Below, in pieces: positions 1 to 64,000 of a stretch of 64,000 nt of DNA. The translations under genes were made by a program, and so were the position numbers. The notes below the pieces were generated by a model. It saw only the letters and a program-made list of their open reading frames with translations. It did not search any database and was not told the DNA's origin. The stretch is taken from NCBI GenBank assembly GCA_958296135.2, contig CATQHZ020000001.1, positions 3,712,001 through 3,776,000 of the forward strand. Direction: 5' to 3'. Within the stretch, counting starts at the first letter, position 1. The number at the start of each line of letters is the position of its first letter. The DNA comes from an uncultured Poribacteria bacterium (lineage in GTDB: Bacteria; Poribacteria; WGA-4E; WGA-3G).

Positions 1-1
1 T

Positions 2-202
2 GAGGAAGACCCCCAAGTGACACTCGCTAAACTCGATACAATCGTGACTGAACAATTGGCCGCAGCTGATGATGCCCTGGAGGATTGGCGAGACATTGTC
101 CCCGAAGATGTAGAAGGGTTAACCCAAAACGGTGGTTTGATAACACAAGGAGGAATTGACAATGATGAAACCAATTCGCGGCAAAATCGCACGCGTGCTT
201 AA
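2..202 (+). CDS. 3' end of a hypothetical protein, truncated by the window edge
   Basis: Frame open from the window start to TAA 200-202; acidic sequence; overlaps the next gene start. Confidence 0.4.
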   Translation, partial: EEDPQVTLAKLDTIVTEQLAAADDALEDWRDIVPEDVEGLTQNGGLITQGGIDNDETNSRQNRTRA

Positions 203-647
203 CACACGCGAAATCGCGCTTAACGTCGGAACCGCACAAGGCGTAACCCTCGGCATGCGCTTTGACGTGATGGACTCCAGCGAGATGGATATAACTGACC
301 CTGACTCTGGCAAAGTGTTAGGTTCTCTAGAGCGCCCAAAAGTTAGGGTAGAAATTATCCACGTGCAAGAAGATTTGTCGGTGGCACAAACTCCAGAAAC
401 GAGTGTGAACGTCGGAGGCACCGGCTCCTTAATGAGCCTGGGTCCATTTGCTCGGTCTCTTATGCCGCCCAACTGGGTAACTAGGTATGAGACACTAAAG
501 AAAACAGCGAAAAACACGAAGGAGGAACTTGATGAGGAAGATAGCCTAGTGAAAACCGGCGACCCTGTCGTGCAAGTCCTTGAACCGGGTGCCGCGACTG
601 GCAATCAGGTCGTGCAAGTCCCTGAAACCAACGAGGCAAACCCATAG
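162..647 (+). CDS. Hypothetical protein (FlgT C-terminal-like beta domain)
   Basis: ORF with GGAGGA RBS; pattern GKIARV..REIALNVGTAQGVTLGMRFDV...DPDSGKVLG. Confidence 0.6.
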   Translation: MMKPIRGKIARVLNTREIALNVGTAQGVTLGMRFDVMDSSEMDITDPDSGKVLGSLERPKVRVEIIHVQEDLSVAQTPETSVNVGGTGSLMSLGPFARSLMPPNWVTRYETLKKTAKNTKEELDEEDSLVKTGDPVVQVLEPGAATGNQVVQVPETNEANP

Positions 648-722
648 GAGAGACCTTCCGCGTCTCAACTCCCCGGGCCCGACACCGGTAAACACAACCT
701 CACCGAAAACCCGAGGAACACT

Positions 723-2825
723 GTGCCACGACTCACCGAACAGGAACGACAAGAAGTCATCCGCTTCATCGAAGCAGACAAACCGCTCCCCGACAAATAC
801 CGCTTTCTGCTGTTTGAAGACACGCGCGAGGCCGAACTCCTCTGGAACGGCAAAACCGCTGAAGTCTGCAACACCGTACTGCCGTTCCAAACGCTTGAAC
901 GGGTGGATAACCCTCGCGCTGAAAAGCAGCCCGCGACGCAACCCGCGCTGTCTGACGAACGCGGCAGGCAGCTCAAAGGGTGGACCAACAAGCTCATCTG
1001 GGGCGATAACCGACTCATCTTGTCCTCTCTCAAAAACGGACCGGTGCGCGCGGAAATTGAGGCACAAGGCGGACTCAAAGTCGTCTACATCGATCCGCCC
1101 TTTGACAGCGGCGCGGATGTCCCCATGAATATTGAGATTGGCGGCAAGCAACCGAACATCCTCGAAGAAATCGCCTACCGGGACACCTGGGGCGAAGGTG
1201 CAGATTCATTCATCGCGATGCTCTACGAACGCCTAAACCTCATTCACGAACTGCTCGCCGAGGATGGAAGTATCTATGTGCATTGTGATTGGCGAGTCAA
1301 TAGCCTCATCCGCCTCGCAATGGACGAAATATTCGGGCAGGAAAACCTTGTTAATCAAATTGGGTGGACATACAAAACCGGCGGCACCCCAGAAAAAGTC
1401 GGTTTCGCAAAAAAACATGACCAGGTTTTGTTCTATGCTAAAGGGACAAAACCGATTTTCAACCCGCTTTATCAGAAATCTTATGTGCCAACGCTGCCCG
1501 AACCGCACACAAATTCAGGAAAGCGGCTCCGTGTCCAGCGCGACGAAGTCTGCGAACTCTGTAAAAACGGCGGACCCAGCGAGAAGTATCGGATGGTGAT
1601 TGCACGCGACGTTTGGGCCGATATCCCCGCTATCTACCGTAACGATTCGCAGCTCACTGACTATCCCACGCAAAAACCGGAGGCACTCCTTGAGCGCATT
1701 ATCAAAGCCTCTTCCAACGAAGGAGACCTGGTCGCCGACTTCTTCTGCGGCTCTGGCACTACCCCCGCTGTTGCCGAAAAGTTGGGCAGGAAATGGATCG
1801 CGGCAGACCTCGGGAAGTTCGCCATCCACACGACACGCAAACGGATGATAGGCGTGCAGCGTGAACGCAAGGCGGCCGGCGAAGACTACCGCGCTTTTGA
1901 AATCCTCAACTTCGGCAAATACGAACGGCAGTATTACATCGGAGTCAATCCGAACCTACGCAAGGCTGAGCAGCAGAAGCAGGAGAAGGCGTTTGTCGAC
2001 CTCATCTTGCGTGCTTACGCCACCGAAAGGACAGACAGGTTCCCGCCTTTTGATGGCGTGAAAGCGGGACGACTCGTGGCGGTCTGCCCCGTCAATTTAC
2101 CGGTGACGCGTCCGTGGGTGGAGGAGCTCATTTTGGCGTGTCTCAAGCATCGCGTCACTCGTATGGACGTTCTCGGTTTTGAGTTTGAGATAAACCTGTT
2201 CCCTACCGTGCTGGAGGCAGCGCGAAGCAAAGGCATTGACATTGCGCCGAGATACATCCCGGCTGACGTGTTTGACACGCGCGCAGTGGAACGGAATCAG
2301 GTGGTGTTCCACGATGTAGCGTTCATTGAGGCAAAACCGTTGGTGACACACAGCGAAAACGGCGCGCCTGTTACCGTCGCAGTAGAACTCACCGATTTCT
2401 CCGTTTTTTACTCACAAGATGCCATTACGCATGCCGAACAGACGCTCAAGAAACCGGGCAGTCGCATCGCCGTCGAGCAAGGACAAGTCGTGAAAGTCAC
2501 GCGAGATGCGGACAGAATTTTCCGCCGCGAAGTGTTAACGGAGCATTGGACGGATTGGATCGACTCCTGGGCTGTCGATTTTGACTTCGAGAGTCAGCGC
2601 GAGATTATTCGCGTGCAGCACCCCGAAACCGGGGAGTGGGCAGAGCAGTGGACAGGTGACTATGTCTTTGAGAACGAGTGGCAAAGTTTCCGCACGCGGA
2701 AGAACCGGGAGATGGAATTAACCAGCGCGCCTTATGAGTGCACACCGGGCCGTCGGAAACTTGCCGTTAAAGTGGTTGATATTTTCGGTAACGATACGAT
2801 GACGATTGTGGAGGTGTCGGTATGA
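723..2825 (+). CDS. Site-specific N6A/N4C DNA methyltransferase, Type III Mod-like
   Basis: LIWGDN, catalytic [23 protein letters not shown]-binding [10 protein letters not shown]-terminal [10 protein letters not shown]. Confidence 0.9.
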
Positions 2826-2848
2826 GACCTTCTGCATTTAAGGAGATA

Positions 2849-3217
2849 ATGATGCAAGAAAATATGAGGATATCCATGTACGAAGTCGTGGGCGGACCCT
2901 TTTGCGTCGCTTCCGACGATGGACAGAAAATCTACGACCGGATTGCTGCCGCTCTGGCGGCAGACCGGGATGTTGCCCTCTCATTTCACAATGTCACGGC
3001 ACTGACCTCGGCTTTCCTTGATGCCGCAATTGGCCAGTTGTATGGGACATTCGGCGAAGACCAGATTCGTTCGCTGTTGAAGGTGGAGGACGTGGAACCG
3101 GATGACCTTGCGCTGGTGGAACGTGTGGTTGTCAACGCCAAACGTTACTTTGCAGACCCGCAGCGATTTGAAAGGGCATATCGCGAGGTAATGGGAGAAG
3201 ATGACGATGAACCATAA
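2849..3217 (+). CDS. STAS-like domain protein (DUF4325-like)
   Basis: Motifs CVASDDGQKIY and VALSFHNV..LTSAFLDAAIGQLYG; AAGGAG RBS before ATG 2849. Confidence 0.75.
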   Translation: MMQENMRISMYEVVGGPFCVASDDGQKIYDRIAAALAADRDVALSFHNVTALTSAFLDAAIGQLYGTFGEDQIRSLLKVEDVEPDDLALVERVVVNAKRYFADPQRFERAYREVMGEDDDEP

Positions 3218-3344
3218 AACCGAGGCGGTGGAGGACCACAACTTTACCGCCCAAGACAAGCTCTTTCTGGATGCCAATATCTGGTTGTATCTTCATGACC
3301 CTCAAAAACAGCACTGCTGTCAAGCAGATTATGAACCACTCTGA
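3207..3344 (+). pseudogene. Truncated PIN-domain protein (N-terminal 45 aa)
   Basis: Translates MNHKTEAVEDHNFTAQDKLFLDANIWLYLHDPQ...*; LFLDANIWLY matches the first PIN strand/Asp motif; overlaps the STAS-like gene end; stops early. Confidence 0.65.
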
Positions 3345-3401
3345 TTCGGCGTTAAACGCGGTGTGAGATTACCTTTGACACTCTTCGCAAAAAAAATAAA
3401 A

Positions 3402-3430
3402 TTGACTTTTCTGGTAAAATGCAGTATCAT
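3402..3430 (+). promoter_or_regulatory. sigma70-type promoter for the ATPase operon
   Basis: TTGACT-17 nt-TATCAT in an AT-rich intergenic region. Confidence 0.55.
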
Positions 3431-3545
3431 TTAAGATAAGTTTTATCAGAAGCAACTGGGGCGCGCTTCCCGATACGCCTCGGAATTACGCCAAACCTTC
3501 TTGATTAGGAAAGCTCGGAACGATGACAATTGTGGAGGTATCCGT

Positions 3546-4943
3546 ATGAGCCTGAAAATACAGGTAAAAAACCTTGGAATCTTAAAGCATGCCGAATTTT
3601 CGCTGGGCGATTTGACGATTATCTGCGGCGGAAATAACACCGGCAAAACTTATGCAACCTACGCGCTATACGGTTTCTTACGGAATTGGCGGGATCTTAT
3701 CCGTTTTTCTGTTAGCGATGCACAAATCCAAAGTCTACTGACAGAAGGTATCGTTAAGATTAAGTTGACAGACTATGTCAAAGACATTCGTCAGAGGCTT
3801 GCGATGGCGGCCAGGAAGTATACTGCTCAATTGGACACTGTTTTTGCAGCACCTGAGGGCACGTTTCGTAACAGCAGGTTTCAAGTTCAGTCAGGTTCTA
3901 TTGACTTACTTGATAGAGAGTCCGAAGGAACAATGTCAATTGGCAGAGTCCCACTTTTTACCTATTCTAAAAGAAAAGGGAGTGAAGAACTGATAATTGC
4001 ACTATCAATGGAAAGGGACTTGGAAAAAGAGACAGAGCCTAGTTTGGCAGCGAGTGCTATTCGCTTCGCTCTCAACAAGACCATTTTTTCCGATGCTTTC
4101 CCAAACGCCTTTATCTCCTCGGCCGAACGCACCGGTGTCGCCATTTTTAGCAAAGAATTAAATTTTGCTCGCAACCGCCTCCTTGAGGAAATGGGACAAT
4201 CGGACAAAAAGATTAATCTGCGGGTATTGCTATCCAAAGCATACCAAAGTTACCCTTTGCCGATTGAAGACAATGTGGACTTTACGCGCCAACTTGAAGA
4301 TGTTGCGAAAAGAAAAAGTTTTCTCGCCAAAGAGCACCCTGAGGTGCTGGAAGACTTCGCTGACATCATCGGTGGCGATTACGACGTAACGCAAAATGAC
4401 CAGGTCTACTATGTCCCTAAAGGAACACGACGCAGATTGACCATGGTTGAGAGTTCAAGTGCTGTGCGCTCACTCTTGGACCTCGGTTTCTATCTGCGCT
4501 GTGTCGCGAAAAAAGGCGACCTGCTGATGGTAGATGAGCCGGAATTGAACCTTCATCCGGCAAACCAGCGGCGCGTCGCTAGGCTCTTCGCGCGGCTCGT
4601 AAATAGCGGTGTGAAAGTCTTTATCACCACGCATAGCGACTACATCGTCAAAGAACTGAATACGCTCATCATGCTCAACCACGATGATAAGCCGCACCTG
4701 AAGCGAATCACCGAGGAAAATGGCTATCGGCGCGATGAATTGATTAAGGCAGCCCAGGTCAAGGTGTATATGGCGAAAGAGGAGTTGCTGCCCTTGGAAG
4801 AAGGGCAGAAAAGACGGAGAAGGGGGCTCACTTTCGTACCCGCAGATATCCATCCGCGCTTTGGCATCGAAGCCGCCACGTTTGACGATACGATTGACGA
4901 CATGAACCGCATCCAAGGAGACATCGTCTGGGGGGCAGAGTGA
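3546..4943 (+). CDS. AAA/ABC-type ATPase (AAA_15/AAA_21-like), probable defence component
   Basis: Walker A GGNNTGKT, signature-like ESSSAVRS, Walker B/D-loop LMVDEPELNLHP, H-loop ITTHS; GGAGG RBS. Confidence 0.85.
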   Translation: MSLKIQVKNLGILKHAEFSLGDLTIICGGNNTGKTYATYALYGFLRNWRDLIRFSVSDAQIQSLLTEGIVKIKLTDYVKDIRQRLAMAARKYTAQLDTVFAAPEGTFRNSRFQVQSGSIDLLDRESEGTMSIGRVPLFTYSKRKGSEELIIALSMERDLEKETEPSLAASAIRFALNKTIFSDAFPNAFISSAERTGVAIFSKELNFARNRLLEEMGQSDKKINLRVLLSKAYQSYPLPIEDNVDFTRQLEDVAKRKSFLAKEHPEVLEDFADIIGGDYDVTQNDQVYYVPKGTRRRLTMVESSSAVRSLLDLGFYLRCVAKKGDLLMVDEPELNLHPANQRRVARLFARLVNSGVKVFITTHSDYIVKELNTLIMLNHDDKPHLKRITEENGYRRDELIKAAQVKVYMAKEELLPLEEGQKRRRRGLTFVPADIHPRFGIEAATFDDTIDDMNRIQGDIVWGAE

Positions 4944-5521
4944 GGATAGTGAACGATATTGAAATCTTACGGGAAATGTTCCACCCTGCTGCCTTAGTCG
5001 CGCTTCGACCGGGGCAAGGTAAACCTGCTGTTGAACTAACAGACGCAAAGGCTGACACGACTGTCCAAATAAAGGGATTACCTCATGAGTCTGTCGTTAT
5101 CAGAGCAGAGGATTTTGAAGTCCCCTGGACCGTCTTTCGTTCTATAAACGGCCAACGCAAGCGAGCCGATTTCGTGATTGTAGCCAACGAAGATGCTAAG
5201 AGGTGGATTATCTATATTGAGACGCAAGCGGGCAATTATAAAACTGCAGCGCACATTATAGAACAATTAAAGGGGGCGCAGTGCTTCATCGGTTACTGCA
5301 AGTGTATCGGAAAGTCGTTCTGGGAATCAGAAGAATTTCTTGACGGCTATGAGTCCCGGTTCGTAAACATCGCCGGGCTTAACCTTGAAAAGCAAGGAAC
5401 CCGTTCCTACTCTCCCCACATTCAGTCCAAAGGGAAATTGCATGACACTCCTAACGCGTTTCTGAAAGTTTTAGGGAGTCCGAATCTCTATTTTCGTCAT
5501 TTAACCCAAGTTCCAAGGTAA
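4940..5521 (+). CDS. Hypothetical protein, putative PD-(D/E)xK-like nuclease fold
   Basis: GTGA overlap with the ATPase stop; KRADFVIV...IIYIETQ and EQLKGAQC pattern. Confidence 0.55.
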   Translation: MRIVNDIEILREMFHPAALVALRPGQGKPAVELTDAKADTTVQIKGLPHESVVIRAEDFEVPWTVFRSINGQRKRADFVIVANEDAKRWIIYIETQAGNYKTAAHIIEQLKGAQCFIGYCKCIGKSFWESEEFLDGYESRFVNIAGLNLEKQGTRSYSPHIQSKGKLHDTPNAFLKVLGSPNLYFRHLTQVPR

Positions 5522-5601
5522 AAATCGGTGCGCTGCAATGATACAGCGCACCGATCAGCCCAAAAATCCGCGGTCTCCGGTATGCGGCAGACGCGCCCCC
5601 A

Positions 5602-6525
5602 CTACTCCCAAACTCCAACCTCCCGCAGAATCGACTTCTTCACCTTGCATACCATCGTATACGCCGGATCGAAGACGTTGCCCATATCATACTGCACCGC
5701 CTGTCCCAACAAGATGTGCGCCGCGCGCTTCTTCAAACCGAGCTCGCCAAGCCAACGCACGAGCTCCGTCGTCGCATGCTGAACCGCCTGAGCCAACGGC
5801 CGCGCATTGCCCGCCGTGAGGATATAGTCCGCATTCTCCGCACGCGGCCAGTTAATGCTTTTCCCTTTGATAACGTTCACCGTAAACTGCACGTCAAAGG
5901 AAATTTCTACCCCCGTGCCGACGATTTCGCCATCGCCCTGCACCGCATGCCCATCGCCGAGGTGAAACAACGCACCCGCCACAAAAACCGGCAAGTAGAC
6001 TGTCACTCCCTCCTGAAAACCGCGGTAGTCCATGTTACCGCCGTGCGTCGAGGAAGTCGCTGTCGAAATCGCCTGGCCACGCGGCGGTGCAACCCCGAAA
6101 CAGCCTACCATCGGTTCAAGCGGCAGCGTGAATGCACCCAGCTGCGTCTGAGGGGATAGCAACGTCGCTGTCCATTTCTCAACGTCAACGTGCCATTCCG
6201 CGCGGCCGCCCGCCGGCATCTCGGCAGCGACATACCCCGGGTCAAGGACATTCGGCGCAATGACGGTGGCAGTCCGCCCAATCTTACGGTTCGGAAGAAT
6301 CCGGTCGAAATGCACCGTTAACGTATCTCCCGGTTCCGCCGATTCAATATAGAAAGGCCCCGTCTGTGGGTTGCCGCCCGGCGTAACCTGCGTGTCGGTG
6401 GCATCGTAGCCGGCGTTGTCCACCGTTGTCGTGAAGACGGTGTCGCCGCTCTCGATGTGTAGCACCGGCTCGTGCGCGCCGAGCGCGGTGTGATAGTGCG
6501 TCGGTTGAAAATGATGAATCGCCAT
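5602..6525 (-). CDS. Acetamidase/formamidase family protein
   Basis: NPQTGPFYIESAEPGDTL, HGGNMD and LGDGHAVQGDGE motifs. Confidence 0.9.
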   Translation of the reverse strand: MAIHHFQPTHYHTALGAHEPVLHIESGDTVFTTTVDNAGYDATDTQVTPGGNPQTGPFYIESAEPGDTLTVHFDRILPNRKIGRTATVIAPNVLDPGYVAAEMPAGGRAEWHVDVEKWTATLLSPQTQLGAFTLPLEPMVGCFGVAPPRGQAISTATSSTHGGNMDYRGFQEGVTVYLPVFVAGALFHLGDGHAVQGDGEIVGTGVEISFDVQFTVNVIKGKSINWPRAENADYILTAGNARPLAQAVQHATTELVRWLGELGLKKRAAHILLGQAVQYDMGNVFDPAYTMVCKVKKSILREVGVWE

Positions 6526-6547
6526 TTTAAACACCTCGCTAAAAAAC

Positions 6548-6576
6548 TTGACAAAATCTCTTCTTCGTGGTAAATT
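6548..6576 (+). promoter_or_regulatory. sigma70-type promoter
   Basis: TTGACA-17 nt-TAAATT with an extended TG, upstream of the protease gene. Confidence 0.6.
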
Positions 6577-6614
6577 GAATTAAAAATAAAAAATAGGAAC
6601 TTGAAAGGATAACA

Positions 6615-8024
6615 ATGAACTTCAAACAGAGACTTATCGCGCTGTGCGTGTGGCTTATCCCGATAGCCTATGCGCACGCAGCACACAACTGGACAGAGCA
6701 GATCGCCGCCTTTAAACCGATGGTGGTGAACGTGGAGACTTCGTCCGAAGTCGTCTTTGAAACGGAGACGAAAGGCACCAATTTCGCAACCGGCTTCGTC
6801 GTCGATGCCGAACGCGGCATCATCGCGACGAATCGGCACGTGACAGGCAGCAGCCCCGCCTACGTCAAAATCAACTTTCACGATGGCAGCTTCACCGAGG
6901 CGCGCATCCTCCACTACGATGCCACGCATGACTTCGGGTTCTATCAGATTAACCCCGCCGAAGTTGAATTTGAAATCCAAGCCGTCGAAATCGGCGCATG
7001 GGATGAACTCTCCCTCGGCGATGAACTCCTGCTCATCGGCAACAACGACAAGGAGGAGTATTCCATTAAATTCGGCACCGTCGCCAACCTCAACGTCAAC
7101 AAAGGCGACAGGCATTCCAGCTACATCCACACCACGTTTGACCGGACTGGCGGCTCCAGCGGCAGCCCGGTGTGGAATACGGCGGGAGAAGTCATCGCTA
7201 TTCACGCGCGCGGCACCGATACCTCCAGCTTTGAATTGCCTGTCGACTATCTCATCGATGCCCTAGAGTTAATTCGCAATGAGATACCGATTCAGCGCGG
7301 CGAAATCGGCGTAGACCTCGAGCTTATCTCCATCGGCGAGGCGATTAAACACTTTAATTTCCCCGCGGCACTGCGGAAGGAAATCGGGCCATCCAAAGCC
7401 GGCACGCCGAAGGTGATTCAGATTGAATCCATGGTCCCGCGCACAACGGGCGAAACGATGCTTCGCGCCTCCGACATTATCTATCGCATTAACGAACAAC
7501 TCATCAAGGATGATCTGTATACTTTTGACGCTGTGTTAGACCGGCACGTCGGCAAAACGGTCAACTTGGACATCTATCGGAACGGCGAGAACCTCCGCCT
7601 TGACGTTCCTGTTGAAGACCTGGAATTAAAGAAGGTTCGCCGCTTCGTCCGGTTTGGCGGCGCGGTTTTCCACGACATTACCCCGCAGCTGCGGCGCATG
7701 CTCTACCTTGAGGCGGACGGTGTCTATTTGCCGCACGCTGTCGCCGGTAGTAGTTTCTCCCGCGTCGGTTTGCAGGAACGGAACGGCAATTCTAAAGTCG
7801 TCATCCTCAATATCAACGGCAAGCAGATTCGCCATTTAGACGATTTCATTGCGGCATGCCAAACCATTTCCGATGGACAGCACACCTACGTTGTCGTCCG
7901 AGATTTCAACCTGTTTGACAGCTCCCCAACGCCGAAAAGTTTGACGGTGAACCTCAAATTCGGTCCGCTGCAACAGTTTGAGTGGAATCCGGACGCGTTG
8001 GATTGGGTGAACGTGCCGGAATAA
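6615..8024 (+). CDS. Secreted trypsin-like serine protease with PDZ domains (HtrA/Nma111-like)
   Basis: Signal peptide; triad motifs ATNRHV, HDFGF, GGSSGSPV; C-terminal PDZ-like regions. Confidence 0.88.
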   Translation: MNFKQRLIALCVWLIPIAYAHAAHNWTEQIAAFKPMVVNVETSSEVVFETETKGTNFATGFVVDAERGIIATNRHVTGSSPAYVKINFHDGSFTEARILHYDATHDFGFYQINPAEVEFEIQAVEIGAWDELSLGDELLLIGNNDKEEYSIKFGTVANLNVNKGDRHSSYIHTTFDRTGGSSGSPVWNTAGEVIAIHARGTDTSSFELPVDYLIDALELIRNEIPIQRGEIGVDLELISIGEAIKHFNFPAALRKEIGPSKAGTPKVIQIESMVPRTTGETMLRASDIIYRINEQLIKDDLYTFDAVLDRHVGKTVNLDIYRNGENLRLDVPVEDLELKKVRRFVRFGGAVFHDITPQLRRMLYLEADGVYLPHAVAGSSFSRVGLQERNGNSKVVILNINGKQIRHLDDFIAACQTISDGQHTYVVVRDFNLFDSSPTPKSLTVNLKFGPLQQFEWNPDALDWVNVPE

Positions 8025-8936
8025 CTAAAACCGCAATTCCGCAGAGACGAAATCTGATGCGAAACGCTTCTCGAAAATGCGGGCATAGTCGATGCGGATG
8101 CCTTTCCACGCGATGCCTATCCCGGCAGTGACATCGCCGTTTGAACTGCCGAGTCGGATAGGCAGATTCGGGAAGAGGTGCCACTCCGCGCCGAGGTAAA
8201 GTTCCGGCGTTTCGCCTTCGGTAGAAAGGGCGACATCAACCGAGAATTCAAAGGTTGCAGGGTTAAAAACCCCGCCTACCGATGTTATATCCGCAGCATA
8301 GCGGTATGCTGTGCCGAAGGTTATCCAGTGGACCCCGTGTCCATCAAGGTTTTGCAAAAGGCACCCGAATTTGAAGTCTGCGCGCGGTTTGATAAGCACG
8401 CCGATGTCATACGCTGTCTCGTAACCGAAAAATTGATACACATCTGACGGGTGTCGCCGTTTGAATTTGAGGCTCGCGCCGAGGGCGGTGTAGGAACCGA
8501 TTTGATATGCAACGCCGTAATAGTTAAAATCGGGAACGCCGCTATCAACGCCGAGGGCGATTTTGTTGCCCCAGAAGAGCCCATATCCCCGGTAACTATA
8601 GCCGATGCCCTTCGGATCGAAGCGGTAATCACGTCTGTCGTGGAATTTATTGACACCGAAGAGTTTCACGCCCTGCCCCTGAATGAGCCCCGCGGGGTTC
8701 CAAAACCCGGCGGTGGCATCGTCTGCAACGGCGGTGAACGCGTTGCCCCTGCCGAGTGCCCGCGCACCGACGTAGAGGGGACGCGCCAATTCAAACGGCA
8801 TTTTCTCTCGCGACGTGGGAGTCTCTCCACTCGCGGGAATTATCAGCCACAAAAGGCACGCTATAAATAGGCAGTGCCTAACGGCACTATTATCGGAACC
8901 GTGGACGACATACATGAAAAGATACGCGGTTTTCAT
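8025..8936 (-). CDS. Outer-membrane beta-barrel protein, PorV/PorQ-like
   Basis: GARALGRGNAFTAVADDATAGFWNPAGL motif; alternating beta strands; C-terminal Phe. Confidence 0.65.
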   Translation of the reverse strand: MKTAYLFMYVVHGSDNSAVRHCLFIACLLWLIIPASGETPTSREKMPFELARPLYVGARALGRGNAFTAVADDATAGFWNPAGLIQGQGVKLFGVNKFHDRRDYRFDPKGIGYSYRGYGLFWGNKIALGVDSGVPDFNYYGVAYQIGSYTALGASLKFKRRHPSDVYQFFGYETAYDIGVLIKPRADFKFGCLLQNLDGHGVHWITFGTAYRYAADITSVGGVFNPATFEFSVDVALSTEGETPELYLGAEWHLFPNLPIRLGSSNGDVTAGIGIAWKGIRIDYARIFEKRFASDFVSAELRF

Positions 8937-9080
8937 ATTTTTGCGTTGTTTAGCACGGCGAGGGAAACCCTCGGCGATTCGTGAGCACCGGGCCTTCGCC
9001 CGCTACGTCCTTCGGAGTTTGTCTTCCTAAGTTGTATTGGCTTTGTCACTGCTTGCATATCTGTTCAATTTTAGCACAAA

Positions 9081-9773
9081 ATGCATGATAATTCAACCGG
9101 CCCGCTTTACCTCGTCAGCACACCGATTGGGAATTTAGAGGACATCACGCTGCGCGCCTTGCGTATCCTCAAGGAGGTAACGCTCATCGCAGCGGAGGAT
9201 ACGCGTCTGACACGCCGCCTGCTAACGCATTACCAGATTCAAACCCCGGTAACCAGTTATTTTGAAGGGAATCAGCAGGCGAAGCGCGACAAACTGCTCG
9301 CACGCCTGAAAAATGGAGACACAATCGCGCTCGTTTCGGACGCTGGCACGCCGACTATTTCCGACCCGGGCTACCCACTTTTACAAGGCTGCATCGCCGA
9401 AGGTATCCCCATCGTGCCTATTCCAGGCGCATCGGCGGTGATTACGGCGGCGGCCGTCTCCGGCCTGCCGCTGCATCACTTTACCTTTGCAGGCTTCCTA
9501 TCACCAAAAGCCGGAAAACGGAAACGACAATTAACTGAACTCAAAACCGAAAAAAGAACGTTAATCTTGTTTGAATCGCCGCATCGGCTCGTCCGTTTTC
9601 TGGAGGATGTGCTCGAAGTGATGGGCGAACGCGACATCGTCATCGCACGCGAACTGACGAAGCGGTTTGAGGAGATTAGCCGCGGCTGCGTCACAGAACT
9701 GTTAGAAAAATTTCAGAACACCGCGCCTCGCGGCGAATTTACTATCGTGATTGCTCCAGATGGGAGCAAATAG
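9081..9773 (+). CDS. rsmI: 16S rRNA (cytidine1402-2'-O)-methyltransferase
   Basis: LYLVSTPIGNLEDITLRA, AEDTR, SDAGTPTISDPG, FESPHR, RELTK motifs. Confidence 0.95.
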   Translation: MHDNSTGPLYLVSTPIGNLEDITLRALRILKEVTLIAAEDTRLTRRLLTHYQIQTPVTSYFEGNQQAKRDKLLARLKNGDTIALVSDAGTPTISDPGYPLLQGCIAEGIPIVPIPGASAVITAAAVSGLPLHHFTFAGFLSPKAGKRKRQLTELKTEKRTLILFESPHRLVRFLEDVLEVMGERDIVIARELTKRFEEISRGCVTELLEKFQNTAPRGEFTIVIAPDGSK

Positions 9774-9783
9774 GAAGAAAAAA

Positions 9784-10728
9784 ATGACTATTGACGACAC
9801 TTCACACATAGCGGTTATCGGTGCCGGACTCATGGGGCACGGCATCGCGCAGGAATTCGCAACCGCTGGTTATACCGTGCATCTGCACGACATAACCCAT
9901 GAAAAACTTGCGACAGCGCAGGCGCAAATTGAGAGAAATCTGCACCTGCTCGCCGAAAACGGTATTATCACAACGGAGAAGATTGCACCAACGCAACAAC
10001 GCATTCATACTACCACCGACTTAGCGGCAGTAACCGAAAACGCCGATTTTGTCGTGGAAGCGGTTACCGAGAACTTACCGTTAAAACAAGAGATTTTTGA
10101 GGAATTGGACGCGCGCTGCAAGCCCCACACGATTCTGGCGAGCAATACGACTGCACTCATGCCAAGTCAAATCGGGGCGAAGGCGAAACGACAGGATAAA
10201 ATCCTCAACACGCACTATTTTAATCCGCCGTACCTGATTCCGCTCGTGGAATTGATTCGCAGCCCTGAAACATCGGATGAGACGGTTGCGGTGACAGCCG
10301 AACTCTTGACGCGCATCGGCAAAACGCCAGCGATTTTGGAGAGAGAGTCCCTCGGTTTCGTCGGGCCACGCTTGCAAGCCGCCTTAATTCGGGAAGCAAT
10401 TTTCATCGTGGAGCAAGGCATCGCGAGCGCCGAAACCGTAGATCTCGTCGTGCGGAACAGCTTCGGGCGGCGGCTGAGCGTCGCAGGGCCCTTTGAAGTT
10501 TTTGAACTCGCGGGCTGGGACCTGGTGCTTGCCGCTTTTGAAGAACTCTACCGGGAATTGAACAGCTCCCCCGAAATCAATCCACTGCACCGAGAAATGG
10601 TGGAAGCCGGCAGACTGGGTGTCAAATCCCGGGAAGGCTTCTTCAAGTGGAACGATGAAAACCTGCAGGAACTGCACGACAGGATGAACCGCGCGCTGAT
10701 TCAGCAGGCAAAATCCGAAGCGATTTAA
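9784..10728 (+). CDS. 3-hydroxyacyl-CoA dehydrogenase family protein
   Basis: GAGLMGHGIA, EAVTENLPLK, ASNT, HYFNPP motifs. Confidence 0.92.
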   Translation: MTIDDTSHIAVIGAGLMGHGIAQEFATAGYTVHLHDITHEKLATAQAQIERNLHLLAENGIITTEKIAPTQQRIHTTTDLAAVTENADFVVEAVTENLPLKQEIFEELDARCKPHTILASNTTALMPSQIGAKAKRQDKILNTHYFNPPYLIPLVELIRSPETSDETVAVTAELLTRIGKTPAILERESLGFVGPRLQAALIREAIFIVEQGIASAETVDLVVRNSFGRRLSVAGPFEVFELAGWDLVLAAFEELYRELNSSPEINPLHREMVEAGRLGVKSREGFFKWNDENLQELHDRMNRALIQQAKSEAI

Positions 10729-11035
10729 TTGGCGGATAAAAAAAGGCAACTTTTTTGCATCACGGGTGTGTCACTTTGTGAACTGCGACTTTTTGGCAAT
10801 GTCCACCTGTCCCGTTCATAACAAGCAACTGAGCCGTTCTAGTTGAAAGATACCCAGCCTTTAAAACCCCTTTGGGGGTGCAATGTTCATAGAGGCATAC
10901 GTCAATGACAGAACCGATGACGAGCGCGGTGCGAGTTATTGGCGAACGCATGGCCAGAATGGAGTAACGAAGCCTGTGCCAAACAAAATTGATAGCGCGC
11001 GGTTGTCGTGTCAGTAACGCGCACCCCGAGGAAGA

Positions 11036-11734
11036 ATGTTAAAAAAACTTCGCGAAAATCCCAGATTTTTACGTAACCTTTTGATACCCCTCGCGGGGGC
11101 CACCGCGCTAACCTGGCTCGCCTTCAACCACAAGCAATTCTGGGCATCCCTGATGGAAATAAAAGCCGCTTTTCAGAGCCTTGAGACAGCGCGCGCGTAT
11201 ATTGAAAGTTTTGGCGCGTGGGGGCCCGCTATCTCGGCACTGCTGATGGTTTTTCAGAGCGTCATCGCACCGCTGCCAGCGTTCCTCATCACGTTCGCGA
11301 ACGGCACATTGTTCGGCTTCTGGTGGGGCACACTCTTGTCGTGGAGCAGTGCTATGCTCGGGGCCGCGCTCTGCTTCTCTATTGCCCGCGCCCTCGGCGC
11401 GCAGCCCATCGAGAAAATCGTCGGGCACCGCGCCATTGACAAGACAAACCGATTCTTTCAGCAATACGGAACCTATGCCATTCTCATTGCCCGGTTAGTC
11501 CCAGTTATCTCGTTTGATGCTATTAGTTATGGCGCAGGATTGACACGCATCAGGTTCCTCGGATTTTGGATTGCCACCGGGATTGGGCAACTCCCGGCAA
11601 CCCTCGTCTATTCTTACCTCGGTGAGAAGGCATCGGCATCCATCCGGTTGATGTTGTGGGGCTTCGGACTCGTGATTGCAATTTCAATCATCGGCTGGCT
11701 GGTGAAGGTGCAAAAATCCCAAGCGAATTTGTAG
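11036..11734 (+). CDS. TVP38/TMEM64 (DedA/VTT) membrane protein
   Basis: APLPAFLITFANG and ARLVPVISFDAISYGAGLT motifs; transmembrane helices. Confidence 0.88.
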   Translation: MLKKLRENPRFLRNLLIPLAGATALTWLAFNHKQFWASLMEIKAAFQSLETARAYIESFGAWGPAISALLMVFQSVIAPLPAFLITFANGTLFGFWWGTLLSWSSAMLGAALCFSIARALGAQPIEKIVGHRAIDKTNRFFQQYGTYAILIARLVPVISFDAISYGAGLTRIRFLGFWIATGIGQLPATLVYSYLGEKASASIRLMLWGFGLVIAISIIGWLVKVQKSQANL

Positions 11735-11802
11735 TGACAAATAACCCCGGGTAGGCGCGGTTGGAAACCACGCCTACGAGAGAAAATTAAGGAGAATGCA
11801 AC

Positions 11803-12777
11803 ATGATTCGGATAGGTGTCATCGGGGTGGGAGGAATGGGCAACGCGCATTGCAACTCTCTCCCAAACGTTGAAAATTGTGAATTTGTCGGTGTCGCTGA
11901 CCTACGGTTGGAAGCGGCACAAGCCGTTGCGGAAAAACATCAGATTCGCGCGTTCCGCGACTATCAGGAACTGTTGGACATCGTTGATGGGGTTGTCGTT
12001 GCAACACCGCCCGTGGCGCATACAGAAGTAGTCATCGCAGCGGCGAAGGCCGGCGTGCACGCGTTCTGCGAAAAACCGCTCTCATTGACGCTCGCCGAAG
12101 CGGATGCCATGATTGACGCGTCGGACACGGCCGGCACGCATCTCATGGTGGGACAGGTGCTACGCTTCTATCCTGTCCACGCCCTCGGCAAACAACTCAT
12201 CAATGCAGGCGACATCGGCGACATCGTCTATATTGAGACGGATTACACAGGGCCCTACAACGCACCGCGCACCCGGCCGGATAACTGGTACGGCACCGTC
12301 GGCGGTTTGTTAGAGAACGGCATCCACAAGTCAGACCTGGTTAACTGGTTCGGCGGCACCGCGCTCACCGTTGCTGCCGAAGTGGGCAGTTTCTCCGGGC
12401 ATGACGATTGGGAAGATTACACCGTCTCGCTCATCCGTTACGATTCGGGCGCAGTCGGAATCTTGCGGTGGGGCGGCTTCCTCGGCGCGCGCGGCACCAA
12501 CGAAACTATCATTGATGGCACTGAAGGCTCACTACGCTTGGATATGGCGGCAGACCTGGGCTATCTCAAGAAGCGCGGTGCCTCCGAATGGCAGGAACTC
12601 GTGCCTGCCCGTGACGTGCCGCACGGTGTCGTCGGCGAGTTGACGCATTTTGTGGAGTGCATCCGCGATGATACACCGCCCCTCATTGATGGCAGAGGCG
12701 GAAGGCATGCAGTGGAAATAGTGTTGGCAACCTATCAATCGGCGCGAGAAAAAACGAAAGTCGCACTGCCGATGTAA
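11803..12777 (+). CDS. Gfo/Idh/MocA oxidoreductase
   Basis: GVIGVGGMG, CEKPL, GGLLENGIH motifs. Confidence 0.9.
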   Translation: MIRIGVIGVGGMGNAHCNSLPNVENCEFVGVADLRLEAAQAVAEKHQIRAFRDYQELLDIVDGVVVATPPVAHTEVVIAAAKAGVHAFCEKPLSLTLAEADAMIDASDTAGTHLMVGQVLRFYPVHALGKQLINAGDIGDIVYIETDYTGPYNAPRTRPDNWYGTVGGLLENGIHKSDLVNWFGGTALTVAAEVGSFSGHDDWEDYTVSLIRYDSGAVGILRWGGFLGARGTNETIIDGTEGSLRLDMAADLGYLKKRGASEWQELVPARDVPHGVVGELTHFVECIRDDTPPLIDGRGGRHAVEIVLATYQSAREKTKVALPM

Positions 12778-12838
12778 GGCGGGAGCGCGCTTTGAGCGAT
12801 ACGGGCGGAGACTTAACGACATCCGCCCTTACCAAATC

Positions 12839-13735
12839 ATGCTCTTCTTGGCACTCAACATCGTCCTGCTCTCCGGGTTCGGGCTGATCCTTAAACACGC
12901 CAAAAACAACCAGCAACGGCTGAACCCCATCGGTTTTATCAACTATCTGACAGCGTTTTTTCTCTCCACCTGGGCCCTGTCACAGGCACCGGACTTCGCA
13001 TTCTCAAAGTTGACGGTGGCGTTAGGGTTAACAAACGGTATAACGTATGCGCTCGGGTTCAAACTGTTCACCGTCGGCATCCGCTTAAGCGGGATTGTCG
13101 TTACCGCCGCGCTCGTCAGGCTGTCCATCGTGATACCGGTGCTGGCGGCGATGCTGTTTTGGCAAGAAATCCCGAATCTGTGGCAAGTCCTGGGGCTCCT
13201 ATTTACCTTCGGTGCTATTCCGTTGCTCAGCCGACGCGAAAAAGAGCCTACCTACACCTTGCGAACTGTGGACACCCGCACTCCCAACGCGCACCAACAC
13301 CCGCACAGCCCGCAAGGCTTGGGGGTTGTCGTCGTCCTAACGATTTTGTGCGTTACCGGCATCTCCCGGCTGACGATGAAAGCGTTTAACGAGATGTGTC
13401 CCGCCGATGAAAAATCTCTCTACATGAGCCTCCTTTTCGGCGTAACCGCCATCGTCTATTTAGGTGTCTGCATCTATCAACGGACATGGCCGAATTGGTG
13501 GGAGGTATTCTACGGCGTGCTGATAGGTGTCTGTAACCTCGGTGGGAGTTGGGCACTGCTTGTCGCGTTAGACCAGGTGAGCGCCTTGATTGCGTTTCCA
13601 ATGTCCAGTTCTGGCGGTGTGCTGTTCACCATGTTTGTCGGGATGGTATTTCTCGGCGAACGATTGAGCCGCATGTCGTTGGTTGGCGCGCTCATCGCAA
13701 CCGTCGCGTTGATTTTCATTAATTTGAAGGGGTGA
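12839..13735 (+). CDS. DMT/EamA family transporter
   Basis: About 10 hydrophobic helices in two repeats; FLGERLS near the C-terminus. Confidence 0.8.
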   Translation: MLFLALNIVLLSGFGLILKHAKNNQQRLNPIGFINYLTAFFLSTWALSQAPDFAFSKLTVALGLTNGITYALGFKLFTVGIRLSGIVVTAALVRLSIVIPVLAAMLFWQEIPNLWQVLGLLFTFGAIPLLSRREKEPTYTLRTVDTRTPNAHQHPHSPQGLGVVVVLTILCVTGISRLTMKAFNEMCPADEKSLYMSLLFGVTAIVYLGVCIYQRTWPNWWEVFYGVLIGVCNLGGSWALLVALDQVSALIAFPMSSSGGVLFTMFVGMVFLGERLSRMSLVGALIATVALIFINLKG

Positions 13736-13763
13736 AACTGCGTCATTTCGCAGCAATGAGCCC

Positions 13764-13790
13764 GTAGGCGCGCTTTGAAAGCGCGCCTAC
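13764..13790. repeat. REP-like palindrome, family C (GTAGGCGCGCTTTGAAAGCGCGCCTAC)
   Basis: Perfect hairpin; related copies at 11751-11777 and 25862-25884. Confidence 0.8.
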
Positions 13791-13927
13791 GGTATTCGGA
13801 CCGCGCCAGACCGGGGGCTCGTTGCAGGTCGAAGAAATGCGGGAGAATCTGGGATAAACCCCGTAAATCGTAAAAAATCTGAAAATAAACGTGACGTTTC
13901 TGTTTTTATGTGGTATAATATAGGTAA

Positions 13928-14605
13928 ATGCAAAACAGATTAGTGAAGATTGGTGAAGCCGCCGAGATTCTCGGCACGACACCTGATACGTTACGTCGGT
14001 GGGAGCGTGCTGGCGAATGACTCCCGACTCGCAAGACGAAAGGCGGAACACGCTATTACGCCACCGATACACTCTACGGACTCCATGAATTGGATATGCC
14101 CACCGTCTGCTACGCACGCGTTAGTAGCAGAGAGCAGAAACCTGACCTTGACCGCCAACACGAGGTGTTGGAAGCATACTGCGCTGCAAAAGGCTGGCGC
14201 ACTCAAGTCATCAGGGACCTCGGCTCTGGCATGAACTATTCCAAGAAAGGACTCCGTCAGTTGCTAGAGATGATTCTACGCCGAAATATGAAACGCCTTG
14301 TGCTGACGCATAAGGACAGCCTCCTTCGCTTCGGTGCGGAATTGATATTCGCCCTGTGTGAAATTCAAGGCATCGAAGTTGTGATAATCCATCAAGGCGA
14401 ACGCCCCTCGTTCGAGGAAGAACTCGCCCAAGATGTTCTTGAGATTATCACCGTGTTCTCGGCGCGCCTCTATGGAGCCCGCAGTCATAAGGCACGGAAG
14501 ACAATTGATGCCCTTACAGCGGCACACGTCGCCTCTCAACCGAAGCAGGTTGAACGGGACTTAAACGATGGCACTACGAGCCCAGAAGATAGCACTCAAC
14601 CCTAG
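13928..14605 (+). pseudogene. tnpA: IS607 serine-recombinase transposase with an in-frame nonsense codon
   Basis: MQNRLVKIGEAAEILGTTPDTLRRWERAGE*LPTRKTKGGTRYY...YARVSS; TGA 14018-14020 is in frame and splits the MerR-like HTH from the catalytic domain. Confidence 0.85.
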
Positions 14606-15800
14606 CGAGGAACAAGTTGCGATGTTCTGTCGTCACGTGGATTTCGCCCGTGTCGCCTATAATGCGGCGCACTCGGAATCCCGTGACGCCGCGCGTTGGA
14701 TGTCTGTCTACGACATTAAGAAGGCATTCAACTCTCGCAAACGTGACGTGTTCCCCGAATTCGCGGACTGCTCGCAGAACGCCGGTAAGAATGCCATCCA
14801 CGCCTTTGAGGATGCTCGCCAACGTTGGAAGTCGGGACAGAACAACCGCCCGAAACGGAAGACGCATAAGTCAAAGCCGTCATTCCAGATTGACAACGGC
14901 GTTGGCAGTGTGCGCATCACGGAGGATGGTAAGTATGCTGTCCTTCCGAAAATAGGTACTGTGAGGTTGCGAGAGAAACCCCGCTACGTCGGCGAGATTC
15001 GCCGCGCCTTCGTATCCCGAAAGGAAACCAGCACATGGTATCTCAGCATCCTCGTCGAAATTGATGTCCCTGAACCGCCCGACACGTCAGCCCTCCCCGC
15101 TGCAGGTTGTGATGTCGGCATCTCTGCCCTCGCCACGATGGACGATGGCACTGTCTACGAAAATCCGCGTGCCTTGCGCGTCAATGAACGCAAACTACGC
15201 CGCGCCAATAAGGCACTCGCCCGCAAGACGTTCCTGAGCAAAAACTGGTGGAAGGCGAAGGAACTCCTCGCCCGCCTGCATGCCCGTATAGCAAATGTGC
15301 GAACCGATGCCCATCATCAGGTGACACATCGCATCCTGCAAGGCATCTCTGCACTTGGCATCGAGAGCCTCACCGTGAAAGGTTTGATGAAGAACCGCAA
15401 GTTGAGCAAGGCACTCGCCGATGCAAGTCTTGGCGGCTTCCTCGTCAAACTCAAATATAAGGCGGTTTGGCGCGGCATCCGCGTTGTGTCGGCAGACAAG
15501 TTCTGGCCGTCGACACAACGATGCAGCTCTTGCGGATACGTCAAACGTGGCGAATTCAAACTGACGCTCAAGGACAGAGAATACCACTGCGGTATCTGCG
15601 GATTCGTAGAGGACAGAGACATCAACGCAGCTATAAATCTTCGACAGCTCGCCTCAAGCACAGAGGAGAGTCAAAACGCCTGTGGAGATGCTGTAACACC
15701 AACTCAGGTTGGCTGGCATCAGAACCCGCGTGTGCGCGGAAGAAGCAGGAAACCGCTGACCTCTCAGATACTCGTAGACTTTGCACAGGTTTCCAGATAA
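14568..15800 (+). CDS. tnpB: RNA-guided endonuclease TnpB
   Basis: RuvC D (GCDVGI), E (GIESL), D (DRDINAA); zinc finger CSSCG...CGICG; intact ORF. Confidence 0.93.
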   Translation: MALRAQKIALNPSEEQVAMFCRHVDFARVAYNAAHSESRDAARWMSVYDIKKAFNSRKRDVFPEFADCSQNAGKNAIHAFEDARQRWKSGQNNRPKRKTHKSKPSFQIDNGVGSVRITEDGKYAVLPKIGTVRLREKPRYVGEIRRAFVSRKETSTWYLSILVEIDVPEPPDTSALPAAGCDVGISALATMDDGTVYENPRALRVNERKLRRANKALARKTFLSKNWWKAKELLARLHARIANVRTDAHHQVTHRILQGISALGIESLTVKGLMKNRKLSKALADASLGGFLVKLKYKAVWRGIRVVSADKFWPSTQRCSSCGYVKRGEFKLTLKDREYHCGICGFVEDRDINAAINLRQLASSTEESQNACGDAVTPTQVGWHQNPRVRGRSRKPLTSQILVDFAQVSR

Positions 15801-15856
15801 GTCTACATTTGACGAGATTCTCATAGGTTATGTAGTGCGGTATTATTTGCGCTGCT
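15670..15856 (+). ncRNA. Putative TnpB omega/reRNA (scaffold to the right end plus flanking guide); boundaries approximate
   Basis: GCCTGTGGAG...GAAGCAGGAA motif typical of tnpB 3' ends, overlapping the end of tnpB. Confidence 0.55.
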
Positions 15857-18800
15857 TGACAGCCCCGAACGTTGTCAGGTGCCGGTGCGCAGGCGTGAAC
15901 CCCGCTTTCACTCGCTGCGTCGCGAGTGTCTCACGGTGGCCAGCCAACGACACCTCCTCTAGCCGGTAGGTGTACGCAACGCCGGGCTTCGCCGTTTTAT
16001 CTGTAAAGGCATAGGCACTCCGTTCGCCCGTGGTGCCAGCACCGAGAAGAAGCCGCGGCGTGATGCTGCGGAAGGCCGCCTTGCCCGTTTCACTGCGCAG
16101 GATGCTGAACCCGGCATTGTTCACCTCCGACGCGGTAGCCCACTCGATGACGACACCGGCATCGGTTCGCGCAATCTGGAAGTGTGCCAATTCCACCGGT
16201 AACGGCCCGCCTTCGCGGTAGCCCGGTGTGCCTTTGTCGTCCGCGCGTCCATAATAGACATCCGCACTGAACCGGTTGATGTTCGCGGCGAGCACCCAGC
16301 CCTCCCGCACCTTGCCATCTTCGGCTGTGCCTTTGTCGTAACGCCGAATGAGGGAACTGCGCCCCGATTCGGCCGGGGCGAACGGCAGCTGCCACGCAGG
16401 CGCATCGTGCGTCCGACGATTGCCATCCGTATTCCCAACCTCGTCCACCAACGCGCCGTTTTTATCGGAGAGTTTCAGCGTGAACCCCTCGGCACTCAAG
16501 AATGTGTCGCGTGCACTTTTGATGCGCAGATTCTTCTGATGCAACGCCAGCAGGTTGTAAACGCGCGATGCAGGGAAGACATCCGCCGAGGCGGCACGCG
16601 CATCCCCTGCCACAATCAGCAGCGTCTGATTCGGCTGAATCACCTTTTCCTTCAGCGTCAACGTGACAACCGGTCTGCCCACCAAATCTTCCGAATCCAC
16701 ATTCTGGATGTCCAGCTTCCAGCGGTTCAGGTTCAGTGCCGCCGTTTTGGAGGCATTATACACCTCTATCCACTGCGGCAGGGTGCCGCCCGCTGAATCC
16801 ACCATGATTTCACTCAGGGTGACACTGCCTCTCGGCGTGGCTGCCACCGGTTTCACCGCATCGTTCGGATACCCCGGCGTGCCAGCCGTTGCCGGCGCGT
16901 TCTCTACCGCCCGCTCATACCCGACACCCGTGTAGGCGGCTTGTGTCCATGCCTCTTTGTGGTAACCGACGATGTCCGCCTTGTCGCGCCGCCATACCTT
17001 ACCCTCCGCAAGGGCGGCCCCGGTATTCTCACGCGGATGCTTCGTCGCTCTCAACGGCCAAATGTCCGTCTGGAACGCGTGCCCTTTGTCCGCGATAAAA
17101 GCATCCGTGTCGCGGCCACCCCCGCCAGCGACATCAATCACATGCTCCCCTTTGCCCAGTTGCCCTGTCGCATTCCGGAGCATCAAGAGGAACTGCCCAT
17201 CGCCCGGAAGCGTCAGCTTCGGCGCGATGAAGTAGCGGTGCACCTGACCGGCTTTCGCCCCGCCCGGCACGGTGATGTCCACACCCCCGGCAAGACGCGT
17301 TTTATCGGGCGGCCGCTGCGTCAATAGCAAAATACCGTTAGGCGGAATGCTAAACGGCGCATCCGATGGAAATACCACGAGCGGTACCTCCACTTTCTCC
17401 CCATCGGCGACGATGCTGATGCCCCAATTTTTCAGCGGCACCGCCTCAGCCGTGACATTCCGCAGTTCCACCCAATCGTTCGCGCCCACGGCACCGTTGC
17501 CTATCTCGTTGAAAATCAGCGGCGTGCGGGGAATCTGCGTCGGTTTCACGGGCTGCACTGTCTCTGTAGGGGGAAGAACCAACACGGGCGAACCCAGAAC
17601 AGGCACCTCTTGCGTCAGCGGTGATGCCGGCTGCTGCGGCTGTCCCTGCGAGGGCTGCGCAGTGTCCCCTGGAAACGCGACGATGCCGCCAGGGCCCGTG
17701 TCAGACGTGCTGTCGGTGCCAGTACGTTCGCTTATCACAACCTCACTCACGCCATTGCTGATAGGTGCCGTCTCGGGCACGACAATACGCGGTGCCCAAT
17801 GGATGACACTCGCGACATCCCCCGGCTGCACTTCATAGACGAACGTGACAACAGTAGAATTCGCATCTCGCGCCGCCTGCCAATAGGCGCGCCGCTGATT
17901 CGCCTCCGTTCGTTCCCCTAAATAGAGAACGATATACGGCCGATTCGCGATGTCCACATTCGCGGGGATATCCACATTGTCATCGTCAAACGTAAGTTCC
18001 AGGGCGAGTTCGCTACCCACGGTATACCCCGTCGCCGGGGGCGGCACCACCGCGACATCGGTTATCACCGGCGGCGTATTGTAAATTACCACCAACGGCG
18101 AGGCGGCACCGCTGTAGGTATCACCTGTCAACGTACCAACACTGCCGCTTTTCACTTGAAACGTGTAGGTGCCTTCCGTTGTGACGGTGACAGGCACGGT
18201 GTAGCGGGCACTAGACGCATCGGAAAGCGTTAACTCACCGAACGTCGCCGCCCCTTCACCGGTGACGCTGATGTCTCCCACGCTAAACGCCGCATCGCCA
18301 ACAGTGGCAAGAGACTCCGAGAAATCGAAGGACACTGTCCAATTCGGTTCACTTGTAACGCGCCTTTCCCCTGTCAGCGCGACAGAACTCTCAAACACTA
18401 GCCCAATAGACATCTCGTCTACACCGGTAACGGTGACGGTGAGCCGCTGCGTCGTGCTTAATTGCCGCCCACCCGTCCCACTCGTCGCCGTAATCAAAAC
18501 AATATAGGTGTTGTTACCTGCCGCATCAGCCGGCGCAGGTGTCGTGTGTGCCGCATCCGTCGGATTCTCAAAATCCGGCGACACACGGAACCGCAACACA
18601 CCGCTGCTAAACGTGAACGCGCCGCTATCCGTGCCACTCAGCGAATACCCGGTAATCTCATCGTCCGAATCTACGTCCGTTGCAACGACAGTAACGACAG
18701 CGGTGCTAGCCGGGGTATTTTCCGCGACAGTGACAACATCACTACTGCTGAAAACCGGCGCATCGTTCGGCTGAGATGTCCCCGTAACCGCGTCCGACCA

Positions 18801-21800
18801 GGGGCCCGTGTCCTCCGCATTTGTCGCACGCACCTGAATCTCAAGACTCGTCCCCTGTGTCAACCCGGTTATCGTGGCTGTCGTGCCGGTACCGGTGTGC
18901 GGATGAGCCGTGAAACTCCCGGTGTTCCCCACGCGATACTGCACGTCGTAGTCCGTTATCGCCGGGCCTGTGTTAGTAGGGGCACTCCAACTGACGGTAA
19001 TACTCGTGACTGTCGTGGCAGTGACTTGCGGCGTAGCAGGTTTGCCAGGTGCCTCGGCCACATCCGTAACGGTGACGATGAGCGTCTTACTCACCGATAA
19101 CTGCCGAGCCCCCGTGCCACTCGTCGCCGTGATTGTCACAACATACACGTTATTAGTGGCAGCATTCGCCGGCGTAGGGCTCACCGCATCTGTCGGATTT
19201 TCATAATCCGGGGCTGACGCAAACGTCACCGCGCCAGTGGACGCATTGATGGAGAACTTCGCGCTATCCGCGCCACCGCTAATCGTATAACTCACCGCAT
19301 CGGTAGTCACCGTATCCGCATCGGTGGCGGTAGCGGTTGTCACAGCAGTGCTATTCTCGGCAACATTGAACGCTGTCGTGCTACTGCTGAAAACCGGCGC
19401 GACATTCGCGGGCGTTGTCCCATTTTGACTCACCCAAGCACTCTCGCCTTCAGCATTTGTCGCGCGAACTCGCACATTATAGGCTGTCCCCGCTGTCAAC
19501 CCCGTGAGTGTGGCAGAGACAGTCGTACCCGTATGTGTCCAAGTGCTCCACATCGTAGCCGTGCCTAACTTATACTGCACATCGTAGCCGCTCAGGGCCG
19601 GCGTCCCTGTAGGAATAACTGGCGCAGTCCAACTCAGGGGCAACTCTGTCGGTTCGGAAGCCGCAGGGGTGACGGTTAACGCCGTGGGAACAGGCGGCGG
19701 CTCAGCCTCATCCGTAACGGTGACGATGAGCGTCTTGCTCACCGATAACTGCCGAGCCCCCGTGCCACTCGTCGCCCTAATTGTCACAACATACTCATTA
19801 TTGTTGGCGGCATTCACCGGCGTAGGGCTCACCGCATCTGTCGGATTTTCAAAATCCGGGGCTGACGCAAACGTCACCGCGCCAGTGGACGCATTGATGG
19901 AGAACTTCGCGCTATCCGCGCCACCGCTAATCGCATAACTCACCGCATCGCCGCTATCACTATCGGTGGCGGTAGCGGTTGTCACAGCAGTGCTATTCTC
20001 GGCAACATTGAACGCTGTCGTGCTACTGCTGAAAACCGGCGCGACATGCGTGGGCGTTGTCCCATTTTGACTCACCCAAGCACTCTCGCCTTCAGCATTT
20101 GTCGCGCGAACTCGCACATTATAGGCTGTCCCCGCTGTCAACCCCGTGAGCGTGGCAGAGGTAGTCGTACCGGAATGTGCCCAAGTGCTCCACATCGTAG
20201 CCGTGCCTAACTTATACTGCACATCGTAGCCGCTCAGGGCCGGTGTCCCTGTAGGAATAACTGGCGCAGTCCAACTCAGGGGCAACTCTGTCGGTTCGGA
20301 AGCCGCAGGGGTGACGGTTAACGCCGTGGGAACAGGCGGCGGCTCATTCACATCCGTAACAGTCACGATGAGCGTCTTACTCACCGATAACTGCCGAGCC
20401 CCCGTGCCACTCGTCGCCGTGATTGTCACAACATACACGTTATTAGTGGCAGCATTCGCCGGCGTAGGGCTCACCGCATCTGTCGGATTTTCATAATCCG
20501 GGGCTGACGCAAACGTCACCGCGCCAGTGGACGCATTGATGGAGAACTTCGCGCTATCCGCGCCACCGCTAATCGTATAACTCACCGCATCGGTAGTCAC
20601 CGTATCCGCATCGGTGGCGGTGGCAGTTGTCACAGCAGTGCTATTCTCGGCAACATTGAACGCTGTCGTGCTACTGCTGAAAACCGGCGCGACATTCGCG
20701 GGCGTTGTCCCATTTTGACTCACCCAAGCACTCTCGCCTTCAGCATTTGTCGCGCGAACTCGCACATTATAGGCTGTCCCCGCTGTCAACCCCGTGAGTG
20801 TGGCAGAGGCAGTCGTACCCGTATGTGTCCAATCGCTCCACATCGTAGCCGTGCCTAACTTATACTGCACATCGTAGCCGCTCAGGGCCGGTGTCCCTGT
20901 GGGAATAACTGGCGCAGTCCAACTCAGGGGCAACTCTGTCGGTTTGGAAGTCGCAGGGGTGACGGTTAACGCCGTGGGGACAGGCGGCGGCTCATTCACA
21001 TCCGTGACAGTCACCGTCAGCGTCTGCGTGGCAGTCTGGGAAGGACTACTACCGCTGGTAGCCGTCACCACAACGATATATTCGTTGTTGCTCGCCGCAT
21101 TTGCCGGCGTGGTACTCACGACATCTTGCGGATTTTCATAGTCCGGGACAAAAGAAGAAGCAAATCGCAGCTTATTGGTGTCAGCGATTTGGAATCTTGC
21201 CCTATCAACACCAGCCGTAGTTGATACGGCATAGGTGATCGACGTATCTATGTCCGTATTGGCATCCGTGGCACTCAAGGTCGCGATGTTTGCCGTGGCA
21301 GCCGTATTTTCCGCTACGGAGGCTGTGGCCGTTGCAGCAGAAAACGCCGGCGGCGCATCGTAATAGACATCGACTAACCATGTGCTGTGAGCCCAGACAA
21401 CAGCATTACCGGCCCCAGGGTCTATTCCCGTGAACTGAAACAGCTGAGTCTGAAAAGTGCCTCTTCCACTCGGCGTAAGCGTCGCTGTCCAGACTTTTTG
21501 ATCGGTGGCACTCCGCGTGGGCGCGGACAGGGTAGCATTGCCATTTCCAGCGAGAGTCTGAAAGTTGCTTGCCGATAACCCGCTGACTACCGCCGAAAAA
21601 GTTACTGTGAGTGTAACCGGGCCGGTTATCCTTTGATATGTCTCAGGAGTCATTGTCGCGGGGGGGGTATAAGTGTAATCCCCATGATGCTTGGCTCCGG
21701 ATAGTGCCACGGTAAAGCTTACGCTCGCGGCGTGTGCGGTTGACGTTGCCATCAATACACACAGCAGGAGCACCAGGCGTGTCAGAGACTTCGTTAAAAC

Positions 21801-21868
21801 CCTAAACTTAACTCGTGTTGAGGGGGGGGGGTAGTCTTTTTATCATGTTTCGCCATAACATTCATCAT
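15843..21868 (-). CDS. Giant secreted adhesin-like protein (cadherin, FN3 and lamin-tail domains), frameshifted at a poly-C tract in the signal-peptide region
   Basis: 1976-aa ORF 15843..21773 with PDYENP cadherin motifs, LSWTAP..YDVQY FN3 motifs and NEIGN/SEIMVDS..QWIEVYN lamin-tail motifs; AGAGGAGA RBS and ATG at 21868 lie one nt out of frame across C10. Confidence 0.8.
19064..21001 (-). repeat. Three near-identical tandem FN3+cadherin units (642-648 nt)
   Basis: Unit boundaries at about 19064, 19712, 20354 and 21002; near-identical DNA. Confidence 0.9.
21822..21831 (-). repeat. Poly-G10 (C10 on the coding strand) slippage tract
   Basis: Directly visible between the adhesin ATG and its signal peptide. 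Confidence 0.85.
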
Positions 21869-21919
21869 TATCTCCTCTATAAATATTTAGCTTCGGTGAC
21901 GCAGTTTCATCTCTAGGCC

Positions 21920-22390
21920 CTGTAGGAGAGACCTCCTGGTCTCGATGTCCCCGGTAGGAGAGCCCTCCCGCGTCTCAATGTCCCACCGTAGGAGAGACCT
22001 CCCGGTCTCGATGTCCCCGGTAGGAGAGACCTCCCGCGTCTCGATGCAGTAGGAGGGACATCCCTGTCCCGATGCAGTAGGAGGGACATCCCGCGTCTCG
22101 ATGCAGACAGAAACTAGACACCTCAGCGAAGTTAACAAACATAATACCATAAAACGCCGAAAAACGTCAAGTTTTTTTTATAAATCGCCTCGCGCGAACC
22201 GTCAGAAAGCATCGAGACCAGGAGGGCGCGCCTACGGTAGGAGGGACATCCTTGTCCCGATACACAACAAATCGAGACCGGGAGGGCGCGCCTACGGTAG
22301 GAGGGACATCCTTGTCCCGATACACAACAAATCGAGACCGGGAGGGCGCGCCTACCGGGAAAATCGAGACCAGGAGGTCTCTCCTACCGG
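21920..22390. repeat. REP cluster, family A (GTAGGAGAGACCTCCCGGTCTCGATG / GTAGGAGGGACATCCCTGTCCCGAT), downstream of RAYT
   Basis: Many GTAG-headed imperfect palindromes in both orientations, including a ~60-nt tandem unit at 22210-22355. Confidence 0.9.
22141..22170 (-). promoter_or_regulatory. sigma70-type promoter (copy 1) facing the adhesin
   Basis: TTGACG-18 nt-TATTAT with TG extension, inside the 127-bp repeat 22099-22225. Confidence 0.6.
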
Positions 22391-22396
22391 GCAATG

Positions 22397-22870
22397 TCAG
22401 TCCATCTTGAATTTGCATTGCCAATACGGATAATCCTTTGCTTCTTGGACGAGCCCGCGTCGCACTGGGTTCTCGTAACAGTAGCGGATAATGGCGTTCA
22501 ACGATGCGTCCCGGCGAATGCCATGGTCATAATAGGTTTCTTGCCAAAGAGAACCGCGTCTACCTAACAGCGCGTTAATCTGCTTCGCCGTAAAATTCTG
22601 CAAGGATTTCATGACGTTTGATAAAGTCTGTTTATGTCCTAGTTGAATCACGGCGTGAACATGGTCTGGCATCACCATGATGCAGTGCCATGTTAACCGT
22701 TCGTCAGTTTCTAGCCAATCAAAGCATTGAAAAATAATGTTTGCAACGTCAGCATTAGCAAGAATCGGTTTTCTGTTCAACGTTGCGAACGTGAGAGCAT
22801 AGTATGTTCCCGGTATAGAGCGTCTACCTTTTCGCAATTGCCGATATCCTCGGCGCGGTGTTTCATTCAT
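22397..22870 (-). CDS. rayT: REP-associated tyrosine transposase (RAYT/TnpA-REP)
   Basis: YYALTFAT, HUH motif MPDHVH, LWQETYYDHGIR, Y1 motif YCYENPVRRGL; flanked by REP arrays. Confidence 0.92.
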   Translation of the reverse strand: MNETPRRGYRQLRKGRRSIPGTYYALTFATLNRKPILANADVANIIFQCFDWLETDERLTWHCIMVMPDHVHAVIQLGHKQTLSNVMKSLQNFTAKQINALLGRRGSLWQETYYDHGIRRDASLNAIIRYCYENPVRRGLVQEAKDYPYWQCKFKMD

Positions 22871-22879
22871 AGCCTTTCC

Positions 22880-23300
22880 CTTAGTAGGCGCGCCCCCGGT
22901 TAGTAAGCACCCCCATCCGGTCTCGATGCAGGAAGCGGCACATCCCGGGCCCGACCTGTCCCGATGCAGGAGGCGGCACATCCTCGTCCCGATGCAGGAG
23001 GAGAGCCCTCCCGCGTCTCGATGTCCCCGGTAGGAGAGACCTCCCGCGTCTCGATGTCCCACCGTAGGAGGGACATCCCGGTCTCGATGTCCCACCGTAG
23101 GAGGGACATCCCGGTCTCGATGCAGGAGGGACATCCCTGTCCCGATGCAGACAGAAACTAGACACCTCAGCGAAGTTAACAAACATAATACCATAAAACG
23201 CCGAAAAATGTCAAGTTTTTTTCATAAATCGCCTCGCGCGAACCGTAGGAAAGCATCGAGACCAGGAGGTCTCTCCTACCGGGGAAATTGAGACGCGGGA
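22880..23300. repeat. REP cluster, family A, upstream of RAYT
   Basis: Tandem GTAGGAG.GAC.TCCC..TC.CGATG units. Confidence 0.9.
23185..23214 (-). promoter_or_regulatory. sigma70-type promoter (copy 2) facing rayT
   Basis: TTGACA-18 nt-TATTAT inside the 127-bp repeat 23143-23269. Confidence 0.65.
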
Positions 23301-23302
23301 AC

Positions 23303-23758
23303 TCATCTATCCGCCGGTGCCGCCAACTTCTCGGAACGCCGCATCCATTCCTCAATGATAATGTCGGTGCGTTCTAACAACCGACCAATCGTGCGTTGCA
23401 CGTAATAGAGAAACCCGATGATGGCCATCAAGACACCGATAGTGACCCCTATCCACCAGCGCAAGGTTGCGCGCAATTCCTGGATGTCGGTTGTCACCTG
23501 CTTATCCCGCATCTCCTGCTCGCGCCGAAGGGAGCGGATTTCAGTCATCATTTCGTTCCTGAGGGAGCGGATTTCGGCCGCCGTCGCCTTCTCTGATGCC
23601 TCTAGTTTCGTATTCACGTAGGCCTTGAGTTGTTCTGTCTGTTTCTCGTTAGCAGTAGAGACAATCCGCTCCACGGCCTGCAGGTCTGCAGCAGTAAGCG
23701 CGCCAAACACCGGCACAGCCAAAGCAAACGCGAAAAACATAAACACAAGCACTCTCAT
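23303..23758 (-). CDS. Hypothetical protein: signal peptide, coiled coil, C-terminal TM helix
   Basis: AAGGAGG RBS; MRVLVFMFFAFALAVPVFG; heptad repeats; WWIGVTIGVLMAIIGFLYY. Confidence 0.7.
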   Translation of the reverse strand: MRVLVFMFFAFALAVPVFGALTAADLQAVERIVSTANEKQTEQLKAYVNTKLEASEKATAAEIRSLRNEMMTEIRSLRREQEMRDKQVTTDIQELRATLRWWIGVTIGVLMAIIGFLYYVQRTIGRLLERTDIIIEEWMRRSEKLAAPADR

Positions 23759-23849
23759 GTTAAAATCCTCCTTGACTTCAGCGCGCAAGAAACGCGCGCG
23801 CAAGCGGCTGTAGGGAAACCAACCCGCCTGAAGCGGACAGGCCCCCGCA

Positions 23850-24221
23850 CTACGGAACGCGGCTTGCTGTCTTCACAGGAAAACGATAATAGCCAAGAAA
23901 CGCAATATCCCGCAACCCCCGGAAAAGCAACCGGCGCACCCCGAAACGGCTCGCCGCCCATGTCTCAATATATCGTTCGGCATCGCGAGAAGCCAGACGC
24001 GTGAAACGGCGCGGCTTCCCGATAAAAAGAAGCGGACCCCACTCAAACAGAAACAGCCCGAAACGAACCTGCACTTGCAACGTCTTCGGCAGCTGCATCA
24101 CGAACGCGTCCATTACTTCAAGCGGTTCATCTAATGCCGTATCGCGCGCAACACCTACCATCTCGGCGCACACGGATTTCAAAATGCGGCGCTCAGTTGG
24201 ACGAAAAAAGTAGGTTTTCAT
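23850..24221 (-). CDS. Hypothetical protein (gluconate 2-dehydrogenase subunit 3-like)
   Basis: RFTRL...YIETW..S...RRLLFRGLR.IAFLGYY pattern. Confidence 0.55.
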   Translation of the reverse strand: MKTYFFRPTERRILKSVCAEMVGVARDTALDEPLEVMDAFVMQLPKTLQVQVRFGLFLFEWGPLLFIGKPRRFTRLASRDAERYIETWAASRFGVRRLLFRGLRDIAFLGYYRFPVKTASRVP

Positions 24222-24224
24222 ACG

Positions 24225-25223
24225 TTACGACAAATAGGCTCGGCAGAACTCGCGCGCTTCCCGCACCGCCTCCGCTTCACCGTGTTGAATGTCTAACACC
24301 TTGACGACATCCCCCGGCACCCGCGCGAACACCGCATCCCAATCCAAATCCCCGCTCCCCGGCGGATGATACGCCGCAAGTCCCTGCAAGTCATGCAGGT
24401 TCACCCCGATGAGGTGTTCCGCGTATGCCTCCAGCCACGTATGTGCGCGGCACAAACCGAGGCACTCCTGTAGCGCGGCGTGCGCCACATCGTGCCAATA
24501 GCGCATCGGACTGCCGTAGAATTCCTCAAAGAATAGGCCGACTTCGTCAAAATTCGGCAATTGATAATAGCGCGGACGATTTTCAATGGCAAGGTAGAGG
24601 TGCATCCGCAAGGCGCGTTCATTCAATGCGTCTAGGCTTCGGAGGACAGCATCGCGATGCTCCGCCTCCTTGCGCTTTCGCCACTCCGTCGCCTCGGTTA
24701 CCTTTTCGCGGAACGCCTCAAACTCGCGTTCGCCGCGATTGTAAAGAGCTGTCAGCAGATACGTCCTGTCGTAGGTATCCACTTCGCCGAGGTGCAGCAC
24801 GACTACCGGCACCTCCAATTCAACGGCGAGTTCCATCGTTCGCACGGTGCGGCGAACTGCCTCCTGCCGTTCATCGGTGTTAAGGCTAGCGAGTTGAACC
24901 GGGGAGGTCTCGCCGCTGCCCGCAGCGCGAGCGCCTGTCCCTCGCGAGGCCGCTCCCACCACCGTAGCGCGAGGGCCTGTCCCTCGCGAGGCCGCTCCCA
25001 CCACCGTAGCGCGAGGGCCTGTCCCTCGCGATGGATTCGGACAACAACTATGGATAGAACAAGGCGGCTTTTCGCGGAGCAGCGGCTTGAGCTGCTCAAC
25101 CTGCTCATGCGTCAGGTGCCGGCTGAGTCCGAGCGTATCAAAGCCGAGTTCCTTCAGCTCGTCAAACAGTGCCGCGCCATCGGGTTGTTTTAAAGCGTTC
25201 CAGCGTGTTGAAATGGCTAACAT
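24225..25223 (-). CDS. Sugar-phosphate isomerase/epimerase TIM-barrel protein containing three in-frame REP inserts
   Basis: VVLHLG, AIENR, YWHDVAH, NLHD, HPPGSGDLDW motifs; repeated SRGTGPRATVVGAA insert. Confidence 0.8.
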   Translation of the reverse strand: MLAISTRWNALKQPDGAALFDELKELGFDTLGLSRHLTHEQVEQLKPLLREKPPCSIHSCCPNPSRGTGPRATVVGAASRGTGPRATVVGAASRGTGARAAGSGETSPVQLASLNTDERQEAVRRTVRTMELAVELEVPVVVLHLGEVDTYDRTYLLTALYNRGEREFEAFREKVTEATEWRKRKEAEHRDAVLRSLDALNERALRMHLYLAIENRPRYYQLPNFDEVGLFFEEFYGSPMRYWHDVAHAALQECLGLCRAHTWLEAYAEHLIGVNLHDLQGLAAYHPPGSGDLDWDAVFARVPGDVVKVLDIQHGEAEAVREAREFCRAYLS

Positions 25224-25230
25224 GTTTTTA

Positions 25231-25836
25231 TCAAGCCGTCACGTTGACTTTTCGCCCCTCAATTTTCAGTTTTCCCTGCGCGTACCACTTAATCACCCGC
25301 GGATAGAGCTGATGCTCTTCAATTTGGATGCGCGCATGCAAGCTCGCCTCATCGTCCGTATCCAACACGGGCACCGCTGTCTGCGCGATAATCGGCCCGG
25401 AATCGACACCCTCATCGACGAAATGCACAGTAACTCCCGTGACTTTCACGCCATACGCCAACGTATCGGCGACAGGATGCGCGCCCGGAAAAGCAGGCAG
25501 CAGTGTCGGATGCACGTTGAGGATACGATTCCGATATTTGCGGACAAATGGCGGTTGAAATAGTTTCATAAACCCCGCGAGGACTATCAATTCCGCGCCT
25601 GCCTGCTCGATTTCACGTGAAATTGCCGCATCAAAATCGACGCGGCTCTTAAAATCTTGGGTTTTGACAACGCGCGTTGGGATGCCGGCACGTTCTGCGC
25701 GCGTGAGCGCGTAAACCCCCGGCCTATCGCTTATCACAACAGCGATGGCGATGCCGCCGCCCGGGTCTTGATGGAGTTGCTCTATCAGGGTTTGCAAGTT
25801 AGTCCCGCTCCCTGAGACGAGGACAGCTATCTTCAA
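25231..25836 (-). CDS. purN: Phosphoribosylglycinamide formyltransferase
   Basis: IAVLVSGSGTNLQ, LAGFMKL, NVHPTLLPAFPG, GVTVHFVDEGVDSGPII motifs. Confidence 0.96.
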   Translation of the reverse strand: MKIAVLVSGSGTNLQTLIEQLHQDPGGGIAIAVVISDRPGVYALTRAERAGIPTRVVKTQDFKSRVDFDAAISREIEQAGAELIVLAGFMKLFQPPFVRKYRNRILNVHPTLLPAFPGAHPVADTLAYGVKVTGVTVHFVDEGVDSGPIIAQTAVPVLDTDDEASLHARIQIEEHQLYPRVIKWYAQGKLKIEGRKVNVTA

Positions 25837-25892
25837 TTTCTGTTCCTTGTGTCTAATTGACAGGCGCGCTTTGAAAGCGCGCCTAAAACCTG

Positions 25893-27671
25893 TTACCAAT
25901 ACGAATTATTCGTCGTATGCCCCTCTGGGATAGGCACCCATACGCCGCCCGTTTCCGCCGCTACCTGCTGCTGGAAATCGTCAAAAGTGCCGACAACGCT
26001 GACGCGGGCATGCTTTTGCTGAAGGAGTTGAATCGTGGCTGCCGCCGAGTATTCGCCTTTTGCCGGTTCATCAGTAATCAAGATGAGATAGGGCTGTGCA
26101 TTTGGCCTGAACTTAATCCGCCGCAAGCCTTCCGCCACAGCGTCTAACAACATCTCATTCTCTTGGCACGGCAACTCGGCGATTTTGCGAACCTGCTCAA
26201 GCGTTTGCGGTGGATTGAAAACGTTCACCATGTTGACAGACGCACGCGTCCGAAACCGCACCACCCCGAGCTCGTAGTCAATCAGCGCGTTATCCCAATC
26301 CCGGACGAGAAGTTCAAACTGCTTCAAAAAGTGCGGCAGTTTGTCCTCCATGCTTTTGCTACTGTCAATAAACAAGATAATATCCAGGGGTGTGTTCGCT
26401 CCCTGTCCGGAGGCGTAGTTTGTCAGCGCGCCGCCAATTTTCCCGACATCTGCCCATTGTGCCTTGCGCAGCGTTTGCGTTTTAGAACGGGTAACTCCCG
26501 GCGCGTGCGGCTTCGGCATCGCGTGCGGCTTCGGCGCGTCTTGAGGAATACCGTGCCACTTGCCCCCGGTCTCGGCCGCCAACTGCTGATGGCCATCATC
26601 ATGGAGGCCAATCACATTGACAGCAATGCCGAATTCGCGGCAGTATGCGATAGCATCCCCTACCGTTATTTCCTCTATGCTGGTGAAAGGTTCGTCAGTG
26701 ACAAGAATAAAATGCCTTTTGGAGGTAGCCCGAAATCGGAGTGTTTTCACCGTCTGCACGATGGCATCCAGCGCGTTCTCATCTTGTTGCGGGATTATCG
26801 CGCGGATAGCGCGCTTGTATTCCGCCAGACTCTTCGTCAACGGAAGCACTTTAATGATGTTCTTCCCCCGGTCTGGATGCATCCAGAATTGCGTCAATCC
26901 GAGGGCGTAATTTATGCTCGCCGCGCTATATACGTCTATCATCTCCATCAGATGCTCCGCGACAGCGTTGATATTATCGCCCATGCTACCGCTCGCATCG
27001 ATGAGAAAGACGACATCAACCGGGCCACCATCGCTCGTCTCAACAATTTCCTGCGCGAGCCCTTTCATCAATTGACGAAACTGCGTTCGATTGACAAGCG
27101 TCTGATGTTTCGGCGTGTCTTTGGAAGCGAAGACTTCCTCGTTATCCGTCCCCGCCGTAACGTTAAGCAACGAGGAGGTAATTTTCGGCGCACGCACGCG
27201 CTGATGACTCAACACGCCGCTTCGTTTTGTCCCGTAGCTGCTGCCGCCTAGCACACCAGCCGCCTCTGTCGTCGGCAGCTCGCGCGCAACATTTTGTAAG
27301 GCACGAGAGGCGGTGCTGACATCCGGTGTCACTCCCGGTGATACCAGCTCCTGCCTCAGACGCGGCTGCGTGGTTTCGACAGGGCGCGTCGAGACGAAAC
27401 GCTGCTGAAACCCGACATCCGGCGCAATGGATGCCACCTTTGCGACAGAGACAGCTTCCGTGTCTCGCAGCGGCTCACGAAAGGCAGGCGCGTGCTTTTT
27501 CAGCGGCACCTTGGGTTGAAGTGGTTTGGACACCGGCATCAACTCCGCCTCAATACTTCCCTTTACCGACGACAGCGGCTCATTTTGCACCACGACGTAG
27601 AACGCCGCCACGAAAAGGCACAAGTGGAGGAGCAGAGAGATGAACAAGGCACGACGCGTCGCAGACTTCAT
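25893..27671 (-). CDS. Membrane-anchored protein with two VWA domains
   Basis: N-terminal TM (SLLLHL); two MIDAS motifs DASGSM and DSSKSM; ILVTDE/ILITDE. Confidence 0.85.
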   Translation of the reverse strand: MKSATRRALFISLLLHLCLFVAAFYVVVQNEPLSSVKGSIEAELMPVSKPLQPKVPLKKHAPAFREPLRDTEAVSVAKVASIAPDVGFQQRFVSTRPVETTQPRLRQELVSPGVTPDVSTASRALQNVARELPTTEAAGVLGGSSYGTKRSGVLSHQRVRAPKITSSLLNVTAGTDNEEVFASKDTPKHQTLVNRTQFRQLMKGLAQEIVETSDGGPVDVVFLIDASGSMGDNINAVAEHLMEMIDVYSAASINYALGLTQFWMHPDRGKNIIKVLPLTKSLAEYKRAIRAIIPQQDENALDAIVQTVKTLRFRATSKRHFILVTDEPFTSIEEITVGDAIAYCREFGIAVNVIGLHDDGHQQLAAETGGKWHGIPQDAPKPHAMPKPHAPGVTRSKTQTLRKAQWADVGKIGGALTNYASGQGANTPLDIILFIDSSKSMEDKLPHFLKQFELLVRDWDNALIDYELGVVRFRTRASVNMVNVFNPPQTLEQVRKIAELPCQENEMLLDAVAEGLRRIKFRPNAQPYLILITDEPAKGEYSAAATIQLLQQKHARVSVVGTFDDFQQQVAAETGGVWVPIPEGHTTNNSYW

Positions 27672-27703
27672 AGAGGTTCCCTCGCGCTACGGGCAGTAGA
27701 ATT

Positions 27704-28297
27704 CTATCGCAATTGAGGGACTTTCAACGAACGCTTCGGTTGCTCGTCCCGAATTACCTCAAAAGAGATGAGTTTTTCAGTAGTATCAAGTCGCGCTTGC
27801 GCGGGGCTGTCAAACCGCTCGCCAGACGGCGCGTAAAGCGTCACCCCTACCATCGTGAAAACGGCGAAGCATAACGCAAATGTGTAAACCGAGATGTGCG
27901 TCCAAACGTGATGCCGCGCCCACCCAAGCGAAGCCTCAATGAACTGGCCAACACGATGGAAAATCGAACGGTGCTGCCGCTGATGTTGATGCATCTCCGC
28001 CGCTCGCGTTATCACGGTAGCGGCGAAATCATCGGAGGCTGGCAGAGGAGCCTCCGCACGGAGAAACCGGTCTGTCTGTTCAAGCCGCCGCACATGAAAC
28101 GCGCAATTTGGACACCGTTTCAGGTGCTGTCTGATGAGCAGCCGTTTCCACGCCGGCAGCTCCTTGTCAATATAGGCCGAAAAGTGCGTGTGAAGTTCTT
28201 CACAGTGCCTCGCCGAGGAGACATCCCAATCGCTATGCCCCGGACCGAGCTCCCAACTGCGACGATGTGAAGGCTTTCTCTCATTTTTCATCGACAT
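27704..28297 (-). CDS. Zinc-finger (HC2) anti-sigma factor
   Basis: CEEL...SAYIDKEL...HLKRCPNC followed by a TM helix; directly after an ECF sigma. Confidence 0.85.
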   Translation of the reverse strand: MSMKNERKPSHRRSWELGPGHSDWDVSSARHCEELHTHFSAYIDKELPAWKRLLIRQHLKRCPNCAFHVRRLEQTDRFLRAEAPLPASDDFAATVITRAAEMHQHQRQHRSIFHRVGQFIEASLGWARHHVWTHISVYTFALCFAVFTMVGVTLYAPSGERFDSPAQARLDTTEKLISFEVIRDEQPKRSLKVPQLR

Positions 28298-28877
28298 TCT
28301 CCCCCAATCCTGCCTTGATGAGCAGCTTTTTCATGCGCTGGCGTGCGCGGTGAATTAACGCTTTCACAGCTCCCTCGGAGACACCCAGAATGTCAGCCAC
28401 CTCTTCATAGCGCAACTCCTGATATGTGACGAGCGTGAGTGCCAAACGTTGATTCTCCGGCAGCTGCGCGAGGGCTTTGCGGACAAGCTGCTTCCGTTCG
28501 TTTTTCTCCGCAAGCACGTCTGGCAGATAGCGCGTATCCTGCATCATGCTTGTCTCGTGGATATCCGCGCCTTCTTCCACGAGTTCCTCAAAGGAATAGG
28601 TATTTCGCCGCGTCCGATTCCGCACCTCGTTTCGGGACAAGTTGGTAGCGATGGTATACATCCAACTTTTGAAGGAGGCAGTCGGCTGATAACGGCTTGC
28701 GTTTTGGAAAATGCGGAGAAACGTATCCTGAGCCAGGTCTTCAGCACGGTGATAGTCGTTGATGAGGCGATGAATGTAGTTAATCAGCGGTTCCTGATGC
28801 CGCCGGACAAGCAATTCAAACGCGCTCATATCGCCCTTCCCGCTTTGCATGATCAAATCTTCGTCTGAAACAAACAT
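28281..28877 (-). CDS. ECF RNA polymerase sigma factor
   Basis: AEDLAQDTF, FKSWMYTIATN, region 4 YEEVADILGVSEGAVKALIHRAR. Confidence 0.93.
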   Translation of the reverse strand: MFVSDEDLIMQSGKGDMSAFELLVRRHQEPLINYIHRLINDYHRAEDLAQDTFLRIFQNASRYQPTASFKSWMYTIATNLSRNEVRNRTRRNTYSFEELVEEGADIHETSMMQDTRYLPDVLAEKNERKQLVRKALAQLPENQRLALTLVTYQELRYEEVADILGVSEGAVKALIHRARQRMKKLLIKAGLGENVDEK

Positions 28878-28951
28878 CTTGTATCACCCAAAGGGAGTTT
28901 CAACCCCCTGATATAGCCGACAAGAAGAAATAAATCTCGTTGAAGCAGTGT

Positions 28952-29491
28952 TCAAGCTATTGCGAGTTTGAGTTTGAGGCGCAGTGCTGTTTTATAGGCA
29001 GCCACCGCTTCTTCCCGCTTGCCTTGAAACGTATAAACCGTCCCAAGTTCCGAGTGCAATTCGGCGTGATTCGGGATAAAACGGATAGCGCGTTCGTAAA
29101 CCTCAACTGCCTCATCGTAACGCTTCAGCAGCCGATAAGTAGCGGCGAGATTGAGATGCGCCGCTGCTTCCCTGGGTTCGCACGAAATCGCCTTTTTGTA
29201 GGCATCGATAGCTGGCTCATACTCACCAAGCATAAAACGCGCCAACCCAAGGTGGAAATGCGCCTCTGCAGATTCGCGGTTGTGTTGTAGCACCGCCTGA
29301 AATTCCGCAATCGCCGCCGAATATTCCCGCGCGTTCAACGCCGCCGCGCCCCGTTTCAGGTGCTTCGCAACGGTTTGATGCGTGTGAATATCGACGCGGC
29401 CGCGCTGAACGTGGTCTGCTTGTCTCCGGTTTTCGGTAACGCCTGACGTATCGCTTGGGGTTAAGGAGCGGTTCTCATTCGGCTTATCCAT
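28952..29491 (-). CDS. Tetratricopeptide repeat protein
   Basis: Repeated AHFHLGLA/AHLNLAAT/LHSELGTV..A..Y..A TPR motifs. Confidence 0.88.
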   Translation of the reverse strand: MDKPNENRSLTPSDTSGVTENRRQADHVQRGRVDIHTHQTVAKHLKRGAAALNAREYSAAIAEFQAVLQHNRESAEAHFHLGLARFMLGEYEPAIDAYKKAISCEPREAAAHLNLAATYRLLKRYDEAVEVYERAIRFIPNHAELHSELGTVYTFQGKREEAVAAYKTALRLKLKLAIA

Positions 29492-29492
29492 A

Positions 29493-30407
29493 TCACTGCC
29501 TATCTATATCGCGCGCGATGCGGAATCCGATGACGAATTCGGCATACCCATCGCTAAAAAAATCGTAACTCGTGCAAGTGCTGTAGTCATGATTGTAATA
29601 CCACGCGCCGCCGCAAGCAACACGGAAATTGCCCGCATCGTCATAAGGCGTGCCGGTCCACTCCCACACATTTCCCACCATATCGTAGCAACCGAAGGGA
29701 CTCACGCCATCAAGGAAAGTGCCGACCGGCGTTGTGCCATCCGCGCCAAGTTCAGCGGTATTGCACCGCGGCCTGTCAATTTCATCACCCCACGGAAAGA
29801 GCCTCGCCTCGGCACCGCGCGCGGCGTATTGCCACTCTGGAAACGTCGGCAATCTGCCATCGACGTAGTCGGCATACGCCGCTGCATCCTCGCAGGTAAC
29901 CCAGACGACAGGATGGTCTGCCCTGTTTTCAGGATAGGTCCCGTTTGTCCAATCCTGTGGCGGCTCGCGTCCCGTGTCCATAACGAACCGATGATATTGC
30001 GCGTTGGTGACAGGGTAGACACCCATCTCATAACTATCAATTTCCAGTGGCGCGGTGTCTTCGCCGATAAGCGCAGTGCCTGCAGGAATGCACACGGTTG
30101 CATCGAGAACCTGCAGGGCGGCATCGCGAACTTGCGCGTCTGGATGTGCTAGCGCGCATCCTAACGGTGAAATGAGCTCGCCAACCGGCGGCACTAAGTT
30201 CGGCGGTAGCTGCTCCCAACCAAGTTCAGCACTTAACAGCAGCCGTGCTGCATCGCTGAGGGCATCGTTGAAGTGCCAGGGCCAATAATCTCGGAGGAGT
30301 TGCTGGAACGCCCCCGGGGCATCGCTGTCAATCAGTGCAATGCGGGTTTCCTTCGGCCGTGTGATATTGAGGATGTTCCGCGGTGGACTGCTGTTCATAA
30401 TATGCAC
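29493..30407 (-). CDS. FGE-sulfatase (SUMF1-like) domain protein
   Basis: YPVTNAQY, HPVVWV, RLPTFPEW, YDMVGNVWEW, IGFRI motifs. Confidence 0.88.
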   Translation of the reverse strand: MHIMNSSPPRNILNITRPKETRIALIDSDAPGAFQQLLRDYWPWHFNDALSDAARLLLSAELGWEQLPPNLVPPVGELISPLGCALAHPDAQVRDAALQVLDATVCIPAGTALIGEDTAPLEIDSYEMGVYPVTNAQYHRFVMDTGREPPQDWTNGTYPENRADHPVVWVTCEDAAAYADYVDGRLPTFPEWQYAARGAEARLFPWGDEIDRPRCNTAELGADGTTPVGTFLDGVSPFGCYDMVGNVWEWTGTPYDDAGNFRVACGGAWYYNHDYSTCTSYDFFSDGYAEFVIGFRIARDIDRQ

Positions 30408-30466
30408 GCGCTAAGGCCCCAGTGGAATTCTCAAGAGCTGCCTAATTTTTTGCAAAACCTCTGTTC

Positions 30467-30805
30467 TTACCATACCTCTTTGCCCACCGGCGGCCCGAAG
30501 TCCATCTCTTCGTGCCGATTATCTTCTGTGATTTGCGCCAAAAGGACTGCAAGAGTATCGCCGGGGTCCTCAAACTCAAAGAAATACGCCTCTTCCGGAA
30601 ACTCCCGCACCGGCTGTGTCGCGTAACCTTCAGCAACTGTGGTTTCAACACCCGCGTTCAGATCGGGTGCCTCCGACTTAGGTAGCTGCGCTAAAAGGTC
30701 TTCCAGCTCAAAGCAATATGCCTCTGCCGGAAACTCCCGCACCGGCTGCGTTGCGCGCTCTTCGGGTCCTGCAGTTTCAACAAGATTTTTCTCTTTAGAA
30801 CTCAT
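30467..30805 (-). CDS. Small acidic protein with a MazE-like antitoxin C-terminus and an internal duplication
   Basis: LLAQITEDNRHEEMDFGPPVGKEVW resembles the MazE tail; ATQPVREFP.EAY.FE occurs twice. Confidence 0.6.
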   Translation of the reverse strand: MSSKEKNLVETAGPEERATQPVREFPAEAYCFELEDLLAQLPKSEAPDLNAGVETTVAEGYATQPVREFPEEAYFFEFEDPGDTLAVLLAQITEDNRHEEMDFGPPVGKEVW

Positions 30806-31083
30806 TGGCGAGATACCTCATTTCTCATAGGCTTGTCTGGAGTCCATCCCCCACAAACACTATTATAGCACTATTGTAGCATAGGGTGCATTCAAATATC
30901 AACTTTTTTCTTCGGAGAGCCCTCCCGGTCTTGATGTGTTGGATATCGGGACAGGGATGTCCCTCCTACCGGTTGGCGCGCCTGTTTTCCAAGCCGACTC
31001 ACTTCTCGGATGAACTGTAGGCGCGGATTTCCATATCCACCCGTTCGATCTGGGGTAAGGGCGGAAACTATAGAAATCCGCCC

Positions 31084-31776
31084 TTACAATGTGCCTAAAA
31101 TTGCCGGAATCTCATCCAACGAAGCGATTTCATAATCCGCGCAGACCTCGGGGTTGTTCGGAATTCCTTCGCGATTCAGCCAGGCGGCATACGCGCCCGC
31201 TGCTTGTGCCCCTGCCACATCACTTTCCAGTGAATCTCCGACGTGTAATAACGCCGTTAGTGGGCATCCTGCCTTCCGGGCGGTAATTTCAAAGACGCGC
31301 CGGTCGGGCTTCGCCACGCCAACATCTTGGGCGAAGACGACGAAGTCAAAACGTCGCTCAAGTCCGCAGCGTTCCGGATAAGAGTTTCCGTTCGACAGAA
31401 TTCCGAGTGTGACCTGCGGGGCTAGCGCGTCAAGCGTCGGCAAAACATCGGGATACAAGGTAATATCCTCAAAACGGTGTTTCAGGTATATCGCATTGAG
31501 ATGCGCAGCGAGCACTTTGTCCGGGTGCCCGACATGTTCAAGCGTCCGCTCAAATGCGAGTCGTCTGATGTGCTCCAGGTTCCAGATTTCGCCCTTCACT
31601 TCGTCGGCGACGCGCTCTCGAATGCCTATCATCGCTTCAATCGTCAAAGCGCGGGCATGTTGTGTCTGGACATGTCGGCGGAGTTCTATCAATGCATGCT
31701 TTAGCGAATGCCGCATGACTTTCTGGAAATCCCACAACGTCATATCGGCATCAAAAGAGACAGCTGAAATTTTCAC
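31084..31776 (-). CDS. HAD-superfamily hydrolase
   Basis: SFDADMTL, LSNG, KPD, HVGDSLESDVAGA motifs. Confidence 0.9.
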   Translation of the reverse strand: MKISAVSFDADMTLWDFQKVMRHSLKHALIELRRHVQTQHARALTIEAMIGIRERVADEVKGEIWNLEHIRRLAFERTLEHVGHPDKVLAAHLNAIYLKHRFEDITLYPDVLPTLDALAPQVTLGILSNGNSYPERCGLERRFDFVVFAQDVGVAKPDRRVFEITARKAGCPLTALLHVGDSLESDVAGAQAAGAYAAWLNREGIPNNPEVCADYEIASLDEIPAILGTL

Positions 31777-31807
31777 GGTACTTCTCCGGATTTGTTGTGA
31801 AGGCAAT

Positions 31808-32215
31808 TTACGTTGTCTGCACACCGCTCGAAGCATGAATCTGGACAAATTTCCATGCTTCGTCACTTTTCTCCAAGACACCCGTCATCCGCATGATGAA
31901 CTCTTCGGCAGGGCTGCCTTGCCACCGAAGCCGCCAGGTTTGCCGCGTATAAAACCACGCCACCTCGTCGCGCTCCTGCACCTCAAGGTTCAGAAAGATG
32001 ATGCTGAAATCCTCGGTGCTGGCGACGTGGTTTTTGTAATACGCCGCAATTGCCGAGCCGCCCGTGCCGCCTGTGCCCCCCGTGATAATCTCACCGGCAT
32101 CCGTGCCGATTTTCACGTAGTGCGAAACGGGGTGCATCAGCGCGATGAGGGTTTCAGCATCTCTCGCAACGAGCGCGTCAAAATAGGCCGTCACCGTATC
32201 ATGCGCAGTCTGCAT
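31808..32215 (-). CDS. NTF2/SnoaL-like protein
   Basis: YFDALVARD...RMTGVLEK..WKFVQIHAS pattern. Confidence 0.8.
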   Translation of the reverse strand: MQTAHDTVTAYFDALVARDAETLIALMHPVSHYVKIGTDAGEIITGGTGGTGGSAIAAYYKNHVASTEDFSIIFLNLEVQERDEVAWFYTRQTWRLRWQGSPAEEFIMRMTGVLEKSDEAWKFVQIHASSGVQTT

Positions 32216-32789
32216 CGTGAATTCCAGTGAGCGCGTGCCACAAGGCACCGCTCATTTGCTCGCAGGCCTGCACCACGGTTGCTTGGGCATCCGCCGGCAA
32301 CGCGCCGATGCGCACCAGCAGTTTTTCCGCCTCGTGCTCGTTGTGCGAATGCGTTTCAAAATACGGCTCCACCGTCTTGGGGAGTTGATAGAACTGCTTC
32401 AAGCCGGCGAGTTTGGACTGCGCGGTGGCAGGTTGCTGCGCCTCAAAAGCGTAAAGCGCGCCTAACGCCATCGCCGGCTCAGCAAAGAGTTCGTCCGCTG
32501 TTTGCAGCAGTGCTTTCACTTGCGGAACCCGTGCTTCGGAGACAGCGGTGTCCAGTCCATCGGCGAAGTCGGCCCACATATCAATGTGTTCCGTCTCCTC
32601 CTCGGCGGTTTCGGCATCGTCAAGCGTCTCCCATCCCTGCGGCAGGGTGGAAATGAAGGCACCGTATTCTCGGGCATAGTGCTGCAGCGATGCGACAGGC
32701 AATTCGCCGGCACTCCACGCTTGGTAGAACGGGTGGTTGAGTAAGTTGTAAGCTGCGATTTTTGCATCGAGTTGTTGCTTGATATTCAT
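32199..32789 (-). CDS. Heme-oxygenase-like diiron protein (CADD/PqqC/TenA family)
   Basis: LLNHPFYQAWSAGEL, EEETEHIDMWADFA, ALYAFE, YFETH motifs. Confidence 0.82.
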   Translation of the reverse strand: MNIKQQLDAKIAAYNLLNHPFYQAWSAGELPVASLQHYAREYGAFISTLPQGWETLDDAETAEEETEHIDMWADFADGLDTAVSEARVPQVKALLQTADELFAEPAMALGALYAFEAQQPATAQSKLAGLKQFYQLPKTVEPYFETHSHNEHEAEKLLVRIGALPADAQATVVQACEQMSGALWHALTGIHDADCA

Positions 32790-33149
32790 CAAAGTTACTC
32801 CTTTTTTTCTAGTTGCTATGGGCATGGCGAGGGACAGTGGACATCTCTGCAACGAGGCTGCAGCTCATACGTCTGTGCCTACACAATCGACAGCAGATGA
32901 CAGCGTCTCGGCGTAACGGCCCTCACTCTACGATAACGCCGGCTCAAGTTAAAACTACGCAAGATAGTTTAACACATTAAACGAATTGATGTCAAGAATT
33001 GGAAAATGAAATCCAGAACGGTTCAGGGAGTTCAGGCTCGCAACCCGCATCGTCCCGTGCCAGTCCTTTTTTTTGTTTAATTAAAACCCAAAATATGCTA
33101 TAATTAATTATCATCTCAAATCCATTGTCAGAAAGGAAGAAGCGTGCCG

Positions 33150-33470
33150 ATGTCAGAAAAACCAGCACCCTACCAAGGCATCCCTGAAGACAGGCTCATC
33201 CTGCGCGATTACCTCGCCGCGGACCGGACGATTCTCGCAAACGAACGGACGTTCCTCGCCTACATCCGCACCGCGCTCACGCTGTTCGTCGCAGGACTAT
33301 CCTTCGTGCATCTCAAAATCTTTAGCTCGCCTATCGTCGAGACAATCGGCGTTATTTTCATCTTACTCGGCATCGTCACATTCCTCGTCGGCCTTGTCAG
33401 ATATCAGCGGATGCAAGGACTCATTCGCGAGATTAAACGCAAAGAATTAGGAGAAGAAAACCCATCATGA
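33150..33470 (+). CDS. DUF202 membrane protein
   Basis: LAADRTILANERTFLAYIRT motif. Confidence 0.88.
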   Translation: MSEKPAPYQGIPEDRLILRDYLAADRTILANERTFLAYIRTALTLFVAGLSFVHLKIFSSPIVETIGVIFILLGIVTFLVGLVRYQRMQGLIREIKRKELGEENPS

Positions 33471-34489
33471 CACTAAAAGAAGTCGTCGTTACTGGGCAAA
33501 ATCAGGTGGTACTCCAAACGGCCGAACTCGATACATCGGCACTCGCGGCTAACGAAGTGCTACTCGACACCGAATACACCTTCATTAGCAGCGGCACCGA
33601 ACTCGCCAACTACACGGGTAGAGAACCGAAAGTCTTTCAGAAAGGCGCATGGTGCGAATACCCGTGGCGTTCCGGCTACGCGAACGTCGGCATTGTGCGC
33701 GAAATTGGCCCAGGCGTAACGCGAACTGCCCCCGGCGAACGTGTCTTCACATACGGCCGGCACGCCTCAACTGTCCGTTACTCTCAAGACCGGCTCATCG
33801 CACCCGTTACGCAAGATATCGAACCGGGCGTTATTGCTGCATCCCGCATGGCAGGCGTCGCGATGACGGCCATCGTCGTCGCTGAAATCCCAACGAACGC
33901 CACCGTCATCGTCTTTGGCATGGGGCTTGTCGGTAACCTCGCCGCGCAGATGTTCCAGATACACGGATGCCGCGTCATCGGCGTAGATCCGGTGCCAGAG
34001 AGGCGCGCACTCGCGCAACGGTGCGGCATTGAACATACTGTCGGCGGGAGCGCAGACGAAGCACAAGCACAACTTCACGAACTCACGAACGGGGAACTCG
34101 CCAACATTACCGTCGATGCCGTTGGGCATAGCGGCGTTGTGATGCAGGCCCTTCGCGCCACGGCCAACCACGGACAGATAGTCATCTTAGGCACGCCGCG
34201 CGTTTCTGTACCCGGCGATCTGACTGAACTGCTCTCCGAAACACACTTGCGGTGGATTATCATCCGTGGGGCATTGGAGTGGTGCGTGCCGATGTATCCG
34301 GACATCGGCTCCCGCAACTCGCAGTGGAGCAAGCAACAGACAATTTTTGACTGGATGGCGCGACAGCAGTTGCACGTCGAACCGCTCATCTCGCACCGTC
34401 TCAAGCCCGAACAAATCAAGCAAGCCTACGACGGCCTCCTCAACGAACCGAATGTCTACACCGGTGTCGTTTTGGAGTGGCACGCCTAA
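33467..34489 (+). CDS. MDR/zinc-binding alcohol dehydrogenase family protein
   Basis: ISSGTEL, GYANVG, GMGLVG motifs. Confidence 0.85.
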   Translation: MTLKEVVVTGQNQVVLQTAELDTSALAANEVLLDTEYTFISSGTELANYTGREPKVFQKGAWCEYPWRSGYANVGIVREIGPGVTRTAPGERVFTYGRHASTVRYSQDRLIAPVTQDIEPGVIAASRMAGVAMTAIVVAEIPTNATVIVFGMGLVGNLAAQMFQIHGCRVIGVDPVPERRALAQRCGIEHTVGGSADEAQAQLHELTNGELANITVDAVGHSGVVMQALRATANHGQIVILGTPRVSVPGDLTELLSETHLRWIIIRGALEWCVPMYPDIGSRNSQWSKQQTIFDWMARQQLHVEPLISHRLKPEQIKQAYDGLLNEPNVYTGVVLEWHA

Positions 34490-34572
34490 CCGGGCGCGGC
34501 CGTAGGGCGAGGGCCCGGCGAGCACGAATCGCCGAGGGTTCCCCTCGCCGTGCCAAGGATACAAAAACTTAT

Positions 34573-35484
34573 ATGTTCATCAACTGCACTCACTCAGAAC
34601 TGCCAGCGGGCCTCAAAGCGCGGCTCAGCCATAACCAAGTTACCGCCCTTACCTTCTCACCGGATGGCACCAAGATCGCCGCCGGTGGCGAGGGCCGCAT
34701 CTGGATTTACGCGCGGGACACCGGCGCACAGTTTGCCATGCTACCCGGGCATACCGCGCGCGTCCGAGCCCTCGCCTTCGCACCCGATAACCGAAGACTC
34801 GCCAGCGGCTGCGACGATAACACACTGTGGCTCTGGGACACAGACACCGCCCGCGAAATATCGCTCCTCGCCGGGCATACCGCCATGGTTGATGCGATAG
34901 CTGTCGCCCCAGATGGAATGCCGATGCCGGCCTGGGCAGAAGTTTTGCCGACGTTTACAACATCCCCCGGTCGGATTCGCGCCCTCGCGTTCGCACCCGC
35001 CAACTCTGCTCAAGACATACTTGCCAGTGGTAACACCGATGGAAAAATTCGGCTGTGGGATTTGGATACGGGACACGCTATTCATACGCTCGCCGCGCAC
35101 GACGGGCTCGTCTTAGCGTTGGACTTCTCGGCTGATGGCAACCATCTCGCCAGCGGCAGCTCCGATACAACCGTCCGACTGTGGGATATAGAAAACGGTG
35201 AACTCCTCGCAACGCTGATTTCGCACACCGACTCGGCGCATGCCGTGGCATTTTCACAAGATAGAGCCTACCTCGCCTCGGGTGGGAAAGACCGGCAGAT
35301 TCGCATCTGGGAACTCTTGTCCTTATCAGAAACAACCAAGGCTGAAACTGCATACGAACGCGACAGCATCGCGACAGCCAAACTCCCCGCGCAGGAGAGT
35401 GCCATCCGCGCCTTAACCTTCACCGAAGATGGGCAGCTTATGAGCGCGAACCATGATGGCACACTCTACTTCTGGCACGCTTAA
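34573..35484 (+). CDS. WD40-repeat protein
   Basis: Repeated GH...V..LAFSPDG..LASGS.D.T.RLWD. Confidence 0.9.
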   Translation: MFINCTHSELPAGLKARLSHNQVTALTFSPDGTKIAAGGEGRIWIYARDTGAQFAMLPGHTARVRALAFAPDNRRLASGCDDNTLWLWDTDTAREISLLAGHTAMVDAIAVAPDGMPMPAWAEVLPTFTTSPGRIRALAFAPANSAQDILASGNTDGKIRLWDLDTGHAIHTLAAHDGLVLALDFSADGNHLASGSSDTTVRLWDIENGELLATLISHTDSAHAVAFSQDRAYLASGGKDRQIRIWELLSLSETTKAETAYERDSIATAKLPAQESAIRALTFTEDGQLMSANHDGTLYFWHA

Positions 35485-35595
35485 ACCGCCGCACGAAACT
35501 TGAAATGACGTTGATTTGTCTCGCCGCTGTAGGTGGAGATTCGCCTCAACTTCACCTACAAAGGAACGCGACCATTTAAAAACTAAATGCCGCTG

Positions 35596-36648
35596 CTAGC
35601 AAACCCAAAGCGACTCATCCTGAGCCCGCAGACAATCTACGGAGACGGCTAACTCATGCGTCCCACTCCCAAAGACGACACCCTTCAGCAGCGTCACATC
35701 CGAATAATCGCGACCCCAGGCCACCGTGATATGCTGCTCGCCCAGCATCTGATTATTCGTCGGATCGAAGTCTACCCACTCGCCGCTGTTTCCGGTAGAC
35801 GCGCTTCGCGAGGGATCGGCCATCGCGCCATAGGGGAGGCTCTCGCTTGCCAAGCGCGCCACATCCGGAAAATAAACCGAAAACCACGCATGCGATGCAT
35901 CCGCTCCCACAAGACGCGCCTGCCCCGGGGGCGGAACAGTTTCAATATACCCGCTCACATAACGCGCCGCCAACCCCATCGCCCGAAGACACCCGATACC
36001 CAAATGCGCAAAATCTTGGCAGACACCGCGACGATGCCCCAACACCTCCGCTAACGGTGTCGCAACCGTGGTAAACCCCGGGTCGTACGTGAAATCGGTA
36101 TAGAGGCGCGCCATTAAGTCTTGCACCGCATCTCGCAGCAGTCTCCCCGGCGCAAACGATGGCGTTGCATACTCCCTAAGTGCCGATAACCGCATCGGAA
36201 TCATCGGCGAATCTAGCAGATACTGCCGTATCTCTAAAATCTCCGGATGTTGCGCCGTGTGGAGTTGCGCACGAACCTCTTCCCACGTTGCGCCTTCAGC
36301 AACTTCGCGCGCCGCCGTGCTACTCTGCTGCACCTCCACACGACTCGTCACGGTGATGGTAAGTGCCTGATGCGGCCGCTGAATCGCAAAATAACAGACA
36401 GTATTCCCGAAGAAATCCTCACGCTCCCGATAATTCGCCGGCTCTGGTTCAACGACAAATCGGCTGCGGCTAACCTGTTGCAAATGCCCCCACTCCGACA
36501 GCACCCCATTCGGCGTGTAATGTTTATAGGGCTGTCTTGCGAAACTCCGCGGCATCAGCCGCGCCTCGTTATAGGAGAGATTCGCCGTGTCGCTATAAGT
36601 GTAGTGCGTTTTATGCGTAATTTGATAATGCACTGTTTTTCTCAACAC
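35596..36648 (-). CDS. Bacterial transglutaminase family protein
   Basis: YQITHKTHYTY N-terminus; GVCQDFAH, ASHAW, DPTN, GRDYSDV motifs. Confidence 0.92.
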   Translation of the reverse strand: MLRKTVHYQITHKTHYTYSDTANLSYNEARLMPRSFARQPYKHYTPNGVLSEWGHLQQVSRSRFVVEPEPANYREREDFFGNTVCYFAIQRPHQALTITVTSRVEVQQSSTAAREVAEGATWEEVRAQLHTAQHPEILEIRQYLLDSPMIPMRLSALREYATPSFAPGRLLRDAVQDLMARLYTDFTYDPGFTTVATPLAEVLGHRRGVCQDFAHLGIGCLRAMGLAARYVSGYIETVPPPGQARLVGADASHAWFSVYFPDVARLASESLPYGAMADPSRSASTGNSGEWVDFDPTNNQMLGEQHITVAWGRDYSDVTLLKGVVFGSGTHELAVSVDCLRAQDESLWVC

Positions 36649-36654
36649 CGGTAG

Positions 36655-36865
36655 GAGAGACCTCCCGGTCTCGACTTCCCCGGTACAAGGAACCTCCCGC
36701 GTCCCGATTCATTCCGTAGGAGGGACATCCCTGTCCCGATGCCTCCCCCGGTACAAGGAACCTCCCGCGTCCCGAGACTCTTATACATCGGCACAATTTC
36801 GTATCAGCCCGTAGCGCGAGGGAAAACCCGGCGAGCGCGAATCGCCGAGGGTTTCCCTCGCGAAC
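36655..36865. repeat. Intergenic REP cluster (families A and D)
   Basis: GTAGGAGAGACCTCCCGGTCTCG, GTAGGAGGGACATCC and GTAGCGCGAGGG...AATCGCCGAGGGTTTCCCTCGC. Confidence 0.85.
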
Positions 36866-36895
36866 CCCGTCCCCACGAAAAACCCACGGTTATCA

Positions 36896-39532
36896 CTAGT
36901 TTATCCGCACCAACTGCTGCGGCCCCTGCACATGACTGAAATACGTCCGCGTTAACGCATCTGAAATTTCCAGAAGCAGCTGCGCCAGCCGCGCCAGAAG
37001 TTTCTCTAACCCCTGACGCTCTGGCATCTTTTCAGAACGTTCTGCGAGCTGCATCGTATCCGAGAGTTGCAGCTGCGTCAACGCCTCCAAAATCAGCTGC
37101 TCCTCCGGACTCAGGCGATACCCGAGTTTCTCCCGCGGCAGCGAACGGATTTGCGCCTGTAGCCGTTTTAATTGATAGACGAGGGCACGTGGATTACTTT
37201 CATCAAGCAGCAGCAATTCCAGCACCGTCGGAAAATGCAATTCCGCGCGATACCTGCCGCGATAGGTAATCAGACTCTCCGCCGCCGCCAAAATGGCTTC
37301 CAGCAACCGCTGTTCAACCCAGTTATCAGATGCCCCGACGAGACTGGAACGGCACAGCCAAATCAGCAGGAGCGCGCGTTCAATCCGCCGCCCCATATCA
37401 AGGCTGAGCCAGCCTATCGTCTGCGTCATGCTCTCGGCGTTCAAGCCTGTTAGGGCAGCGAGAAAAATCATCAGCTGATCGATTTCTGTCTGGATATCCT
37501 GCTGTGCGCGCGTCTCCAATTCCTTATTGCCGGGCGGCGCGCTCCGCCAGTCCTGCCGTTTTTCCAACACCTTTTTCTCAAGCGCGCTACACAAACTTTC
37601 AATGTTATTCATCACGCGCCATGTATCAGTAGACCATCTGTCACGCACCGCATACGCGGCACTCACCATCGCCCGGAGCGTTGAGACAAGACTGCCGCGC
37701 TGTTTCGTGTCGAGAGTGATAGCAAACAGTTCGTCCGTTAACGTCGTCCCCTTGGACGCGTTGCGTCCATCAGTGTTACCAGAGAACCCGGTCACAGCAC
37801 GGAGCAAACTGCGCAGATACGTCAATTCCGAGCCCCCTCGCGTGCCCTCTGTTAACGGACTTGCCTGCAATGTATCCATGATAATCCGCAGCAACCGCGC
37901 CTGTCCCTCCGCACGTTCCGCGTAACGCCCTACCCAAAACAGATTTTCGGCAGAACGGCTCGACAACCCCTGCGAATTCCCAACGTTGTCATACGCCAAC
38001 GGACGCAGGTAGCCGCTCTTTGGCTGCCGCCATAGACTGACGTGCGGCTCAGGCTCATCGGCGAGGACCCAGGTATCCTTACTCACGCCGCCGGCCCGGC
38101 TCGAGACGATGAGCGCGCCTTTCTTCGCCGCGCGCCGCGTGAGCCCCCCCGGCATCACAACGTACCCCTCTTTTTGTGCGAACAAGAAACTGCGGAGCGT
38201 CGCGTGGCGCGGCTCAAGCCTGCCTGCAATCAGCGAAGGCGTTGTCGAGAAATGCACCTGCTCCTGTCCGACGTAAAGATGCGGTTCCGCACGAATCCGC
38301 TCGCGGAGCGTCGCCCGCGCCGCGCTGCTCATCTCTGCCCCAAACAGCGGATAGGCATCCATCGGTTTTCGGTGAATCGTTTTGATAACGAGGCGTTCAA
38401 GGTTCTCTAGCACATACGCCAACTGCTTTGGCTGCCCGCACCACCACGTCGCCACCGATGGCAGAAGCAGTGAGCCGCCATTAGGCACAATGCCAAACCA
38501 CTTTGCGATGCCCGGCAGAAACGGCATCAAGCCCGGATTCTCCAAAACGCTGCTCCCCGGCGCATTCACCACAACGACATTGCCGAGCCGAATCGCTTCC
38601 ATCAACCCTGCAACACCGAGCCGCGAGTCCTGCCGTAATTCCAGCGGATCGCAGAAGACATCGTCCACTCGCCGCAAAATAATATCTACCGGACGCAATC
38701 CATCAAGCGATTTCAACCAGACGCGCCCATCCCACACCGTCAAATCATCCCCCTGCACGAGGGTATAACCGAGATAACTCGCCAAATACGCATGCTCAAA
38801 ATAGGTCTCGTTGAGCGGACCGGGTGTCAGCACAACGACATGCGGGTTCGCTTTCCCGTGTGGCGCGATTTCTGACAAGCCGTTCTGCAACGCACGAAAG
38901 AAGAAAGAGAGCCGATGCACACCCACATCGCCAAATAGATTGGGCATCACCCGCGCCAGCGCAGTACGGTTTTCAAGCGCATACCCCGCACCCGACGGAG
39001 CCTGCGTCCGGTCGCTCAGCACCCACATTCTCCCATCAGACCCGCGTGCCAAATCCGCCGCATACATCAGGAGAAGCGACCTCCCAGCCGCAATCCCATC
39101 ACACCCCCGCAAAAATCCAGCGTGTGCATAGACAACCTCCGGCGGCAGCACCCCTTCCTTAATAAGCCGACGTTCCCCATATAAATCCGCCAGCACGAGG
39201 TTCAGCAACTCGGCGCGCTGCGTCAATCCGGCAGAGATAACCTCCCAATCCGAATGCGATAAAATCAGCGGAATCGGATCCAACTCCCACGGACGATGGC
39301 CCCGCTCTTCCCCATGCACAACATAGGTGACACCGTTCTCCCGCAGCAACCGCCGAACTTCCCGGTGACGCACTTGCATCTCATCAAGTCCAAACGACTC
39401 AAGTGCCGCAATGAAAGCGCGCCAATGCGAATTGACATGCCGCCCCGAAGTCAGCATCTCATCAAAAGACGCATCCGCAGTCGTATATATATCCTCAATA
39501 ACGGTGTAGTCTGTGTCGTTTGAACGCTGCAT
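36896..39532 (-). CDS. Circularly permuted type-2 ATP-grasp fused to an alpha-E domain
   Basis: DRTQAPSGAGYALENR, YFEHAYLA, SKDTWV, then alpha-E SRSAENLFWVGRYAERAE and GRRIERA. Confidence 0.92.
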   Translation of the reverse strand: MQRSNDTDYTVIEDIYTTADASFDEMLTSGRHVNSHWRAFIAALESFGLDEMQVRHREVRRLLRENGVTYVVHGEERGHRPWELDPIPLILSHSDWEVISAGLTQRAELLNLVLADLYGERRLIKEGVLPPEVVYAHAGFLRGCDGIAAGRSLLLMYAADLARGSDGRMWVLSDRTQAPSGAGYALENRTALARVMPNLFGDVGVHRLSFFFRALQNGLSEIAPHGKANPHVVVLTPGPLNETYFEHAYLASYLGYTLVQGDDLTVWDGRVWLKSLDGLRPVDIILRRVDDVFCDPLELRQDSRLGVAGLMEAIRLGNVVVVNAPGSSVLENPGLMPFLPGIAKWFGIVPNGGSLLLPSVATWWCGQPKQLAYVLENLERLVIKTIHRKPMDAYPLFGAEMSSAARATLRERIRAEPHLYVGQEQVHFSTTPSLIAGRLEPRHATLRSFLFAQKEGYVVMPGGLTRRAAKKGALIVSSRAGGVSKDTWVLADEPEPHVSLWRQPKSGYLRPLAYDNVGNSQGLSSRSAENLFWVGRYAERAEGQARLLRIIMDTLQASPLTEGTRGGSELTYLRSLLRAVTGFSGNTDGRNASKGTTLTDELFAITLDTKQRGSLVSTLRAMVSAAYAVRDRWSTDTWRVMNNIESLCSALEKKVLEKRQDWRSAPPGNKELETRAQQDIQTEIDQLMIFLAALTGLNAESMTQTIGWLSLDMGRRIERALLLIWLCRSSLVGASDNWVEQRLLEAILAAAESLITYRGRYRAELHFPTVLELLLLDESNPRALVYQLKRLQAQIRSLPREKLGYRLSPEEQLILEALTQLQLSDTMQLAERSEKMPERQGLEKLLARLAQLLLEISDALTRTYFSHVQGPQQLVRIN

Positions 39533-39642
39533 ACCTTTTGCCCAATCCCCGCGCCATCCCAGATTTTCTCAAAAACAGCGAACGGTAACGTCCATTACGT
39601 CACGCGCTGAAAACTCGTTGCCGCTGCACTGCTTGAAATATT

Positions 39643-39752
39643 ATAATACGCCACATCTCGCAAAATGTCAAACCTATTCTGAATCCCGCGATTCAGACAA
39701 ACGAAGCCCGCGAAACAATTTTCTTGCAATTTATCCCAAATCACGTTATAAT
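39643..39752. promoter_or_regulatory. Divergent sigma70-type promoters
   Basis: Minus strand TTGACA-17-TATTAT (39671-39643); plus strand TTGCAA-17-TATAAT (39724-39752). Confidence 0.6.
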
Positions 39753-39781
39753 CCTCCCTAAATCACCCAGGCTGGAGGCCA

Positions 39782-42700
39782 ATGATGCTCAGCATCAAAC
39801 CCACGCACAAACCGATAACAACCTATTACGCCGAACTCGGACAGTATACGAGCCTCGGCGCACAACACGAGGGAGCCGTCCGCGTCGCCTTCCAAAACCT
39901 GCTGCAACACTATTGCGGACAACGCACGCTCACGCTGATATGCGAGCAGACGCGCACCACCCCTAACGGAAACCAGATTCGCATTGATGGCGAAATCGTC
40001 ACCGACTTCGGCTTAGTCTTCGGGCATTGGGAAGCGAAAGACTTGCTCGATGAGCTCCCCGCCGAAGTGCAACACAAGTTGACAACGGGCTATCCTGCCA
40101 AAAATATCATCTTCCAAACCCCGCACCGTGCGAGACTCTACCAAAACGGTTCGCTCGTGCTGGACTTGGACATCACCGAGCCGCGCCAGCTCGTCCAACT
40201 GCTCGAGACCTTCTTCGCCTACACCGAAGAAAACCTCGCCGACTGGGATGCAGCCGTGGACACTTTCCAAGATACCATCCCCGAGCTCGGCGCGAGACTC
40301 GAAGCACTCATCCAAACCGAACGCCAAAATACGCCCGACTTCCGCGAGGCGTTCGCGAACTTCCATCGCCAATGCCGAGACGCAATCAACCCTAACCTCG
40401 CCGAAACCGAAGTCGAACGGATGCTCGCGCAGCACCTCTTGACAGAACGCATCTTCCGCACCGTTTTTGATAACCCGGATTTCACGAATCGGAATATCAT
40501 CGCGCAAGAAATAGAAAAGGTGATTCGCGTGCTGACGCGGCACGCCTTGAATCGGAATCAGTTCCTCAACAGTCTTGATGGATTCTACGCCGCTGTGGAA
40601 AACACGGCGCGAACGCTGACAGACTATTCGCAGAAGCAGGCATTTCTCAATACCGTCTATCAACGCTTTTTTCAAGGGTTCTCTGTCAAAACCGCCGATA
40701 CACACGGCATCGTCTACACGCCGCAACCCATCGTCGATTTCATGGTGAACAGCGTGCAGCACCTCTTGAAAACCCACTTCGGCAAATCGCTGTCCGATAC
40801 AGGTGTCCATATCATCGATCCGTTTGTCGGCACCGGCAACTTCATCGTACGCCTGATGCAGGAAATCCCCGGCATCGCCCTAGACAAAAAGTATCGCGGC
40901 GAACTCCACTGCAACGAGGTGATGCTGCTGCCTTATTACATCGCCACGATGAACATCGAACACGCCTATTTCGAGAAAATGGGACGGTATGAGCCGTTCA
41001 AGCATATCTGTTTCGTTGACACGTTTGATACCTTCGGGCTCATGGACACGCCGCATCAGACAGGGCAGTTTGCCTTTCTCACGCAGGAAAACACGCTGCG
41101 CGTCAAAGAGCAGAAAGATACCCCGATGTTTGTCGTCATCGGCAATCCGCCATATAACGCGAGCCAGACTAACGAGAACGATAACAACAAGAACCGGCCC
41201 CACGAAGCAGTCGATGCGCGCGTCCGCGCTACCTATGCCGCTGCCTCCACGGCGCAACTGAAAAACAAACTCTACGATCCTTACGTCAAATCCCTCCGCT
41301 GGGCATCGGATAAAATCGGGGAAGAAGGCATCATCGCGTTTATCACGAACAACAGTTTTCTGGATGCGGCGATGTTCGATGGGATGCGGCAGTGTCTCGC
41401 CGAGGAATTCGACTGGCTCCACATCGTCGATCTGGGTGGGAACATCCGCAAGGGGCAAAAGGGAGATTCCAACGTGTTCGGCATTCAAGTCGGTGTCAGC
41501 ATCAATCTGTTGGTGAAGACAAAGGGCCCTCGGCAAGGGGCCGCGCACATTCTCTATAACGATGAAGCGGCTGAGTTGCCGAGAGAACAGACGTTCCAAT
41601 TTCTGGAGGAACGCGAGCACGTCGGCAATCTCAAGTGGCAGGAGATTCAGCCGAATGCACGCCAAATGTGGCTCACGGAGGGGCTCGAACCCGACTTTGA
41701 CACCTTCATCCCGATGGGCACCAAGAAAGCAAAGGCGGCGAAAGGCGATGTTGAAGGCACACTCTTTAAAACTTATAGTCTCGGCGTGGTGACGAACCGT
41801 GATGCATGGGTTTACAATTTTGACGCACGCGCCTTGACAGAGAATCTGTCTCGGATGATGGAGTTCTACAACGCGGAAACATCTCGGTGGCAGCGGCGAA
41901 CCGAGCGTGACATAAATGTCAGCGATTTTGTGAGTCAGGAGCGCACCCAAATCAAGTGGACAGACCGGCTGAAAGCGGCATTAAAAAAAGGAACGTTGGT
42001 GACGTTCGCGCCCGAGCAGATTCGCACGTCTCTCTATCGTCCGTTTACCAAATCGCACCTCTATTTTGACAGGTTGATGAACCAACGTGTCTATGTGATG
42101 CCCGCCATCTTCCCGACACCGGAGACCGAACAGGAAAATCGGGTTATCTGTGTGCCAAGCACCGGAGCACGCACGAACTTTTGGTGCTATGTAACAAACG
42201 TCCTCCCGAATTTGACGCTAACGGGAACGGACGGAAATCAGTGTTTTCCCTTTTACACCTACGACGAAGATGGCACCAACCGCCGAGAAAACATCACCGA
42301 CTGGGCTCTCGCACAGTTCCGGGCACACTACGCCGACGAGACTCTCTCCAAGTGGGACATTTTCCACTACAATTACGCGGTGCTGCATCATCCTGAGTAT
42401 CGCGAACGGTATCAGGTGAACTTGAAGCACGATTTGCCGCATCTCCCGTTCGCCCCAGAGTTCTGGGAGTTCGTGGAAATTGGGCGGCAACTGGCAGACT
42501 TGCACGTCAATTATGAAGCACTTGACGTGCTGCCAAACGTCGTTGAGACACCGGGCGTGCCGCTGAATTGGCGCGTGGCACAGATGAAGTTGTCAAAAGA
42601 CAAGACCGAGGTGCGCTACAACGAATCGTTGACGCTAGTGGATATTCCGCCGGCCGTGTTTGATTATCAGTTGGGGCGGCGTTCGGCATTGGAATGGGTC

Positions 42701-42892
42701 CTCGATCAGTATCGAGTGAAGTCGGATCCGAATGGTAGCGGTATTGTTGCGGATCCGAATCGTGTTGAGGATGCGCAATATATCGTTCGGTTGCTTGGGC
42801 AGGTGATGCGTGTGAGTGCGGAGACGGTGCGGTTGGTTGGGGAATTGCCGTCGCTGTTTCCGTCGGACGAAGAACGTCCTTCTTCACCGTAG
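39782..42892 (+). CDS. Single-polypeptide restriction-modification enzyme (Type ISP-like MTase-TRD with N-terminal nuclease, no helicase)
   Basis: RIDG...HWEAKD nuclease motif; GIVYTP, DPFVGTGNF, GNPPY; LlaBIII-type C-terminus (GVVTNRDAW, YRPF, SALEWVLDQY). Confidence 0.85.
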   Translation: MMLSIKPTHKPITTYYAELGQYTSLGAQHEGAVRVAFQNLLQHYCGQRTLTLICEQTRTTPNGNQIRIDGEIVTDFGLVFGHWEAKDLLDELPAEVQHKLTTGYPAKNIIFQTPHRARLYQNGSLVLDLDITEPRQLVQLLETFFAYTEENLADWDAAVDTFQDTIPELGARLEALIQTERQNTPDFREAFANFHRQCRDAINPNLAETEVERMLAQHLLTERIFRTVFDNPDFTNRNIIAQEIEKVIRVLTRHALNRNQFLNSLDGFYAAVENTARTLTDYSQKQAFLNTVYQRFFQGFSVKTADTHGIVYTPQPIVDFMVNSVQHLLKTHFGKSLSDTGVHIIDPFVGTGNFIVRLMQEIPGIALDKKYRGELHCNEVMLLPYYIATMNIEHAYFEKMGRYEPFKHICFVDTFDTFGLMDTPHQTGQFAFLTQENTLRVKEQKDTPMFVVIGNPPYNASQTNENDNNKNRPHEAVDARVRATYAAASTAQLKNKLYDPYVKSLRWASDKIGEEGIIAFITNNSFLDAAMFDGMRQCLAEEFDWLHIVDLGGNIRKGQKGDSNVFGIQVGVSINLLVKTKGPRQGAAHILYNDEAAELPREQTFQFLEEREHVGNLKWQEIQPNARQMWLTEGLEPDFDTFIPMGTKKAKAAKGDVEGTLFKTYSLGVVTNRDAWVYNFDARALTENLSRMMEFYNAETSRWQRRTERDINVSDFVSQERTQIKWTDRLKAALKKGTLVTFAPEQIRTSLYRPFTKSHLYFDRLMNQRVYVMPAIFPTPETEQENRVICVPSTGARTNFWCYVTNVLPNLTLTGTDGNQCFPFYTYDEDGTNRRENITDWALAQFRAHYADETLSKWDIFHYNYAVLHHPEYRERYQVNLKHDLPHLPFAPEFWEFVEIGRQLADLHVNYEALDVLPNVVETPGVPLNWRVAQMKLSKDKTEVRYNESLTLVDIPPAVFDYQLGRRSALEWVLDQYRVKSDPNGSGIVADPNRVEDAQYIVRLLGQVMRVSAETVRLVGELPSLFPSDEERPSSP

Positions 42893-43540
42893 GGCGAGGG
42901 CCTGTCCCTCGCCGTGCATCGGTCTATTGAACGTCACTTCTTCACCGTAGGGCGCGGTCCTGTGCCTCGCCATGTATCGATCTATCAAGAAACGATCGCG
43001 GCGGCCAGGCCACTACGGGACGAAGGACGATCGCGGGGGACAAGAACACCCCACTTCACCGTAGGGCGAGGGCCTGTCCCTCGCCATGTATCGGTCTATC
43101 AAGAAACGTTCGCGGCGGACAGGCCACTACGGGACGAAGGACGATCGCGGGGGACAGGCCCCCGCGCTACGGGCACCGGGGGGTTGTCTGATACCGTAGG
43201 GCGAGGGCCTGTGCCTCGCCAGGCATCGGGCCATCGAGAAACGTTCGCGGCGGACAAGAACACCCCACTTCACCGTAGGGCGAGGTCCTGTGCCTCGCCA
43301 GGCATCGGGCCATCAAGAAGCGTTCGCGGCGGACAAGAACACCCCACTTCACCGTAGGGCGAGGTCCTGTGCCTCGCCAGGCATCGGGCCATCGAGAAAC
43401 GTTCGCGGCGGACAGTGGACATCTCTGCAGCGAGGCTGCAGAGATGACAACGTTAAAGTAAGTAAGGTAGCGTGTTTACGCGGGGCGACACACGCACATT
43501 TTCTGTAGACGTGACCGTGACGGCCCCCGCGCTACGGGCC
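42885..43540. repeat. REP/REPIN tandem cluster, family B (GTAGGGCGAGGGCCTGTCCCTCGCC)
   Basis: At least six GTAG palindromes in ~78- and ~130-nt repeated units, plus inverted copies. Confidence 0.9.
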
Positions 43541-43580
43541 GAAAAACGTCACGCCGACAACCCTCATGGAGGAACTTGTC

Positions 43581-43817
43581 ATGAAAGAAACACGCCAAAA
43601 GTATCCGATCCCCGACTTCGATCCGGAGACTTACACAGACCCGATCCTCGAAGAATGCTACCAGATGAAACGGGAGTTCAGCGCGCAGTTCAAGGACCTT
43701 GATGAACTCCACGACTATTTGGTGGCACAAGGAAAAAAGCGGCGGAAAGAGGGCAAATGGAAATATGCCCCGCTGCCGCCGCACCTGACCGAGGATCCCG
43801 ACCCGGGGGAAGACTAG
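43581..43817 (+). CDS. Small hypothetical protein, paralog 1 (DPILEE..KRE motif, antitoxin-like)
   Basis: GGAGGA RBS; tandem paralog of 43912..44145. Confidence 0.7.
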   Translation: MKETRQKYPIPDFDPETYTDPILEECYQMKREFSAQFKDLDELHDYLVAQGKKRRKEGKWKYAPLPPHLTEDPDPGED

Positions 43818-43911
43818 CCCGGCTTGACGCAGATCCACCGCGTTGTCGCGGCGGCAGGGTTGTCGGCCTGTCATCATCTGCACGCCGACAACCCTCATGG
43901 AGGAACTTGTC

Positions 43912-44145
43912 ATGAAAGAAATACAACAAAAGTATCCGATCCCCGATTTCGATCCGGAGACTTACACAGACCCAATTCTCGAAGAATGCTATCGGATAAA
44001 GCGGGAGTATAGCGAGGAACTCAAGAACATTGAAGACCTCGAGGCGTATTTCATAGCCCGAGAGATAGAAAATCGGAAGAAAGGCCACAAATATCTCCCG
44101 ATTCCGCCAAACTTGGCGCGCTATCCTCATCAGGAGGAAGACTAA
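43912..44145 (+). CDS. Small hypothetical protein, paralog 2
   Basis: Same upstream ~30 nt and N-terminus QKYPIPDFDPETYTDPILEECY. Confidence 0.7.
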   Translation: MKEIQQKYPIPDFDPETYTDPILEECYRIKREYSEELKNIEDLEAYFIAREIENRKKGHKYLPIPPNLARYPHQEED

Positions 44146-44220
44146 CCCCCGCGTCGTCGCGGCGGATAGAGACATCCGTCCTTACATCTGACCTGCACTA
44201 CAGAGGCAAGACGCATCAAC

Positions 44221-47200
44221 CTAAGGGCTCCACCGCAGATCCAAGGTATACGGATACTCCGGATTAACATCATCGGGCGGCACATCTGCCGGGCCTACCT
44301 CCGAACCACCGGCCACAAACTGCCCCGAGGCAGGCAGCGCAGGCCGCTGTTCAACAACCCCCGGGGTATGCCCTTCGCCGGTAAACCGACTCACCCGTCG
44401 CGATTCCGCCTCGTAAGCGTTTACCGGCAATGTCTCATAATGGCGCCCACCGGGATGAGAGACATGATAGGTGCAGCCACCAATCGCGCGCCCATGCCAC
44501 GTGTCAATCACGTCAAACACGAGCGGCGAGTGAATGCCAATAGTCGGATGCAGTGCTGATGGCGGCTGCCACGCCCGATACCGCACCGCCCCGACGTATT
44601 CGCCATGCGTGCCAGTACTGTGCAGCACCAAACGCTGTCCATTACACGTAACCGCATAACGAGAATCTGTCAATCCGCGCAATTTCACCTGCAGCCGTTC
44701 AACCGACGAATCCACGAAACGCGAAGTGCCAACACGGGCGATCTCCTCGCCAAGCACATGCCAGGGCTCAATCGCCATCCGTAATTCCAAGGCTATCTCG
44801 CGGATGCTTACCGTGCCTAACTTTGGAAAGCGGAATTCAAAAAACGGAGCAAGCCACGCCATGTCAAACCGATACCCAGCCGCTTGCAACTCCGCGACGA
44901 CTTCCTCCATGTCCGCCTTGACATAGTGGTGTAGCATGAACCGGTCGTGCAATTCCGTTCCCCAGCGCACTAGTTCCCCGGTGTAAGGCGTGCTCCAAAA
45001 CCGCGCAATCAGCGCACGGATAAGGAGCATCTGCACCACGCTCATCTGTGCGTGCGGGGGCATCTCAAATGCACGCAGTTCCAGTAACCCAAGCCGCCCG
45101 CTCGCTGAATCCGGCGCATACAACTTATCAATGCAAAATTCCGCCCGGTGCGTGTTGCCCGTCAAATCTACTAGCAAATGCCGCAGCAACCTATCCGCAA
45201 GCCAGAGCGGCGGTTCTTCTACGGTTTGCAACCCCGCTGCTTTATCCGGAATCTGCTGAAACGCCACCTCCAATTCATACAATTGTTCATCGCGCCCCTC
45301 ATCAACGCGCGGTGCTTGACTCGTCGGCCCGATGAACGTCCCAGAAAACAGATAAGACAACCCCGGGTGATGCTGCCAATACGTAATGAGGCTCCGCAGC
45401 AAATCAGGGCGCCGCAACAACGGACTATCCGCCGGTGTCGGCCCACCGATGACGATGTGATTGCCGCCGCCTGTCCCCGTGTGCCGCCCATCCAGCATAA
45501 ACTTCTCTGCACTCAACCCCACCTGCCGCGCAGCTTCATAAAGCGTCGTGATATTATGAACGAGTTGATGCCAATTCTCCGCAGGCTGAATGTTCACCTC
45601 CACTACGCCCGGGTCGGGTGCAACGCTAAGCAACTGAATCCGCCAATCCTGCGGTACCTCATACCCTTCTAAAATGACAGGGATGGCTAACGCCTCGGCT
45701 GTCGTCTCAACCGCAGCAAGGAGCGACAGATAATGTTCAAGATGCGTCAGAGGTGGCATGAAAACGTGCAACCGTCCCTCGCGCGGCTCAATACACACCG
45801 CGGTTTGAAAAACCTTTTTTTCCGAATCACTCTGGCCCTCGTCGGCACGGTTTTCAACCGCGCTCTCTTCTGGTTCCCGATTGCCAATCGCGTCCTCTAT
45901 CTGCTGTGTGAGTGCCGCCCGCGCCTCCAACGGATCCCGTTCATAAATCTGCTCCTGCTCTTCAGACAGCGATTCAAGCGGCAGCCGATACCCCATCGGC
46001 GAATTGCCCGGCACCAAATACATCCGACTCTCTCTGAATTCCCACGCGCAACTCGCCCATCGCTCATCCTCCCATCGCAACGGTAACGCATAGCCGACCG
46101 GCTCACCGAGACTCTCCTCTCGTAGCAACTGCGCCAACCGCCGCCTCTCCGATGCCTCTTTAAAATTGAATTCAAGGGGATTGACGTTGACCGGCAGCTT
46201 GCTCTCTGTCCACAGAAAAAAGAGGCTGTCCTCATACCCCGGAGAAATATGCGAGCCATTAACACCCAAAACCGTCGCGAGGTGGCGCAAAAACCGTTCC
46301 GCATGTTCGCGCGTGAAGCCGTAATTCTTCTGCGGTTCAGCAAGCAACTTATCGTTTTTCCAAATAGGGATACCATCTTTCCGCCAAAAACACCCGAATT
46401 TCCAGCGCGGCAGCGGTTCACCGGGATACCATTTCCCTTGTCCATAAGTCAGCGCGCCGCCCGGTCCAAAACTTTCGCGCAGCCGCTTCAGCAACTGCAT
46501 GGCAAGTTGCTGCTTTTCTGGGCTGTCCGCTTTGGTATCCCACTCAGCACCCTCCGCAGGCTCGGTATCCAAGCGCGCATCCTCTCCCGTAGGCGCGGTC
46601 TCCAAGCGCGCATCCTTCACAAAAGTCGGCTCTCCTCCCATCGTCAACCGAATATCCTCGCGCATTATCACCTCATCAACGTGCTCTCCGAGCGCGCAGA
46701 TCTCCTGCCACTGCGTCTGCGTGTAAGGTTTCGTAACGCGCGGGTCCTCGTGAATCCGATGCACCGTGTTGCGATACGTAAATTCGGTCTCGCACTTTCC
46801 CGTGGTGCCGGTGACAGGTGCTGCACTCACCGGTTCTGGCACGCACGCCAACGGGATATGTCCCTCACTCGCCAACAAGCCGGAAGTCGGATCGAGGCCT
46901 ATCCATCCCGCGCCCGGCGCGTAAACCTCGCACCACGCATGCAAATCGGTGAAATCCCGCGCGGTCCCGGCAGGGCCCTCAATCGGCTTCTGATCTGCAA
47001 CAAGCTGCACGAGGTACCCAGAGACAAACCGTGCCGCTAACCCCAAGTGCCGCAGCATCTGAACGAGCAACCACCCGGTATCCCGACAAGAGCCAGTCCC
47101 TCTCTCCAACGTCTCCTCACAAGCTCGAATGCCCGGCTCCATCCGAATGGTATATTTTATCTCCTCAGCAAGGCGACGATTGACCTCAACCAGAAAATCA

Positions 47201-47631
47201 ATTAATTTAGTGCCACTCTCCCGGTAGCGAATGTTTGCCAACCGCTCCATCAACCGCGGGCCACTCTCCTTCACTTCGAGAAAAGGTGCCAACTCTTTTT
47301 GAAGTTGCGCCTCATAGCAAAACGGATAACGCTCGGCACTCGCCTCAAGGAAAAAATCAAACGCGTTAATCGGTGTCATGTCGGCAACCAGAGCTACCTC
47401 AACAGACAGGGTGCGAGTTGGCTCCGGAAAAATGACGCGCGCCTGATAATTTCCAAACGGATCTTGCTGCCAATTGATGAAATGTTCTTCCGGCTTAATT
47501 TTCAGCGAATACGCTTCAATCGGCGTTCGGCAATGCGCCGCAGGCTTCAACCGAAAAATATGCGGCGACAGCATCACCGTCCGGTCATAGCGATATTCAG
47601 AAAGATGGTGGATTGCTACATGAATTGCCAT
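44221..47631 (-). CDS. Transglutaminase-like protein fused to DUF2126 (putative amidoligase)
   Basis: GSCRD, DLHAW, DPTSG, LTMGGEPTF, GTGGGNH, GPTSQAPR, HRAEFCIDK motifs. Confidence 0.93.
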   Translation of the reverse strand: MAIHVAIHHLSEYRYDRTVMLSPHIFRLKPAAHCRTPIEAYSLKIKPEEHFINWQQDPFGNYQARVIFPEPTRTLSVEVALVADMTPINAFDFFLEASAERYPFCYEAQLQKELAPFLEVKESGPRLMERLANIRYRESGTKLIDFLVEVNRRLAEEIKYTIRMEPGIRACEETLERGTGSCRDTGWLLVQMLRHLGLAARFVSGYLVQLVADQKPIEGPAGTARDFTDLHAWCEVYAPGAGWIGLDPTSGLLASEGHIPLACVPEPVSAAPVTGTTGKCETEFTYRNTVHRIHEDPRVTKPYTQTQWQEICALGEHVDEVIMREDIRLTMGGEPTFVKDARLETAPTGEDARLDTEPAEGAEWDTKADSPEKQQLAMQLLKRLRESFGPGGALTYGQGKWYPGEPLPRWKFGCFWRKDGIPIWKNDKLLAEPQKNYGFTREHAERFLRHLATVLGVNGSHISPGYEDSLFFLWTESKLPVNVNPLEFNFKEASERRRLAQLLREESLGEPVGYALPLRWEDERWASCAWEFRESRMYLVPGNSPMGYRLPLESLSEEQEQIYERDPLEARAALTQQIEDAIGNREPEESAVENRADEGQSDSEKKVFQTAVCIEPREGRLHVFMPPLTHLEHYLSLLAAVETTAEALAIPVILEGYEVPQDWRIQLLSVAPDPGVVEVNIQPAENWHQLVHNITTLYEAARQVGLSAEKFMLDGRHTGTGGGNHIVIGGPTPADSPLLRRPDLLRSLITYWQHHPGLSYLFSGTFIGPTSQAPRVDEGRDEQLYELEVAFQQIPDKAAGLQTVEEPPLWLADRLLRHLLVDLTGNTHRAEFCIDKLYAPDSASGRLGLLELRAFEMPPHAQMSVVQMLLIRALIARFWSTPYTGELVRWGTELHDRFMLHHYVKADMEEVVAELQAAGYRFDMAWLAPFFEFRFPKLGTVSIREIALELRMAIEPWHVLGEEIARVGTSRFVDSSVERLQVKLRGLTDSRYAVTCNGQRLVLHSTGTHGEYVGAVRYRAWQPPSALHPTIGIHSPLVFDVIDTWHGRAIGGCTYHVSHPGGRHYETLPVNAYEAESRRVSRFTGEGHTPGVVEQRPALPASGQFVAGGSEVGPADVPPDDVNPEYPYTLDLRWSP

Positions 47632-47658
47632 TTTTGATATATCTGTCTCCTCGCGCGG

Positions 47659-48648
47659 CTAGTTATATTGACTTTGAACCTGTCCATTCGCCGCCGCGTC
47701 CTCAACGGGCCGCAGCGCAAAGAACATTTCATGAATATCCGCTCCAACGAGGTTGAGCTTCGTCTGGAATGCATCCAGAAACTCATGCAACCCGCTGGAG
47801 AGCACCTGCTTCACTTGTGCATAAGCAAATTCAGAACGGAGCTGCCCCAATCGCTGCTCTGCCGGGTTCGAGAACGTCTCCAAGGGCGTGCCAGAAATGG
47901 CGTGTAGGGATTCCTCGGCCCTGGAGAGGCAGTGTAGCACGGAGCGCGGAAATTCCCGGTCCAGCAACAAAAACTTGACGACCGGCGTCGGCGAGATGAG
48001 TCCGTAGGTGCGGCGATACATTTCAAACGCGCTTGCAGAATGCAACAGCGCACCCCACTGAATATCATCAAATGAGGTATCGATGTGCCAGACAGATGGC
48101 AAGAGAATGAAGTACTTCACATCAACGATGCGCGAGGTTTTGTCGGCCCGCTCAATCAACCGGCCAAGGCGGCAGAAGTGCCACCCCTCGCTGTGCGACA
48201 TGCTGTTATCTGTCAACCCTATAAACAGATGGGATGCCATTTTGATGTCACTGAAAAATTCATGAGGCTCCGCCATCGCCCACTCCTCCGCCGTCTCCAT
48301 CACCGTCAAATAGGCAAGATTGAGCTGCTCCCACATCTCCGATGAGATATTCTCACGGATAGAACGCGCATTCTCCCGTGCTGCGCGTAGGCAGGAGATA
48401 ATTGAGTTTGGATTTTTGGTGTCAAACGTGAGAAACCGAATCACCGCCTCCTGCGATGCTTCGCCGTATCGTTCGGCGAATACCTCATCGTCGCCTGTCG
48501 TGGCGACCAGGGGCTGCCACTGTGTCTCCATCCCCACAGGCAAATCCAGCATGAGGTGCAGATTCACATCCACAAACCGCGCAACGTTCTCCGCGCGCTC
48601 AATGTAGCGGCTCATCCAATAAATCGATTCTGCTACGCGACTCAGCAT
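47659..48648 (-). CDS. Alpha-E domain protein (DUF403)
   Basis: MLSRVAESIYWMSRYIERAEN, ARENARSIRE, GRLIERADKTSR. Confidence 0.93.
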   Translation of the reverse strand: MLSRVAESIYWMSRYIERAENVARFVDVNLHLMLDLPVGMETQWQPLVATTGDDEVFAERYGEASQEAVIRFLTFDTKNPNSIISCLRAARENARSIRENISSEMWEQLNLAYLTVMETAEEWAMAEPHEFFSDIKMASHLFIGLTDNSMSHSEGWHFCRLGRLIERADKTSRIVDVKYFILLPSVWHIDTSFDDIQWGALLHSASAFEMYRRTYGLISPTPVVKFLLLDREFPRSVLHCLSRAEESLHAISGTPLETFSNPAEQRLGQLRSEFAYAQVKQVLSSGLHEFLDAFQTKLNLVGADIHEMFFALRPVEDAAANGQVQSQYN

Positions 48649-48657
48649 AATCCTATT

Positions 48658-50135
48658 CCGCTCCCTAGAACTTATGATACTCTGGACAAATCTATCCTAA
48701 TCTGACCTGTCCTCTTATCTGTCGTAGTTGCTGTTTCAACGCGGCTTGCCTCCGAGTGAGGTCTTATAGTCGCTCCGCAGCCGTTTTACCTCTCCGTCAA
48801 GCTCGCGGCGAGGTTTCTTAAATTATGCGCGGCATTCAAGTCGCGGTCGATGACCACGCCACATGCCTCGCAGTGATATGTCCGCTCCGAAAGGGACAAC
48901 TTCGTCTTCTTATTCCCGCAAGCACTGCACGTCTTCGATGACGGGAAGTTCAACGGTGCTTCGATAATCTCAACGCCGTGTGCCTCTGCCTTATACCGAA
49001 GCATCGTCAGGAAACCACTTAATGACGCATCGCTCAACGCCTTTGCAAGACGGCGGTTTTTCAACAAGCCTGCTACGCGTAGACGCTCGATGCCGAGAAC
49101 GTCAGCCGCTTTCACAATCGCTGTGCTGGTTTTCCTTGTGATGGGCATCCTCACGGAGACAGCAGATACGATAGTGACTCTTCTGAACGCGGAACTGCTT
49201 CCGATACCAGTTTCTGCTTCGGTAAACCGAACGAGATAGCTGACGCTGCGCACGCCGCAACTTCCGTAGATAGCGGTAGAGTGCCTTCGGGTTTTCAAAC
49301 TCAACACCATCGGATGTCACAGCAAGTGTCTTGATGCCAACATCAACACCAACTACCCGCATAGGAACCGCCTCAGAACGCACCCGTGGCGCACTGTCGG
49401 AAACCACCTTCACGAGAAACGATAGAAACCACCTTCACGAGAACCGATAGAAACCACCTGCCTGCACGTTTTGAGACGACACACCGACGAATCTCGCCAC
49501 GCCAACGCAACTTCTCGCGCAGGCGAACCCAGCCAATCTTCGGAAGGTTGACACGCTTTTTCTCTACCTTCACCGTGCCTGCGCCGTTGTCAGCTTGGTA
49601 GGAACTCCTACCAGATCGGTTCTTATAGCGCGGGAAACGGTTTTGTTTAGATATCCAGCGTTTCACTGCATCACCGAGATTGCAAATCCCATTCTTCGAT
49701 GCATTTTGACTGAGCTCGCGGCACCACGGATAGCGTTCATCTTTCACGGCGTTGAACCGTTTGCGCAAGTCCCTATCGGATAGGAATTCATCGCGATCGA
49801 GTGCCGCCTTGAATTCCGAGAGCGCATGGTTACGTGCCACGCGGGCATAGCCGCAGTGCTTTGCAAGTAGCGTCGCCTGCTTATTATTCGGGTCCAACGC
49901 AATTAAATGCGCTTTCAATGCCATAGGCGTCACCGTTCGCCGTTGTTTTTCCTTCCTACTCAGGTAAGGTGGAGGTGAGAGACACGGCGGGATGCCGCGC
50001 TTAGTAGGGCTCACCTCCCAACGGTAACTACATTCTACCACAAATCCAAGCCGACTGCAAGTCAAAATGCACATCGATAGATTAGGGTAGGTTCTGCTAG
50101 ATTCTCATAGAGTTCTCGCCACTGCACCGAGCCCC
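48658..50135 (-). mobile_element. Non-autonomous IS607-family element (tnpB only)
   Basis: Left end GGGGCTCGGTGCAG plus AGAATCT/AGAACCT repeats, matching the 13814 element; right end with AGATT repeats finishing in GCGG; no tnpA. Confidence 0.8.
48786..49924 (-). pseudogene. tnpB: Frameshifted tnpB
   Basis: Three fragments (MALKAHLIALDPN.., GVDVGIKTLA, GIERL..DRDLNAA); a 25-nt tandem duplication at 49400-49449 and a second shift near 49130. Confidence 0.88.
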
Positions 50136-50137
50136 AT

Positions 50138-51592
50138 TTACGATGCATTCGACAACACCCACGTATCCTTACTCCCGCCGCCCTGCGAAGAGTTCACGAC
50201 GAGTGAGCCCTTCTTAAGCGCGACGCGCGTCAATCCACCAGGGAGGACATAAATCTCCTCGCCATAGAGGATAAACGGCCGCAAGTCAACGTGTCTGCCT
50301 TGAAAGTGCCACTTGGCATTGTCATCAATCAGCACAGGCACGCGCGAGAGGGCCAGCGTCGGCTGTGCAATGTAGTTGCGCGGATTCGCCTGAATGCGCC
50401 GAGCGAACTCCTCCTGCTCCGCTTTGGTGGAATGCGGGCCAATTAGCATCCCATACCCACCCGACTCGTTAGCGGCTTTGATAACGAGCTCATCCAGATG
50501 CTCCAGCACGTACTTCCGGTCGGAATCCTCCCAACACATATACGTTGGGACGTTCGGCACGATAATCTCTTCGCCGAGGTAATACTTGATAATCTTCGGC
50601 ACAAACGCGCACACCACCTTATCATCGGCAACGCAAGTGCCAGGAGCATTGACAAGCGCGATGCGCCCAGCTTGGTAAACCTCCATCAGCCCCGGCACAC
50701 CTAGCATCGATTCTGACTGGAACACTTTCGGATCCAAGAAATCATCGTTAATCCGGCGATAGAGGACATCAACGCGCTCAAACCCCTTCGTCGTCCGCAT
50801 GTGCAGAAACCCGTCAAGCACAACCAGATCGCGGCCCTCCACCAATTCCACCCCCATCTGCTGCGCGAGGAAGGAATGCTCAAAATAGGCAGAATTGTAG
50901 ACACCCGGCGTAAGGACAGCAACCTTCGGCGCGCTGATCTTGTCGTTTGCAAGGTATTGGAGCATGTTCAGCAAACGGCTCGGATAATCTTCCACTGGCT
51001 CAATCCGCGACATCCCAAACAGCTGCGGAAACGTCCGCTTCATCAGGTTCCGATTCTCCAACACGTAGGAGACTCCCGATGGACACCCGAGGTTGTCCTC
51101 CAACACATAATACTGGCCATCGCTGTCGCGCACCAAGTCTGTCCCGGTGATATGGCACCAGATGCGGCGCGGCGGGTTCAAACCGATGCACGGCTCAAGA
51201 TACCGGTCGGACGAAAGCACGACATCCGCCGGCACCACGCCATCCTTGAGAATCTTCTGTTCGTGGTAGACATCATCAATGAACAGATTCAAGGCGTGAA
51301 TACGCTGCTTAAGCCCGCGTTCTATCCACGCCCATTCGCTCGCGGCGATGATGCGCGGGATGAGGTCGAAGGGAAAAATCTTCTCAACGCCTTGTTCATC
51401 GGCATAGACGTTGAACGTAATGCCCATTTGCAGCAGCGCACGTTCGGCCGCAATCTGCCGACGCAGCAGTTCTCCAACTGGCAGCCGGTCGATATTTTCT
51501 ACCAACATCTGCGCGGCCGGGCGCGGGCTACCATCCGGTGCAAACATCTCATCAAAAAAATCGTCCGTGGAATATCCATCAAATATTGACAT
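50138..51592 (-). CDS. Circularly permuted type-2 ATP-grasp protein
   Basis: EDNLGCPSGVSY, SAYFEHSFLA, HVDLRPF, VVNSSQGGGSKDTWV. Confidence 0.94.
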   Translation of the reverse strand: MSIFDGYSTDDFFDEMFAPDGSPRPAAQMLVENIDRLPVGELLRRQIAAERALLQMGITFNVYADEQGVEKIFPFDLIPRIIAASEWAWIERGLKQRIHALNLFIDDVYHEQKILKDGVVPADVVLSSDRYLEPCIGLNPPRRIWCHITGTDLVRDSDGQYYVLEDNLGCPSGVSYVLENRNLMKRTFPQLFGMSRIEPVEDYPSRLLNMLQYLANDKISAPKVAVLTPGVYNSAYFEHSFLAQQMGVELVEGRDLVVLDGFLHMRTTKGFERVDVLYRRINDDFLDPKVFQSESMLGVPGLMEVYQAGRIALVNAPGTCVADDKVVCAFVPKIIKYYLGEEIIVPNVPTYMCWEDSDRKYVLEHLDELVIKAANESGGYGMLIGPHSTKAEQEEFARRIQANPRNYIAQPTLALSRVPVLIDDNAKWHFQGRHVDLRPFILYGEEIYVLPGGLTRVALKKGSLVVNSSQGGGSKDTWVLSNAS

Positions 51593-51735
51593 TGCAATCT
51601 GCTCTCTTTCAGGCCGCCGGGCTACCGTAGGGCGCGGGCCCGGCAATCGCGAATCGCCGAGGGTTCCCCTCGCCATGCATCGTTCGTCCTAGGGCGGCAC
51701 CACTTGTGTTAATTTACCATATCTTTCCACAAATG

Positions 51736-52491
51736 TCAAATTTTGGAAGGACGATCTGGCGGCTGGGGCTGCGACTCAAACCCATAAATCCGACGCATTA
51801 CCGGTGTAGCGCGGGCAACTACCGCCGGCTCCAAATAATGCACGAAATCAAACATCGGTTTGATAAAGGAACGGCAACAGAAACAAATCAACGCAATCCG
51901 CGCCCGTCCGGTCTTATTCGCACCCGCAGAATGCCAGACTGCGCCGTTAAACAGAAATACCGAACCCTTCGGTGCAGACAGCCGCACCTCATCGGGATGA
52001 TGCGTCGTGCCAGGCGGCGGCTTCACCCCTCGCCGATGAATGCCCGGCACATACCGCGTGCCGCCGTTTTCCGGCGTAAAATCGTCCAGCAACCACAGGC
52101 TATTCGCCACGACAGGAAAACTCGGCAGGGGTTCCGGCATCGTGCCGAGCACGCTATCCACATGGTAACCTCCATCCGGCGCACCCGGTTCAATGATGTT
52201 GGAGGTAAGCGTGCTGAGCGTGTAATCCTCGCCGAGCAGGTATTCAAAAAACGGCATCACTTTCGGCCGGGCAACGAGCTGCTCGTAAATCTCACCCTTG
52301 TTCACCAACCACCGAACGTGTTGCCCGTGGTCATCGGTATGCCGGCGCGCGGCGCCAGCCCGCCGCTCCGCCGCTGCGAGGCGCAGCAAATCAGCCCGAT
52401 ACATATCGAGCTCCGCTGGAGCAAGCACATCGGGAATCACGATGCATCCCTGCTCATCCAATTGCCGCTTTTGCGCTTCAGTAATACCCAT
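51736..52491 (-). CDS. Phytanoyl-CoA dioxygenase (PhyH) family Fe/2OG enzyme
   Basis: HVD, LDDFTPENGGT..VPGIH, WHSAGAN..R motifs. Confidence 0.9.
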   Translation of the reverse strand: MGITEAQKRQLDEQGCIVIPDVLAPAELDMYRADLLRLAAAERRAGAARRHTDDHGQHVRWLVNKGEIYEQLVARPKVMPFFEYLLGEDYTLSTLTSNIIEPGAPDGGYHVDSVLGTMPEPLPSFPVVANSLWLLDDFTPENGGTRYVPGIHRRGVKPPPGTTHHPDEVRLSAPKGSVFLFNGAVWHSAGANKTGRARIALICFCCRSFIKPMFDFVHYLEPAVVARATPVMRRIYGFESQPQPPDRPSKI

Positions 52492-52505
52492 TTTGCTTCC
52501 TCCCT

Positions 52506-53723
52506 TTACGCCGCAAAATCCTTCAGACACTCCTCATACACGCGAAACCGTTCGCCTTCTTGCTCTTCCGCATCGACAAGCTTGAGCCACAGCGCGCTAT
52601 CCTTATGCGCACCGCTCAACTGCCGGCGACTGCCGAGATGCGCCGGATCCGGCCCGCTCCATACCACCTCGCCGCCCTGCAAATAGATGAAATTCCCGCG
52701 ATACCGGTCGATCAGCGATTTCTGGTTCTCCAAATAAACCAGCCCCTGCTCACATGTTGTCCGCCGCCAATTCGCAACCGTTTCAGGGCTATCTGTCTCC
52801 ACTGAATCGAACTCCGCCAACGGCGCGGTAACTTCGCTCGTCCAATCAATCTCGTCAAGGTTTACCGTGCCGTATCCGCGACGCGCAGCGATGAGGATAT
52901 GGTTCCGGTCCCGTTTGAAAGGCGGTGTCGGCCAATCCGACCTCGGGTCGTGCCCCATCAGATGCATGCCGATGGTATCGGTTGCAATGGGATGGTCTCC
53001 TGCAATAAGCGCGTTACAGATTCTGCCTTCGCCGCCCCATTCGCGGCCCCACTGCCCCGTCAGCGCGTCAATGATATTGAGGCACGGCTTCGTTATCAAC
53101 GCAAGATCGGGCAGCACATAAGAGAGACGAATCAGGTGGTGATAATAGCTGCGCGTTCTGCCTTCTGGCAGCAACATCGGCGGCAACCCGAACAGATTCT
53201 TGGTGCATAACGTAATGCCCATGAAGGCATGATTTTTCATTTTCGCCACAGAGACGACAGCATCCGCATCGTCAAAACAAGCACTCAGCGTGTAACGATC
53301 GAACATTGAACCGCCGCCGGGGACATCGTAAACCTTAAACGGTGGCAGGTTAGAATCGACAAAATCCACCCCGAATTCTTTGAGGTGATGTTCATAATTA
53401 AAACCGGGCGGCATCCGATGCCCGTGCGTATATGGATTCGTATCCGTAGCCACAATTTGCGCGCGCGTATGCTCCTTCAGCAGCCGAAACACCGCTCGGC
53501 ACACTGCATCGTCCACCAATTCTCTTCGTCGGCCCTCGTAGTAGATAATCCGCTCGTGCGGCTTCATCATATTCAGTTTGATGACAACCTTGTTAGCCGT
53601 TTCAATGGGTTTCCAGGCGCGTGTCAACGGATCGGTAATCCGGCGCAGCGTCTGATAAATTTCTTCTTCTGTCGCCCGATAATCACAATGCGCCGCCCGC
53701 ACCTTAAACTGTTTTTCCATCAT
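52506..53723 (-). CDS. DUF362 domain protein
   Basis: VVIKLN, KMKNH, TLCTKNLFG, IIDAL, DHPIATD motifs. Confidence 0.85.
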   Translation of the reverse strand: MMEKQFKVRAAHCDYRATEEEIYQTLRRITDPLTRAWKPIETANKVVIKLNMMKPHERIIYYEGRRRELVDDAVCRAVFRLLKEHTRAQIVATDTNPYTHGHRMPPGFNYEHHLKEFGVDFVDSNLPPFKVYDVPGGGSMFDRYTLSACFDDADAVVSVAKMKNHAFMGITLCTKNLFGLPPMLLPEGRTRSYYHHLIRLSYVLPDLALITKPCLNIIDALTGQWGREWGGEGRICNALIAGDHPIATDTIGMHLMGHDPRSDWPTPPFKRDRNHILIAARRGYGTVNLDEIDWTSEVTAPLAEFDSVETDSPETVANWRRTTCEQGLVYLENQKSLIDRYRGNFIYLQGGEVVWSGPDPAHLGSRRQLSGAHKDSALWLKLVDAEEQEGERFRVYEECLKDFAA

Positions 53724-53806
53724 ATCCCTCGCCTCACAATCTTGTTTCTTTTAAAATAACATCTTGTCCAAAAATTATCAAGACATTTTTTATCTCCTCC
53801 CACGTT

Positions 53807-53939
53807 AAATCCCCCGCGCACCGTCCCGCGCGGTCCTGTCCCACGCAAACACCTGCAGAAACAAAAAACGCCCGCAGCCCGGAGGCCAGGGCGTTTTTGA
53901 TACAATCGACGCACGGCGCGGCACAGGACCGCGCCCTAC
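53807..53939. repeat. 133-bp REP-containing direct repeat, copy 1
   Basis: Near-identical to 54942-55074. Confidence 0.85.
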
Positions 53940-54000
53940 AGTGAAAAGGGAACGCGGTTTGAGAAATTCTGCATCCCCCGATTTACGGGTGAAAGTGGCG

Positions 54001-54405
54001 TTAAAGTTTCTGCCACTTAAAATGAACCGTCAGTCCAGTTCCATCTGAAGTAGAAAAAGTGAGATAGGTCCCATCCCAAGCATAGGAGGTTGGATCTCCA
54101 TCAAGTGATAAGATCGTTCCATTAGCACTCCAAGAGTAACCTAAGTGGTCAACCTTATCACCTCCATCGAACACGTAATTCATAGACCAGGACCCGCCGC
54201 CGACGTTGAGGTTGAGTTGCCCGAAGAGGTCTGGAGGACGGACAACAATGGAACTTCCATCCACTTCAACCTCTATCTCAGTCGCCGTATACTTTCCGGT
54301 GAGTTCATCCATCGCTTCATCTTCATCGTCTCCGCCGCAGCCGACGAAGGCAATGGCGAACAACGCAACCAGCATTAACGCGAAAACGCGAAAACTATTT
54401 TTCAT
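54001..54405 (-). CDS. Hypothetical lipoprotein (lipocalin-like beta fold)
   Basis: AAAGGAG RBS; MKNSFRVFALMLVALFAIAFVG-C lipobox; acidic linker; ELTGKY. Confidence 0.8.
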   Translation of the reverse strand: MKNSFRVFALMLVALFAIAFVGCGGDDEDEAMDELTGKYTATEIEVEVDGSSIVVRPPDLFGQLNLNVGGGSWSMNYVFDGGDKVDHLGYSWSANGTILSLDGDPTSYAWDGTYLTFSTSDGTGLTVHFKWQKL

Positions 54406-54594
54406 CAAAAATCTCCTTTCTCGCACCATGGCGAGCAGTTAAAGAAGCCAGACGCAAAGGCGCGCTTTGGCAGCGCGCAGACAAGAAACTGCGCCTGTCT
54501 TGTGCAACAGAAATAGCCCGTAACGAGATAGAACTCGTACGGGATTGAAGGCAAAACGACGATGGCTACCGACGTTGCCTTGTGAAAATAATGA

Positions 54595-54738
54595 TTAACG
54601 TATGTTACGGGGGGGGGTAAATCGCCCTAACCGATTGTCAAAACAACCGATGGCCTGTGAGGGTGCGAAGGCGCGACACGATGCACTACAGAGGGGTATC
54701 ACCTTTCCGATGTTACGATGGATATGTGCGTTATGCAT
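54595..54738 (-). other. Candidate leader ORF containing a C9 tract
   Basis: ATG 54738 to TAA 54595, passing through C9 (G9 at 54609-54617); lies between the promoter and the lipoprotein gene. Confidence 0.4.
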
Positions 54739-54814
54739 AGTTGTCGCGCCTTGAGAGATTTCGGATAGCCGCCGTGCCACCCATTTTTCAATAAGAATTA
54801 TACCACAAAAAAGA

Positions 54815-54843
54815 ATTATACCACAAAAATTTCAATTTGTCAA
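54815..54843 (-). promoter_or_regulatory. Consensus sigma70 promoter
   Basis: TTGACA-17 nt-TATAAT with TG extension; the -10 block is duplicated 18 nt downstream. Confidence 0.75.
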
Positions 54844-54941
54844 ATTTTTTTAATAGAAAATCCCAACGCACACCGTAGCGCGAGGGCCCGGCGATCGCGA
54901 ATCGCCGAGGGTTTCCCACGCGAACGTCCGATCTCCAACGA

Positions 54942-55570
54942 AAATCCCCCACGCACCGTCCCGCGAGGACCTGTCCCACGCAAACACCTGCAGAAACAAA
55001 AAACGCCCGCAGCCCGGAGGCCAGGGCGTTTTTGATATTATCAATGCATGGCGCGGCACAGGACCGCGCCCTACGGTTCAACAGCGGTTTTCTGCGCCCG
55101 CAGCCCGAAGACCCGGGCATTGCCTGATATCATCAATGCATGGCGCGGCACAGGACCGCGCCCTACGGTTCAACAGCGGTTTTCTGCGCCCGCAGCCCGA
55201 AGACCCGGGCATTGCCTGATATCATCAATGCATGGCGCGGCACAGGACCGCGCCCTACGGTTCAACAGCGGTTTTCTGCGCCCGCAGCCCGAAGACCCGG
55301 GCGTCTCCTGATACAATCAATGCATGGCGCGGCACAGGACCGCGCCCTACGGTTCAACAGCGGTTTTCTGCGCCCGCAGCCCGGAGACCCGGGCGTTTCC
55401 TGATACAATCGACGCATGGCGAGGGGAACCCTCGGCGATTCGTGATCGCCGGGCCCTCGCCCTACGGTTCACTCCACGCCCTACGGTTCAACGCAATACA
55501 ATCTGGCCAGAAAACGGCTCACCCTGAACTCGCCCTACGGTTCAACAGCGGTTTTCTGCGCCCGCAGCAA
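54942..55570. repeat. Direct-repeat copy 2 plus a 92-bp tandem REP array (about 4 units)
   Basis: Period 92 (55048, 55140, 55232, 55324); each unit is a REP plus the last ~30 nt of the acyl-CoA synthetase gene. Confidence 0.9.
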
Positions 55571-57529
55571 TCGCCGCATCACCTTATTCGATGCAGTCCG
55601 AGGCAAAGCCTCCACTACCACAACCTCATCAATCCGAAACAACGGATTCAGACGCTGACGCAATGCCGCTTGCAACGCTGTGTGAATTTCTGGTATGGAA
55701 ATCGCGCCGAGCGGCACAACATAAATCACCAACCGACTCGGCCCCCCATCCTTCGGCGATACCGCCACCGCCGCCGTTTCCCGAATCCCATCAACGCCGT
55801 TCAGCACCTCCTCAATTTCTGCAGAACTCACCTTAATCCCACTCAAATTCATCGTATCGTCAACGCGCCCATGAATCCGATAATATCCTCTCGCTAGCCG
55901 CTCCAGCGCATCGCCGTGCCGCCGCAGATGCGGCTGAGGCGTTCCGGAAAAATAGACTTCATCATGCGCTGCATTCAGCAAACGCCTTGACAACCCCAGC
56001 GATGGCGGAACAATAAAAACCTCGCCGTTATCCGCAAGATTCCCCTCCTCATCGCAAAGCACAAAATCTAAACCGAGCGCGGCGGTTGTAAACGTCGAAG
56101 GCGCAGCCGGTTGCACGCGCGTACCTGTCACATACGCACCCCCGATTTCTGTCCCACCGCAATATTCAATCACCGGCCGGTAATCAGCCAGCGACATCAA
56201 AAATAGCATCTCCATCGGATTAGAACATTCGCCGGTTGAACTGAAAGCCCGAATCGCGCGCCAATCTAGGCCCTGCATGCAGCCGCTATTTCTCCACGCA
56301 CGCACCAGCGTCGGGACGACACCGAGCATGCTTACCTTCGCGTTCTGCACGAAAATACCGAAATCTCGCCCGGTCGGCACGCCATCGTAAAGGGCAATTG
56401 TGCCCCGATTGATAAGACTCGCATAGATAAGCCAAGGCCCCATCATCCAACCGAGGTTCGTCGGCCACGCGAGAACATCGCCGGGATGAATATCGTGATG
56501 GAGGAAAGCATCCGCCGCGCACTTTATCGGCGTGGTATGCGTCCACGGAATCGCCTTCGGCTCCCCTGTCGTCCCCGACGAAAAGAGGATATTCGTATGC
56601 GCTTCGGGATAACACGGCACCGCCGTAAACGTCTCGCAGGCACTCAGAAAATCCGCCCACGTCAGATCGTTCCTACTCGCGTTTAACTCCGCCGCTGTAT
56701 CCGACAACACAACTGCCCTCGGCGCGTTTGCTGCAACAACCTTCTCATACAACGGCAGCCGTTTCCCACCCCGATCAATAGCATCCTGCGTAAAAACCGC
56801 CTTCGCCTTGCCGATACGAAGCCGCGTCGCAATCTCCGCTGGCGCGAAACTATCGGCAATGGACACTACCGCGCACCCCGCCTTCACAATCCCCAGATAA
56901 ATCGCGACAGATTCCGCATGCATCGGCATATCAACCGCTACTGCATCCCCCGGCTCCAGGCCGAGTGCCACCAGTCCATTTGCAACGCGGTTCGTTAGAC
57001 ATTCCAACTCCTGATAGGTAATGTCTCTCAGCGTCGGATCCGTTTCGCTTCGCGCGATAATCGCAACCGCATCGTCAGGGGCGGTGAAACAACTCGCAAC
57101 GATGTTATAGCGGCTCCCTGTGATGTTCAGGTTTCTACCCGCACTTTCCACCTTGAGGGAAGGGACATGAACCCCCAATGTTTCAATCATCATCTCCCAA
57201 AACGCAGCACGGTTATCCACACTCCACGCATGAAATTCGCGATAGGTCTCTAACTCCAACTTCTCCATCAACTGCGTAATGTTGGCCTGCGCGATATCGG
57301 TTTCAGACGGAAACCAAGCCGGCGGCGTTCCTTGCGTCTCGGCATGCCACGCCGCATACACCCTCTCATACAGCAGTTGATGCACCGCGAACGGATGCCT
57401 CGGCGACAAGATATTGCGTGAAACCTCGCGCCAACACGCCGCCGCCCCCTTTTCCGCCAAAAGCGCGTTCACTGCCTCCACTGCCTCTGCCCCTAATCCA
57501 TAAGCGATGAGTTCTTTCGATGTGAGCAT
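55535..57529 (-). CDS. AMP-binding acyl-CoA synthetase (acetate-CoA ligase-like)
   Basis: ILFSSGTTGEPKAI, YCGGTEIG, GRVDD, LPRTASNKVMRR motifs. Confidence 0.9.
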   Translation of the reverse strand: MLTSKELIAYGLGAEAVEAVNALLAEKGAAACWREVSRNILSPRHPFAVHQLLYERVYAAWHAETQGTPPAWFPSETDIAQANITQLMEKLELETYREFHAWSVDNRAAFWEMMIETLGVHVPSLKVESAGRNLNITGSRYNIVASCFTAPDDAVAIIARSETDPTLRDITYQELECLTNRVANGLVALGLEPGDAVAVDMPMHAESVAIYLGIVKAGCAVVSIADSFAPAEIATRLRIGKAKAVFTQDAIDRGGKRLPLYEKVVAANAPRAVVLSDTAAELNASRNDLTWADFLSACETFTAVPCYPEAHTNILFSSGTTGEPKAIPWTHTTPIKCAADAFLHHDIHPGDVLAWPTNLGWMMGPWLIYASLINRGTIALYDGVPTGRDFGIFVQNAKVSMLGVVPTLVRAWRNSGCMQGLDWRAIRAFSSTGECSNPMEMLFLMSLADYRPVIEYCGGTEIGGAYVTGTRVQPAAPSTFTTAALGLDFVLCDEEGNLADNGEVFIVPPSLGLSRRLLNAAHDEVYFSGTPQPHLRRHGDALERLARGYYRIHGRVDDTMNLSGIKVSSAEIEEVLNGVDGIRETAAVAVSPKDGGPSRLVIYVVPLGAISIPEIHTALQAALRQRLNPLFRIDEVVVVEALPRTASNKVMRRLLRAQKTAVEP

Positions 57530-57616
57530 TTGTCTTGATTGTCAGGGCGGATGTCTCTATCCACCCATCGCCATCCCTTTTCCCGTAGCGCGAGGGAAAC
57601 CTGTGCCTCGCCATCC

Positions 57617-58798
57617 TCACATGCCGCTCGACAATTCCCGCAACCGATTCACAACCGCGACAACTTCCTCAGCCACAATATCTACCTCTTCCGCCGTGTT
57701 ATAGCGCCCCAAACCGAAACGCACCGCCGTCACTGCAAGCGCATCAGGAACTCCCATCGCCGTTAGCACATGCGACGGCTTAACCGACTCCGAATCGCAC
57801 GCCGAACCCGTCGATACCGCCACCCGCTTCAGTCCCGACAACAGCGAATGGCTTTGCACCCCTTCAAAACAGAGATTCAAATTGCCGGGCAGCCGCTTCA
57901 CCGGATGCCCATTGAGATGAATATCCGTCAACCGCGCCCGTAGTTTCTCATACAGCCTATCACGCAACATCCCCGTAGGAGAGCCCTCCCGGTCTCGATA
58001 TCCGCCCACCCCGTCTTGACACAATTCACACGCCGCCCCCAAACCGACAATCCCGGCCACATTCAACGTGCCAGGCCGAACCCCCATCTCCTGTCCGCCG
58101 CCATAAAAAAGCGGATGCAACTGTAGCGGCGGATGTCGTTCATATCCGCCCGCGCGAACATACAGCGCGCCGACTCCCTTCGGTCCATACATCTTATGCG
58201 CTGTCAGCGATGCCAAATCCAGGCCCAATTCATCCATATTCGACAGAAGTTTGCCGATGCCCTGCACTGCATCCGAATGAAACAGCACGCCGTGTTTTTT
58301 CGCGATGGCGGCAATATCAGAGATCGGGTTAATCGTGCCGACTTCGTTATTCGCATACATGAAACTCATCAGCACAGTTTTCGGCGTAATCGCGGCTTCC
58401 ACATCGTCCGGATCGACCATCCCGTATTTATCCACAGGTAGATACGTCGTCTCAAACCCTTCCGCCTCCAGGGCGTGGCAAGTATCCAGCACGGCGTGAT
58501 GCTCCGCGGTGCTTGTGATAATGTGATTTTTCCGCGTATGGGCGGTTGCGATGCCGCTGATGGCAAGGTTATCCGATTCTGTCGCGCCGCTCGTAAAAAT
58601 AATCTCCACAGGCGAACATCCGAGCAGCGTCGCGACTTGGACGCGCGCCTTCTCTACTGCATCCTTCGCTGCTGCGCCAAACGGATGCATGCTAGCGGCA
58701 TTCCCGAAATGCGTTGTCAGATAAGGCATCATCGCTTCCAGCACTTCAGGCGCGACCGGCGTTGTCGCATGGTTGTCCATGTAGATGATGTCTGTCAC
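57617..58798 (-). CDS. iscS: Cysteine desulfurase (IscS/NifS family)
   Basis: YMDNHATTP, TSGATESDN, HSDAVQ, TAHKMYGPKG, STGSAC motifs. Confidence 0.9.
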   Translation of the reverse strand: MTDIIYMDNHATTPVAPEVLEAMMPYLTTHFGNAASMHPFGAAAKDAVEKARVQVATLLGCSPVEIIFTSGATESDNLAISGIATAHTRKNHIITSTAEHHAVLDTCHALEAEGFETTYLPVDKYGMVDPDDVEAAITPKTVLMSFMYANNEVGTINPISDIAAIAKKHGVLFHSDAVQGIGKLLSNMDELGLDLASLTAHKMYGPKGVGALYVRAGGYERHPPLQLHPLFYGGGQEMGVRPGTLNVAGIVGLGAACELCQDGVGGYRDREGSPTGMLRDRLYEKLRARLTDIHLNGHPVKRLPGNLNLCFEGVQSHSLLSGLKRVAVSTGSACDSESVKPSHVLTAMGVPDALAVTAVRFGLGRYNTAEEVDIVAEEVVAVVNRLRELSSGM

Positions 58799-58850
58799 GA
58801 GGGTGTCTCCTTTTTGGTGCGATAATCCGTTTGGAACATAGAGCGGGGGC

Positions 58851-58998
58851 CGTTACGGTCACGCCTACAGAAAACGTGCGTGTGTCGCCTCGCGAAAGCA
58901 CGGTCACGCCTACAGAAAACGTGCGTGTGTCGCCTCGCGAAAGCACGCTACCTTACTTTAACTCTGTCATCTCTGCAGCGAGGCTGCAGAGATGTCCA
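58851..58998 (-). repeat. Dispersed palindromic mini-element inserted in a REP
   Basis: Inverted copy of 43416-43522 with an internal 45-nt duplication; partial copy at 32838-32863. Confidence 0.8.
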
Positions 58999-59107
58999 CT
59001 GTCTCCCGCGTGCGCCGTGGCATGCCGAGGAAAACCCTCGGCGATTCGCTATCGCCGGGCCATCGCCCTGCGGACAGGAAGACAAATTTTTATCGTCGTC
59101 AAACACA

Positions 59108-60145
59108 CTACAACCGCTCGCGGAACATCGCCATCATTCCATCCGGCGGATCGAACGGTAATTCGACTACCGTATTCGTCAATCCGCTATAATAAATCCC
59201 CAACAGCAGATTGAATTCCGCCAGCGATTGCGGCAAATGCGTCGGATGCACCTTGCTCTCATCGTCCAACCACTCAAGCAACGCATCGGTGAGGCCGCCC
59301 TGCGCGATGACATCCTGCGCGCCGTAACTCAGGTCGCCGCCTTCATAACCGCCTACGGGAGTGCTGCGTTCCCAACTCTCAAACCGCCAGTGGACGAACC
59401 CATGTTCGCCGAACACACAGACCCGCTTATGCCGATTGTTGCCGGTATCCGGCAGCACGCGCGGTGCCATCTCCGGCCCGAAGGCGACCGAGGCTTGCAC
59501 GCCGTTCGCATAAGTGACTAACGCTGTCGCATTGGCAGGCGAAGGTTGCGCGCCATCCAACTGCCCTGCCCCCGAAATTTGCCCATGCACTTTCACCGGA
59601 CGCGAGTTATCAATATAAGACGACACCAATTGCAACACGTGCGGTGCCTGATCGACAGGCGGATTCCGCGCGCTCGCCTCTATAAACTTAATCGCGCCGA
59701 TCTGCCCCTCCGCCACATCTCGCTTCAACGCAAGGTTCTGCGGATGGAAATTGAGCTGCGTATTGACAACAAACTTCGTTTTGGTGCGCTGCGAGAGCTC
59801 GGAGATCTGCCGCCAATCCTCACTCTCCACTGCAATCGGTTTCTCGACAATCGCCGCCGGCACCCCGTGCTCGGATGCCTGATGCATCAGCGGGTATCGG
59901 ATACGTTCGTTCGTGCCGCGCAGCACCGGCGCAGTCACGATGTGTAACAGATCCGGCTTTTCCTTGGTGAGCATCTCATCGAGAGCGGTGTATCGGGCAC
60001 TGATGCCAAATTCATCACCGAAATCGTTGAGAAGCTCTTCATTCATATCGCAAATCGCGGCCAGTTTTCCGCGTTTGACGTGTTCGTAAGCGCGGGCGTG
60101 TCCCCTTGCACGCCCCCTGCACCCCAAAATCGCACTTTTATACAT
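59108..60145 (-). CDS. Gfo/Idh/MocA oxidoreductase
   Basis: AILGCRGRARGHA, EKPDLLHIVT, VEKPIA motifs. Confidence 0.85.
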   Translation of the reverse strand: MYKSAILGCRGRARGHARAYEHVKRGKLAAICDMNEELLNDFGDEFGISARYTALDEMLTKEKPDLLHIVTAPVLRGTNERIRYPLMHQASEHGVPAAIVEKPIAVESEDWRQISELSQRTKTKFVVNTQLNFHPQNLALKRDVAEGQIGAIKFIEASARNPPVDQAPHVLQLVSSYIDNSRPVKVHGQISGAGQLDGAQPSPANATALVTYANGVQASVAFGPEMAPRVLPDTGNNRHKRVCVFGEHGFVHWRFESWERSTPVGGYEGGDLSYGAQDVIAQGGLTDALLEWLDDESKVHPTHLPQSLAEFNLLLGIYYSGLTNTVVELPFDPPDGMMAMFRERL

Positions 60146-60219
60146 TCGGTTCCTCCGTATCCACATTCCTAATTTGTGTTGATGATACCACAGAAGCAAT
60201 TTTAAAGCAACAACGCGAA

Positions 60220-60520
60220 ACGTAGGGCGGCCGCTCGTCCATGTCTGTCGCCAGGCATCGAAATCGCTACCCCCTCACCGTAGCGCGAGAGCCTGTCCCA
60301 CCGATTGGGGCGGCAATAAGCGCGCCCTCCCTGCTCAATACTCCCGGTAGGAGAGACCTCCCGCGTCTCGATGCTCCCCGGTAGTCGCGCCCTCCCTGCC
60401 TCGATGCGCCCCGGTAGGAGAGACCTCCTGGTCTCGATGCTTCACCGTAGGACGCGGTCTTGTCCCTCGTCATGCATCGACCTTCCCTTTCACCCTCATG
60501 CGAGGCCCCTCGCCATGCCG
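60220..60520. repeat. Intergenic REP cluster (families A and B)
   Basis: Multiple GTAG-headed palindromes. Confidence 0.8.
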
Positions 60521-60787
60521 CGGTCGTCCCAGGAAACGTCCGTGATGCCGGGTCGCCGACAGTTTCATTACGGTTTTCGTCTGTCTGAATCAGGATGGAC
60601 AAGATGATAGGGCCTTGCAGCATAAAAATGGCTTGACCTGTAACCGCAAGATGTGTTAACATCTCCATGAAGGCTATAGACATGCCGCCGCGCCGCGCGT
60701 CTGTTGCTTCTTGTTTGAAGGTGTCTATCTAAAAGAAACTCAGTCTGAGTCTTGCGTTGACGCAGACTTCATGAGGAGGATAAGTTT

Positions 60788-62668
60788 ATGAAAAAACGAA
60801 CGTTCGTTTGTTTCTTGATTTTCACATTGTGTGTTTTTCACAGTTCGCTGCCAGGGCCTGTTTTTGGACAGGATGCCTCACTCGCCAAACAGGTGCTGGA
60901 AAAATACCGCGCGACGCTCACGCGGGAGGACATTCAAGCAGTGCTGCCGGACGTCTTGAAGGGGCTGAAAGCCCCCAACATTCAAAACCTACTGACTCCA
61001 GCTATCATCAAGGCCGCTGCTGCGAATCCAGAGCTCCTAGCCTTTGTGGGAGTTGAGCAGCCTTTCATCGACTTACTGAAAACGGATGCCGAACTCCAAG
61101 TGATGTTCAACGATGCGCAAGTGCAGACGTTGCTGCAGGATCCTGCCGCAATTGACGAACTCGCCGCTGCGTTGAACGTAGGGGAGCCGCCAGTTGCCAT
61201 GCCTTCGCTCGCTGAACAGGTGTTTGCAAAGTATCGCGCGACGCTGCAGCGAGCCGATATTCAAGCGGTGCTGCCGGATGTCTTGAGGGGGCTGAAAGCC
61301 CCCAACATTCAAAACCTACTGACTCCAGCCATCATCAAGGCCGCTGCTGCGAATCCAGAGCTCCTAGCCTTTGCGGGAGTCGAGCAGCCTTTCATCGACT
61401 TGCTGAAAACGGATGCCGAACTCCAAGTGATGTTCAACGATGCGCAAGTGCAGGCACTGCTGCAGGATCCTGCCGCAATTGACGAACTCGCAGCGTTACT
61501 CAACGTTGGAGAACCGCCGCTAGTAGTTCCACGAGTGGAACCACCGGTAGTCGTCGAACCGCCGGCACAGCCACTGTATTGGATAAATACGAGGAACCGC
61601 AGACTCTATCGGATCGCCGGTAGCACTGTCAAAAACATTGTGCCGAGCGTCCAAAACGCAACCAGCATCACCGTGGATGCAGTACGGAGTAAGGTGTACT
61701 GGACAGAAAAGACTGGCGCGCAACGCGGCAGAATTCGTCGCGCGAACCTCAACGGTTCCAATGTTGAATTGGTGAAGGCCTTAACCAGCGTGCCGCGCGA
61801 CTTGGCGATTGACTCGGCAGGCAGCAAACTCTATCTAACGAACGCCTGGGGCAAAATTCAACGTCTCAACTTCAACGGGACCGCCTTCCAGCCCAACCTC
61901 ATCACCGGGTTAGAGTCGCCACAGCACCTCGCCCTGGACGTTGCAGGCGGCAAAGTCTACTGGACAGAGCCGGATAGCCTGTGGCGCGCGAACCTCAACG
62001 GCAAAAACAGAGAAAAACTCATCGCCGATTTAGGAGAGATAGGCAGCATCGCAGTCGCGGGAAACAAGGTTTACTGGACAGAAAAGAATAAGGTTGGCGG
62101 CAAAAGGGGCACTATTCGGCGTGCCGCCCTTAACGGTTCAAATGTCCAGACCCTCGCCACGTTATGGAGCATCCCGATTGGGATTACGGTGGATAGGGTG
62201 GGGCATCATCTCTATTGGACAAATTCCAATGGGCGGATCCAACGTGCGACCCTGGCGGGACAGCATCTCCAAAATCTGGTCACCGGTTTGGGCATGCCTG
62301 CCGACATCGCGTTAGGTATCGCGCCAAGTGCTGCAGCTGTTGCCGCCGCGCCTGCCCCCGTGGCGGTGTTGCCCAATACGACTGTCCTCCTTGCTAACTA
62401 TCCAAACCCGTTTAATCCGGAGACATGGCTCCCCTATCAATTAGCGGTGCCAGCGGAAGTCACAGTGACGATTTATGCAGCGAACGGTGCAGTAGTGAGA
62501 ACCCTATCTTTGGGGCATCAGTCTGCCGGGCACTATGAGAGCAAGTCTCGTGCAGCGTATTGGGATGGCCGCAATGCACAAGGAGAACCTGTTGCGAGCG
62601 GTGTCTATTTCTATACCCTGCAGGCGGGAGATTTCACGGCGACGCAGAAAATGGTGATTCGGCAGTAG
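60788..62668 (+). CDS. Secreted protein: duplicated helical domain, YWTD/LDL-receptor class B propeller, FlgD-Ig/T9SS-like C-terminal domain
   Basis: Signal peptide; two ~110-aa near-identical repeats; KVYWTE..IRRANLNG repeats; NYPNPFNPETW...YWDGRN..GEPVASGVYFY. Confidence 0.88.
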   Translation: MKKRTFVCFLIFTLCVFHSSLPGPVFGQDASLAKQVLEKYRATLTREDIQAVLPDVLKGLKAPNIQNLLTPAIIKAAAANPELLAFVGVEQPFIDLLKTDAELQVMFNDAQVQTLLQDPAAIDELAAALNVGEPPVAMPSLAEQVFAKYRATLQRADIQAVLPDVLRGLKAPNIQNLLTPAIIKAAAANPELLAFAGVEQPFIDLLKTDAELQVMFNDAQVQALLQDPAAIDELAALLNVGEPPLVVPRVEPPVVVEPPAQPLYWINTRNRRLYRIAGSTVKNIVPSVQNATSITVDAVRSKVYWTEKTGAQRGRIRRANLNGSNVELVKALTSVPRDLAIDSAGSKLYLTNAWGKIQRLNFNGTAFQPNLITGLESPQHLALDVAGGKVYWTEPDSLWRANLNGKNREKLIADLGEIGSIAVAGNKVYWTEKNKVGGKRGTIRRAALNGSNVQTLATLWSIPIGITVDRVGHHLYWTNSNGRIQRATLAGQHLQNLVTGLGMPADIALGIAPSAAAVAAAPAPVAVLPNTTVLLANYPNPFNPETWLPYQLAVPAEVTVTIYAANGAVVRTLSLGHQSAGHYESKSRAAYWDGRNAQGEPVASGVYFYTLQAGDFTATQKMVIRQ

Positions 62669-63015
62669 GAGAGACCTCTGGTCTCGATGCCTTGTAGGCG
62701 CGCCCTCCCGCGTCTCGATGCCCGGTAGGAGAGACCTCCTGGTCTCGATGCCTTGTAGGCGCGCCCTCCCGCGTCTCGATGCCCGGTAGGAGAGACCTCC
62801 TGGTCTCGATTCTTCCCCGTAGGGCGAGGGCCGTCACACCGAATCGGAACGGAAAACGGCCGCAGCCGATTTTCTCCTCGTTGAAAGACCGCGGGGGACA
62901 GGCCCCCGCGCTACGGGAGAAACGGTATTTTTCATTGTGATTGAGGGATAGCCCCCGCGCTACGGGAGAAAGGAAGGAATCGCCGCGCCAAACGTAGGGC
63001 GAGGGCCCGGGGCGG
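62665..63015. repeat. REP cluster (families A and B) with ~61-nt tandem units
   Basis: GTAGGAGAGACCTCCTGGTCTCGATG alternating with GTAGGCGCGCCCTCCCGCGTCTCGATG. Confidence 0.88.
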
Positions 63016-63036
63016 CCGCCGGGCTGTTAAAAAACG

Positions 63037-63066
63037 TTGACATCACACGCAACACGCTGCTATACT
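63037..63066 (+). promoter_or_regulatory. sigma70-type promoter giving a near-leaderless mRNA
   Basis: TTGACA-18 nt-TATACT; ATG 9 nt after the -10 box; no SD sequence. Confidence 0.6.
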
Positions 63067-63075
63067 TTAACTATC

Positions 63076-63975
63076 ATGCAAAATGCATTAGACCAGTTTT
63101 ACACGAAAAAAGAGATTGCGGACACCTGTTGGAAGCATTTTAACGAAGTTCTTCCGCGCTTACAGCGCGCGCCTACCGATGTAAAAAACAATCTGTTCTT
63201 CATAGAACCCTCAGCAGGGACCGGCGCGTTCTATAACCTCTTGCCGCCGCAACGCAGGTTAGGCACGGATATTGAGCCGAAATGCGATGGCGTGATAGCA
63301 CAAGACTTTTTTAAACTATCGGGCGGATATGGACATCTGTCCTTACTAAATGAGCCTAGCGAAACTGTCATCATCGGAAATCCGCCGTTTGGCAAACGCG
63401 GGAAATTGGCGATAGCCTTCTTCAATCACGCCGCCTATTTGGCAGACACCGTCGCCTTCATCGTGCCAGTGAATTTCCGGAAGTGGACGGTGCATAAGCA
63501 GCTCAACTCCAGCATGCAGTTCATCAGCAAATTGGCTCTGCCGAGGGAGGCGTTCTTACTCGGCAACGGCAAACCTTACGCGGTTAACACAGAGTTTCAG
63601 ATATGGACTCGGTGGGAAGCCCCCGGATATCCAGACATGCGGCTCTACCAACCGTTGCCTATCTCGCACCCCGATTTTCAGATGTGGCAGTATAACAACA
63701 CGCCTGCCGCACTGAAAGTCTTCCGAAACAACTTTGACTTCGCCGTGCCGTGCCAAGGCTGGCAAGATTACTCACGCAAGGAGACTGAGGAAAATCGATG
63801 CGAACGGAACAAGCAGTGGATATTGCTGAAGGCGAAAAATCCAAACGTCCTAGCGCGGCTCCTGCGCATCGATTATGAACGTCTCGCACGAGAGTGCGCC
63901 ACCGCTGTCCCCGGCTTCCGCAAGGGAGATCTGGTGCAGGCATATTCAGGAGAAAAAACGCCCCAGGCCCCGTAG
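63076..63975 (+). CDS. Orphan amino-DNA methyltransferase
   Basis: DQFYT, IEPSAGTGAF, IIGNPPFG motifs. Confidence 0.82.
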   Translation: MQNALDQFYTKKEIADTCWKHFNEVLPRLQRAPTDVKNNLFFIEPSAGTGAFYNLLPPQRRLGTDIEPKCDGVIAQDFFKLSGGYGHLSLLNEPSETVIIGNPPFGKRGKLAIAFFNHAAYLADTVAFIVPVNFRKWTVHKQLNSSMQFISKLALPREAFLLGNGKPYAVNTEFQIWTRWEAPGYPDMRLYQPLPISHPDFQMWQYNNTPAALKVFRNNFDFAVPCQGWQDYSRKETEENRCERNKQWILLKAKNPNVLARLLRIDYERLARECATAVPGFRKGDLVQAYSGEKTPQAP

Positions 63976-64000
63976 CGCGAGGGAAAACCCGGCGAGCGCG

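Follow-up and report, generated by a model that had tools for sequence, protein, structure and literature searches.

Why should the gene of a giant cadherin/fibronectin-like surface protein in a Poribacteria sponge symbiont carry, early in its sequence, a run of ten cytosines that leaves the upstream ATG codons out of frame with the rest of the gene? The locus lies in a stretch of 64,000 nucleotides that was analysed as a whole and is referred to below as the window. The most likely answer is that the run is a slippage-driven on/off switch that now has an off length. The features of the locus are collected in Table 1.

Table 1. Positions in the window of the features of the putative switch locus and of the protein it encodes
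Feature	Position	Strand	Description or basis
Best sigma-70-like promoter match, TTGACG-18-TATTAT, 10/12	22141..22170	minus	consensus match only
Shine-Dalgarno-like site, AGAGGAGA	21871..21878	minus	direct reading
First start frame, ATG ATG (21868, 21865)	21863..21868	minus	joins the ORF at C8 or C11
Second start ATG, +1 frame (M-L-W-R-N...)	21859..21861	minus	joins the ORF at C9 or C12
TGA TAA shutting the long frame 5′ of the tract	21840..21845	minus	sequence and translation
C10 homopolymer, proposed switch	21822..21831	minus	direct reading; contigs of four runs span it without difference
TAA terminating the off-frame peptide, 24 codons from ATG 21868	21794..21796	minus	translation
Signal peptide remainder, long frame	21729..21821	minus	basic stretch, hydrophobic core (L-V-L-L-L-C...), A-H-A before the predicted cleavage
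Second tract (C8), read in frame as T-P-P-A	21660..21667	minus	translation
Mature protein	15843..21728	minus	family-specific domain at the N-terminus; Pfam matches to cadherin (5), FN3 (4), and lamin-tail, LTD (2); unassigned C-terminal domain

The C10 run, which reads as G10 on the plus strand (genome positions C1:3733822-3733831), is placed 12 codons past ATG 21868. An earlier note on this DNA had described a ribosome-binding site, this ATG, the C10 tract, and an early TAA, and its description agreed base for base with the minus strand. Downstream of the closing TGA TAA, which the same note had recognized, no further stop interrupts the long frame between 21839 and its terminator at 15845-15843 (1998 codons translated). 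The ORF listing gives a shorter version (15843..21773, 1976 aa) that starts at GTG 21773; in the long frame, no ATG, GTG, or TTG was found between the TAA (21840) and this GTG. GGAG-type sites are also located 5′ of the ATG in the orthologues, which in addition retain the N-terminus read from the first start frame (M-N-V...K-basic) and have TTGACA...TAT(C/T)AT about 100-150 nt 5′ of their ATG. The second run (C8) is in frame, as had been reported, and is not conserved in the orthologues. The neighbours of the gene are mobile elements, namely TnpB and a REP-associated transposase.

Changing the tract length in silico showed which starts can reach the long frame. ATG 21868 was joined to it at C11 and C8, in agreement with the earlier claim that these lengths restore the signal-peptide frame. 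However, that list of on lengths was incomplete: it had missed ATG 21861, which was joined to the ORF at C9 and C12. No ATG was connected at C7, C10, or C13, and the C10 product ended after 12-24 codons, depending on the ATG used. Thus, a slippage-prone homopolymer (at least about 7 nucleotides) is present inside the coding region, and among the lengths from C8 to C12 the repeat number toggles the predicted product between full-length and truncated forms, both of which are features of contingency loci.

By eye, the translation of the long frame has the attributes of a Sec-type signal peptide (signal peptidase I), with a K/R-rich stretch, an L-V-L-L-L-C-V-L-M core, and A-H-A before the cleavage site, which was likewise placed by eye; the N-region is unusually long, at about 30 residues. 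The hydrophobic core is kept in the five family members and in the database relatives, and the gene caller placed the start 63 residues inside the open frame (P0002). The Pfam matches of the protein were fn3 (3.9e-48), Cadherin (5.8e-38), and LTD (1.6e-14); a search against NCBIfam gave no match. The presence of all three domains on a predicted secreted protein corresponds to eukaryote-like surface proteins of the sponge-symbiont type. Judging by these domains, the protein is a putative adhesin, and it may have a role in host contact.

The length of the run could be doubted, since several platforms make frequent errors in long G/C homopolymers; the true run would then be in frame, and C10 would be a sequencing or assembly error. 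For one sample, the Logan contigs of four sequencing runs span positions 20915-21979 with 0 differences and 0 gaps, and the contig alignments listed contain no insertion or deletion at 21822-31. A separate k-mer assembly of each run gave C10 every time, at a word depth of about 23-129; the platform is unrecorded, the assembly probably derives from this sample and the runs may be its own data, and contigs drop minor variants. The reproduction of C10 in the contigs of all four runs makes an assembly slip unlikely, and further evidence against an artefact is provided by the genome-wide pattern considered below.

The run would be irrelevant, together with both upstream ATGs, if the protein were initiated at GTG 21773 or at another start past the run. 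GTG 21773 is the first start of the long ORF in the ORF listing, and the earlier note had itself raised this case. However, the codon is preceded by no purine-rich ribosome-binding site and is GTC in the orthologue from the congeneric genome G002, so it is an unlikely start. A product initiated there would have no basic stretch, and its first residues would already belong to the hydrophobic core. Moreover, genomes G000 and G001 show protein-level conservation of the segment that separates the run from the GTG. We therefore regard initiation past the run as most improbable.

In a comparison with relatives, the site of the run was conserved and its length varied. It is found at the same position in 5/5 family members from three congeneric genomes, with lengths of 10, 9, 8, 9, and 9. 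The residues encoded ahead of the run are conserved among these members, as is the signal peptide that follows it, the orthologues being about 58% identical. All five are off. Another giant cadherin gene in the genome studied here, with C8 at C1:2331378, is off as well, and each of these six genes is exactly one base short of the frame of its first ATG; in 4/5 family members, the observed length belongs to the single off class of the three. No strong-score match to the protein family was found outside the genus among the 112 genomes of the taxonomic family that were searched. A database search returned 16 hits, of which 14 are relatives. Four of these (P0004, P0005, P0009, and P0011) are on: they have an upstream start and read PP(P) into the signal peptide. 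The on form is only of the second-frame type, with a homologous M-L-... start in all four. The other ten start within or past the hydrophobic core and thus look off, a status taken from gene-caller starts rather than from their DNA. Residues 1-29 of P0011 equal the product predicted for the G002 paralogue at C8, which itself has C9 and is off, and one subgroup holds both P0005 (on) and P0013 (off). Repeat number therefore varies among close relatives that carry on and off alleles, as in contingency loci. A metagenome scan for further orthologues yielded 1 weak locus among 100 pattern matches, and no shorter database proteins (N-terminal fragments) were detected at E <= 1e-10.

These comparisons also bear on the possibility that the gene is simply decaying, i.e., that it is a pseudogene created by a frameshift in a run with no switching role. 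The off state of this gene and of the four other family members in the genus would fit decay, as would the flanking mobile elements. Against it stand the intact long frame, which contains no other stop, the retention of the start region, the pre-run peptide, and the signal peptide across the orthologues, and the intact on forms of the relatives. Decay is thus quite unlikely, all the more so because it does not account for the distribution of frame breaks along the genome.

The earlier note had proposed a genome-wide scan for G/C runs of at least 8 near the 5′ ends of secreted-protein genes. In this genome of 5 Mb and 54% G+C, a scan revealed about 80 G/C runs of at least 8, with a mode of 9. 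Runs of 8, 9, and 10 on the chromosome numbered 28, 43, and 10, compared with 12.9, 2.1, and 0.35 expected from a log-linear fit to lengths 3-7 and with 17-19, 3-6, and 0 in two fifth-order Markov simulations; the excess is not due to chance. Among 26 tracts examined in this genome, 16 are located in or at methyltransferase/restriction genes (Type III Mod-like, Type IIG (Eco57I-like), and Type ISP genes among them), three at LTD/FN3/LRR surface-protein genes, four at housekeeping genes, and three at ORFs without a hit. In G002, the corresponding distribution of 24 tracts was 12 methyltransferase/restriction, three surface-protein, and nine without a hit, so that the two classes together account for 19/26 tracts here and 15/24 there. 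Both the over-representation and the gene classes are those of contingency loci. Between paralogues that share their flanks, run length differs by a single base, e.g., methyltransferase copies in which G9 breaks the frame and G10 leaves it intact (485 aa). The on/off status of tracts at 5′ ends refers to hand-inspected cases, since any GTG or TTG opens a frame and automatic calls are ambiguous.

The reading frames across the runs were informative. All 28 G/C runs of length 7 are in frame and none is out, one G/C run of length 9 is in frame and 14 are out, and 28 A/T runs of length 8-9 are in frame with eight out; the frame breaks are thus specific to long G/C runs. With G002 included, 1/23 intragenic runs of length 9 is in frame (1/15 in this genome and 0/8 in G002). 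The broken genes require +1 and -1 corrections in 10 and 4 cases here and in 4 and 4 cases in G002. Decay leaves unexplained why genes are broken at G/C9 and never at G/C7. A homopolymer artefact is opposed by the mostly in-frame A/T runs, by the need for corrections of both signs, and by the occurrence of the same pattern in a fragmented relative of 210 contigs and in two near-complete ones. In addition, the assembly contains G/C runs of 10, 11, 12, 17, and 88, so run lengths were not capped. An artefact is, accordingly, very unlikely.

We also considered how the runs arose. Loss of mismatch repair was rejected as the cause of their abundance: MutS was present in 31/31 and MutL in 30/31 genomes (this genome and its relatives), in run-rich and run-poor genomes alike. 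Campylobacter is not known to carry MutS and MutL, and high slippage here cannot be attributed to a similar loss. Insertion of a mobile switch cassette (the run with its flanks) was rejected for the methyltransferase family, in which the corresponding position of 15 homologues from other genomes is occupied by an equally long segment without a run; the run therefore arose in place, in a variable linker. The sequence context of the runs is strand-specific. TTAA occurs within 20 nt on one side of the run in 27/56 context families, compared with 6/56 on the other side and a background of 4.4%, and a stop triplet immediately follows the G run on its 3′ side in 20/56; this context is independent of the gene strand. 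A 10-copy family around C1:853308 inflates the TTAAC motif counts. It was rejected as a small ORF: its translation is R/P/A-rich and has no Pfam hit, and it looks non-coding. A gene for a secreted protein lies about 0.6 kb downstream of its run.

Three observations count against a simple switch. The off state of all five family members and of the giant cadherin gene would be rare if phases were random, and such uniformity requires selection for the off state, a toggle between two lengths, or decoding at the RNA level. The low number of in-frame runs of length 9 (1/23) and the retention of MutS and MutL count against it as well.

RNA-level decoding assumes that off-length DNA is normal and that frame shifts in a fraction of transcripts (by RNA polymerase slippage) or of ribosomes (by a -1 shift at C CCC CCC) provide steady low expression, possibly in combination with switching in DNA. 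It would explain why the five genus members and the giant cadherin gene are all one base short of the first-ATG frame and why the modal length of 9 is almost never in frame. Slips of either sign (+1 or -1) on C10 would produce an mRNA that can be translated, and RNA polymerase starts to slip efficiently once a run reaches about 9, which corresponds to the extent of the RNA-DNA hybrid. On the other hand, 4/14 database relatives are in frame in DNA, so the out-of-frame arrangement is not fixed, and corrections of both signs are needed by the broken genes. A stimulator of -1 frameshifting, for which an RNA structure 5-9 nt past the slippery site would be expected, was rejected, as no conserved structure was found 3′ of the run: the consensus fold of five sequences reached -4.1 kcal/mol without covariation support (term +0.12), and the single-sequence fold downstream of the run had z = -0.91. 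Furthermore, A or T runs are the sites used in the known bacterial cases. RNA-level decoding is therefore unlikely.

Taken together, these results support the proposal that the gene is subject to a slipped-strand switch, presently off, in a host-associated environmental bacterium: runs of variable length occur at the same site, 4/14 relatives are on, and the roughly 80 runs of the genome fall mainly into two contingency-gene classes, methyltransferase/restriction and surface-protein genes. With a probability of about 0.68, the C10 run is a contingency locus: the hypermutability of this homopolymer would provide a heritable and reversible on/off switch for a secreted cadherin/FN3/LTD surface protein. 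We infer slippage as the cause, its reversibility, the switching rate, and the use of both ATGs. Replication slippage would alter the run by one base. As two ATGs in two frames precede it, C11 or C8 would lead from the first ATG into the signal peptide and C9 or C12 from the second; the consensus C10 joins neither, so ribosomes would yield a peptide of 17-24 residues alone and the protein would not be exported. It is also possible, though only tentatively proposed here, that the run belongs to a genome-wide, default-off contingency system in some Poribacteria lineages. This would mean either that the resting length is selected to be off, with rare-on bet hedging of the methylome and of host-facing surface proteins, or that slippage or decoding depends on context in an undescribed way.

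Repeat-based phase variation is mostly considered a feature of host-adapted pathogens and vertebrate commensals, and the eukaryote-like cadherin/fibronectin proteins of symbionts are thought to mediate host contact. Here, contingency logic appears in an uncultivated sponge symbiont and on such a protein, alongside about two dozen DNA methyltransferases with potential switches. Our literature search found no paper tying Poribacteria or sponge symbionts to phase variation. If the switching is real, a symbiont population that looks clonal would be a mosaic of surface and methylation types, with consequences for phage defence within the sponge and for the way sponges discriminate between symbionts and food. 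In genome annotation, such genes would be easily dismissed as pseudogenes.

Several known systems resemble parts of this arrangement. In the lic1-type loci of Haemophilus influenzae, which concern lipooligosaccharide synthesis, several ATGs in different frames precede a tetranucleotide repeat. The locus described here shares more than one start frame 5′ of a slippery repeat whose number selects the start, and graded expression could result; however, its repeat is a homopolymer and its product a surface protein. In phasevarions, Type III and Type I methyltransferases are switched by simple repeats, as outlined in PMC5909438 and PMC7383803, and the same repeat-driven on/off principle would apply to the tracts in methyltransferase/restriction genes (at least 16/26). 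The phasevarion concept fits this accompanying set of methyltransferase switches, not the surface-protein gene. Campylobacter jejuni resembles the Poribacteria genome in that its G/C runs number in the dozens, most often have a length near 9, and affect surface-structure and restriction-modification genes. For strain NCTC11168, PMC4965091 gives 29 loci with runs of at least 7. By contrast, the Poribacteria genome, with 5 Mb at 54% G+C, keeps MutS and MutL, has its runs mostly in methyltransferases, and has almost none in frame at the mode.

By analogy, the closest counterpart appears to be pilC of Neisseria gonorrhoeae, and the locus would be a classic slipped-strand contingency locus. According to PMC5354566, frameshifts at a homo-G tract of the signal-peptide region make pilC phase-variable; in both cases, a mononucleotide G/C run lies in the signal-peptide coding part of a gene for a surface or adhesion protein. 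The gonococcal gene encodes a pilus tip protein of a human pathogen, whereas the gene studied here encodes a cadherin/FN3/LTD protein of an uncultivated sponge symbiont, and its switching is predicted from sequence. A further difference from pilC is that two starts in two frames precede the run, so that two of the three length classes would be on.

Direct reading of the minus strand confirmed the layout that the earlier note had described at the 5' end of the 1976-aa surface-protein gene: the first ATG leads into a run of ten C's, and its frame soon ends at a TAA (21796-21794) with a length of 24 codons. Twelve codons encoding a basic peptide separate the paired ATG codons from the run. The long frame is blocked upstream of C10 by TGA TAA (21845-21840), after which it remains open for 1998 codons, up to a stop at 15845-15843. 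As had also been claimed, it contains no in-frame ATG ahead of the hydrophobic stretch; no ATG, GTG or TTG was found between this TAA and GTG 21773. Immediately 3' of the run, a predicted signal peptide is encoded in the long frame; it consists of a basic stretch, a hydrophobic core and A-H-A. ORF calling places the start of the 1976-aa product at GTG 21773; however, initiation there is unlikely, since no ribosome-binding site precedes the codon, the product would open within the hydrophobic core, and one orthologue has GTC at this position. The second tract, C8 at 21660-21667, was in frame on translation, as had been reported, and was not kept in the orthologues. On the opposite (+) strand, a weak sigma-70-like match directed away from the gene (TTGAGG-17-TATCAT, 9/12, window 21818-21846), with the G10 occupying its first hexamer and spacer, may be due to chance.

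Elements at the 5' end of the surface-protein gene (window positions)
Feature	Position	Strand	Basis
Shine-Dalgarno-like site AGAGGAGA	21878-21871	minus	sequence reading
ATG ATG, first start frame	21868 and 21865	minus	sequence reading
Third ATG, +1 frame (second start frame)	21861	minus	sequence reading
C run, ten C's	21831-21822	minus	sequence reading

The run length was altered by script from C7 to C13. In silico, the first ATG frame was joined to the ORF (on) at C8 and C11, in agreement with the earlier note; its list of on lengths was nevertheless incomplete, as the second ATG was joined at C9 and C12. At C7, C10 and C13 neither ATG was joined, and the class of C10 is the sole off class among the three. 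Logan contigs from four public runs, which represent a single sample, probably the source of the assembly, and cannot show minor variants, each covered 20915-21979 in one piece with 0 differing letters and 0 gaps, at word depths of ~23 to 129. Their agreement argues against an assembly slip at C10, as do the frame counts by run class, obtained for runs having at least 100 open codons on either side: 28 G/C7 runs were in frame and 0 out, compared with 28 and 8 for A/T runs of 8-9 and 1 and 14 for G/C9 runs.

A search of 112 genomes of the taxonomic family showed that the gene family is restricted to the genus, with five members in three genomes. All five share the order of ribosome-binding site, ATG, basic peptide, C run and signal peptide, and both the pre-run peptide (M-N-V/I...K-basic) and the signal peptide are conserved in each. 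The runs measure 10, 9, 8, 9 and 9; all five members are out of frame, and four carry the one length class of the three that is off. The same arrangement recurs in a giant cadherin gene of this genome (6181-codon frame, C8 at C1:2331378 on the chromosome), which likewise lacks one base. Decay of the gene is unlikely, because 1998 codons are open without another stop and the peptides on both sides of the run are conserved.

The first 200 residues gave 16 matches in the protein database, of which 14 were retained after removal of the window's own call and an unrelated protein named glycosyl hydrolase by its source. Four relatives (P0004, P0005, P0009 and P0011) have an upstream M-L-... start, equivalent to the second start frame, and continue across PP(P) to enter the signal peptide. 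The other ten, whose off state was deduced from their protein start sites, start within the hydrophobic core or beyond it, like the window's own gene call. Residues 1-29 of P0011 are identical to the product that the paralogue in the congeneric genome G002 would have at C8, whereas its actual run is C9; one subgroup holds both P0005 (on) and P0013 (off). The same genes thus occur as on alleles in some assemblies and, judged for the database proteins by start site, as off alleles in others. Given in-frame alleles in relatives, an obligatory recoding site at the C run is unlikely, and no RNA structure supporting a -1 ribosomal frameshift was found. Decoding at the RNA level, such as transcriptional slippage, is possible.

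A genome-wide scan of G/C tracts, which the earlier note had suggested near the 5' ends of secreted-protein genes as a check, revealed an excess at lengths 8, 9 and 10 on the chromosome (28, 43 and 10 runs, versus 12.9, 2.1 and 0.35 expected by extrapolation and 17-19, 3-6 and 0 in two Markov-5 simulations), with a second mode at 9. Pfam analysis of the flanking frames (26 tracts in this genome; 24 of 29 G9 tracts in G002) assigned 16/26 and 12/24 to DNA-methyltransferase or restriction genes, which in this genome include N6_N4_Mtase, Eco57I, TypeIII_RM_meth, Type ISP and DUF1156. LTD/FN3/LRR/cadherin surface proteins accounted for 3/26 and 3/24, housekeeping genes with the run upstream for 4/26 and 0/24, and frames without a Pfam match for 3/26 and 9/24. 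In a seven-copy methyltransferase family, the G10 copy is an intact gene of 485 aa, and in at least four G9 copies the reading frame breaks at the run, which lacks one base relative to the intact gene. The G9-run trait is patchy among relatives: counts of exact G9 runs are 44, 20 and 29 for the three genomes of the genus; in three other genera the figures are 46, 28 and 17, and such runs are absent from several genomes of the same taxonomic family. MutS and MutL were found in run-rich and run-poor relatives alike. The window has a third long run, G9 at 54609-54617 (+) (C1:3766609), in a TTAAC context, with a paralogous copy at C1:4424607; no long ORF spans it.

When all runs were oriented as G and collapsed to 56 context families, 27/56 had TTAA in the 20 nt 5' of the run, often as GTTAAC or CTTAAC, and only 6/56 had it on the 3' side (genome background 4.4%), part of this signal being a multi-copy non-coding family. 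TTAA or GTTAAC sits 8-15 nt before the run, and a stop triplet (TAA/TGA/TAG) follows immediately 3' of it in 20/56 families. The context does not depend on the strand that encodes the gene, is likewise present in G002, and within the window is seen at 21797-21835 and 54580-54625. Its interpretation as the footprint of an inserted cassette was rejected, at least for the methyltransferase family. C1:853308 and nine further copies form a ten-copy element that has conserved flanks and a run of C8, C9 or C10. The open frame of this element does not look like a protein-coding one, and the copy that was examined has its run ~0.6 kb upstream of a gene whose product shows a clear signal peptide.

The surface protein showed four FN3 matches, five cadherin matches and two lamin-tail domains in Pfam, and no match in NCBIfam. 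Poribacteria are sponge symbionts, and "eukaryote-like" proteins of the cadherin/FN3 type are a known feature of the phylum; the label "adhesin" therefore seems reasonable. Within the gene, window ~19100-21000 (-) holds three tandem copies of a ~645-nt cadherin+FN3 module (80-85% identical as protein), where short-read contigs break or join. Directly downstream lies an IS200/IS605-type gene for a TnpB RNA-guided endonuclease (14568-15800 (+), guided_TnpB, 3.3e-70). At window 21918-22391, 22397-23194 (-) and 22920-23150, arrays of 28-33-nt palindromic repeats lie on either side of a gene for a REP-associated tyrosine transposase (NF047646, 1.6e-36); their word depth in the public runs is ~10-20x that of flanking single-copy DNA, indicating a unit that is multi-copy in the genome or community. 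The genome comprises 5.19 Mb in four contigs. Contig C2 (144 kb) has a G+C content of 36.8%, compared with 54.4% for the chromosome; contig C4 contains a C17 and a C88 run, and at C1:3588040-3588121 the chromosome is G-rich and of low complexity, with several runs 8-12 long.

A simple random switch fits these data poorly, because all five family members are off and only 1/23 intragenic G/C9 runs is in frame (1/15 in this genome, 0/8 in G002). The broken G/C9 genes of both genomes need +1 as well as -1 corrections. Possibly, the off state is selected in the sponge and on cells are rare; it is also possible that the run toggles between two neighbouring lengths, with 9 as the mutational resting length, or that decoding takes place at the RNA level. 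Literature searches combining Poribacteria with phase variation found nothing relevant; by title and abstract, none of the matches listed for Poribacteria and homopolymeric runs was on the subject, and none of those listed for sponge symbiont and phase variation mentioned a sponge symbiont. The mechanism itself is classic; what is new is its occurrence in this host (an uncultivated phylum of sponge symbionts), on this target (a eukaryote-like surface protein) and with a two-start layout. C10 is best read as a putative slipped-strand contingency switch like that of gonococcal pilC, which is switched by a homo-G tract lying in its signal-peptide region (PMC5354566); the likeness lies in the position of a G/C run in the signal-peptide region of each gene.
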